Shown here: positions 1 to 32,000 of the stretch, piece by piece
Position numbering within the stretch: position 1 is the stretch's first letter
Layout: every line of letters starts with the position of its first letter
From: Erysipelotrichaceae bacterium
GTDB lineage: Bacteria > Bacillota_I > Bacilli_A > Erysipelotrichales > Erysipelotrichaceae
Assembly (NCBI GenBank): GCA_030604855.1
Contig: JAUVVC010000006.1
Coordinates: 60,001 to 92,000, forward strand
Length of the DNA: 32,000 nucleotides
Direction: 5' to 3'
Position numbers and translations under genes: made by a program
The notes under the pieces: model-generated
Told to the model about the DNA's origin: nothing
Seen by the model: the letters and a program-made list of their open reading frames with translations, nothing else
The model's database searches: none

Positions 1-1059
1 CCGGATAACTTTGAACAGTATCTTGGTGTTTTTGATTTAAATGAACGCACACCGCTACCAGTTCAAAGCGATAAATTGCTCAATGCCTTGGTGCATGCGA
101 TCCGTGAATTCGACCGTCAACTCTTAAAAGGGAAGACACCGTGGATCATCGGCTTGTCGGGTGGTCTGGACAGCAGTGTGAATGCGGCACTTCTGGTCCA
201 TGCTTTGGGTAAACATCGTGTCATCGGATATAACATGGCTTCACGCTACAATCAAGCCAAAACAAAATCCATCGCTGCTGAATCCGCAGAGTTATTAGGC
301 ATCGAGTACCATGAAGGCAGCATCGAAGCTTTGGTTCAATCCACTGTGGATACCTTGAAAGATTATGCGATCGATGCGGTCGAAGGTTTGGCGTTTGAGA
401 ACATTCAAGCTCGTATACGTGGTCATCTCTTATCCTCCTTCGCCTCATACAAGGGGGGTGTCATCTGCAACAATGGCAATAAGGTCGAATGTGCCTTAGG
501 CTATGCGACTCTCTATGGGGATACGATCGGAGCCTTGAGTCCCTTGGGGGATTGCACAAAAATGGATCTCTTTCATTTGGCAAAACGCTTGAATGAGATC
601 TTTAATGCGGAAGTCATTTCCAAGGATCTGATTCCCACGATTGAAGCGAACACCATCCACTTTGCTTTAGCCCCCAGTGCTGAGCTCAGAACCGATCAAT
701 TGGATCCGATGAAATGGGTCTATCACGATTGGTTGGTTCAGTACTTTACTCAATATCCAAGTCATCATCTCTTGGAATGGTTGGAAATCTATGCGAACGA
801 TCAATGGCAATCCCTCGAAATTGCCCCTTGGATCCGTTATTACCATTTGGATGACCCCAAGAACTTTGTGGAAGACATCCAGTGGTTCATGAAAGCGTGG
901 CACTTTGCGGTCTTCAAACGTATTCAATTTCCACCCATTGTGACTGTAAGCCGAGGAAGCTTTGGTTATGATTATCGTGAGAGTCAATTGCCGTATGTGA
1001 ACGATACAGCCGTGGAAGCGATGCTTGAGCGGATCTTAGCGAAAAGAGGACAAGCATGA
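1..1059 (+). CDS. nadE: NAD+ synthetase, PP-loop ATP-pyrophosphatase domain (5' end runs off the window)
   Basis: Frame 1 is open from base 1 (PDNFEQYLGVF...), so the listed TTG start at 76 is probably internal. PP-loop motif GLSGGLDSSV. Stop TGA 1057-1059 overlaps the next ATG (ATGA). Confidence 0.85.
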   Translation, partial: PDNFEQYLGVFDLNERTPLPVQSDKLLNALVHAIREFDRQLLKGKTPWIIGLSGGLDSSVNAALLVHALGKHRVIGYNMASRYNQAKTKSIAAESAELLGIEYHEGSIEALVQSTVDTLKDYAIDAVEGLAFENIQARIRGHLLSSFASYKGGVICNNGNKVECALGYATLYGDTIGALSPLGDCTKMDLFHLAKRLNEIFNAEVISKDLIPTIEANTIHFALAPSAELRTDQLDPMKWVYHDWLVQYFTQYPSHHLLEWLEIYANDQWQSLEIAPWIRYYHLDDPKNFVEDIQWFMKAWHFAVFKRIQFPPIVTVSRGSFGYDYRESQLPYVNDTAVEAMLERILAKRGQA

Positions 1060-2195
1060 AAAAGTGGTTCAATCCGGAACAAATCAGTTCTGTCGTATCC
1101 TTTACCTTAGCGGGTCTGTTGCTCATTGGGGTGTACTTCTTGATTTTGAACATCCAAATTTTGGAAATGAATTTTCTTAGACTGCTCAGTGTCTTGACGC
1201 CTTTTGTCTATGGCATTGTCTTAGCTTTCTTATTGGGACCTTTCGTACGTTTCTTTGAAGTGAACATCTTTGGTATGTTTCGATGGAAGAAAAGCCTTAA
1301 GCGTCTGCTTGCGGTCATTTTGACCTTATTGATCACACTTGAGATCACCATCCTCTTCTTCTCGTTCATCATTCCTCAAATCGTCTTGAGTCTGGGTTCG
1401 ATTTCAACCAAACTCCCCGAGTATGTCATTATACTTGAGAAGCTCTTGAATGAATGGATGGAAGTCATCAATCTGAATCAAGATTGGTCAAACTTGATCT
1501 TGGATTCATCCGAAAACCTCCTGCAGAGCTTTGTCAGTACCCTCCAAGCCTTTTTACCAAAGCTATTAGATTATTCATGGCAGTTCACAAAAACGATCTT
1601 CAATCTCATCGTTGGCATTGCGATCGCAGTATACATCACTTTGGATAAAGAACGTTTCGTATTGCAGATCAAGAAGATTCATTATGCGCTCTTCGGTCAA
1701 AAGATCACCGATGATCTGATCGACTTGAGCCGTTTGTCTTTGAACATGATGCATCGCTTCATCCTGGGCAAAGCCTTGGATTCTTTAATCATCGGTGTGA
1801 TCTGTTACTTGGGTATGCTCCTGCTGAAACTGGAATACCCGGTGCTTATCAGTGTCGTCATCGGGATGACGAACATGATTCCGGTTTTTGGCCCTTTCAT
1901 TGGTGCCGTACCGGGTGCCTTGATTCTGCTCATCGTCTCACCGATTCAAGCGCTATGGTTCATTCTGTTCATCATTGTTTTACAACAGTTCGATGGTAAT
2001 TATTTGGGACCACGCATCCTCGGCGATTCCATGGGTTTGCCAAGTTTGTGGATCATGTTTGCGATCATCGTGGGGGGTGGTTACTTCGGTTTGATTGGGA
2101 TGTTCATGGGTGTTCCCATTTTTGCCGTCATCTACCTTGTTCTTAAACGCTTGATTCATCAAAGGTTGAGCCAAAAAGCCATTGTCATAAAGTAA
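1056..2195 (+). CDS. AI-2E family (PerM/UPF0118) membrane transporter
   Basis: 379 aa polytopic membrane protein. The C-terminal block GMTNMIPVFGPFIGAVPGALILL...LQQFDGNYLGPRILG is typical of the AI-2E/UPF0118 family. ATGA overlap with nadE. Confidence 0.8.
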   Translation: MKKWFNPEQISSVVSFTLAGLLLIGVYFLILNIQILEMNFLRLLSVLTPFVYGIVLAFLLGPFVRFFEVNIFGMFRWKKSLKRLLAVILTLLITLEITILFFSFIIPQIVLSLGSISTKLPEYVIILEKLLNEWMEVINLNQDWSNLILDSSENLLQSFVSTLQAFLPKLLDYSWQFTKTIFNLIVGIAIAVYITLDKERFVLQIKKIHYALFGQKITDDLIDLSRLSLNMMHRFILGKALDSLIIGVICYLGMLLLKLEYPVLISVVIGMTNMIPVFGPFIGAVPGALILLIVSPIQALWFILFIIVLQQFDGNYLGPRILGDSMGLPSLWIMFAIIVGGGYFGLIGMFMGVPIFAVIYLVLKRLIHQRLSQKAIVIK

Positions 2196-2217
2196 AAAAG
2201 GGGGATGCCCCTTTTTT
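2194..2217. terminator. Bidirectional rho-independent terminator between convergent genes
   Basis: AAAAAAGGGGG-ATG-CCCCTTTTTT: GC stem flanked by an A-run and a T-run, lying between the transporter stop (2195) and the glnN stop (2216). Confidence 0.6.
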
Positions 2218-4288
2218 AGTCCAATAGAAATAATAATTCCAAGTATGCAGGATACGGATACACATCACGTGGTAGAATCAATTCCAAGGCATCGATTTCT
2301 TCGCGAATGACGTCTAACAGTGGGAAGACGTCTGAGCGAAGATATAAGCCTTCACTTCTTAAGTCCTCGATATGCTCTGAATGATGAAGCTTGGATTTAA
2401 GAAGGACAATTGTCTCATCGACTGTGTTCACATGCTTCATGATGGATTCAATCTGCTTGGCGTAATAGGGAAAGTCTTTAAGATCAAGCAAGCTTTTCAA
2501 GTGGGGGTGAATCGATGGAATCACTTCACGTTCAACCATGCGGATCAAAGTCTTGGCTTCAACTTGGATCGTCTTGATGTATTGCTCATATAAGATGTCC
2601 GAACGAGCATCCAATTCATACTCACCATAGATGTTGTGTCTGGCAAAAAGTGCTTTGGTCTTTTCGCAATTCAAGTACTCGATGGCTTCGACAAAGGATG
2701 CGATGTTTGGAAGACCACGTTCTTTCGCTTCATCGATCCAAGCGTTGGCATAACCATCGCCACTGAAGAGGATGCGATGATGTTTACGCATCAGTTCTTG
2801 AATGATTTTCATAGCCTCTTCACGCACGTCTTGGAGATACTTGAATTGTTCCAAGCGATTGGCGATGTCATGCAGACTGTCGGCGATGATGGTTGAGATG
2901 ACCGTGTTCGCGAAGGAAGCGGACAAGGATGAGCCCAACATGCGTAATTCAAACTTATTACCGGTGAACGCGAAGGGGGAGGTCCGATTGCGATCACTGT
3001 TGTCTTTAGGAATGTAGGACAGGTTGTTCAAAGGGGCGAAACGGTTGGCTTCTTTACTGTTTTTGAGGACCTTTTTATCGGCCATTTCAAGTAGGATACG
3101 CTCGATCACATCGCCCATGAAAACGGAAATGATGGCAGGCGGAGCTTCATTCGCACCGAGACGGTGATCGTTGCCAGGTCCGGAAGATGCGAGACGCAAG
3201 AGTTCTGGATGCTCGTCAATGGCTTTTAAGATGGCGGATACAAAGACCAGGAAACGAATGTTTTCATGAGGTTTATCGCCGGGTTCCAAGAGGTTCTGTC
3301 CATCATCGGTGATGAGTGACCAGTTGTTGTGTTTACCCGAACCATTGATGCCTTTGAAAGGTTTTTCATGTAAGAGACACGCCAAGTCATGTTTCAAGGC
3401 GACTTTCTTTAAGACATCCATCAATAGTTGGTTCTGATCCACCGCAATGTTCGCATCGGCATAGATGACGGAAAACTCAAACTGACCCGGTGCGACTTCA
3501 TTGTGTTCAACCTTGGAATAGATACCCATCTTCCAGAGTTCCACATTCACTTCATCCATATACGCTTTGACACGGTTTGGAATCGAACCGAAATAATGGT
3601 CTTCAAACTCTTGACCTCGTGGTGCACTGGCACCAAGTAAGGTTCTTCCGGTTAAAACAAGATCTTTACGTTCCGCAAACATCTTTCGATCGACTAAGAA
3701 ATATTCCTGTTCAAGCCCAACCGATAGATTGACATGCTTGACTTGCTTATCGCCCAAGGCTTGAACGACACGACTGCTTTCTTGACTTAAGCGATCCAAG
3801 GCTTTGAGTAAAGGGGATTTTTGATCCAAGGCTTCTCCATTATACGAAACAAAGATGGAGGGAATGCAAAGGACTTTATCACGGATGAAGGCTGGCGAAC
3901 TGATGTCCCAATAGGTGTAACCACGGGCTTCAAACGTTGCTCTTAGACCGCCACTGGGGAAACTGGATCCATCGGTTTCACCTTTGATCAAAGTCTTTCC
4001 CGAGAAGCGTGCAATGGCATTGCCATCTTTGTCCTTCTCCAAGAAACTATCGTGTTTTTCTGCTGTTTGTCCGGTGAGGGGTTGGAACCAATGCGTGTAA
4101 TGGGTGACGCCAAATTCCATCGCCCAAGCTTTCATCGCATGTGCGATCGCATCGGCTGTATTGCGATCCAATGAGCTTTCTTTTGCCAAGGCGGTTTTCC
4201 ATCCGGTATAGATGGGGTAGGGTAAACGTTCACGCATGATTTTCTCACCAAAGAGGTGAATGCCAAATTCGTCGAAGGGATGTGCCAT
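2216..4288 (-). CDS. glnN: Glutamine synthetase, type III
   Basis: About 690 aa. N-terminal FGxxxFxxxxMxxxLPxxxY...THYTHWFQPLTG and a central GS catalytic region (EVAPGQFE, NGSGKHNNWS) fit GSIII. Start moved to ATG 4288 (MAHPFDEF), which has AAGGAG 6 nt upstream. The longer ORF start at 4312 has no RBS. Confidence 0.9.
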   Translation of the reverse strand: MAHPFDEFGIHLFGEKIMRERLPYPIYTGWKTALAKESSLDRNTADAIAHAMKAWAMEFGVTHYTHWFQPLTGQTAEKHDSFLEKDKDGNAIARFSGKTLIKGETDGSSFPSGGLRATFEARGYTYWDISSPAFIRDKVLCIPSIFVSYNGEALDQKSPLLKALDRLSQESSRVVQALGDKQVKHVNLSVGLEQEYFLVDRKMFAERKDLVLTGRTLLGASAPRGQEFEDHYFGSIPNRVKAYMDEVNVELWKMGIYSKVEHNEVAPGQFEFSVIYADANIAVDQNQLLMDVLKKVALKHDLACLLHEKPFKGINGSGKHNNWSLITDDGQNLLEPGDKPHENIRFLVFVSAILKAIDEHPELLRLASSGPGNDHRLGANEAPPAIISVFMGDVIERILLEMADKKVLKNSKEANRFAPLNNLSYIPKDNSDRNRTSPFAFTGNKFELRMLGSSLSASFANTVISTIIADSLHDIANRLEQFKYLQDVREEAMKIIQELMRKHHRILFSGDGYANAWIDEAKERGLPNIASFVEAIEYLNCEKTKALFARHNIYGEYELDARSDILYEQYIKTIQVEAKTLIRMVEREVIPSIHPHLKSLLDLKDFPYYAKQIESIMKHVNTVDETIVLLKSKLHHSEHIEDLRSEGLYLRSDVFPLLDVIREEIDALELILPRDVYPYPAYLELLFLLD

Positions 4289-4463
4289 AATTTGCTCCTT
4301 AAATATGTACACAATTTTATGCTTAAAATTTGAAAAGTAAATAAAAAAATAAAAAATATTTTAGAAAATCACCAAAATATTTTATGAAAACGCTTAGAAT
4401 GTGAAAATTATCGATAAATATAGTCAAAATATTAGAAAAATCTATTAATGGTTAAAAATACAT

Positions 4464-4489
4464 AAAAAAAGACCAGATTGCTCTAGTCT
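4464..4489 (-). terminator. Rho-independent terminator of the PAP2-nfu transcript
   Basis: On the minus strand: AGACTAG-AGCAAT-CTGGTCT followed by TTTTTTT. The stem overlaps the nfu stop codon (4483-4485). Confidence 0.5.
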
Positions 4490-4713
4490 ACCACAATGAC
4501 TTCTGTTACGCCGAGAACTTCTTCAATGAGTAAGGTTTCGACTCCCATCTTGATGGTCACATCAATGGCGCTGCAACCGACACAGGCTCCAAAGACACGA
4601 ACATATACACGACCTTCTTCATCGATGCTTACAAATTCCACATCCCCACCATCGCGTTGGAGGTAAGGACGAATTTTATCTAATACGTCTATGACTTCTT
4701 TTTCAATATTCAT
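4483..4713 (-). CDS. NifU C-terminal-domain (Nfu-type) Fe-S cluster carrier protein
   Basis: 76 aa. IRPYLQRDGGDVEFVSIDEEGRVYVRVFGACVGCS matches the Nfu/NifU C-terminal CxxC domain pattern. Confidence 0.8.
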   Translation of the reverse strand: MNIEKEVIDVLDKIRPYLQRDGGDVEFVSIDEEGRVYVRVFGACVGCSAIDVTIKMGVETLLIEEVLGVTEVIVVD

Positions 4714-4720
4714 GTGCGTA

Positions 4721-5176
4721 TCATCTCACAAACAACATCAAACCTGCAACCGTTAAGCCCAAAACGACACCCCCAATGACTTCGAACCACTGATGTCCCA
4801 AAACCTCTTTGATCTTCATCAAATAGATGGGATCATCCAATTTGATGGTTGAGAGGGTCTGGATGTCCTTGACCAATTGTTGGGTCAACTGAATGTTTCG
4901 TCCAGCATAATAACGGACATTGGCCGCATCATACAAGACAATCAAGCTGAAGATCAACACCACGGCGAACAGTGTGGAAGAAAAACGTTCTTGAAAGCCG
5001 ACCGCCAAGCTTAACGCAGAGACGGTTGATGTATGGGAGGATGGAAAACCACCGCTGTCCCAAAGTAGACGGGATTCCCATTTACCGGTTCGATAATAGC
5101 GAAAAACAGGTTTTATGGCTTGTGCGATTAGGTTGGCTGAGATGGCAGCCCAAAATGGATATAGATTACCGAGCAT
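4721..5176 (-). CDS. Divergent PAP2 family protein (DUF212, acid phosphatase/vanadium haloperoxidase-related)
   Basis: GGFPSSHTSTVSALSLAVG...VLYDAANVRYYAG...LGHQWFEV is the DUF212 signature. Start set at ATG 5176 (MLGNLYPF, GAGGAA RBS). The annotated 5350 start would run through the divergent promoter and into the S1 gene. Confidence 0.78.
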   Translation of the reverse strand: MLGNLYPFWAAISANLIAQAIKPVFRYYRTGKWESRLLWDSGGFPSSHTSTVSALSLAVGFQERFSSTLFAVVLIFSLIVLYDAANVRYYAGRNIQLTQQLVKDIQTLSTIKLDDPIYLMKIKEVLGHQWFEVIGGVVLGLTVAGLMLFVR

Positions 5177-5191
5177 AGTTTCCTCGTTCGA

Positions 5192-5228
5192 TATTATAGC
5201 ACAGAACAAAAAGTCCTGTGCTATAATA
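5192..5228. promoter_or_regulatory. Divergent promoter pair built from a perfect 13-bp inverted repeat
   Basis: TATTATAGCACAG (5192-5204) and CTGTGCTATAATA (5216-5228) with an 11-nt spacer. Each arm reads TGcTATAAT (extended -10) in the outward direction, correctly placed ahead of the RBS and ATG of the genes at 5176 (-) and 5249 (+). Confidence 0.5.
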
Positions 5229-5248
5229 ATTACGCTAAAGGAGTCTGT

Positions 5249-5614
5249 ATGAACTATCGGGTCGGTCAAATCATCGAAGCACAAATCACGGGCATCAAAC
5301 CTTACGGGGCTTTTGTGAGCGTGGATGAAAATGTCAGTGGTTTGATCCATATTTCTGAATTATCCGATGGGTTTGTCCGTGATGTCGAGAGTTTCGTCAA
5401 AATGGGTGAGAAGGTCAAGTTGAAGGTGTTGGAAGTCGATGAACAGAACCATCAATTGCGTCTTTCCCTTAAGGCGGTTCAAATGAACTCGCGTAAATCA
5501 CGTCCACGCATGAAACCAATGATCAAATTAAAAGAGAAGATTGGTTTTGCGTCATTGAAAGCACAACTAAATGATTGGGTTAAAGAAGCTCAAAAGGAGA
5601 ACAAGCATGATTAA
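5249..5614 (+). CDS. S1 RNA-binding domain protein (general stress protein 13 / YabR-like)
   Basis: [39 protein letters not shown]...[21 protein letters not shown] is a canonical S1 fold sequence. AAGGAG RBS. Confidence 0.82.
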
Positions 5615-6881
5615 GATGGATTTACAGTATGCTCATGTGAGCGATGCATTTGCAGGGTATCAAGCCGAGGTTTCCAAGTATCATCACCAAATGATCGAAA
5701 AGACTGGTTTGGGAAATGATTTCTTGGGATGGTACACCCTCCCTTTTGATTACGATAAAGCTGAGTTTGAATTGGTGAAACAATTAGCCAAGAACATTCG
5801 TGAGAAAGCAGACGTCTTCATTGTCTGTGGCATCGGTGGCTCGTATCTGGGTTCACGTGCGGCCATTGAAATGGTTCAAGGCATTTTCCCGAAACGGGAT
5901 GTGGAAGTCTTCTTTGTTGGGAACACGTTCTCAAGTACGTATATCCTTCAATTGATGGAGAAGGTCAAAGATAAGAGTGTTTATGTCAATGTCATTTCCA
6001 AATCAGGCACAACCACAGAAACAGCCATAGCCTTCAGACTGTTTGAACAATTCTTGGTTGAGAAATATGGAGTGGAAGGCAGTCGTGAGCGCATTGTTGC
6101 GACAACAGACAAAGCTAAAGGCACACTGAAAAATCTTGCGACCCAAAAAGGGTATCAAACCTTGACCATACCGGATGATGTCGGGGGTCGTTATTCCGTC
6201 TTGACATCGGTTGGTTTACTACCGATTGCGGTGGCGGGCTTGGACATCGATGCGATGATGCAAGGCGCACGGGATGCGGCTGAAGCACACAAGTCGGAAA
6301 TGATTGAGGAAAACCCTGCGTATCAATACGCAGTCAGTCGTCGAATCCTTGAAGCGAAGGGCAAGAACATCGAGCTCTTCGTGGCTTATGAAACCCAACT
6401 AAGCATGCTTGCGGAGTGGTGGAAGCAACTCTTTGGGGAGTCGGAAGGGAAAGAGGATAAGGGATTGTTTCCGGCGTCCGTGAACTTCTCGACGGATCTT
6501 CACTCGATGGGTCAATTCGTACAAGAAGGATCCAAGGATCTCTTTGAAACTTTGATTCTTGTGGAAAAACCGAACTTGGATCGCTCGTTCCCAAGTGATG
6601 CGGATAACTATGACAACATGAATTATCTTGCGGGTAAGACACTGGATGAAGTGAATAAGAATGCGGCTTTAGGGACGCTTCAAGCGCACCATGATGAAGG
6701 TGGAATTCCAAACATCTTGATCACCTTGCCAGAGATGAGTGCATACAGCTTCGGCTATCTGGCTCAGTTCATGTTCATTGCCTGTGGCATGTCGGTGTAT
6801 CTCTTGGGGGTCAATCCTTTCAATCAACCAGGTGTTGAAGTTTATAAGAAAAACATGTTCCGCTTGTTGGGCAAACAATAA
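5607..6881 (+). CDS. pgi: Glucose-6-phosphate isomerase
   Basis: Short Firmicute-type PGI: [41 protein letters not shown]. Start at ATG 5607 (AAGGAG upstream) with an 8-nt ATGATTAA overlap with the S1 gene. Confidence 0.92.
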
Positions 6882-6885
6882 AAGT

Positions 6886-6922
6886 AAAAGCTGGTCCTAG
6901 TGAATTGAACCAGCTTTTTTTT
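6886..6922. terminator. Bidirectional terminator between pgi and apbE
   Basis: AAAAGCTGGT ... ACCAGCTTTT 10-bp stem followed by a T-run. The complementary A-run serves the minus strand. Confidence 0.65.
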
Positions 6923-8048
6923 ACGGTTTTAAGCGTGATTGGATGCCCTCTGAATGAACGACGGAGAAGCCGACACTCTCGATGGATGCGACCGGTGCCT
7001 GGTTGAGCTCATAAACCCAAGTGGCTTCAATCGTGTCGTTAGGATAGGTGGTTCGTAGCTCATCAACAAGCTTCAAGGCCTCTTCATAAGGAAGAATGAA
7101 CATCGCCTTTGATAAGGCTTCCGCAGCCCCTGCGCTTAAGCTTGTGGCGACGGTGACGGAATGCAAAGGTGTTTCAACAGGGAATAAGGTGATCGGATCG
7201 ATCAGATGATGATAGTATTTGCCATCTTCCGCAAGATAATAGTTCTGATTGTCTCCGGATGTGGAGATAAAGATGCTTTCATTGAAATATAAGGTGTCCA
7301 CGCTTCCATCCGCAAAGATGACGTTACGCTTTGGTTGAGCGATGCCGACACCCCATTCATCCCCATTGGGTTTGGTTCCGATCGTGATGATCGAACTGTC
7401 CCCGATATTGATGATGGCGGTCTCTAAGCCTGCGTCTTTGAGCTTATTCACCGCAATATCAATGGCGAAGCCTTTGGCGATGCCACCGACATCCAAGCGT
7501 GTGCAAGGGTTGGTGATGAAGACGGTATTGGCTTGATCATCTATTTCGACAAAGCCCCAACCTGTGCAGGTGTCCGCTTGTTGGAGTAATCCAAGACTTG
7601 GGATCCGTCCGAATTCAGTGGGATCGGCTGCGTTCATCAGTTTGCCTTCATTGCGATAATCGGACCAGATATCGAGTACGGCACCCAGTGAAACATTGAA
7701 GGTATTTTGACTAAGACTTGCCCAGTCCCGTGCGAAGACTAGTAGATCGATCAAGTTTTGATCGACTTCGACGGCTTTGATGCCAGCTTGATCGTTGATG
7801 GTTTTAAGGTTGTTTAGGTTTGGGTAGTCGTTGTATCGATCAAACAACTGACCGAGATAGGACATCTCTGTCTTCAATTGTTCAAAGTATTTATCAAACT
7901 CTGCCTGACTGTTGGTATAGGCCACAAAGGTTACGGGCGCATCGTTGAAGCCAAGATTGATGGCCACATTGCTGTAACGATCAGGGGCTTTTGCACAGCC
8001 GACGATCAGTAGACTGAGGGTAAGGATTAAGAGCATTTTTCGTTTCAT
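6921..8048 (-). CDS. apbE: FAD:protein FMN transferase (ApbE family) lipoprotein
   Basis: Signal peptide with lipobox LLIVGC. ApbE-family blocks DVGGIAKGFAID and HHLIDPIT. AGGAG RBS. Divergent from the rnf operon, whose subunits it would flavinylate. Confidence 0.88.
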   Translation of the reverse strand: MKRKMLLILTLSLLIVGCAKAPDRYSNVAINLGFNDAPVTFVAYTNSQAEFDKYFEQLKTEMSYLGQLFDRYNDYPNLNNLKTINDQAGIKAVEVDQNLIDLLVFARDWASLSQNTFNVSLGAVLDIWSDYRNEGKLMNAADPTEFGRIPSLGLLQQADTCTGWGFVEIDDQANTVFITNPCTRLDVGGIAKGFAIDIAVNKLKDAGLETAIINIGDSSIITIGTKPNGDEWGVGIAQPKRNVIFADGSVDTLYFNESIFISTSGDNQNYYLAEDGKYYHHLIDPITLFPVETPLHSVTVATSLSAGAAEALSKAMFILPYEEALKLVDELRTTYPNDTIEATWVYELNQAPVASIESVGFSVVHSEGIQSRLKP

Positions 8049-8064
8049 ATTGGTCTCCTGGGTT

Positions 8065-8073
8065 ATTATACCA
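8065..8073 (-). promoter_or_regulatory. Extended -10 promoter for apbE
   Basis: Minus strand reads TGgTATAAT, about 12 nt upstream of the AGGAG RBS. Confidence 0.4.
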
Positions 8074-8119
8074 TATGCATATTGCTTTACAAAAATGTGT
8101 TTTTGTGTGTGCTCGAGTA

Positions 8120-8128
8120 TGCTATAAT
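8120..8128 (+). promoter_or_regulatory. Extended -10 promoter for the rnf operon
   Basis: TGcTATAAT at 8120-8128, about 50 nt upstream of the rnfC ATG. No good -35, which is consistent with the extended -10 class. Confidence 0.4.
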
Positions 8129-8179
8129 TATCATTGATTCGATAAACTATTCACGAATTAGGAAAGGTTGGGTGAAGGT

Positions 8180-9472
8180 ATGTCTTTTTTGACTGGACCA
8201 GGTAGAGAACATCTTAATGGTCACAAAGAGGAAACCCTGCATAATGAGATCGTGCGGGTTAAACCAAAAAAAGAAGTTTTTGTGCCTTTAAATAATGGGT
8301 CAGCAACGAAAGTTGATGTCTATGTTAATGAAGGGGACAAGGTTCTTGTCGGTACGCTTTTAGCGCGTCGCAATGACCATTTCAATGTGCCAATCTATTC
8401 ACCGGTATCCGGTGTCGTTGGGGCAAAGAAGAATATGATGCATTCTGTGTTGAAACCACAGGAACATCTCATCATCGAAGATGATGGTAAGTATGAGAAA
8501 GTGGAATCTTTCAAACCGCTTGATTATACCGTCGCATCTCGTGAAGAATTGGTAAACTTCATGATGGAAGCCGGTATCGTGGGCTGTGGTGGAGCAGGTT
8601 TCCCATCTTACTTAAAGTATAAAAATCCAGTTGACATCAACACCTTGATCATCAATGCGGTTGAATGTGAACCTTATATCACGTCCGATTATCGCTTCAC
8701 CAAAGAAAGCTTGGAGGATTTGTTGGTTGGGGTTCGTGCTTTGCTTAAGATGAGCACCGCACCTAAGGCCATCATTGCGATCAAGAAGTCGAAGAAAGAA
8801 ATGTGTGAACAACTTGAAGCAGTGTTGAAGGGCGATCCTTCGATTTCAGTCTTCAAGACACCGGATGTCTATCCAATGGGTTGGGAGCGCACCTTGGTTT
8901 ATGAGTTTGCCAAGAAACGCTACAACCGTCTACCCTCTGAAGTCGGCATCATCGTTAATAATGTCACAACCGCGATTGCATTTGCACGTGCTTTGCAATA
9001 TGGTGAAGGCATTGTCGAAAAAGTCGTTACCTTCTCCGGTGATGGCTTGAAGAGCCCAACCAATGTGCGTGTACCTTTTGGTACGAAAGTATCGGAAATC
9101 GTTGCGCAGATCGGTGGTTATGCCAGTGAAGATGTTTTGGTCATTGCGGGTGGTCCTATGATGGGTAAAACAATTCCTACGGATGAATTCGTCATTACCA
9201 ACTATTCCAATGCGATCACAATCTTAAAGAATGTCAAAGTCGAAGAAATGGCGTGCATGCGTTGTGGACGTTGTAACGATACCTGTCCTGCAGGTTTGTT
9301 GCCGGTACGTATCAACAATGCGGAAAAAGCTAAGGATTTGGATTTGATTGTTAAATTGAGTGCGGACCAATGTATCGAATGTGGTCTATGTACCTATGTC
9401 TGTCCTTCGAAGATTGATGTGACGGAAGGTGTACGTCGTGCGAAACGCGCTTTGGCGTTGAGAAAGGGTTAA
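8180..9472 (+). CDS. rnfC: Rnf electron transport complex subunit C
   Basis: Two ferredoxin-type motifs, CMRCGRCNDTCP and CIECGLCTYVCP. GCGGAGFPSYLK nucleotide/FMN region. N-terminus MSFLTGPG matches RnfC N-termini, so ATG 8180 is preferred over TTG 8168. Confidence 0.9.
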   Translation: MSFLTGPGREHLNGHKEETLHNEIVRVKPKKEVFVPLNNGSATKVDVYVNEGDKVLVGTLLARRNDHFNVPIYSPVSGVVGAKKNMMHSVLKPQEHLIIEDDGKYEKVESFKPLDYTVASREELVNFMMEAGIVGCGGAGFPSYLKYKNPVDINTLIINAVECEPYITSDYRFTKESLEDLLVGVRALLKMSTAPKAIIAIKKSKKEMCEQLEAVLKGDPSISVFKTPDVYPMGWERTLVYEFAKKRYNRLPSEVGIIVNNVTTAIAFARALQYGEGIVEKVVTFSGDGLKSPTNVRVPFGTKVSEIVAQIGGYASEDVLVIAGGPMMGKTIPTDEFVITNYSNAITILKNVKVEEMACMRCGRCNDTCPAGLLPVRINNAEKAKDLDLIVKLSADQCIECGLCTYVCPSKIDVTEGVRRAKRALALRKG

Positions 9473-9478
9473 TTCGAA

Positions 9479-10981
9479 ATGAAATTCAACTTTAGAGTAT
9501 CACCGAACTATCGCACACCCTTATCGACACAACGTGTTATGTGGGAAGTCACTGCGGCGATCAGTGTGGTCTTGGCCTTTGCAGTATTCTATTACTTTAC
9601 GGAATTGGGTACGGATTATGGCATTCATGCCGTATTGATGATCCTTACGTCTTTAGCGGTTGCGATTGGAACCGAAGTGCTCTGGGCTTTGTTCTATAAG
9701 AAGAACATCCTCAAACATTTGAATACATCGTTCCCTTGGGTCATTGCTTTGATCTTCGTTGGTACGATGAGCATCAATCGTCCTTTATATGTTTCTGCTG
9801 TGAGTGTGTTTGCCGGGGTTTTCTTTGGTAAACTCGTCTTCGGTGGTTTTGGATATAACATCTTCAACCCAGCGGGTGTTGGTCGTGCAGTGGCGGCATT
9901 GTCCTTCAGTGGTTTTGTGACCAATAAGTTTGCGGATGTGGTTACAGGTGCGACAGCAAACCAAGTCATGCAAGGCTTGGGCTGGGTCATCACAAAGCCT
10001 GAAGCCGTTGATGCGTTCTTAAATCAATTTGGTGGTTTAAGTGGACTAGCGATTGGTTTCTATCCTGCAAGTTTGGGTGAGACCAGTACGATTCTCTTGT
10101 TGTTGGTTGGTATTTATCTCTCTGTCCGTAAAATCATCGATTGGAAGGTTCCATTGACCTTCATCGGTTCGATTTTCATCTTTACATATGCCATTGCATT
10201 ATTCAAAGGCATGGGTGTCTGGTATCCTTTGTTCCATATCGTCAGTGGTGGTGCGATGTATGCGGCGGTCTTCATGATCACCGATCCCGTCACGACACCG
10301 ACGTCGAGCATCGGACGGATCTTGTTTGCGATGGGGGTTGCCATCTTCGTGGTCATCATCCGTATCAAAGCTAATCTTCCTGAAGGTGTTGTTTATGGAA
10401 TTCTATTCATGAATATGTTGTCTCCTTTATTGGATCAAATCACGGATGGTTGGGTCTTTAAGGAAATGAAGAAATTCTATATTCAAATCGGTACCTTGTT
10501 TGTGGCTGGCTTGGCGGTGATCTTATTGGTCGCAAGTCAAATCTCCTACAATGAACCGGTTGTCGAAGTTGAACCTGTCGTTGTCATCAACTTGAAGGGT
10601 GAACCGGTTGTGGTATTGGCAGAAGCAGTATCGCCAACGGCTCTCGTTGTTTCTGAAACGGCTGAAGGTGATGTTACGACTTTTGTTGTAAACATCAATG
10701 GTTATGCGTTCCAAAGCGATCACGATGATGATCCTCAACCGAATACATTGGAGATCAAGGTCAATACTGCGACGCAAACGGTTGAAAGTGTCAGCTATGT
10801 GACTTTCTCAGATTCTCCGAATATCGGGGATAAAACGAATTCAGATGTCTTCTTGTCTCAATTTGTTGGCTTATCCATTGTGGATGAAGCCGCAAGTGTG
10901 GATGTCGTATCTGGAGCCACCATTACATCTCAGTCGGTTGTTCGTGCTGTTCGTGCCGCAATTGCAGCGGCTTTGGATTAG
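9479..10981 (+). CDS. rnfD: Rnf subunit D fused to a C-terminal RnfG-like TM anchor plus FMN_bind domain
   Basis: Polytopic NqrB/RnfD core with flavinylation motif DVVTGAT (T159) up to about aa 327. An extra TM helix follows (IGTLFVAGLAVILLVASQI), then a ~140-aa domain ending in DVVSGATITSQSV (T481). Confidence 0.88.
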   Translation: MKFNFRVSPNYRTPLSTQRVMWEVTAAISVVLAFAVFYYFTELGTDYGIHAVLMILTSLAVAIGTEVLWALFYKKNILKHLNTSFPWVIALIFVGTMSINRPLYVSAVSVFAGVFFGKLVFGGFGYNIFNPAGVGRAVAALSFSGFVTNKFADVVTGATANQVMQGLGWVITKPEAVDAFLNQFGGLSGLAIGFYPASLGETSTILLLLVGIYLSVRKIIDWKVPLTFIGSIFIFTYAIALFKGMGVWYPLFHIVSGGAMYAAVFMITDPVTTPTSSIGRILFAMGVAIFVVIIRIKANLPEGVVYGILFMNMLSPLLDQITDGWVFKEMKKFYIQIGTLFVAGLAVILLVASQISYNEPVVEVEPVVVINLKGEPVVVLAEAVSPTALVVSETAEGDVTTFVVNINGYAFQSDHDDDPQPNTLEIKVNTATQTVESVSYVTFSDSPNIGDKTNSDVFLSQFVGLSIVDEAASVDVVSGATITSQSVVRAVRAAIAAALD

Positions 10982-10990
10982 GAGGCTAAG

Positions 10991-11494
10991 ATGAAAAAGA
11001 TTATCACATTAACATTATTCTTAGCGATTATCAGTGGTTTGGCCGGGGCAACCTTGGCATTCGTCAATAATATGACAAGCCCGATTATTGAAGAGCGTAA
11101 GATTGCGGCTGTCAAAGCTACACTTGAAGCGATCTTCCCGGGCGCAAGTGAATATAAAGAAATTGCATTTGAAGATGCCAGTGGGACGGTAACGAACGTT
11201 TATGAAGCAGTAGGTGCCGGTTATGCGTTCAATGTCAATGTCCAAGGTTATAAGGATGTCATCACGTTCATCGTTGGAATTGATGAGGCCGGTGAAATCG
11301 TTGGTTTCACTGTCAACTATGTCAACGATACACCGGGCTTAGGCTCAAAAGTAGCTGACCCTGAATTTGCGAATTCGATCATTGGTTCAAAAGTTGGAGA
11401 TAAAGTGGATACCATTGCGGGTTCAACTGTTTCTTCAGCGGCTGTCGTGAAAGGGATTGATGCGGCTTCGGCTGTTTATCAATCGCTAAAGTAG
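10991..11494 (+). CDS. rnfG: Rnf subunit G (FMN-binding)
   Basis: 167 aa. N-terminal TM anchor and FMN_bind domain (TPGLGSKV...DTIAGSTVSSAAV). AGGAGG RBS. Confidence 0.85.
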   Translation: MKKIITLTLFLAIISGLAGATLAFVNNMTSPIIEERKIAAVKATLEAIFPGASEYKEIAFEDASGTVTNVYEAVGAGYAFNVNVQGYKDVITFIVGIDEAGEIVGFTVNYVNDTPGLGSKVADPEFANSIIGSKVGDKVDTIAGSTVSSAAVVKGIDAASAVYQSLK

Positions 11495-11504
11495 GAGGTT
11501 CGTC

Positions 11505-12146
11505 ATGAAATCATTAGTCAATTATGGAATGAGCCTTTTGAAGGAAAACCCAGTATTTGGTCTATACCTTGGTCTTTGCTCAAGTTTGGCCATTACCACA
11601 AATCTCGATAATGCGGTAGGTATGGGTATTTCAGTATTGTTGGTTTTAACGGTGTCCAACGTTGTTATTTCGTTGTTAAGAAAACTTACACCGGATGAGA
11701 TTCGTATTCCTGTATACATCGTCGTCATTGCGACTTTGGTCAAAGCGGTTGAGTTGTTGATCAAGGCTTATGCACCAGCGATCGATGCGGCTTTGGGTGT
11801 TTTCATTCCGTTGATCGTTGTCAACTGCATCATTCTGGGACGTGCGGAAGCATTTGCCAGTAAGAATGGTGTTGTTTCATCCGCTTTGGATGGTTTGAAT
11901 ATGGGGGTTTCCTACACCTTGAGTATTGTTGCTTTATCGTTGATTCGTCAATTGTTGGCAACAGGTATTCTAAATATGAATAATCCATTCAATGATACGG
12001 TTATCTTTGATATCACGATCATTCCAGCTGATTTTACGATTCCAATGTTCAGCAGTCCAATCGGGGCGTTTCTAACCTTTGCCTTATTGGCTGCGGGTGT
12101 TGCGGCAATCAACAATCGCGACCAAAAGAAAGTGAAGGGTGCGTAA
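11505..12146 (+). CDS. rnfE: Rnf subunit E
   Basis: NqrD/RnfE-type six-helix protein: NPVFGLYLGLCSSLAITT, FIPLIVVNCIILGRAEAFA. AGGAGG RBS. Confidence 0.9.
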   Translation: MKSLVNYGMSLLKENPVFGLYLGLCSSLAITTNLDNAVGMGISVLLVLTVSNVVISLLRKLTPDEIRIPVYIVVIATLVKAVELLIKAYAPAIDAALGVFIPLIVVNCIILGRAEAFASKNGVVSSALDGLNMGVSYTLSIVALSLIRQLLATGILNMNNPFNDTVIFDITIIPADFTIPMFSSPIGAFLTFALLAAGVAAINNRDQKKVKGA

Positions 12147-12147
12147 C

Positions 12148-12723
12148 ATGGAAGGTTTCTTCACATTATTCATCTCTGCTATTTTAATCAATAACATCGT
12201 TCTGACGAAGTTCTTGGGCATGTGTCCAATCATGGGTGTATCCCGTAAAACCAGCTCAGCTTTGGGTATGGGTGCTGCGGTCGTCTTTGTCATTTTTGGC
12301 TCATCTGTTTTCACATATGTACTTTATTACAATGTGTTGGTTCCAATGAGCCTTGAGTATATGGATTTGATCACGTTCATTCTCGTCATCGCGGCGTTTG
12401 TCCAATTTGTCGAAATGGTCATGAAGAAGTTCACGCCAGCTTTGTATAAGGCTTTGGGAATCTTCTTGCCTTTGATCACAACGAACTGTGTCGTCTTGTA
12501 TGTGACTTTGGTCAATATTACCAATGGTTATAGTTTTATGGAAATGGTTGTTTATTCCATTGCGGTTCCTTTAGGTTTTACCTTGGTTCTCTACATCTTC
12601 TCAACAATTCGTGAGCGTTTGGACAGTGCTCCTGTTCCTAAGGCATTTGAAGGCAATCCGATTGCTTTGATCGTCATGGCGATCATGGCAGCGATCTTCA
12701 CTGCTTTCGCTGGTTTGGTTTAA
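12148..12723 (+). CDS. rnfA: Rnf subunit A
   Basis: NqrE/RnfA signature: SAILINNIVLTKFLGMCP, FLPLITTNCVVL. ATG 12148 is preferred over the in-frame GTG 12139, which overlaps the rnfE stop. Confidence 0.9.
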   Translation: MEGFFTLFISAILINNIVLTKFLGMCPIMGVSRKTSSALGMGAAVVFVIFGSSVFTYVLYYNVLVPMSLEYMDLITFILVIAAFVQFVEMVMKKFTPALYKALGIFLPLITTNCVVLYVTLVNITNGYSFMEMVVYSIAVPLGFTLVLYIFSTIRERLDSAPVPKAFEGNPIALIVMAIMAAIFTAFAGLV

Positions 12724-12724
12724 G

Positions 12725-12919
12725 ATGGAAGCCGTCATTTATATCGCGGCCTTAGGTGGGTTCTATGCTTTGGTTTATTATTTGAACCACAAGACGCCGA
12801 AACCTGAGGGATGTGAATACATCGATGCGGCCTGTAATTCGTGCAGTGTAGGTATTTGCAGCAATCATCCATCGCAAAATATCATCAAGGAGGATATGAT
12901 TCATGTTGAGCGCAGTTAG
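12725..12919 (+). CDS. Small single-pass Cys-rich membrane protein of unknown function, embedded in the rnf operon
   Basis: 64 aa. One TM helix (AVIYIAALGGFYALVYYL) followed by CEYIDAACNSCSVGIC (C-x6-C-x2-C-x4-C). Starts 1 nt after the rnfA stop and overlaps the rnfB start by 17 nt. No family recognised. Confidence 0.5.
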   Translation: MEAVIYIAALGGFYALVYYLNHKTPKPEGCEYIDAACNSCSVGICSNHPSQNIIKEDMIHVERS

Positions 12920-13211
12920 TATGATGTTGGTCCTTGGGGCGGCTTTGGGTTTGCTCTTGGCGATTGCAGGTAAAGTCTTCTATGTGGAAATCGATACGCG
13001 TGTTGAACAGATCACGAACATGTTGCCAGGATACAACTGTGGCGCATGTGGTTATCCGGGATGCGCAGGTTTAGCCGATGCGTTGGTCAGTGGAGAGGCA
13101 AAGAGTCCAACTCAATGCAAACCTTCGACTGAGGCCCATCGTTCTCGGATCACCGCTTTCATGGAAACCGGTGTGGATCCACAAGCTCCAAAAGAGTCTG
13201 TACAAGCTTAA
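12903..13211 (+). CDS. rnfB: Rnf subunit B, minimal form (TM anchor plus N-terminal 4Fe-4S domain only)
   Basis: N-terminal TM helix, then LPGYNCGACGYPGCAGLADALV...QCKP, the RnfB-type C-x2-C-x4-C-xn-C cluster motif. AGGAGG RBS. Ends at 102 aa and is immediately followed by a terminator. Confidence 0.8.
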   Translation: MLSAVSMMLVLGAALGLLLAIAGKVFYVEIDTRVEQITNMLPGYNCGACGYPGCAGLADALVSGEAKSPTQCKPSTEAHRSRITAFMETGVDPQAPKESVQA

Positions 13212-13217
13212 TTTCTT

Positions 13218-13243
13218 AAAGATCGTGAAAGCGATCTTTTTTT
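13218..13243 (+). terminator. Rho-independent terminator of the rnf operon
   Basis: AAAGATCG-TGAAAG-CGATCTTT followed by TTTTTAT. Confidence 0.65.
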
Positions 13244-13292
13244 ATTTTAGGGGAAGTTCATGGAGGTGCGTATCTAGTAGTGAGGTGTTTGT

Positions 13293-13658
13293 ATGAAGGG
13301 TGTGATTCAGGCTTATGCATTGTTGGTTGTGTGTCTGGGTGTATCGCTCGGCATGATGATTGCGGTTCAATATGATGTCCTATTTTATAAGCATCAGTTC
13401 ATTCTGAAACAAAGCATGCAAGAAAGTATGCTGGAAAGTTTGGATCTGCCTTATCAGGAACGCGATCTGTATACGTTCAATCGTTTAATTGAACTCTTGA
13501 GCATGCGTATGGGTTCAAATCGAAGCGTAAATGTCAGTTTGATGGGATTCAATGCACAACCCTTGGCACTCAGAGTCAAATTAAGTGTATCCGATGAGAA
13601 TCACATCATCCCTTATTCCATTCATCTCGATAAAACCATGATAGAGGTATCCCCATGA
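13293..13658 (+). CDS. Putative TadE-like minor pilin / pilus assembly protein
   Basis: 121 aa. N-terminus MKGVIQAYALLVVCLGVSLGMMIAV is a short polar head plus a hydrophobic helix. It parallels the TadE-like protein at 16941 in size and N-terminus. First gene of the tad-like cluster, with an ATGA overlap to the next gene. Confidence 0.4.
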   Translation: MKGVIQAYALLVVCLGVSLGMMIAVQYDVLFYKHQFILKQSMQESMLESLDLPYQERDLYTFNRLIELLSMRMGSNRSVNVSLMGFNAQPLALRVKLSVSDENHIIPYSIHLDKTMIEVSP

Positions 13659-14356
13659 AACAGAAGTATTCTTTATTGCATTTCGGTGTCGCTTTAGGTT
13701 TGTGTTTACTCTTTATGGGTGGAAGCTTGTTGTACATTCACAATCAACTTGAGCTGGTGGAAGTCTATGTCGCAAGAGAAAACTTACCGGCACGGACGCA
13801 CATCAGTGAGAACAGTCTATCTAAAATCAAAGTTCCCAAAGCGTATCTCAGTGAAGATGCGATTACGGATAAAGCTCAAATGTTGGGAAAATACGTCAAA
13901 ATCAATGCATCGATTCCAAAGGGAAGTCTTGTGTACACTTCAACGATTGAAGCTTTGGATGAAAGCATCGATCAACCCAGTCTTTTATTGAAAAACAATC
14001 AGGCAGTCTATGCGATTGATGTCAGTTTGACCAGTACATCTGGAAATACATTGCAGATTGGATCGAAAGTAGATATTTACGGAACTTTGAAAGTCGGACG
14101 TGAGACAAAGGTCGATTTACTTTTCAAACAGGTTCGAGTGATCAGTGTCAAAGATAAGAATGGTAATGAGGTCGATCGTAAAAGCAATCAGATGCCCAAG
14201 CTATTATTGGTTGCATTTGATCAAACTGAAATCCCGTTGATTACCAAATTGATCGCAATGGGCGAGATCACCATCACACCAACTGCGGAGTTCTTGAGTG
14301 AGGATGAGTGTGTCCTCAATGAACATTCACTTCTATTGGAAATCCTCTATGCTTGA
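13655..14356 (+). CDS. CpaB/RcpC-like Flp pilus assembly protein
   Basis: N-terminal TM anchor, then a SAF-like segment (VEVYVARENLPARTHISENSL...IPKGSLV) and a beta-rich C-terminal domain (VDIYGT...VRVISVKD...LLVAFD), as in CpaB. Confidence 0.6.
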   Translation: MKQKYSLLHFGVALGLCLLFMGGSLLYIHNQLELVEVYVARENLPARTHISENSLSKIKVPKAYLSEDAITDKAQMLGKYVKINASIPKGSLVYTSTIEALDESIDQPSLLLKNNQAVYAIDVSLTSTSGNTLQIGSKVDIYGTLKVGRETKVDLLFKQVRVISVKDKNGNEVDRKSNQMPKLLLVAFDQTEIPLITKLIAMGEITITPTAEFLSEDECVLNEHSLLLEILYA

Positions 14357-15365
14357 TAACTTTGATTTTGGAGTGATTCAGTCGTATGTCGATGATCCAA
14401 TGGTTACGGATATCAATTACAATGGTCGCCAATGTTGGATCGATCATCTTCGTAAAGGACGATATCCTTTAGCACCTTTTGATGCCCATGAAGCGATGCA
14501 GATACTGGTTTATAAAATTGCGAACTATGTGAATCTACCTTTCAATGCGACCAGTCCTGTCTTGGAAGCAGAAACTGAAAGTCTGCGTATCAGTCTATTG
14601 CACCCCAGTGTTTCGAAAGGGGGATTAAGCCTCTCTTTACGCAAAACACCTGCGCTCTGTCGTTTACACGATGCAGAGACGGGGATTAAGGCTTATGCGC
14701 CGGAATGGGTGATCAGTTTATTGCAGGAAGCTGTCAGGCATCGTAAGAACATCTTAGTAAGTGGGCTTCCGGGTTCAGGTAAAACCGAATTTGTAAAGTT
14801 TCTGATGGAGAGCATTCCAGCTCAAGAACGCGTGATTACGATTGAGGATAGTCTTGAACTTCGTTATGGTGATATCCATCCGACAAAAGATCACGTGATG
14901 CTTAAGGTTCAGGAGCGCTTTGGCTATGAGCAAGCCATCAAAACAAGTCTGCGCCAAAGACCGGATTGGATCTGTGTCTCTGAGGTCAGGGGTGCCGAAA
15001 TCATGTATCTTCTGCAGAGTATTTCAACGGGAACCAGTTTGATCAGTACAATTCATGCGGAGAGCGCAATAGCGATACCAGCGCGGATGTTGATGCTCAT
15101 GCCAGGGTTTGATCTGAACAATCAAAGTCTGCTTACCATGATTCATGATTGCATCGACTTTGGCATTCATTTGGAGGTCAATCATGATGGACAGAAAGTC
15201 GTACGATCGATTCGAGAGTTGGTCCAATTTAAAATCAATGAGAACTATGAACAAGAAAAGAAAACAATCTATCAAAGCGATGATAAAAACAAAGCCGTTC
15301 GCTACCAAAGCCTATTTGCAAGTAAAAAAGCTAAAACTCAAAGAACTCCTTTGGATCTTCAGTGA
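14349..15365 (+). CDS. tadA: TadA/CpaF-type (VirB11-like) secretion ATPase
   Basis: Walker A GLPGSGKT, Asp box ITIEDSLEL, Walker B-like RPDWICVSEVRGAE, His box STIHAES. N-terminal VTDINYNG...WIDH motif. Start ATG 14349 overlaps the upstream stop (ATGCTTGA). Confidence 0.85.
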   Translation: MLDNFDFGVIQSYVDDPMVTDINYNGRQCWIDHLRKGRYPLAPFDAHEAMQILVYKIANYVNLPFNATSPVLEAETESLRISLLHPSVSKGGLSLSLRKTPALCRLHDAETGIKAYAPEWVISLLQEAVRHRKNILVSGLPGSGKTEFVKFLMESIPAQERVITIEDSLELRYGDIHPTKDHVMLKVQERFGYEQAIKTSLRQRPDWICVSEVRGAEIMYLLQSISTGTSLISTIHAESAIAIPARMLMLMPGFDLNNQSLLTMIHDCIDFGIHLEVNHDGQKVVRSIRELVQFKINENYEQEKKTIYQSDDKNKAVRYQSLFASKKAKTQRTPLDLQ

Positions 15366-16059
15366 GTTGGCTATAACCATTTGGATCGCCACACGCTTTG
15401 GACTCCCACGACAATCTATCTTTATTCTTTTCATCACGACGATCGCACTGACCCCTCTGTTCTTTCGTTATCAATTGCAATGGATCAAACAAGAACAAGC
15501 CTTTTTCAATCTGACGGATTTTCTCCAACAATTCATTGCGAGCTTTAAGTCACACCCAAAAATATACGCTGCGCTATTGGAATGTGAGGACATCACACAA
15601 CATCAATTACACAAGGATGTGAGGTTTTGGATCGAGGGACTCGAGAAGGGTGGATACCCTCAGGAACACGCCAAAGCGTTCATGGCGAAATATGGTCATT
15701 TCACTATTGGGAATATGGTGCATCTCATGTTGGCGGTGGAGAATTATGGAAGTTTCCAGTATGCCGAAGGATTTGAAATCATTCAAGATGACATTGAGGA
15801 ATGGATTGAAGATACCTATGCCTTCAAACAGGAACAAGTCCAGACGCAACGGAAGATTCAGATACTCTCCTTATTTTCAATGGGCATCGCTTACATGAGC
15901 CACAACATGCTTTTCAAATCGGATCTGGTCAGTGAACTTGGTTTCTACCATACCAGTCTGATGTTGTTCTTCGGCTTGATTCTGCTCACACTCTTCTTTG
16001 CGCAAAAGATGATCGCGGTGCCTTGGATTGAGAAGAAGGAGTTGATATGGAGCGCTTGA
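15280..16059 (+). CDS. TadB-like platform protein (T2SS-F family). Start uncertain.
   Basis: N-terminal TM pair, a ~150-aa helical cytoplasmic domain, and a C-terminal TM pair. Candidate starts are ATG 15247, ATG 15280 and TTG 16316-equivalent at 15316, and none has a clear RBS. Every candidate start overlaps the ATPase gene. Confidence 0.55.
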   Translation: MIKTKPFATKAYLQVKKLKLKELLWIFSELAITIWIATRFGLPRQSIFILFITTIALTPLFFRYQLQWIKQEQAFFNLTDFLQQFIASFKSHPKIYAALLECEDITQHQLHKDVRFWIEGLEKGGYPQEHAKAFMAKYGHFTIGNMVHLMLAVENYGSFQYAEGFEIIQDDIEEWIEDTYAFKQEQVQTQRKIQILSLFSMGIAYMSHNMLFKSDLVSELGFYHTSLMLFFGLILLTLFFAQKMIAVPWIEKKELIWSA

Positions 16060-16793
16060 TCTTTAGTTTGATCATCTTAGTCTTATGGAGATTGGGTGAT
16101 CCTTGGTTGAATGACCACTTGATGAACATACGCGAGAAAGACTGTGTTCGACTGGAAAATGTTCTTAAAATCAAGTTGGACCATACCTGGATGCTGGAGC
16201 GTATCCAACGTTTGAAACATCTTCGATATGCGATTCTATTGGTCACATTCGATATTCGTTTTGCTTATCTGGTTCTCTTTGTTTGGATCTTTGTTTATAA
16301 ATCACCGTATCTTCGTTTGAAACATCAAGCGCGCAAACACATTCAATTGGTGCGTTACCAATTTCCTATCTATCTTCGTCAGCTCCAGATCCTCCTACAA
16401 AACAACACCGTTGTAAATGCGGTGGAGCAGTCGTTGGCGTATGTGCCCGAAGTGCTTAAAGACGATATCCATGTCTTTCATTCGGCACTCTTGGAAGATT
16501 CACGTTCACTCTCCACCTACATCACACAAATGCAGGCTTACCAACTTCCTGAGATCACCCGTGCTTTCAAATGGCTCTATCGTTACCAAAGCATTGGTTC
16601 TCAGGATGCTTATCGTCAGTTTAATCGTATGATTCTATCGACATCGAAATGGTTGCGTCAAGCACGCATCCATCAAAAACAGAATGCCGTTGGAATATAT
16701 CAATGGATGGGAATGTTGCCTCTGGTGGGTGTCACCGTGGTCTTCATTTCAGCCATGTTAAGTGTCGCACTGACACTCTTTGAAAGGGGGTGA
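16047..16793 (+). CDS. TadC-like platform protein (T2SS-F family)
   Basis: Same TM / helical domain / TM layout as the upstream gene. AAGGAG RBS. 13-nt overlap with the upstream gene. Confidence 0.5.
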   Translation: MERLIFSLIILVLWRLGDPWLNDHLMNIREKDCVRLENVLKIKLDHTWMLERIQRLKHLRYAILLVTFDIRFAYLVLFVWIFVYKSPYLRLKHQARKHIQLVRYQFPIYLRQLQILLQNNTVVNAVEQSLAYVPEVLKDDIHVFHSALLEDSRSLSTYITQMQAYQLPEITRAFKWLYRYQSIGSQDAYRQFNRMILSTSKWLRQARIHQKQNAVGIYQWMGMLPLVGVTVVFISAMLSVALTLFERG

Positions 16794-16797
16794 ACAC

Positions 16798-16941
16798 ATG
16801 AAGGCGTTTTTTGAAGAATATGGTTTGGTTTTGGTCGTAACCGTCATCGCAACAGGCATGATTACGTTCTCGGAGACATTTAAGACAACGATGCAAACAA
16901 CTCTCGAAACTCAATGGTCGGAAATGACGACAGGTAGCTGA
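16798..16941 (+). CDS. flp: Flp-family (type IVc) pilin-like protein, 47 aa, not in the ORF track
   Basis: Hand translation: MKAFFEEYGLVLVVTVIATGMITFSETFKTTMQTTLETQWSEMTTGS. EYGL followed by a hydrophobic helix is the Flp core motif. AAAGGGGGTGA RBS 5-6 nt upstream. The stop overlaps the next ATG (TGATG). Confidence 0.6.
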   Translation: MKAFFEEYGLVLVVTVIATGMITFSETFKTTMQTTLETQWSEMTTGS

Positions 16942-17279
16942 TGAAAGGTGCATTTGAAACGGCTTTAGTGATGTTGTTTGGCATGATGTTCATGGTTATG
17001 GGAATGGATTACATGAAGGTTGTTATGATGAATAATCAGGCACGCTTGTTGGCTGAAAGCAGTTTGGCAATCTTGGAAAACCAAAATCGTTACGACGCAG
17101 CGGTTCAAGTCTTGATCGATCATACCAAAGACACTTGTACATCCTGCATCTTGTTGATTGAACCGCATCTCGATCATCCTGGACGTTACCGTGTCATCGT
17201 AAACTATCCGATCGAATTGAAGCATATCCGTTATCACACCATGGCGAAACTCGAGTTATTAAGCCGTCCCTTAAGTTAG
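16941..17279 (+). CDS. TadE-like pseudopilin
   Basis: 112 aa. N-terminus KGAFETALVMLFGMMFMVMG resembles the TadE N-terminal motif (xxxVEFALVxPxLL). Confidence 0.5.
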   Translation: MKGAFETALVMLFGMMFMVMGMDYMKVVMMNNQARLLAESSLAILENQNRYDAAVQVLIDHTKDTCTSCILLIEPHLDHPGRYRVIVNYPIELKHIRYHTMAKLELLSRPLS

Positions 17280-17301
17280 TGCAGGAATCTGCACTTTCTT
17301 T
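17278..17301 (+). terminator. Rho-independent terminator of the tad-like operon
   Basis: AGTGCAG-GAAT-CTGCACT followed by TTCTTTGCTT. The stem starts within the stop codon. Confidence 0.55.
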
Positions 17302-17329
17302 GCTTGTGATTTTACGGTAAAATTGAAGC

Positions 17330-18091
17330 ATGTTAATCACCATTGATGTCGGCAATTCCAATATTGTCTGTGTAGTCTATTCCAAACTGAAAGAACGTCT
17401 TTACGATAAACGTTTTGAAACCATCAAAGAGAACATTGAGGAAGCGTATCCAACGTTTGTCAAAGAAGAGTTGTTGTTTTTAAAGGAGCGATTTGCATGT
17501 GAGGCGGTCATGTTGAGCAATGTTGTTCCCGCAATCGATCAAGTCTTAGTAAATGCTTTAAAAGAAGGTTTGGGAATCGATGTTTATCGCTGTGATTTGA
17601 GCACCGTACCAGAGTTCAAAGTGCTTTTGGAGGATCCTCGTGAACTGGGGGCGGATTTTATTGCGACCAGCTATGGTGCGATGGCAAAGTATCCTTTACC
17701 GATCATTGTAGCGGATCTCGGATCTGCGACGAAAGTAAGTGCGTTGAACCTAGAGGGTGATTTCGCAGGTGGAATCATCATGCCGGGTTTGCGAATCGCT
17801 CAAGATGCACTGAATCGTTTCATCCCACATCTCCCTCAGATTCCACTTGTCGTACCGAAATCCGTTTTGGGAAGTGATACGATCACGGCAATGCAAGCAG
17901 GTTTGATGTATTCTACGATTGATTCCGTTGAAGGCATTGCACGTAGAATCGAACTCAGTTTCAATGCAAAGTGTTCAAAAATCCTAACAGGTGGCTTGTC
18001 TGTATTGATTCATGAGGATACGGAAGACTTCGTTTATGAACCGTATTTATTGAATGAAGGCTTGTTTGAAATCTTCCAACTTTTAAAGTGA
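17330..18091 (+). CDS. coaX: Type III pantothenate kinase
   Basis: MLITIDVGNSNIV (the DxGNT/S phosphate-1 motif), ADLGSATK, GGIIMPG and TGG blocks typical of CoaX. Confidence 0.88.
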   Translation: MLITIDVGNSNIVCVVYSKLKERLYDKRFETIKENIEEAYPTFVKEELLFLKERFACEAVMLSNVVPAIDQVLVNALKEGLGIDVYRCDLSTVPEFKVLLEDPRELGADFIATSYGAMAKYPLPIIVADLGSATKVSALNLEGDFAGGIIMPGLRIAQDALNRFIPHLPQIPLVVPKSVLGSDTITAMQAGLMYSTIDSVEGIARRIELSFNAKCSKILTGGLSVLIHEDTEDFVYEPYLLNEGLFEIFQLLK

Positions 18092-18163
18092 ATATTTTGG
18101 CTTAAAATTGCGTTTTGGACTTTACTTTGAATCGCAAATACGCTAAAATAACACTTGCCTTAT

Positions 18164-18242
18164 GGCGATCGTGGCGAAGTTGGTTAACGCACCGGATTGT
18201 GGTTCCGGCATTTCGCGGGTTCGAGCCCCGTCGGTCGCCCCA
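18164..18242 (+). tRNA. tRNA-His (GTG anticodon), genomically encoded CCA
   Basis: Hand-folded cloverleaf. 8-bp acceptor including the His-specific G-1:C73 pair (GGCGATCG / CGGTCGCC). Anticodon arm CCGGA-TTGTGGT-TCCGG. T arm with GTTCGAGC. 3' CCA. Putative promoter TTTACT-17-TAAAAT at 18121-18149. Confidence 0.85.
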
Positions 18243-18253
18243 TTAGAGTAAAC

Positions 18254-18276
18254 AAAGAAGCAATGCTTCTTTTTTT
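18254..18276 (+). terminator. Rho-independent terminator after tRNA-His
   Basis: AAAGAAGC-AAT-GCTTCTTT followed by TTTTT. Confidence 0.6.
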
Positions 18277-18365
18277 ATCGTTTTCAGAGTGGATGTAATA
18301 GAATGTAAAATTTACATTGTGTGAAAGAAAAGTGAAAGTAAAATGACGGAATAGTGAAATAATTG

Positions 18366-18393
18366 TTGACATGGTATTTTCATACGCTATAAT
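18366..18393 (+). promoter_or_regulatory. Sigma-A type promoter of the opp operon
   Basis: TTGACA (18366-18371), 16-nt spacer, TATAAT (18388-18393). About 30 nt upstream of the oppA ATG. Confidence 0.55.
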
Positions 18394-18424
18394 AACGACA
18401 TATAAAGGAAAGGAAGTTGAAGAT

Positions 18425-20068
18425 ATGAAGAAAATACTGATTTTCATCTTAGCTTCGTTGTTGTTTGTCGGCTGTTCTTCTGCCACTCCAACACCTGAAG
18501 CTGCCAAAAAGGTTCTTCGTGTAGCGTATAGTGGAGATGTTCTATCCTTGGATTCAAGTGTAGCGACCGATGGGGTTTCATTTGAAGTCCTGACCGCTTT
18601 CACGGAAGGCTTGGTAGAATACGATGCGAACGATGCAATGTTGCCTGGATCTGGGGCTGCAGAAAGTTGGGATGTATCGGAAGATGGTTTAGAATATGTG
18701 TTTAATCTTAAGAAAGATGCTGTCTGGTCCAATGGTGATCCTGTTACAGCTCATGACTTTGTCTTCGCATGGCGTCGTTTAGCGGATCCTGCAATGGCAA
18801 ATGAATACTCCATGATGATCTTGAATGCGAAGTTGAAGAATGGTGAAGCGGTTGTCGCCGGTACATTACCATTGGATCAATTGGGCGTTGAAGCAGTTGA
18901 TGACTATACTTTGAAAGTGACATTGGAGGCTCAAGTACCATGGTTCATCGCCTTGATGACCTTCCCATCCTTCTTCCCATTGAATGAAAAATTCGTTAAG
19001 GAAGCAGGAGACAACTATGCGACCGGTCCAGATTTCTTGTTATCGAACAGTGCGTTCGTATTAACAGAGTGGATCCAAGGATCGAAGATCGTCTTTGCTA
19101 AAAATGATAAATACTACGATGCGGATAAGATTGCAATCGATGGCATTGACATCACCGTAATCGCAGATCCTCAAACTGTTAAGTTACAATACGACCAAGG
19201 CAATTTGGATGTCGCTGCGATGTCCGGAGATTTGGTAAGTGGTTATGTCGGTACAGATGATTTCACTCCGATTCGCAAAGGTTACACATGGTTCATGCCT
19301 TTCAACCAGAAATCGCCCAATGCAGCGGTCAAAAATGAGAATTTCCGCTTGGCGATTGCTTGGGCATTCGATCGTAGCTTTATCGTTGATGAAAAATTAA
19401 ATGATGGATCCATTGTTGCGGATGGCTTTGTCCCTCGTGGTTTGGCTTCAAGCGCACAAGGTGAGGATTTCCGAGATACGGCTCCGAAATACTTTGGTTA
19501 CGACCCAGCGAAATCACTTGCGTATTGGGAAGCTGCTAAAGCTGAACTTGGTACTGACAAAGTGACTTTCGAACTCTTGGTGGGTACACCTGGGGATGAC
19601 AGTGGTTTAGCAACCGGTGCTGCAGAATACATCAAGGCTGAAGTTGAGAAAAACATGCCTGGTGTGACTGTAAACATCAAAACCGTTCTTAAGAAAGAGC
19701 GTTTGGAATTGATGAATCCTTCACGTGGCGAATACGATGTCGCATTGACACGTTGGGGTCCTGACTATGCCGATCCTCTGACCTACCTACAAGACTTATT
19801 GGTTTCGACTTCGAATTACAACTACGGACAATGGGTTGATCCTGCTTACGATGCTTTGGTAGCGGATGTGGCTCCAGGTGGTGCATTTGCAGCGGATGCG
19901 GATGTACGTTGGGCTAAGTTGGTCGAAGTAGAAGCATATGCATTGAATAAAGCTGTTGTGGTTCCAATGTGGCAAACCGGTGCGGCAATGGTCATCAAAC
20001 CAAATGTCGACGGCATTGAATACCATGTCTTAGGTTTAACCAATTACAAACGCACAACGATTAAATAA
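18425..20068 (+). CDS. oppA: Oligopeptide ABC transporter substrate-binding lipoprotein
   Basis: Start at ATG 18425 (MKKILIFILASLLFVGCSS, lipobox LFVGC, GGAAAGGAAG RBS). Family-5 SBP features throughout (VWSNGDPVTAHDFVF, WGPDYADP). Confidence 0.88.
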   Translation: MKKILIFILASLLFVGCSSATPTPEAAKKVLRVAYSGDVLSLDSSVATDGVSFEVLTAFTEGLVEYDANDAMLPGSGAAESWDVSEDGLEYVFNLKKDAVWSNGDPVTAHDFVFAWRRLADPAMANEYSMMILNAKLKNGEAVVAGTLPLDQLGVEAVDDYTLKVTLEAQVPWFIALMTFPSFFPLNEKFVKEAGDNYATGPDFLLSNSAFVLTEWIQGSKIVFAKNDKYYDADKIAIDGIDITVIADPQTVKLQYDQGNLDVAAMSGDLVSGYVGTDDFTPIRKGYTWFMPFNQKSPNAAVKNENFRLAIAWAFDRSFIVDEKLNDGSIVADGFVPRGLASSAQGEDFRDTAPKYFGYDPAKSLAYWEAAKAELGTDKVTFELLVGTPGDDSGLATGAAEYIKAEVEKNMPGVTVNIKTVLKKERLELMNPSRGEYDVALTRWGPDYADPLTYLQDLLVSTSNYNYGQWVDPAYDALVADVAPGGAFAADADVRWAKLVEVEAYALNKAVVVPMWQTGAAMVIKPNVDGIEYHVLGLTNYKRTTIK

Positions 20069-20079
20069 TGCGTGATGCA

Positions 20080-20110
20080 ATGGGAACCTTCTAAAAGAGG
20101 TTCCCATTTT
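20080..20110 (+). terminator. Intercistronic stem-loop / partial terminator between oppA and oppB
   Basis: ATGGGAACCT-TCTAAAAG-AGGTTCCCAT 10-bp perfect stem followed by TTT. A short T-tail suggests attenuation rather than full termination. Confidence 0.55.
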
Positions 20111-20131
20111 ACACGATGAAAGGAGACCACT

Positions 20132-21067
20132 ATGCTTAAATTCATTACCAAACGATTCTTTTGGTCAATGGTAACTTTGTTCACAATCTTGATCCTTCTT
20201 TTTCTATTGCTCCAGTTTTTACCGGGGACTCCTTTTAATGACGAAAAACTCAGTGAGGCTTCAAAAGCTCTCTTGAATGCGAAATATGGTTTAGACCAAC
20301 CGTTCTTTTCTCGATTCTACATTTATATGAAAAACATCCTTACGGAATTCGACTTTGGTATATCGTTGTCGATTCAACGCAACTGGATGGTCAAGAATAT
20401 CGTTCTTCCTCGCTTGGGTATTTCGGTTCGTATCGGACTTCAAGCGTTAGCGCTTGGAACTGGAATGGGCGTACTTTTTGGGGTCGTTTCCGCATCCAAT
20501 AAGAATACTTGGTTGGACACCATGGCTACGGTTGTGGCCATCATCGGAGTCAGTATCCCGTCATATGTCTTTGCACTCCTGCTCAGCTATACTTTTGGAT
20601 ACAAGCTTCCATTCTTCAGTATCATCTTTGATTTCAGTGACCCGATCAAGTCATCGATCCTACCTACCATTGCTTTATCCATGTTCGTCATGGCTCAAGT
20701 GACGCGTTTTCTAAGGACGGAACTGATCGAAGTCTTAGGCTCAGATTACATCCGTTTGGTTGAAGCCAAAGGGGTCAATCGCTTCAAAGTCATTGCACGC
20801 CATGGTCTTCGCAATGCCTTGATTTCCGTCATTACGATCTTGGGACCTTTGACGGTCACCTTATTGACGGGGTCCTTGGTGGTTGAAAAAGTGTATGCGG
20901 TGCCGGGCATCGGCAGTTTATTGGTCAATGCGATTCTAACCAACGACTATAATGTCATCGTTATGATTGCCTTTGTTTACAGTGCCTTGTATATCACGAT
21001 GAACTTAGTCGTAGATATTCTCTATGGCATCATCGATCCACGAATTCGTGTTGCGAAAGGAGCTTAA
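20132..21067 (+). CDS. oppB: Oligopeptide ABC transporter permease
   Basis: 311 aa, BPD-transport permease with the EAA-like loop DYIRLVEAKGVNRFKVIARHGLRNAL. AAGGAG RBS. Confidence 0.9.
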   Translation: MLKFITKRFFWSMVTLFTILILLFLLLQFLPGTPFNDEKLSEASKALLNAKYGLDQPFFSRFYIYMKNILTEFDFGISLSIQRNWMVKNIVLPRLGISVRIGLQALALGTGMGVLFGVVSASNKNTWLDTMATVVAIIGVSIPSYVFALLLSYTFGYKLPFFSIIFDFSDPIKSSILPTIALSMFVMAQVTRFLRTELIEVLGSDYIRLVEAKGVNRFKVIARHGLRNALISVITILGPLTVTLLTGSLVVEKVYAVPGIGSLLVNAILTNDYNVIVMIAFVYSALYITMNLVVDILYGIIDPRIRVAKGA

Positions 21068-21069
21068 TC

Positions 21070-22074
21070 ATGCGTGAATATCGTAAAGAAGAATTCAAGC
21101 GATTAGAAATGCGTGAATATGCCCAACAAGAGATGTTGCTAGGAGAAGATCCTAAGTTCTTCCGTGATGCATTCCGTCGTTTCAAGCGCAATAAAGGCGC
21201 ACATGTCGCTTTATACATGATCATCTTGATTTTGACCTTGGCTGCGTTTGGTCCTTATTTTGGAGGCCATGTATACAATGAAGTCATCACCACACACATC
21301 AATCTGCCACCACGTGTTCCATTTCTTGAGAACTTTGGCCTTTTCAATGGTTTACGTATGGGTGAAAATATTTATCTCAAAAAGGGTTTTGATGATCTCT
21401 ATTATTGGTTCGGAACCGATGGTCTAGGCCGTGACCTTTGGGCACGTGTCTGGATGGGAACACGCATCTCATTCTTGGTCGCATTCGTTGCGGTCATCAT
21501 CGATGTCTTGTTTGGCATCACGTATGGTCTGGTCTCTGGCTATTTCGGTGGTAAAGTGGATCTTTTTATGCAGCGCTTTGTCGAAATCATTTCTGGGATT
21601 CCAAACTTGGTTGTGGTCATCCTCCTGGTCTTGGTTCTGAAACCAGGTCTTCAATCAATTATTTTCGCATTGATGATCACAGGCTGGATTTCCATGAGTC
21701 GCGTCGTGCGCTCACAAGTTCTAAAGCTTAAAGAGTTCGAGTTTGTCTTGGCTGCACGGACTTTAGGTGCGAATTCATTCACGATCATCTTGAAAGAAAT
21801 GTTGCCGAACATCATCGGCCAGATCATCGTCATGACGATGTTCTCGATACCCAATGCCATTTTCTATGAATCTTTCTTAGCTTTTGTTGGTCTAGGTCTA
21901 CAACCCCCTTTGGCTTCCTTAGGGGTCTTGATCTCAACCGGATATCAATCACTTTTGATCTATCCGCATATGGTCATCTTCCCCGTAGTTGTTTTATCGA
22001 TCCTCATGTTGAGTTTCAATCTGGTTGCAGATGGTTTAAGGGATGCGTTTGATCCCAAAATGAAAGGGTTCTAG
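21070..22074 (+). CDS. oppC: Oligopeptide ABC transporter permease
   Basis: 334 aa. OppC-type N-terminal region (FRRFKRNKGA), GTDGLGRDLWARV motif and EAA loop EFVLAARTLGAN. AAGGAG RBS. Confidence 0.9.
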   Translation: MREYRKEEFKRLEMREYAQQEMLLGEDPKFFRDAFRRFKRNKGAHVALYMIILILTLAAFGPYFGGHVYNEVITTHINLPPRVPFLENFGLFNGLRMGENIYLKKGFDDLYYWFGTDGLGRDLWARVWMGTRISFLVAFVAVIIDVLFGITYGLVSGYFGGKVDLFMQRFVEIISGIPNLVVVILLVLVLKPGLQSIIFALMITGWISMSRVVRSQVLKLKEFEFVLAARTLGANSFTIILKEMLPNIIGQIIVMTMFSIPNAIFYESFLAFVGLGLQPPLASLGVLISTGYQSLLIYPHMVIFPVVVLSILMLSFNLVADGLRDAFDPKMKGF

Positions 22075-22079
22075 GTGCA

Positions 22080-23156
22080 ATGATGGAAACAAATCAAATT
22101 CTTGAAGTCAAAAACCTTCAATTATCTTTCCGTTTGGATGCAGGTGTGAACCATGTCATCCGTGATATCAGCTTCAATCTGTTCAAAGGTGAAACACTTG
22201 CGATCGTCGGTGAATCGGGTTCAGGAAAATCCGTCACCACCAAAGCGATTTTAGGTTTGATTGATGACAATGGAGCGGTTGAAGAAGGATCGATCCTCTT
22301 TCGTTTACGTGAGAACGATAAGGAAGAAATCGTCGACCTTTTACACCAATCCAAAAGCTACATGCAGAAACATATTCGTGGCCGAAAGATCGCCATCATC
22401 TTTCAAGATCCGATGACATCTTTGGATCCAACCATGACCATTGGCAAGCAAATCATGGAAAGCATGTTGGAACATAAACTCGTTAAATCCAAACAAGAAG
22501 CCAAAGATCGAACGAAAGTTCTCTTGGAATTGGTTGGCATCGATCATCCTGAGAAGAGGATGAAGCAGTATCCTCACCAATTATCCGGTGGGATGCGGCA
22601 ACGCGTCGTCATTGCGATTGCCTTAGCCTGTGAACCCGATCTCTTGATTGCGGATGAACCAACAACGGCCTTGGATGTGACGATTCAGTCTCAAATATTG
22701 GAATTGATCAAGGACATTCAAAAGAAGACCGGTGTCGCCATCATCTTCATCACCCATGATTTAGGGGTCGTGGCGAATGTGGCGGATCGGGTTGCGGTCA
22801 TGTATGCTGGCAAACTGGTGGAAGAAGGTTTGGCTGAAGAGATCTACTATAATCCTAAACATCCCTACACTTGGGGATTACTATCAAGCATTCCATCCAT
22901 GGATTCAAAGGAAGAAGAAATCGAATCCATTCCGGGTAGTCCACCCAACCTCATCAATCCACCCAAAGGGGATGCCTTTGCTTATCGATCCAATTATGCT
23001 TTAGCCATCGATTTCGAAGAGATTCCACCGTTCTTTAAGATCAGTGAGACTCATTCCGTGGCCAGCTGGTTGTATCATCCTATGGCTCCAAAAGTAGAGA
23101 TGCCAGAAGTCTTACAAAAACGTTTAGCAAAATATCGTACGCAGAAGGAGGTTTGA
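22080..23156 (+). CDS. oppD: Oligopeptide ABC transporter ATP-binding protein
   Basis: Walker A GESGSGKS, signature LSGGMRQR, Walker [13 protein letters not shown], and an oligopeptide-type C-terminal domain ([10 protein letters not shown]). Confidence 0.9.
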
Positions 23157-23157
23157 C

Positions 23158-24102
23158 ATGAGCACCAACAACGTACTCTTAGAAGTCAAAAACTTAAAGC
23201 AATTCTTCCGAGTCGATCGTAAAACTACGACACGTGCCGTCGATGATGTCAGCTTTCACATTTATGAAGGGGAAACATTCAGTGTGGTTGGTGAATCCGG
23301 AAGTGGGAAATCCACATTGGGTCGTACCTTGATTCGAATCTACGATGGTAACAGTGGTGAAGTGACCTTCATGGGTAAGAAGATTTCAGGTAAGCTCAAT
23401 GAAGAAACCCGTCAGTTTTTAAGGAAGAACATGCAGATGATCTTTCAAGATCCGATGGCCTCCCTCAATCCCCGCAAAAAGGTTTTGGATACGGTCGCTT
23501 TTGGTTTGGATGTCAATAAGATGACAAGCTCTGCAGAAGAGCGCAAGGAACGTGTCTTGGAGGTTCTGAAGTCCGTAGGGCTTCATGAGGATCATCTCAA
23601 TCGTTTCCCTCATCAATTTTCAGGGGGACAACGTCAACGTATTGGGGTTGCACGTGCTTTGGTTCTACAACCGAAGTTCATCATTGCGGATGAAATCATC
23701 TCAGCACTCGATGTGTCCATCCAGGCTCAAGTCATCAACTTGATGAAGAAGCTTCAACGTGAAATGGGTTTGACCTATATGTTCATTGCCCATGATTTGT
23801 CCATGGTCCGCTACATCTCCGATCGTGTCGCCGTCATGCATGTCGGACACATCGTTGAGATGGGAACGGTGGATGATGTCTATAACAATCCCATGCATCC
23901 GTATACCCGATCTTTGTTGTCGGCGATTCCGCATCCGGATCCCGTTCGTGAAAAAAGCCGTAAACGTTTCGTCTACGACATCTCAAATGTTATTTACAAT
24001 GATTCGCATATGAAGAAGTTGAGTGATACCCATTCCGTATTGACCACGGATAAGGATTTTGAAATGTGGTCCAAAGGGGATTATTCATTAAGTCTAAAAT
24101 AA
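23158..24102 (+). CDS. oppF: Oligopeptide ABC transporter ATP-binding protein
   Basis: Walker A GESGSGKS, signature FSGGQRQR, Walker B FIIADEIISALD, C-terminal HPYTRSLLSA. GGAGG RBS. Confidence 0.9.
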   Translation: MSTNNVLLEVKNLKQFFRVDRKTTTRAVDDVSFHIYEGETFSVVGESGSGKSTLGRTLIRIYDGNSGEVTFMGKKISGKLNEETRQFLRKNMQMIFQDPMASLNPRKKVLDTVAFGLDVNKMTSSAEERKERVLEVLKSVGLHEDHLNRFPHQFSGGQRQRIGVARALVLQPKFIIADEIISALDVSIQAQVINLMKKLQREMGLTYMFIAHDLSMVRYISDRVAVMHVGHIVEMGTVDDVYNNPMHPYTRSLLSAIPHPDPVREKSRKRFVYDISNVIYNDSHMKKLSDTHSVLTTDKDFEMWSKGDYSLSLK

Positions 24103-24126
24103 AACCGAGTTAATTCTCGGTTTTTT
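24101..24126. terminator. Bidirectional terminator between oppF and the LapA-domain gene
   Basis: AAAACCGAG-TTAATT-CTCGGTTTT plus a T-run. Overlaps the last codons of the minus-strand gene. Confidence 0.65.
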
Positions 24127-24478
24127 CGACGACAGGTTTTTGTACAACGGTATTCTGTAATGTGTTCACTTCTGCTTTCAAGCGTTCGATTTCTTGTTCA
24201 AGTGTCTTGTTTCGACTATTCAAGCTTTCATTGCTTGCCTTAACGGAGACCACTTCGTTGTTGAGGTTGCGTAGAGTGAATTGTGTTTTTACACTTTTAT
24301 ACAAGCCGAACACCAAGACCAATAACGCACCGAGTGCGACTGAAATCAAGATGACCAATGAGCCGGATAACTGGTAGGTCCAAAAGAAAAGACGTACGGT
24401 CATCACTTCCGCATTGGTCAAAGCAAAGATTGCGACGATGATTGAAACGAGAATCAAGAAAATAAATTGTTTTTGCAT
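24110..24478 (-). CDS. LapA-domain (DUF1049) small membrane protein with a coiled-coil tail
   Basis: Two TM helices with the pattern FALTNAEVMTVRLFFWTYQLSGSLVILISVALGAL, then a heptad-like C-terminus (LNSRNKTLEQEIERLKAEVNTLQ). Confidence 0.65.
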   Translation of the reverse strand: MQKQFIFLILVSIIVAIFALTNAEVMTVRLFFWTYQLSGSLVILISVALGALLVLVFGLYKSVKTQFTLRNLNNEVVSVKASNESLNSRNKTLEQEIERLKAEVNTLQNTVVQKPVVEKTEN

Positions 24479-24527
24479 ACAAGTTCCATCCTTACTTCAA
24501 GTATAAGACAAAGGTTCTGAACTTACA

Positions 24528-24556
24528 AAGAAACCATCAAAATTTGATGGTTTCTT
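24528..24556 (-). terminator. Rho-independent terminator of fba
   Basis: AAGAAACCATCA / TGATGGTTTCTT 12-bp perfect stem. On the minus strand it is followed by TTTGT. Confidence 0.6.
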
Positions 24557-24578
24557 GTGTGTGTGTTGATGAATGAGA

Positions 24579-25511
24579 TTAAACAGCTTTGCCTTCACTA
24601 CCCAAAACTTCGGTGATCTTGTGTTTGACCAAGTCCTTGATGTTTGCGCGTGCAGGTTTCAAATAAGTACGTGGATCGAAGACTTCAGGTTTGTCATTGA
24701 ATGTCTTACGGATACCAGCGGTGAAAGCCAAACGTAAGTCGGAATCGATGTTGATCTTACAAACAGCAGAACGTGCCGCTTGACGCAACATGTCTTCTGG
24801 AATACCGATCGCATCTTTCATCGATCCACCATTTTCTTGGATGATCTTGACGTATTCTTGCGATACGCTGGAAGCACCATGCAAGACGATTGGGAATTCA
24901 GGTAAACGACGTGTGATTTCTTCCAAGATGTCAAAACGCAATTGTGGGTTTTGACCTGGTTTGAATTTGAATGCACCATGGCTTGTCCCAATGGCGATTG
25001 CCAAGGAGTCGACACCGGTACGAGTCACAAATTCTACGACGTCATCTGGATTGGTATAACTGTGGTGTTCAACGCTGATTTCATCTTCGACACCAGCCAA
25101 TTGACCCAATTCACCTTCAACGGTGACACCGTGAGCATGTGCATACTCAACAACTTTTTTGGTCAATGCGACATTGTCTTCAAAGGATAAATGCGAACCG
25201 TCGATCATGACGGAAGTGAAACCACTATCGATGCAAGATTTGCAGAGTTCAAAGGTATCCCCGTGATCCAAGTGCAAAGCGATTGGAATATCACTGGTTT
25301 CAACAGCTGCTTCAACCAACTTCTTCAAATAAACTGGATTGGCATAGTCGCGAGCTCCCTTTGAAGCTTGTAGAATAACAGGGGACTTCAATTCATTGGC
25401 TGCTTCGACGATGGCTTGGACGATTTCCATGTTGTTGACATTGAATGCTCCAATTGCATAACCACCTTCGTAAGCCTTTTTAAACATTTCTTTTGTAGAT
25501 ACTAAAGGCAT
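24579..25511 (-). CDS. fba: Class II fructose-1,6-bisphosphate aldolase
   Basis: YAIGAFNVNNME, LHLDHG, MIDGS, GELG and SHGAFKF blocks are diagnostic of class II FBA. AGGAGG RBS. Confidence 0.92.
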   Translation of the reverse strand: MPLVSTKEMFKKAYEGGYAIGAFNVNNMEIVQAIVEAANELKSPVILQASKGARDYANPVYLKKLVEAAVETSDIPIALHLDHGDTFELCKSCIDSGFTSVMIDGSHLSFEDNVALTKKVVEYAHAHGVTVEGELGQLAGVEDEISVEHHSYTNPDDVVEFVTRTGVDSLAIAIGTSHGAFKFKPGQNPQLRFDILEEITRRLPEFPIVLHGASSVSQEYVKIIQENGGSMKDAIGIPEDMLRQAARSAVCKINIDSDLRLAFTAGIRKTFNDKPEVFDPRTYLKPARANIKDLVKHKITEVLGSEGKAV

Positions 25512-25585
25512 ATTTATTTCCTCCTGTCCTTATTTTAACGCAAATGGAATTAATTAACTAGCAAAAAACACTGGAGGTACTCAGA

Positions 25586-25614
25586 TTGTAAAATATTGCA
25601 AGATTGACTATAAT
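25586..25614 (+). promoter_or_regulatory. Sigma-A type promoter of pduL
   Basis: TTGTAA (25586-25591), 17-nt spacer, TATAAT (25609-25614). AAAGGAG RBS follows. Confidence 0.5.
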
Positions 25615-25637
25615 AAAAGCGTTAAAAGGAGTTCACC

Positions 25638-26213
25638 ATGAGTAAAGAAATGATTTTAATTGAAGTATCAGCCCGTCACGTTCATGTGACAACAGAAGAT
25701 TTAGAAACATTATTTGGAAAAGGGTATCAATTGACCCCTAAAAAGGACTTATCCCAACCTGGCCAATATGCCGCTGCGGAACGTGTCGATCTCGTCGGTC
25801 CACGCTCAACCATCAAGAATGTCAGTATCTTAGGCCCTGTTCGCTCGGCTTCACAAGTTGAAGTGTCGATGTCCGATGCACGCACTTTGGGTTTGAATCC
25901 ATCGATTCGTGAATCTGGAAACATTGATGGGACGATCGGTGTCCAATTGGTGGGTCCTGCCGGATCCATTACTTTGGATAAAGGGTTGATCGTTGCGAAA
26001 CGTCATGTGCATTTGACACCAGAAGCAGCGGATGCGCAAGGTGTGGTGAATGGACAAGTCGTTGGAGTCAAAGTTCATACGGATGATCGCTCGATGACCT
26101 TCGGGGATGTCGTGATCCGTGTAAGTGAGAAATTTGCGCCTGCGATGCATATTGATACCGATGAAGCCAATGCGGCTGGCATCACTTCGACCGCTTGGGG
26201 CGAAATTGTCTAA
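25638..26213 (+). CDS. pduL: PduL-type phosphate acyltransferase (phosphate propanoyl/acetyltransferase)
   Basis: Duplicated PduL motifs: IEVSARHVHVT...GPR...NVSILGPVR and AKRHVHLTPEAA...VIRVSEKFAPAMHIDTDEANAAG. Confidence 0.85.
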   Translation: MSKEMILIEVSARHVHVTTEDLETLFGKGYQLTPKKDLSQPGQYAAAERVDLVGPRSTIKNVSILGPVRSASQVEVSMSDARTLGLNPSIRESGNIDGTIGVQLVGPAGSITLDKGLIVAKRHVHLTPEAADAQGVVNGQVVGVKVHTDDRSMTFGDVVIRVSEKFAPAMHIDTDEANAAGITSTAWGEIV

Positions 26214-26216
26214 AAT

Positions 26217-26237
26217 AACCGAGAATTCGGTTTTTTT
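26217..26237 (+). terminator. Rho-independent terminator after pduL
   Basis: AACCGA-GAAT-TCGGTT followed by TTTTT. Abuts the ygiQ ORF start. Confidence 0.6.
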
Positions 26238-28112
26238 ATGTTGAACATGCATCCGATCAATCAAAAAGAAATGCACGAAAAAGGCTGGGATTCAGTCGAT
26301 TTTGTGTTGGTGAGTGGGGATGCCTATGTGGATCATCCTTCTTTTGGGCATGCGATCATTGCCCGTGTCTTAGAAGCGTATGGATTTACCGTAGCCATAT
26401 GTCCGCAACCCGATTGGAAAAAAGATGAAGATCTACTTCAATTTGGGAAGCCAAATTATGGATACATGGTGACTGGTGGAAACATCGATTCAATGGTCAA
26501 TCATTATTCCGTGAATAAGAAACGACGTTTAAAAGATAATTATACCAATCATGGTGAGATGGGGAAACGTCCCGATCGTGCAACAATCGTGTACAGTCAA
26601 TGGATCCGTAAAGTCATGCCCAATGTGCCCATCATCATCGGAGGAATCGAGGCTTCTTTACGTCGCTTGGCGCATTATGATTATTGGGATGATAAGGTTC
26701 GTCAGTCCATTCTAATGGATTCCCAAGCGGATCTTTTGGTCTATGGCATGGCTGAGAATTCCATCATCGAAGTTGCGGAAGCGTTGCGTTCAGGCATGGC
26801 CATTGAAGACATCACTTACGTGCGAGGAACAGTTTGGAAGACAAAGACCAAAACCTTGCCTGAAAATGCCATCATCCTACCGAGTTTTTCAGACATCAAA
26901 CAAAGCAAGGATGAGTTCTCCAAATCTTTCTTGATTCAATATCGTAACACGGATGCTTTTACCGCCAAGCCTATGGTTGAGATGTATGGGAATGTGGCGA
27001 TCGTTCAAAACCAACCCTCCTTTGCTTTGAAGCAAGAGGAGATGGACTGGGTCTATGGACTACCGTTCACACGAAAGTTTCATCCGAGTTATACCGAGAT
27101 TCCTGCCATTGAAGAAGTCCAATTCTCATTGATCAGTAATCGAGGCTGTTTCGGCTCCTGCAGTTTTTGTGCATTGACTGCTCATCAAGGACGGATGATC
27201 AGCTCACGCAGCAGTGAATCCTTAATTAATGAAGCGAAACTGATTACCGAGATGCCCGACTTTAAAGGTTATATCCATGATGTGGGTGGACCAACGGCCA
27301 ACTTCAATCAAGTGAGTTGCCAGAAACAACTCAAACTGGGTACCTGTCAGACTAAAGAATGTCTCCATCCTGAACCCTGTCGTCAGTTGGAAGTCAGCCA
27401 CAGTGCTTACCTTCAAACCTTGAGACAACTCAGAGCTCTTCCAAAAGTGAAGAAAGTATTCGTTCGCTCAGGAATCCGTTATGACTACTTGATGTACGAT
27501 AAAGATGAAAGCTTCTTTGATGAGTTGATTCAACACCATATTTCAGGTCAATTGAAAGTTGCCCCGGAACACATTTCGGAGCGTGTCCTCAATTTGATGG
27601 GTAAACCGAAGCGTCAATTGTATGAAGCCTTTGTCGATAAATATGAAAAGAAGAACAAGGAATTCAATAAGAACCAGTTCTTGGTTCCGTATATGATTTC
27701 ATCCCATCCAGGCAGTGAGCTTAAGGATGCGATCGAATTGGCTTTATATCTTAAGAAAATCAAGCATACCCCCCAACAAGTCCAAGACTTCTATCCAACG
27801 CCTTTCACAATGAGCACCTGCATGTATTATACAGAGAAGAATCCTTTGACTGGTGAAAAGGTCTATGTGGCCAAGACGATCAAAGAAAAGACCTTACAAA
27901 GAGTTTTAATGCAATACACCTATCCACAGAACCAACGCTTGGTCTTTGAAGCACTCAGACAAGCCAATCGCTTGGATTTGGTGGGATTTGGCAATCATTG
28001 TCTGATTAGACCCTTGAAAGAAGGAGGACATCATGATCATTCAAAGCAGAAGAGTATGGCTTCAGGAACAATGGGCAAGCGTCCAAGTCGAAATCATAGG
28101 CCCAAGAATTGA
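26238..28112 (+). CDS. ygiQ: YgiQ family (UPF0313) radical SAM protein
   Basis: N-terminal EMHEKGWDSVDFVLVSGDAYVDHPSFG, radical-SAM cluster CFGSCSFC, and a basic C-terminal tail. The start may be ATG 26238 or 26247, and neither has an RBS. Confidence 0.85.
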   Translation: MLNMHPINQKEMHEKGWDSVDFVLVSGDAYVDHPSFGHAIIARVLEAYGFTVAICPQPDWKKDEDLLQFGKPNYGYMVTGGNIDSMVNHYSVNKKRRLKDNYTNHGEMGKRPDRATIVYSQWIRKVMPNVPIIIGGIEASLRRLAHYDYWDDKVRQSILMDSQADLLVYGMAENSIIEVAEALRSGMAIEDITYVRGTVWKTKTKTLPENAIILPSFSDIKQSKDEFSKSFLIQYRNTDAFTAKPMVEMYGNVAIVQNQPSFALKQEEMDWVYGLPFTRKFHPSYTEIPAIEEVQFSLISNRGCFGSCSFCALTAHQGRMISSRSSESLINEAKLITEMPDFKGYIHDVGGPTANFNQVSCQKQLKLGTCQTKECLHPEPCRQLEVSHSAYLQTLRQLRALPKVKKVFVRSGIRYDYLMYDKDESFFDELIQHHISGQLKVAPEHISERVLNLMGKPKRQLYEAFVDKYEKKNKEFNKNQFLVPYMISSHPGSELKDAIELALYLKKIKHTPQQVQDFYPTPFTMSTCMYYTEKNPLTGEKVYVAKTIKEKTLQRVLMQYTYPQNQRLVFEALRQANRLDLVGFGNHCLIRPLKEGGHHDHSKQKSMASGTMGKRPSRNHRPKN

Positions 28113-29175
28113 GCGGGTCCTCGCGTATAACCAAGAACCGGTGGATGTGGACTATGGGGATCTAAGGATTTATCCTGGCTTCATCGATACCCATCTTCAT
28201 GGCATCAAGGGTGTGGATGCGACCGATGCGGATGCGGAAACCTTGATTGAAATCGCAAAAGAGTTGCCTAAAGAAGGCATCACAGGCTTCTGTTTGACCA
28301 CGGTCACCCAAAGTGAAGATGTTCTTATGAAAGCTTTGAAAGAATGTGCGCATGCGATCAAGAATCAAAATGAAGGTTCTCAAATGTTGGGCATCCACTT
28401 TGAAGGCCCCTATCTCAATAAGATCTATAAAGGCGCACAGCCTGAACCTTTCATTGTCGATGCCGATCTGGAACAATTCAAACGTTACCAAGCCAGCGCT
28501 GAAGGCAACATCAAAATCATCACGATGGCACCTGAAAAAGACAAAGACTTCAGCTTGACACGCTACTGTGCTCAAAATGGGGTCTGTGTGAACATGGGAC
28601 ACAGTGACAGTAGCTATGAAACGGCACTCTTGGCATCTGCCAATGGGGCAAAAAGCATGACGCATACCTTCAATGCCATGTCTCCGTTGCATCATCGTAA
28701 AACTGGACTCGTTGGGGCGACAATGCGCTTGAGCAATGTCTATGCCGAAGTCATCGGTGATGGCAATCATGTGAGTTGGCCAGCGGTAAATATTCTTGCC
28801 AGAACCAAAGGAAAAGATCACCTTGTCTTGGTCAGTGATTCCTTGTGTGCCAAAGGCATGCCTGAAGGTGAGTTCGAACTGGGAGGGCAGATTCTGGACA
28901 TCCATGCCAATGGTGGAGCCTATCTCCATCATACTGAAACCTTGGCTGGAAGCACGATGGTCTACAACCATGGTTTGCGTAATCTGATCCAGAAAGCAGA
29001 GCTTCAGGAAGTCGTCGCCATCAATGCCTGCACCATCAATCCAGCTAAAATCTTACAACTTGAAGACCGCAAAGGCCTTATCAAAGCAGCATATGACGCG
29101 GATATCACCATCTTGGATGAAAACTATGATGTCGTAAGTACGATGATCTTAGGGAAAGTCGTTTATAATCGTTGA
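28033..29175 (+). CDS. nagA: N-acetylglucosamine-6-phosphate deacetylase
   Basis: PGFIDTHLHG metal-binding motif, HFEGPYLN, THTFNAM, AGST. Strong GAAGGAGGA RBS 6 nt before ATG 28033. Confidence 0.88.
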   Translation: MIIQSRRVWLQEQWASVQVEIIGPRIERVLAYNQEPVDVDYGDLRIYPGFIDTHLHGIKGVDATDADAETLIEIAKELPKEGITGFCLTTVTQSEDVLMKALKECAHAIKNQNEGSQMLGIHFEGPYLNKIYKGAQPEPFIVDADLEQFKRYQASAEGNIKIITMAPEKDKDFSLTRYCAQNGVCVNMGHSDSSYETALLASANGAKSMTHTFNAMSPLHHRKTGLVGATMRLSNVYAEVIGDGNHVSWPAVNILARTKGKDHLVLVSDSLCAKGMPEGEFELGGQILDIHANGGAYLHHTETLAGSTMVYNHGLRNLIQKAELQEVVAINACTINPAKILQLEDRKGLIKAAYDADITILDENYDVVSTMILGKVVYNR

Positions 29176-29219
29176 ATCGCTTTATTTTAGCGATCTAAAC
29201 TTGTAAAATTAAGATACAC

Positions 29220-30119
29220 ATGAAGCACATCTTCATCATCAACCCGACATCGGGCAAACATCATGCGATTCAACTGATTCCCGTCATCGAGCGTTATTTT
29301 GAGTCGCATTCAGACCCCTATTCAATCATTCGTACCGAGAGACCCGGTCATGCGACGGAGATCGCCAAACATTATAAAGCTGAGGATGATGTGACACTCT
29401 ATGTGCTCAGTGGCGATGGGACGGCCAATGAGGTTCTCAATGGTTTGAGACCCGATGTGCCCATGGCAGTGATCCCAGTGGGATCCGGCAATGATTTCTT
29501 TCGCGTGCTGGAAGTACCATTCATGCCTCTGGAACAGTTGCTCATCGAAACCATTGAAGGTAAGGAAGTCATCGTAGATTATGGGATGGCCAATAAACGT
29601 CGTTACTTGAACTGCTCATCCATGGGGTTCGATGCGGATATCGGCATCTATGCACATGCGATTAAAATGAAGTATCCGTTTCTATCCGGTCTCTCGTATG
29701 TCATCGCAACCATCGCATTGTTGATCAAACGCAAGCCGATGAAGATGCATCTTATATTCAACGATGAAGATATTGAAGTCGAGTGCCTCCTGGTTGCGAT
29801 CATGAATGGCCGCTTCTATGGGGGTGGTTTCAATCCGACACCCATGGCATCGATTCAAGATGGAAGTTTGGATCTGTGTGTCATCCGGAATACGAATCTC
29901 TTACGAATCTTAAGCCTATTACCCAAATTCAAAGTGGGTAAACACATTCATGAGGATATCGTAACATTTTATAAGATTAAAGCCTTGAAGCTCAGCAGTG
30001 CTGAAATCATCAATACCCAATGTGATGGGGAAGTCTACCCACAACAACATCTAGATTTTAAGCTTGTGGAACGTGGTCTGAAGCTACGAGTCCCACAACG
30101 TTCGCAATTAAAGGAGTGA
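29220..30119 (+). CDS. Diacylglycerol kinase family lipid kinase (YegS/DagK-like)
   Basis: MKHIFIINPTSGK N-terminus, SGDGTANEV and PVGSGNDF motifs of the DAGK catalytic domain. Confidence 0.8.
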   Translation: MKHIFIINPTSGKHHAIQLIPVIERYFESHSDPYSIIRTERPGHATEIAKHYKAEDDVTLYVLSGDGTANEVLNGLRPDVPMAVIPVGSGNDFFRVLEVPFMPLEQLLIETIEGKEVIVDYGMANKRRYLNCSSMGFDADIGIYAHAIKMKYPFLSGLSYVIATIALLIKRKPMKMHLIFNDEDIEVECLLVAIMNGRFYGGGFNPTPMASIQDGSLDLCVIRNTNLLRILSLLPKFKVGKHIHEDIVTFYKIKALKLSSAEIINTQCDGEVYPQQHLDFKLVERGLKLRVPQRSQLKE

Positions 30120-30123
30120 TGAA

Positions 30124-30972
30124 ATGATTCTAGAAAATGATCGATTTCGATTGGAAGTCAGCTTAAAAGCAGCCGAAATGCATTCGCTTGTGGATAAACG
30201 AACCCAAAAGGAATGGCTATGGCAAGGCGATCCGAACTTCTGGACGGGTCGTAATCCCGTTTTGTTCCCTATTGTCGGTTCAACCCATGATAAACTTTTG
30301 CACATCGAGGGTAGAACGTATCCGATTGGCAATCACGGGTTCTTACGGCATGCGATGTTCGATTTGATCGAACAAGATGATGAACACATTACCTTGGGAT
30401 TCACTTCCAATGCGGAAACCTTGGTTCAATATCCCTATGCATTCAATTTCGAAGTGGAATATCGTATCCATCCATTGGGAATCGATATCATCTATCGTAT
30501 CGAGAATCGTGATGAAAAGGGGATGCCATTCAACTTCGGTTTACATCCAGCCTTCAGCACCACTCACAATGGTGTGGAGGGCTCAATCGATATCGAATTC
30601 CCTTGTCATGAGGACAATCTTCCGAGTGAGATCCTCGTCAAAGGAGATAAGCCACTGTTGAAGTTTACCGATGCTTATTTTGAAGGGATGCCGACCTTGG
30701 TCTTGGATCAAGTTAATTCACCTTATGTTCGTTTGAAGGATGCGGGCGAGAGCATTCTCGTCAGTGTGCTGGGCTATCGTTGGCTGGCATTCTGGAAGAA
30801 ACCGAAGGCTCATTTCATTTGCATCGAACCGTGGTATGGACATGATGATTTCATTCCATTTGAGGGGGAATTCAAGGATCGTGAAGGTACGCAGTTCCTC
30901 GATCCAAAACTCAGCTTCACCACAACATATCAAATATTACCGGAAGGTAAAGAAGGAGCACGCCATGTTTAA
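30124..30972 (+). CDS. Aldose 1-epimerase family protein (LacX/YphB-like mutarotase)
   Basis: NPVLFPIVG...HGF...FNFGLHPAF...CIEPW pattern of the galactose-mutarotase-like fold. AAGGAG RBS. Confidence 0.78.
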   Translation: MILENDRFRLEVSLKAAEMHSLVDKRTQKEWLWQGDPNFWTGRNPVLFPIVGSTHDKLLHIEGRTYPIGNHGFLRHAMFDLIEQDDEHITLGFTSNAETLVQYPYAFNFEVEYRIHPLGIDIIYRIENRDEKGMPFNFGLHPAFSTTHNGVEGSIDIEFPCHEDNLPSEILVKGDKPLLKFTDAYFEGMPTLVLDQVNSPYVRLKDAGESILVSVLGYRWLAFWKKPKAHFICIEPWYGHDDFIPFEGEFKDREGTQFLDPKLSFTTTYQILPEGKEGARHV

Positions 30973-31690
30973 AGTCATCGTTTGTGAAGATTACGAAGCA
31001 ATGAGTCAGAAAGCATTTGAAGTCATGGAGTCCGTGGTCAAACAAGGACCTGTGACCTTGGGGCTGGCAACGGGTTCAAGTCCAGAGGGTCTCTATCGTT
31101 ATATGGTTGAGGCACATAAGAATGGTTTGTCGTACAAAGACGTTCAAAGTTTCAACTTAGATGAGTACGTTGGTTTGCCTCGCGATCATGCTCAAAGTTA
31201 CTATACCTTCATGTTTGAACATTTCTTCAAACATGTGGATATGAATCTTGAAAACATCCATTTGCCTAAGGGTGAAGGTTCACTTGAAGAAGTTGCGGAT
31301 GAGTATGAAAACTTATTGGCCAAGAATCCTCAAGATCTTCAATTGTTGGGCATCGGTTCCAATGGCCATATCGGTTTCAATGAACCGGGTACCAGCTTTG
31401 ATTCAACGGTTCATGTGATTCGTTTGAAAGAAACCACACGTAAGGACAATGCACGTTTCTTTGATTCTTTGGATGAAGTACCTCACTTTGCCATCACCAT
31501 GGGCATCAAGGACATCCTGCGTGCGAAGAAAATCTTGTTGGTTGCGTATGGCAAAAACAAAGCCCAAGCCATTAAACAAATGTTAGAAGGGGAAGTCCAC
31601 GAGGATGTACCATGCACCATCCTGCAGAAGCATCCGGATGTGGTGGTCGTCTTAGACAAAGAAGCGGCTTCATTACTCAAAAATGATTAA
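30965..31690 (+). CDS. nagB: Glucosamine-6-phosphate deaminase
   Basis: Start at ATG 30965 (MFKVIVCEDYEAMS, GAAGGAG RBS, ATGTTTAA overlap with the upstream gene). LGLATGSSP, FNLDEYVGL and LLGIGSNGHIGFNEPG are diagnostic. The ORF-track start at 30740 lies inside the upstream gene. Confidence 0.92.
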   Translation: MFKVIVCEDYEAMSQKAFEVMESVVKQGPVTLGLATGSSPEGLYRYMVEAHKNGLSYKDVQSFNLDEYVGLPRDHAQSYYTFMFEHFFKHVDMNLENIHLPKGEGSLEEVADEYENLLAKNPQDLQLLGIGSNGHIGFNEPGTSFDSTVHVIRLKETTRKDNARFFDSLDEVPHFAITMGIKDILRAKKILLVAYGKNKAQAIKQMLEGEVHEDVPCTILQKHPDVVVVLDKEAASLLKND

Positions 31691-32000
31691 ATTGATTGTC
31701 AGTGACTTAGACGGAACACTCTTAACACAATTCAAATCGGTATCCAAAGAGAACCAAGACGCCATACACGAGGCACAGAAACAAGGCATCATCGTAGCCT
31801 TGGCAACGGGACGTGGTCATGACAGTACGCATCAGTTCGCCAAAATGTTTGATTTTGCGAAATACAATGGGTATTTGGTGACCAACAATGGTCAACGTGT
31901 CATTGATGTTAAAAACGATACGACCACGATCAACGGTTATATTTCTATTGAGGAGGCACAAGCGGTCTTGAGTTTCGCTCAGAAACACAATCTGCAGTTG
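31683..32000 (+). CDS. Cof-type HAD-IIB hydrolase (3' end runs off the window)
   Basis: Hand translation: MIKLIVSDLDGTLLTQ...IIVALATGRG. It contains the HAD motif I DxDGT and stays open to the window end. ATGATTAA overlap with the nagB stop. Not in the ORF track because no stop falls within the window. Confidence 0.8.
   Translation, partial: MIKLIVSDLDGTLLTQFKSVSKENQDAIHEAQKQGIIVALATGRGHDSTHQFAKMFDFAKYNGYLVTNNGQRVIDVKNDTTTINGYISIEEAQAVLSFAQKHNLQL

Follow-up and report, generated by a model that had tools for sequence, protein, structure and literature searches.

Seven co-directional, translationally coupled genes (o1–o7, positions 13293–17279 of the forward strand) lie between two terminator-like hairpins in the window analysed here, a 32-kb stretch of DNA from an Erysipelotrichaceae bacterium. 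With a probability of roughly 60%, we read this locus as encoding a minimal filament machine of the Tad kind (type IVc), which is of a Firmicute-specific lineage, old and vertically inherited in Erysipelotrichaceae, and has subunits that need no prepilin peptidase. The first-pass annotation had described a compact Tad/Flp-type locus, and profile comparisons support this description for o2, o3, o4 and o5, whereas the identity of o1, the leaderless pilin-like proteins and the phylogenetic position of the ATPase depart from it.

Layout and setting of the locus

The features of the locus are listed in Table 1. The coupling of the genes was read directly from the sequence: the junctions consist of ATGA at 13655 (o1/o2), ATGCTTGA at 14349–14356 (o2/o3), a 13-nt overlap at 16047–16059 (o4/o5) and TGATG at 16939–16943 (o6/o7), and the stop codon of o5 (TGA, 16791–16793) overlaps the Shine–Dalgarno sequence of o6. 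The start of o4 is uncertain among 15247, 15280 and 15316, and the ATG at 15280 is used here. In this clade o4 overlaps the 3' end of the ATPase gene by at least 85 nt, so that it begins inside that gene and not at its stop codon, the one correction to the outlined gene layout.

Table 1. Features of the o1–o7 locus, with positions in the window
Feature	Positions	Strand	Basis
Upstream terminator-like hairpin and T-run; closes the rnf operon	13218–13243	+	Scan, sequence read
o1, membrane-anchored protein, 121 aa	13293–13658	+	ORF, homologues, alignment
o2, CpaB/RcpC-like protein, 233 aa	13655–14356	+	TIGR03177, Pfam, hhalign
o3, secretion-type ATPase, CpaF/VirB11 superfamily, 338 aa	14349–15365	+	Pfam, NCBIfam, PDB profiles, tree
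o4, TadB-like inner-membrane platform protein, single T2SSF-type domain	15280–16059	+	hhalign, Pfam, hmmsearch
o5, TadC-like inner-membrane platform protein, single T2SSF-type domain, 248 aa	16047–16793	+	hhalign, Pfam, hmmsearch
Shine–Dalgarno sequence of o6, AAGGGGGTG	16784–16792	+	Sequence read
o6, candidate Flp-like major subunit, 47 aa	16798–16941	+	ORF, family alignment, hhalign
o7, candidate minor pilin, 112 aa	16941–17279	+	ORF, alignment, AF2 model
Downstream terminator-like hairpin and T-rich tail; operon end	17278–17301	+	Scan, sequence read

The upstream hairpin (13218–13239, followed by the T-run) has 9 pairs and a TTTTTATTTTA tail, and the downstream one (17278–17295, then a T-run) has 7 pairs, 4 of them GC, and overlaps the stop codon of o7. 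These are the two hairpins found in all between 12800 and 17600. Shuffled sequence yields 3.6 ± 2.4, hence their number is not above chance and it is their position at the borders that carries the weight. A scan of the 50 nt upstream of o1 found no promoter, a point against our reading. The earlier outline of seven coupled genes between two terminators thus agrees with the reading frames, the junctions and both hairpins.

The locus is flanked by rnfC/D/G/E/A/B upstream and by coaX, tRNA-His and opp downstream, and the remaining large ORFs of the window are all metabolic or housekeeping genes. The window contains no integrase, transposase, A24 peptidase, ParA/TadZ, secretin or T4SS gene, and no repeats bracket the locus. 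This inventory bears out both the genomic setting given in the first-pass annotation and its remark that the locus lacks a prepilin peptidase, TadZ and secretin. The gene order o1–o7 recurs in most of 80 related loci, and the conservation of the gene set is far beyond chance. The related loci come from Erysipelotrichaceae, with named genera including Dielma, Traorella, Copranaerobaculum and Erysipelothrix, and those examined keep the rnf and coaX flanks even where ATPase identity has fallen to about 50%.

ATPase, platform and CpaB-like proteins

The ATG start of o3 agrees with the N-termini of its homologues; an alternative GTG at 14298 would give 355 aa. The protein matches Pfam T2SSE at 2.2e-27 and lacks the N-terminal extension of CpaF. 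Its best NCBIfam scores, all far under the cut-offs, are 125.8 bits for the TadA-type TIGR03819, 123.2 for VirB11 and 111.6 for TrbB, the latter two being less than half their cut-offs, and ComGA scores 64 bits against a cut-off of 300. By these scores o3 is about equally near to VirB11 and TadA, an observation that counts against the Tad reading. Among solved structures, a PDB profile search ranks CpaF first (1.1e-31 over residues 4–315), followed by archaeal GspE, HP0525 and FlaI. The motifs GLPGxGKTE (Walker A), RVITIED, LRQRPDW..SEVRG and TG..STIHA are invariant among the homologues. In the ATPase phylogeny that the annotation had called for, o3 falls in a separate Firmicute clade (100/100 bootstraps), apart from both proteobacterial CpaF and VirB11/TrbB; this clade takes in Lachnospiraceae loci and the 'VirB11' proteins of plasmids pXO2 and pFV4. 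The label TadA/CpaF therefore holds insofar as CpaF is the best solved relative, whereas o3 is not a plain member of that family. The nearest plasmid relatives sit in conjugation regions, which also counts against the Tad reading.

The earlier reading of two genes as T2SS-F-type platform proteins is supported by profile–profile comparison, in which o4 is TadB-like and o5 TadC-like. With hhalign, o4 matches reference TadB at 93.2% (E 2.9e-7, 210 columns) and TadC at 52%, and o5 matches reference TadC at 70.2% (E 4e-5, 150 columns), TadB at 8.5%, and TadB plus TadC at 88%. The two are paralogous (73%, E 3e-5). T2SSF is the top Pfam family for both, matching 10 of 30 members in each case (best 1.4e-4 for o4, sub-threshold, and 4.1e-4 for o5). 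In hmmsearch rankings a pXO2 protein comes first (7107–7940 for o4; 7937–8686, at 28.9 bits, for o5), with three TadB or three TadC proteins next, respectively. The AF2 model of o5 is all-helical (pLDDT 84), and its sole meaningful Foldseek match in the PDB is SpoIIIAB (6bs9, prob 0.84, TM 0.60), which is not significant.

The product of o2 is anchored by an N-terminal TM segment and carries both a SAF and an RcpC beta domain. It matches TIGR03177 at 8.9e-15 (54.6 bits, short of the cut-off of 71), Pfam SAF at 1.2e-5 (above cut-off) and RcpC at 6.7e-6, and aligns with six annotated CpaB proteins at 99.2% (hhalign, E 6.6e-20). These matches uphold its earlier naming as CpaB-like; the accompanying statement that the non-ATPase components are recognisable by architecture alone is too strong for this protein and holds for o6, o7 and o1. 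With phmmer, 64 of the 80 loci gave a homologue of o2. One clade (L020–L025) lacks the gene, and in L020 o1 abuts the ATPase gene.

Leaderless pilin-like proteins

The most conserved protein of the operon is o6, with a mean pairwise identity of 0.70 compared to 0.56 for the ATPase, and its homologues form only 8 clusters at 50% identity among 1.84 billion proteins. The protein begins with MKAFFEEYG, continues as a hydrophobic helix and ends in a short polar tail; M1, K2, F4, F5, E6, E7, Y8 and G9 are invariant in the family alignment. Its proposed identity as a Flp-like pilin is supported by its length, which matches that of mature Flp, by the Flp motif EYG and by an hhalign alignment with four annotated Flp pilins that places EYGL in register (28 columns, 43% identity, E 0.0023, prob 12.7%). 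This alignment is the best among all references, yet weak: o6 has no Pfam Flp_Fap match, stays below significance against reference Flp, and has no leader.

The last gene had been called TadE-like. The start of o7 is the first possible one after a stop, and the protein begins with MKGAFE followed by a hydrophobic helix. M1 and E6 never change among 28 diverse homologues and K2 hardly does, while residue 3 varies (G, A, S, I, L, M). In the AF2 model (pLDDT 89.2), o7 is a pilin-like 'lollipop' in which an N-terminal helix of 47 residues is joined by one further, short helix and a sheet of three strands; Foldseek gave no significant PDB match, solved pilins included. The model and the invariant Glu6 favour a pilin-like assignment, but similarity to TadE reaches just E 0.02 at best in hhalign, and a leader is lacking. 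The family is weakly DUF4320-like (10 of 28 members, best 0.0014), and hmmsearch finds pFV4 8617–8973 (19 bits), pXO2 8726–9088 (16 bits) and a Ralstonia protein in the TadE position (12.7 bits).

A TadE-like identity had also been proposed for the first gene and is rejected, as neither position 5 nor position 6 of o1 is a Glu and hhalign gave no match to TadE, Flp or CpaB. Its start is likewise the first possible one after a stop, and it consists of MKG, one TM helix and an outer domain of about 95 aa. Homologues occur in 48 loci, with K2, P90 and E114 conserved. The sole recurrent Pfam match of the family is DUF5411 (5 of 23 members, best 0.0019, all sub-threshold), which the syntenic counterparts on pXO2 and pFV4 match at 0.0013 and 0.01. 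It is possible that o1 is an accessory or tip subunit.

Both o6 and o7 start with Met-Lys and three or four further residues before a conserved Glu and the hydrophobic helix, and neither has a leader peptide, a Gly(−1) cleavage site or a conserved Gly or Ala at −1. By comparison, the annotated Flp and TadE references have a canonical leader with G/xxxxE, and all the Flp pilins have G/ATAIEYG leaders. In 66 of 70 loci, M1 of MKAFFEEYG coincides precisely with an ATG, GTG or TTG codon that is preceded by a strong Shine–Dalgarno sequence; in nearly all of the 70 a GGAGGTGA/GGGGGTGA element lies about 3–9 nt before the pilin start. In about half of them an in-frame stop 0–15 codons upstream of M1 leaves no other start available, and a leader peptide on o6 is therefore impossible there. 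At the level of predicted translation, these starts show that o6 and o7 are made directly in 'mature' form, which means that they do not have one of the features that define Tad and type IV pilins.

Because o6 and o7 have neither leader nor cleavage site, we infer that the machine needs no prepilin peptidase. No A24-like ORF was found in the window, nor near any related locus out to about 6 kb, and leaderless subunits would explain the absence of a peptidase from the locus. The missing peptidase, correctly noted in the first-pass annotation, is thus not a mere gap. On the sequence evidence, cleavage by some other protease is still conceivable.

Possible function and alternative explanations

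By analogy with CpaF/TadB/TadC systems, a hexameric CpaF/VirB11-type ATPase (o3) would dock on a heteromeric platform of TadB-like o4 and TadC-like o5, and its ATP-driven action would lift small single-helix subunits from the membrane into a helical fibre. The membrane-anchored CpaB/RcpC protein o2 would encircle the fibre at its base, within the wall zone. The bulk of the fibre would be o6, and o7, possibly together with o1, would prime or cap it. That o6 is so extremely conserved points to a fibre under structural constraint, short or retractile, and wall-spanning adhesion or uptake, including that of DNA, would fit this conservation better than a variable exposed adhesin.

The locus could also be an ordinary Tad pilus whose prepilins are cut by a peptidase encoded elsewhere, such as the ComC of comG or a stray TadV. 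Separate, shared or 'loner' peptidases are documented in other type IV filament systems, where MSH loci are always without one (PMC6668835), and for Erysipelotrichales, vertical inheritance of comG loci has been reported (PMC12786226). We consider this improbable, as there is nothing to cut: o6 and o7 open with Met-Lys right ahead of the conserved Glu and helix, stop codons in many loci prevent any longer N-terminus, and the −1 residue conserved in the references is missing. Another scenario, to which we give very little credence, is that part of a Gram-positive conjugation system ('VirB11' and membrane partners) was domesticated and serves cell–cell contact or DNA transfer instead of forming a Tad pilus. 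The closest plasmid ATPases, those of pFV4 (207 bits) and pXO2 (186), score above annotated CpaF (100–147), they share the clade of o3, their neighbours are homologous and syntenic to o1, o4, o5 and o7, and on pAW63 this ATPase, encoded in a tra region of 42 kb, is named VirB11 (PMC1196294). The plasmid module itself looks Tad-like and not T4SS-like, however, so the homology is no argument for a T4SS mechanism. The locus is chromosomal, with rnf on one side and coaX on the other in those Erysipelotrichaceae loci that were examined; its partners are TadB/TadC-like and CpaB-like and not VirB6/8/10-like; the VirB11 and TrbB family scores are low; and the window contains no relaxase, VirB4, VirD4 or coupling protein, besides having no integrase or bracketing repeats.

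It is also conceivable, though unlikely, that the genes encode a filament-derived machine with no external pilus, be it a short pseudopilus or piston (T2SS- or Com-like) or a static membrane complex. Conservation of the degree seen in o6 is unusual for exposed major pilins, the related Clostridial operon of CpaF, PilC/GspF and DUF5411 has been described only as a 'postulated secretion-related system' (PMC9523054), and Tad-dependent DNA uptake is reported in Liberibacter (PMC8513845). Against this, no linked substrate, nuclease, ComEA/ComEC-like or secreted-protein genes were seen in the window or in those related loci that were inspected, and sequence does not tell a short fibre from a long one.

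Comparison with known systems

The Tad/Flp (type IVc) systems, among them Aggregatibacter tad and Caulobacter cpa, were represented by the annotated reference loci L083 and L085–L088; three reports describe CpaF as the bifunctional motor of Tad pili (PMC12019362, PMC11300603, PMC6920026). Like these systems, the o1–o7 locus has an ATPase of the CpaF superfamily with two paralogous T2SSF genes of one domain each behind it, TadB before TadC. Also common to both are a CpaB/RcpC protein, a subunit of about 45–60 aa whose hydrophobic helix opens with EYG, and small accessory proteins of pilin-like type that have a conserved Glu close to the N-terminus. The o1–o7 locus differs in its leaderless subunits, in having no A24 peptidase, TadZ/CpaE, secretin, CpaD, TadD or TadG, in its short, separately branching ATPase, and in platform and pilin-like proteins that stay under all curated family thresholds. 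The EYG of o6 is 6 residues from Met1; in the Flp references its distance from the cleavage site is 4 residues.

The Com pilus (ComGA/GB/GC–GG and ComC) is similarly a minimal monoderm type IV filament; it, too, has a single ATPase and a conserved major subunit but no secretin, and either machine could conceivably take part in DNA uptake. In Com, the platform is one two-domain ComGB instead of a TadB/TadC-like pair, its pilins have class III leaders cut by ComC, and it lacks a CpaB.

The 'VirB11' module in the tra regions of the B. cereus-group plasmids pXO2, pAW63 and pBT9727 and of the Listeria plasmid pFV4, whose ATPases are the closest relatives of o3 in the plasmid collection, has the gene order seen here (DUF5411-like, ATPase, TadB-like, TadC-like, DUF4320-like) plus single-helix proteins of 48–49 aa. 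It has only ever been annotated as VirB11 and hypothetical proteins (PMC1196294). In contrast to o1–o7 it is plasmid-borne within conjugation regions and has no CpaB-like gene, its ATPases are longer (408–443 aa), and its small proteins lack MKxxxE or EYG N-termini.

Clostridial 'tad-like loci without prepilin motif', which contain no protein with a prepilin signal motif, were reported by Imam et al. 2011 (PMC3244431). The CpaF–PilC/GspF–DUF5411 operon of Miller et al. 2022 was found in Roseburia, Ruminococcus and Eubacterium, and most of its genes are unlike any known pilus component (PMC9523054). Neither report describes leaderless EYG subunits or the Erysipelotrichaceae operon. Three Lachnospiraceae loci (L077–L079) are probably representatives of these reported loci. 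They differ from o1–o7 in that TadB and TadC are fused into one protein of 436 aa, genes for a ParA/TadZ-like and a large surface protein are present, and the genes stand in another order; the stretch seen has no CpaB-like match. Their ATPases belong to the clade of o3 (43% identity), and they share an o7-like protein that opens with MKMVIEH, an o1-like protein that opens with MKSVIV, and two or three leaderless proteins that begin M-x5-EYG with the same spacing as in o6.

Components of the operon

The seven genes o1 to o7 are co-directional ORFs on the + strand, as the first-pass annotation had described them, and its Tad-like reading of the operon is essentially right, as an ATPase, a TadB/TadC pair and a CpaB protein are all present. 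The claimed tight coupling of the genes is visible in ATGA at 13655, ATGCTTGA at 14349, a 13-nt overlap at 16047 and TGATG at 16939, and the proposed bounding terminators correspond to hairpins at both operon borders, the only two terminator-like hairpins within 12800-17600. The start of o4 differs from the one first proposed: the gene begins inside that of the ATPase, at or close to ATG 15280. The two genes thus overlap by at least 85 nt in the source clade, compared to a 4-nt overlap and an additional N-terminal helix in most relatives.

Genes of the operon, with positions in the window
Gene	Position	Strand	Product	Assignment
o1	13293-13658	+	121 aa	
o2	13655-14356	+	233 aa	CpaB/RcpC-like
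o3	14349-15365	+	338 aa counted from ATG	ATPase
o4	end 16059, start uncertain	+		TadB-like platform protein
o5	16047-16793	+	248 aa	TadC-like platform protein
o6	16798-16941	+	47 aa	Flp-like major subunit candidate
o7	16941-17279	+	112 aa	pilin-like, minor pilin candidate

The ATPase o3 was identified at first pass as a TadA/CpaF-type protein with four ATPase boxes, in agreement with a Pfam T2SSE match (2.2e-27) and invariant Walker A, Asp box, Walker B and His box. In a PDB profile search its closest solved structure is Caulobacter CpaF (1.1e-31, residues 4-315), followed by an archaeal GspE-like ATPase, HP0525/VirB11 and FlaI. The CpaB-like character of o2 was likewise confirmed, with SAF above the Pfam cut-off, TIGR03177 at 8.9e-15 and an hhalign probability of 99.2% against six annotated CpaB proteins; its RcpC score is 26.4 bits compared to the Pfam cut-off of 28.8.

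Single-sequence Pfam and NCBIfam scans yielded no family match for o4, o5, o6 or o7. For these four proteins, information came only from scans across each family and from hhalign comparisons to annotated Tad proteins, which were taken from annotated Tad loci on plasmids. The assignment of two T2SSF-type platform proteins stands: o4 aligns with TadB (93.2%, E 2.9e-7, 210 columns) and o5 with TadC (70.2%, E 4e-5), the cross-assignments o4-TadC and o5-TadB are weaker, and o4 and o5 are paralogues of one another located downstream of the ATPase. Among the homologues, 10 of 30 for o4 (best E 1.4e-4) and 10 of 30 for o5 (best E 4.1e-4) match T2SSF, the top Pfam family for both proteins, in each case under the gathering score. 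The PDB sequence-profile search with the o4 and o5 profiles returned nothing besides CENP-Q and B2 protein, both spurious. The AF2 model of o5 is all-helical (pLDDT 84), and its only resemblance in Foldseek against the PDB, a non-significant one, is to SpoIIIAB, whose cytoplasmic domain is described as GspF-like. A sporulation channel of the spoIIIA type was rejected because the SpoIIIAA model is absent among the 25 NCBIfam matches listed and because CpaB and the TadB/TadC pair are present.

Candidate subunits without a leader

In reviews of type IV filaments, the superfamily is defined by a dedicated peptidase and by pilins that carry a class III signal peptide. All annotated Flp and TadE proteins of our reference loci have the canonical leader, with Gly as its last residue and xxxxEY or xxxxE after it. 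The system described here fails this defining feature of Tad and type IV pilins, as its candidate subunits start without a class III signal peptide.

The 47-aa protein o6 had been interpreted as a Flp-like pilin. The part of this claim that stands is the EYG motif followed by a hydrophobic helix, in a family with the near-invariant N-terminus MKAFFEEYG; a leader, a Gly(-1) residue before a cleavage site and a Flp_Fap Pfam match are all lacking. Among 70 occurrences of o6 in related loci, the position of the M1 codon is fixed in 66 (ATG in 57, GTG in 5 and TTG in 4), with a GGAGGTGA-type Shine-Dalgarno sequence located about 3-9 nt before it. In about half of the loci there is an in-frame stop 0-15 codons before the start and no alternative start, and the 'KGGE' extension of some o6 ORFs is the Shine-Dalgarno sequence read as protein. 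Four Erysipelothrix loci have ATA in place of the M1 start codon and a GTG three codons upstream, which limits the extension there to at most three residues.

The length of o6 equals that of mature Flp. When o6 is aligned with the Flp references, EYGL is in register with 43% identity over 28 columns, the top result of the references tried, at a probability of only 12.7%. The protein is the most conserved of the operon, with a mean pairwise identity of 0.70 compared to 0.56 for the ATPase, and its family is narrow, with 8 clusters at 50% identity in a search of 1.84 billion representatives. The exact 47-aa product with the ATG start is absent from a collection of 15 billion proteins in which the products of the neighbouring genes are present; gene callers seem to take an upstream TTG or to pass over o6.

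In both o7 and o1, the start is the first start codon following a stop. M1 and E6 of o7 are invariant and K2 is nearly so. Residue 3 can be G, A, S, I, L or M, a variability that excludes a conserved Gly(-1) site and for which cleavage after Gly3 (MKG/) in o7 and o1 was rejected. The K2-E6 (i, i+4) pair of o7 might mimic the pair formed by the N-terminal amine and Glu5 in mature pilins, an idea that is only speculation; in the EYG proteins of Lachnospiraceae, position 2 is T, S, Q or D. The model of o7 (pLDDT 89) consists of a 47-residue N-terminal helix, a short helix and a three-stranded sheet, a predicted shape generally that of a small type IV pilin; a Foldseek search with this model found no pilin and no significant solved neighbour. 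Comparison of o7 with TadE by hhalign gave only E 0.02, with no PF07811 match and no leader. DUF4320 was found on 10 of 28 o7 homologues and on the counterpart from plasmid pXO2, below the Pfam gathering threshold but recurrent and specific. The TadE-like label initially given to o1 did not hold, as the protein has a TM anchor but no Glu5/6 and no TadE feature or similarity. DUF5411 matches, also below the gathering threshold but recurrent and specific, occur on 5 of 23 o1 homologues and on the syntenic proteins of pXO2 and pFV4.

Related loci on chromosomes and plasmids

A degenerate-pattern scan with one genome per species identified 427 loci that encode proteins related to the ATPase. Of these, the best 80 are almost all from Erysipelotrichaceae, including the named genera Dielma, Traorella, Copranaerobaculum and Erysipelothrix, and four of them are MAG contigs 93-94% identical. 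Cultivable carriers include Dielma fastidiosa JC13, Traorella massiliensis, Copranaerobaculum intestinale and Erysipelothrix inopinata DSM 15511. Most related loci keep the order o1 to o7, and those examined for their flanks also keep rnf and coaX, to an ATPase identity as low as about 50%, indicating that the locus is old and vertically inherited in Erysipelotrichaceae. The CpaB gene is missing in one Erysipelotrichaceae clade (loci L020-L025). In L020 (1-6004) o1 directly adjoins the ATPase gene, and the region between rnfB and o1 holds a histidine-kinase/response-regulator pair, a large transporter-like membrane protein and a dehydrogenase-like ORF, as labelled from reading the translations.

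Within the plasmid collection, the ATPases closest to o3 come from Listeria pFV4 and B. anthracis pXO2, where they are labelled 'CpaF/VirB11 family'. Their neighbours (pXO2 5131-9253, pFV4 5401-9610) are homologous and syntenic to o1, o4, o5 and o7, the module order being DUF5411-like, ATPase, TadB-like, TadC-like and DUF4320-like, with additional 48-49-aa single-helix proteins. In pAW63 and pXO2 this module has been annotated as VirB11 and hypothetical proteins (PMC1196294); its homology and synteny with the operon suggest that it represents a Tad-like apparatus rather than part of a T4SS.

Relatives in Lachnospiraceae have an ATPase 43% identical to o3, two or three proteins of the form M-x5-EYG behind an ATG and Shine-Dalgarno sequence, with the same six-residue spacing, and an o7-like protein beginning MKMVIEH. 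Unlike the operon, they encode TadB-C as a 436-aa fusion protein, together with a ParA/TadZ-like product and a surface protein of 873 aa (L078 1820-9336, also L077 and L079). These loci are probably the same as two sets reported earlier: an operon of Roseburia, Ruminococcus and Eubacterium with CpaF, PilC/GspF and DUF5411, uncharacterised and postulated to be a secretion-related system (Miller et al. 2022, PMC9523054), and a few Clostridial tad-like loci with distantly related genes and no protein with a prepilin motif (Imam et al. 2011, PMC3244431). Neighbour-joining places the ATPases of Erysipelotrichaceae, Lachnospiraceae and pXO2/pFV4 in a single clade with 100 of 100 bootstraps, apart from VirB11/TrbB and from proteobacterial CpaF/TadA. 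The tree is a crude one that includes no archaeal sequences, and it does not resolve the deeper order, including the place of the clade relative to CpaF and VirB11. The system is part of a separate Firmicute lineage to which modules of plasmid conjugation regions also belong.

By contrast, the Mycoplasmatota plasmid CP074574.1 (4225-11761) carries a canonical monoderm Tad locus, in which CpaF and two platform genes are accompanied by a SAF protein, a TadZ-like AAA ATPase and four pilin-like proteins whose leaders are normal, such as MKKILKSKKG/SPSLEY. The canonical tad locus reported for Erysipelotrichales in a 2025 paper on Bulleidia is a different one and includes tadV; the paper also describes a comG locus in this order, and its sole remark on TadA homologues in Erysipelotrichia is that they are numerous (PMC12786226). 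No description of the operon was found in the literature on leaderless pilins, on Tad in Erysipelotrichaceae or on DUF4320.

No peptidase in the locus, and alternative assignments

Two absences claimed at first pass were borne out. Pfam detects no A24 prepilin peptidase in the 32-kb window. An HMM of four annotated TadV/CpaA sequences likewise gave no A24-like ORF in the window or in ~6 kb around 80 related loci; its sensitivity is limited because the four sequences are proteobacterial. A ParA-like ORF that could represent TadZ/CpaE is absent from the operon and the window; such genes are present beside Lachnospiraceae locus L078 and on the Mycoplasmatota plasmid. Prepilin peptidases may be encoded away from the systems they serve or be common to several of them (Denise et al. 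2019, PMC6668835), so a locus with no peptidase is in itself unsurprising. The surprising feature is that the subunits have no leader.

A conjugative T4SS of the VirB/Trb type is not supported. The NCBIfam models for TadA-type, VirB11 and TrbB proteins score alike on o3, each far under its cut-off (for VirB11 123 bits vs 250, for TrbB 112 vs 305). The rest of the operon differs from such a system: o4 and o5 instead match TadB and TadC, and the window contains no T4SS or relaxase domains other than the ATPase. The operon does not match a Com pilus either: o3 scores only 64 bits against the ComGA cut-off of 300, ComGB is a two-domain protein compared to the two single-domain platform genes here, and ComGC-type pilins have the class III leader that the present subunits lack.

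Proposed mechanism and significance

In the most far-reaching reading, with a probability somewhat below one half (about 0.45), the operon would encode a type IV-filament machine that operates without any prepilin peptidase, its major and minor subunits being translated in 'mature' form and lacking a class III signal peptide. Such a machine would break the rule that leader cleavage defines type IV pilins, and would define a Firmicute lineage extending over Erysipelotrichaceae chromosomes, Lachnospiraceae loci and pXO2/pAW63-type conjugation regions. By analogy with CpaF/TadB/TadC systems, an ATPase hexamer would drive the TadB/TadC-like platform, pulling o6 from the membrane into a fibre that o7, and perhaps o1 too, could prime or cap, and o2 would form a collar in the wall zone. 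The N-termini suggest that the short Met-Lys start sets the helix N-in and that, with no basic leader to remove, no peptidase would be needed. The unusual conservation of o6 suggests that the predicted fibre is constrained and may be short or retractile.

PilFind and the MacSyFinder models search for the class III signal peptide and the peptidase, and a lineage with leaderless subunits would therefore escape them. This blind spot may be behind the 'hypothetical' annotation of these proteins and the lack of a gene call that gives the 47-aa product its ATG start. If the subunits assemble unprocessed, the system would constitute a natural experiment on the purpose of leader cleavage and N-methylation, and, at only six or seven genes, no Tad-like machine available for reconstitution would be smaller. 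The proposal, if true, would also re-label the 'VirB11' module of pXO2/pAW63-family conjugation regions as a Tad-like apparatus. As the locus is conserved among gut bacteria of the genera Dielma, Traorella and Copranaerobaculum and also in Erysipelothrix, its phenotype, which might be adhesion, biofilm formation or DNA uptake, would be of practical interest.

Genomic surroundings

The operon is flanked by core metabolic genes, as had been noted, with rnfCDGEAB upstream and coaX, tRNA-His and opp downstream, and the remaining large ORFs of the window are all metabolic. The tRNA-His gene (anticodon GTG, 18165-18242, + strand), between coaX and the opp operon, is the only Rfam/ARAGORN match of the window. 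No sigma-70-like promoter was detected in 13244-13292, the 50 nt from the rnfB terminator to the start of o1, and the only nearby + strand promoter match falls within o1. Transcription of the operon could rest on rnf read-through or on a non-consensus promoter. The rnfB gene looks split or truncated, with ORFs at 12725-12919 and 12903-13211 (+) that encode, respectively, a 64-aa Cys-rich product with no Pfam match and a 102-aa product with the PF04060 Fe-S domain only. RnfD (9479-10981, +) has a C-terminal FMN_bind fusion in addition to the separate RnfG.

The reported absence of an integrase, a transposase and flanking repeats was also found here, with no repeat bracketing the locus. A mobile-element origin was rejected on these grounds, together with the preserved rnf/coaX synteny and a GC content like that of the rest of the window (0.42-0.44 in the locus compared to 0.41-0.48 over the window). 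A 17-nt exact direct repeat (16198-16214 and 17443-17459) connects o5 with coaX, and a 35-nt repeat of 80% identity (15767-15801 and 17409-17443) connects o4 with coaX. The two copies within coaX adjoin each other, and both repeats are probably due to chance.

Follow-up and report, generated by a model that had tools for sequence, protein, structure and literature searches.

In a Tad-like filament operon of Erysipelotrichaceae, three pilin-type subunits appear to be synthesized already mature, a reading to which we assign a probability of about 0.55. As judged from the genes and their homologues, translation of the three small proteins (i.e., the Flp-like protein, p112 and p121) starts at a Met-Lys just before the hydrophobic helix, and a conventional class III leader is impossible for all three of them, which is a conserved family trait. 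The operon was analysed in a stretch of 32,000 nucleotides of an Erysipelotrichaceae contig (JAUVVC010000006.1, positions 60,001 to 92,000 of the forward strand), referred to here as the window. Reviews hold that prepilins need processing by a dedicated peptidase before assembly and that their leader peptides end invariably in Gly or Ala (PMC10191384). The literature on leaderless Tad pilins, on very short leaders and on prepilin peptidases of Erysipelotrichaceae or Erysipelothrix gave no description of the feature reported here.

Organization and distribution of the operon

Seven genes whose start and stop codons overlap form one unit at 13293-17279, with a terminator-like hairpin at either end (Table 1). 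The gene order rnfB-p121-cpaB-ATPase-tadB-tadC-flp-p112-coaX is kept by synteny in about 60 species-level Erysipelotrichaceae genomes, and each of the seven genes in the rnfB-coaX interval is accounted for. Complete genomes with the operon include OW818653.1, OY760660.1, OW818668.1, OW818635.1 and that of Erysipelothrix inopinata (CP060715.1), and probably that of E. rhusiopathiae. The best explanation of the operon as a whole, held at slightly better than even odds, is a Tad-like (type IVc-like) filament operon of this family that resides on the chromosome and is passed on vertically. The tad locus of Bulleidia (PMC12786226) is a different, horizontally acquired and canonical locus with tadV.

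Table 1. Features of the operon and its borders (positions in the window)
Feature	Position	Strand	Basis or remark
Terminator-like hairpin and T-run, 3' of rnfB	13218..13239	+	upstream operon boundary
In-frame TGA, three codons 5' of the p121 ATG (13293)	13281..13283	+	sequence
p121, 121 aa, MKGVIQAYALL start, pilin-shaped	13293..13658	+	distant DUF5411 relative; AF2 model
CpaB/RcpC-like protein with N-terminal membrane anchor, SAF and RcpC domains	13655..14356	+	Pfam, TIGR03177
TadA/CpaF/VirB11-type secretion ATPase, 337 aa	14352..15365	+	PF00437; start set from homologues (M..FDFG)
TadB-position polytopic membrane protein	15280..16059	+	ORF open from 15145; candidate starts 15280 and 15316
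TadC-position polytopic membrane protein, 248 aa	16047..16793	+	position, weak profile similarity
In-frame TGA, nine codons 5' of the Flp-like ATG (16798)	16771..16773	+	sequence
Shine-Dalgarno site AAAGGGGGTGA for ATG 16798	16783..16793	+	overlaps end of TadC-like gene; conserved in all loci
Flp-like major subunit candidate, 47 aa, MKAFFEEYGLVLVVTVIATG...	16798..16941	+	N-terminus, length, profile match
In-frame TAG, two codons 5' of the p112 ATG (16941)	16935..16937	+	sequence
p112, 112 aa, MKGAFETALV start, pilin-shaped	16941..17279	+	distant DUF4320 relative; AF2 model; minor pilin candidate
Terminator-like hairpin directly 3' of p112	17278..17295	+	downstream boundary, ahead of coaX at 17330

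Pfam and NCBIfam searches with the window proteins gave usable matches for the ATPase and the CpaB-like protein only. The ATPase matches PF00437 (E = 2.2e-27), and its homologues are named CpaF by their sources. Its match to the TadA-family model TIGR03819 (2.2e-36) is below cut-off and nearly tied with that to the VirB11 model (123.5 bits; cut-off 249.95). A VirB11-type type IV secretion system (T4SS) for conjugation was rejected because neither the operon nor the window holds a partner T4SS gene (VirB4, VirD4 or channel). The CpaB-like protein matches SAF above cut-off (1.2e-5, 26.2 bits; cut-off 21), RcpC just short of it (6.7e-6, 26.4 bits; cut-off 28.8) and TIGR03177 (pilus_cpaB) below it (8.9e-15). 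The TadB- and TadC-position proteins gave no Pfam T2SSF match, no PDB match by sequence and no relevant PDB match by profile, the CENP-Q coiled-coil matches of their profiles being spurious. An hhalign comparison of the two shows weak similarity (E 0.0012, probability 19%). In distant relatives they are joined into a single protein, and five such fused homologues gave no Pfam match.

In proteomic work on Erysipelothrix rhusiopathiae, a 'Flp/Fap pilin component' and CpaB were detected, and both were less abundant in an avirulent derivative (PMC4968806). The gi numbers of the two proteins are four apart, which matches the gene order of the operon and suggests that they may be homologues of its products.

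Translation starts, N-termini and the prepilin peptidase

In-frame stops, Shine-Dalgarno sites and the exchange of start codons at a single position define where translation of the three small proteins begins. Across 55 Erysipelotrichaceae-type loci the Flp-like N-terminus M-K-A-F-F-E-E-Y-G is nearly invariant, and its start codon is ATG, TTG or GTG, always at the same codon and a few bases 3' of a strong GGAGG or GGGGG Shine-Dalgarno site. Many loci, from independent assemblies, have an in-frame stop 0-9 codons 5' of the start, and in three loci a stop codon immediately precedes it. The p112 family begins with M-K-[G/A]-x-[F/I/V]-E (Glu6 in 52 of 62), the p121 family begins with M-K-[G/S]-[I/V] and is without the Glu, and position 2 is Lys or Arg in nearly all members of the three families. 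These N-termini are far beyond chance, as they are conserved across loci. In the window, the p112 ATG overlaps the stop codon of the Flp-like gene (TGATG), and the TTG at 16780 lies within the TadC-like gene, 5' of the Shine-Dalgarno site of the Flp-like gene.

A preliminary description of this DNA had reported that all three proteins are without a class III leader and that longer leaders are excluded by in-frame stops just upstream. Its coordinates (13281-13283, 13293, 16771-16773, 16780, 16798, 16935-16937 and 16941) are right to the base, the stops are confirmed and recur in many other loci, and the lack of a leader holds across the roughly 60 species-level genomes. The N-termini of homologues, the comparison of which it had proposed, have the same starts and rule out a local annotation or sequence error. 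Some gene calls among the homologues do carry N-terminal extensions of 12-32 residues, and the upstream frame is open in several loci, as would be expected if the true starts lay upstream with normal leaders and were hidden by sequencing errors or mis-called starts. The extensions, however, show no conservation and no G/XXXXEY site, and they coincide with the 3' end of the TadC-like gene, read in another frame. For p112, all 26 full-length homologues in the database have a called length of 112 aa (two shorter entries aside). Together with the stops, the Shine-Dalgarno site just ahead of the conserved Met and the exchange of TTG or GTG for ATG there, the comparative data already refute such an artefact, the probability of which is negligible.

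No A24 peptidase, as judged by the G-x-G-D-x-K motif, was found in the window or in 80 related loci (1.3 Mb), and phmmer with the TadV of Rhizobium gave no match in the 1.3 Mb of related loci (best E 0.2). The absence of a peptidase gene, first described for the locus, thus extends from the operon to the window and to within 10 kb in all 80 related loci. Canonical TadV and Flp references were taken from one locus (H3), and a plasmid match (H22) was rejected as a canonical Tad locus because it is an isolated tadA.

A peptidase encoded elsewhere in the genome (e.g., ComC of the competence pilus) could nevertheless act on an ultra-short class III leader, M-K-[G/A/S], in which case the mature proteins would start at residue 4 and the Glu would stand at +3 or +4 instead of +5. 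We know of no described leader as short as three residues. The N-termini themselves lend this possibility some substance: with Lys or Arg at position 2 and mostly Gly, Ala or Ser next to it, they look like a minimal cleavage site of the form [K/R][G/A/S]. Ala is the third residue of 52 out of 55 Flp-like proteins, while 48 out of 51 p112 proteins have Gly or Ala there and 40 out of 44 p121 proteins have Gly, Ser or Ala. The earlier statement that there is no Gly at -1 is correct only if the alignment is set with Glu at +5, where Met-Lys alone precedes the Flp-like position aligned with mature +1, but most members have Gly or Ala as their third residue. MSH pilins keep normal cleavable leaders, whereas in the Erysipelotrichaceae operon the leader itself is missing. 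The MSH pilus loci are otherwise alike in having no prepilin peptidase gene, and the use of a peptidase from a co-resident system has been suggested for them in a review (PMC6668835). A lender of this kind may be at hand: comG operons are reported to be vertically inherited in Erysipelotrichaceae (PMC12786226), and a ComC-type peptidase is therefore probably present elsewhere in these cells.

Against a cut after residue 3 stands the variation of that residue. It is neither Gly nor Ala in 3 of 55 Flp-like, 3 of 51 p112 and 21 of 44 p121 proteins, Ser being as common as Gly in the last family; in three loci with an intact operon (L037, L043 and L060) it is Ile, Leu, Met, His or Ser in two or three of the proteins together; and in the relatives from Lachnospiraceae and Coprobacillaceae it is Asp, Glu, His, Gln, Asn, Ile or Leu. 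Such variation does not fit a peptidase that needs the invariable Gly or Ala at -1 (PMC10191384). With a cut there, the EY register shared with mature Tad pilins would also be lost, and no peptidase lies within 10 kb in any of the 80 loci. We regard a three-residue leader as the main rival reading, though an unlikely one, at something like one chance in a few. The proposal in the preliminary description that the pilins are made in an essentially pre-processed form agrees with the conserved leaderless N-termini and with the lack of a nearby A24 peptidase gene, while the MK[G/A/S] leader is likewise compatible with the sequences.

Resemblance to pilins and to related systems

The best PDB match of the Flp-like family profile is the mature 45-aa Tad pilin PilA of Caulobacter (8u1k). 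The match is weak (E = 0.024) and places EYGL on EYGL, with Glu7 of the Flp-like protein on Glu5 of PilA. The EYG motif is invariant and is followed by a hydrophobic helix, and the length of 47 aa equals that of a mature Tad pilin plus Met-Lys. Pfam Flp_Fap is matched by 4 of 27 Flp-like members, all below cut-off, NCBIfam gave no match to the family, and a phmmer search of the 47-aa protein against 1.84 billion representatives returned only eight clusters, which is uninformative on distant leader-bearing relatives. The Flp-like protein is the most conserved protein of the operon, with identities of 69-87% where those of the ATPase are 47-68%.

The AF2 models of p112 (pLDDT 87.6; helix 2-48, helix 53-65 and three strands) and of p121 (pLDDT 81.4, from an alignment of three sequences; helix 2-49, helix 54-73 and three strands) have a common layout, in which a long N-terminal helix is followed by a short one and by a sheet of three strands. 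In topology this fits the 'lollipop' fold of pilins. A nearly invariant CxxC is found in p112. Foldseek with either model against PDB returned no pilin and nothing better than E = 0.03. Although DUF4320 (PF14208; cut-off 25 bits) does not match p112 of the window, 11 of 28 members of its family match below threshold (best E 0.0014), compared with 39.4 bits for a true member on a Bacillus thuringiensis plasmid. DUF5411 (PF17424; cut-off 30 bits) gives 13.3 bits for p121 of the window and matches 6 of 23 family members (best E 1.2e-6), with profile position 1 on residue 1. TadE (PF07811) matches neither the window proteins nor 51 family members, and a database search with a concatenated p121 and p112 profile returned two proteins. 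Between the three families, alignment extends over the N-terminal helix only, in register from residue 1. The names 'Flp' and 'TadE-like' given previously are thus loose, the Pfam cut-offs of Flp_Fap and TadE not being reached, and the locus is nonetheless Tad-like.

The three proteins could alternatively be signal-anchor membrane proteins that stay in a Tad-derived ATPase/platform complex serving some other purpose, e.g., the secretion of proteins or the assembly of the envelope, and the missing leader would then need no special explanation. Met-Lys plus a hydrophobic helix is a common beginning for bitopic membrane proteins, p121 is without the Glu, Foldseek finds no pilin, no Flp, TadE or T2SSF match reaches threshold, the Flp-like protein is more conserved than the ATPase, unlike exposed pilins, and relatives in Clostridia are published only as a 'postulated secretion-related system' (PMC9523054). 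However, two of the families have a conserved Glu five or six residues into the membrane helix, which is typical of pilins and would be costly in a plain anchor, and a pilin is also what the EYG motif, a length of 47 aa and the alignment with mature PilA suit. The sharing of an N-terminal segment only, in register, is as in pilins of one system, and the gene set follows the Tad layout, with CpaB, an ATPase, a pair of platform-position proteins, a tiny protein and two larger ones of helix plus sheet. On balance, a non-filament role is quite improbable, and we favor pilin-type subunits.

The operon shares with the Tad/Flp systems (type IVc; tad of Aggregatibacter and cpa of Caulobacter) a TadA/CpaF-type ATPase, a CpaB/RcpC-like protein, two TadB/TadC-position membrane proteins, a tiny major subunit of mature PilA length with EYG(L) before the hydrophobic helix and, at the position of the minor pilins, two larger proteins with a helix and a sheet. 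It differs from them in that it is without a Gly-ending leader, tadV/cpaA and TadZ, that Flp, TadE and T2SSF are not matched at Pfam level and the minor proteins resemble DUF4320 and DUF5411 rather than TadE/F, and that its major subunit is unusually conserved. By the definition of type IV pilins (PMC10191384), the approximately 20 hydrophobic residues heading a long N-terminal helix are present, while p121 lacks the Glu near its start.

Distant relatives in Lachnospiraceae and Coprobacillaceae share the leaderless N-termini. Among them is the system of Roseburia, Ruminococcus and Eubacterium postulated by Miller et al. (2022; PMC9523054), who do not discuss its pilin-like N-termini or the missing peptidase. 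This system (loci L067-L081) has a homologous ATPase (41-45% identity), a DUF5411 protein, platform protein(s) and small proteins that start with M-[K/R]-x-x-Φ-x-E-Y-G and have stops close upstream; it differs in having a platform fused into a single protein of some 490 aa, and in the attachment of a gene of MinD/ParA type and of large proteins of the cell surface (thioester domain, Ig-like and beta-helix). The SAF/AAA/ATPase/DUF4320 cluster of conjugative plasmids in the Bacillus cereus group, represented by the 89-kb B. thuringiensis plasmid pBTBC6 (locus L083), likewise encodes a SAF (CpaB-like) protein, an ATPase related at 30% identity and two membrane proteins, each some 300 aa long. Its DUF4320 protein, too, has the hydrophobic helix right at the N-terminus. 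Unlike the operon, it is plasmid-borne and has a TadZ-like AAA ATPase, a longer ATPase (491 aa) and a small protein with a long hydrophilic N-terminus and no EYG motif.

Proposed mechanism and implications

Based on pilin-type subunits that are synthesized already mature, we propose that the three proteins would insert N-in/C-out, with Lys2 and the N-terminal amine providing the positive charge on the cytoplasmic side. No leader would be removed, and Met1 would probably be retained because methionine aminopeptidase acts poorly when the second residue is Lys. Via the two TadB/TadC-position membrane proteins, the TadA-type ATPase would extract and polymerize the subunits, in which Glu6 or Glu7 may be neutralized by the N-terminal amine or Lys2 of a neighboring subunit. 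By analogy with GspK-type minor pilins that lack Glu5, the Glu-less p121 is a candidate tip or initiator subunit that may sit at the tip or prime assembly, p112 is a candidate minor pilin, and the CpaB-like protein may form the extracytoplasmic conduit. Because the major subunit is so well conserved, the filament would more likely be a pseudopilus, short and embedded in the wall, than an adhesive pilus that is exposed and evolves fast. Somewhat more tentatively, and at slightly less than even odds, we suggest that the Erysipelotrichaceae chromosomes and the relatives in Lachnospiraceae and Coprobacillaceae represent a Bacillota clade of type IV filament machines with 'pre-processed' pilins, of which this operon would be the founding example, for which the prepilin peptidase is dispensable and in which Lys2 and the initiator Met replace the roles of the leader and of the new N-terminus.

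The operon may thus be perhaps the first type IV filament machine that has no need for a leader-cutting peptidase. If so, the prepilin peptidase, which has so far been treated as a universal core part of type IV filaments, would be dispensable, and removal of the leader would not be mechanistically required for extraction and polymerization of pilins. The operon would provide a minimal seven-gene system for asking what the leader is for. It could also explain why pilin finders based on signal peptides and Tad models may miss this widespread family. Finally, it would assign a function to Pfam DUF4320 and DUF5411 and to an operon that many Lachnospiraceae of the gut and the pathogenic genus Erysipelothrix carry.

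The operon and its machinery genes

Seven genes with overlapping start and stop codons (p121, cpaB, ATPase, tadB, tadC, flp and p112) form a unit flanked by terminator-like hairpins, with the rnf operon on one side and coaX on the other; the window contains no further genes for type IV filaments or for secretion. The CpaB model matches the 233-aa product, in which SAF and RcpC domains are present. The ATPase (337 aa) is of the T2SSE type, and its best match is a TadA-family model, with VirB11 nearly tied and both under curated cut-offs. The two membrane proteins encoded after the ATPase occupy the TadB and TadC positions; they are weakly similar to each other and matched nothing in Pfam or among PDB sequences. 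In the window and the loci closest to it, the TadB-position reading frame runs without a stop through some 220 bases of the 3' part of the ATPase gene; in more distant loci this ORF begins with a 4-base overlap. On the rnf side, RnfD has an additional C-terminal FMN_bind domain (residues 423-495), the same domain as in the separate RnfG encoded after it. RnfB is minimal (102 aa), with the PF04060 Fe-S motif only and without ferredoxin domains, and is overlapped and preceded by a 64-aa ORF with one membrane helix, a Cys-rich tail and no family match.

Positions of the features discussed
Feature	Sequence	Position	Remark
RnfD	window	9479-10981	
RnfG	window	10991-11494	
RnfB	window	12725-13211 (with the overlapping 64-aa ORF)	
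Upstream hairpin	window	13218-13239	terminator-like
Seven-gene operon	window	13293-17279	
p121 start	window	ATG 13293	MKGVIQAYALL; in-frame TGA 13281-13283
tadB frame within ATPase gene	window	15145-15365	candidate starts 15280 or 15316
Flp-like start	window	ATG 16798	MKAFFEEYGLV; in-frame TGA 16771-16773
p112 start	window	ATG 16941	MKGAFETALV; in-frame TAG 16935-16937
p112 CxxC	window	17136-17147	residues 66-69
Downstream hairpin	window	17278-17295	terminator-like
Flp-like start codon	L052	~12521-12523	ATA
Large secreted protein	L069	13691-16471	
Large secreted proteins	L075	8163-9944; 13603-17640	
Large secreted protein	L080	7439-9808	
Related cluster	pBTBC6 (L083)	22396-37442	

N-termini of the three pilin-like proteins

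The starts given in the preliminary description for p121, the 47-aa Flp-like protein and p112, and the in-frame stops upstream of them, were all exact, and the short N-termini are a family trait kept across homologous loci. The Flp-like protein begins M-K-A-F-F-E-E-Y-G in 55 loci, at a constant codon position (ATG in 51, TTG in three and GTG in one) with a GGAGG or GGGGG site 5' of it, and a stop codon immediately adjoins the start in three loci. Any additional residues that an open upstream frame would encode lack conservation and come from sequence shared with the TadC-like gene; TTG 16780 of the window falls within the upstream gene, 5' of the Shine-Dalgarno site AAAGGGGGTGA. The p112 start codon shares bases with the stop codon that ends the 47-aa gene. 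The p112 N-terminus is M-K-[G/A]-x-[F/I/V]-E, and Glu6 does not vary in the curated alignment; the 26 full-length homologues in the database all have a called length of 112 aa, and two shorter entries have 69 and 104 aa. The p121 N-terminus is M-K-[G/S]-[I/V], without an acidic residue. The conserved N-termini, stops, Shine-Dalgarno sites and unconserved extensions rule out true starts further upstream or a local sequence error, an explanation to which we give next to no chance. In an Erysipelothrix MAG (L052), ATA stands at the conserved Flp-like start position with a Shine-Dalgarno site at the usual place; translation would begin at this ATA, as a rare non-canonical start codon, or at a GTG located three codons 5' of it.

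Pilin likeness and the leader

Searched against all PDB sequences, the Flp-like profile scores best with 8u1k, the mature Caulobacter Tad pilin of 45 aa; the match is weak (E=0.024) and pairs EYGL with EYGL and Glu7 with Glu5. Four of 27 Flp-like members match Pfam Flp_Fap below threshold. From these matches the 47-aa primary product would correspond to a mature Tad pilin plus Met-Lys, in agreement with the earlier proposal that it is made in near-mature form. p112 and p121 are distant relatives, below threshold, of DUF4320 and DUF5411, respectively. Their AlphaFold2 models are confident (pLDDT 87.6 for p112 and 81.4 for p121, the latter built from three sequences only) and predict the layout of a pilin, in which a helix of about 48 residues is joined by a second, short one and by a three-stranded sheet; Foldseek searches of both models against the PDB gave no significant match. 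The three families align with each other in the N-terminal segment only, in register from residue 1, and pilins of one system are likewise alike only N-terminally. That they instead form a non-filament membrane complex seems improbable. A near-invariant CxxC directly precedes the first strand of the p112 sheet across the homologues and could be a disulfide or metal site.

The best-supported reading, with a probability of about 0.55, is that the three proteins are pilins made without a removable leader. A Tad system independent of prepilin peptidase had been suggested previously; the leaderless N-termini on which it rested are confirmed and extended to the family, and the interpretation is favored, short of proof. 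The G-x-G-D-x-K catalytic motif is absent from all ORFs of the window and of 80 related loci (1.3 Mb), and none of these ORFs matches the TadV of a canonical Rhizobium Tad locus (best E-value 0.2, on a spurious ORF), which bears out the absence of a peptidase gene from the locus. Since comG operons are reported as vertically inherited in Erysipelotrichaceae (PMC12786226), a ComC-type peptidase is likely present in these cells.

It is possible, though on balance unlikely, that a three-residue leader, MK[G/A], is removed by a peptidase encoded at a distant site: position 2 is Lys, Gly or Ala at position 3 in most members fits the statement in reviews that the last residue of a leader is one of these two without exception (PMC10191384), and MSH pili are thought to use a borrowed peptidase (PMC6668835). 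However, Ser is as frequent as Gly at position 3 of p121, the residue is D, E, H, Q, N, I or L in Lachnospiraceae and Coprobacillaceae relatives, and cutting there would disrupt the EY register shared with mature Tad pilins. In three lineages whose operons are intact, position 3 departs from Gly/Ala in at least two of the three pilin-like proteins of a genome and is I, L, M, H or S instead; the triplets of the three small genes are MKI/MKL/MKM (L037), MKM/MKM/MKS (L043) and MKS/MKI/MKH (L060). Position 3 appears to co-vary among the three proteins, and such joint change is more suggestive of a partner or packing that they have in common than of a cleavage site.

The operon would function much as a Tad system does, yet three defining Tad features are lacking: a leader ending in Gly, a TadV encoded in the locus and membership of its proteins in the TadE-family pseudopilins. 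Of the earlier assignment to a Tad system with a TadE-like protein, the Tad-like gene set stands and the TadE-family membership does not.

Relatives, conservation and possible function

The 80 loci come from a scan that covered one genome per species, and about 60 of them keep the order rnfB-p121-cpaB-ATPase-tadB-tadC-flp-p112-coaX. Because this order extends over Erysipelothrix, Traorella and many uncultured Erysipelotrichaceae, the operon is an old, vertically inherited component of the Erysipelotrichaceae chromosome. Its ATPase has thousands of homologues, of which the closest bear the name CpaF and belong to Erysipelotrichales. In Lachnospiraceae, Eubacterium and Coprobacillaceae (L067-L081), ATPase identity is 41-45%, the platform is one fused protein, DUF5411-like proteins are present and the small proteins begin MRAFLEEYG, MKDFLGEYG or MKAVISEYG, with stops nearby upstream. 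These systems correspond to the "postulated secretion-related system" discovered through gene-context embedding, for which CpaF, PilC/GspF, DUF5411 and an internalin-like protein were named and whose remaining genes were like no known component (Miller et al., 2022; PMC9523054). In Lachnospiraceae and Coprobacillaceae, genes for very large secreted proteins that contain thioester (TED), Ig-like or beta-helix domains flank the system, and these proteins may be adhesins or cargo. The 89-kb conjugative Bacillus thuringiensis plasmid pBTBC6 (NZ_CP015156.1) carries a related cluster encoding SAF, AAA, ATPase, two membrane proteins, a small protein and a DUF4320 protein, the last with a hydrophobic helix right from its start, as in the operon. 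Our literature search found no paper noting leaderless pilins or an absent peptidase for the operon, its relatives in L067-L081 or pBTBC6.

A proteomic study of E. rhusiopathiae found a "Flp/Fap pilin component" and a CpaB, both reduced in an avirulent derivative (PMC4968806); their gi numbers are four apart, in agreement with the operon gene order, and from this spacing we infer that they are candidate operon homologues. Among the operon's products, conservation is highest for the 47-aa protein (69-87% identity, against 47-68% for the ATPase and 42-61% for CoaX), which falls into just eight 50%-identity clusters among 1.84 billion representatives. Exposed major pilins usually evolve fast, whereas the 47-aa protein looks constrained, which points to a putative pseudopilus that is short and embedded in the wall, or else to a core with tight packing.
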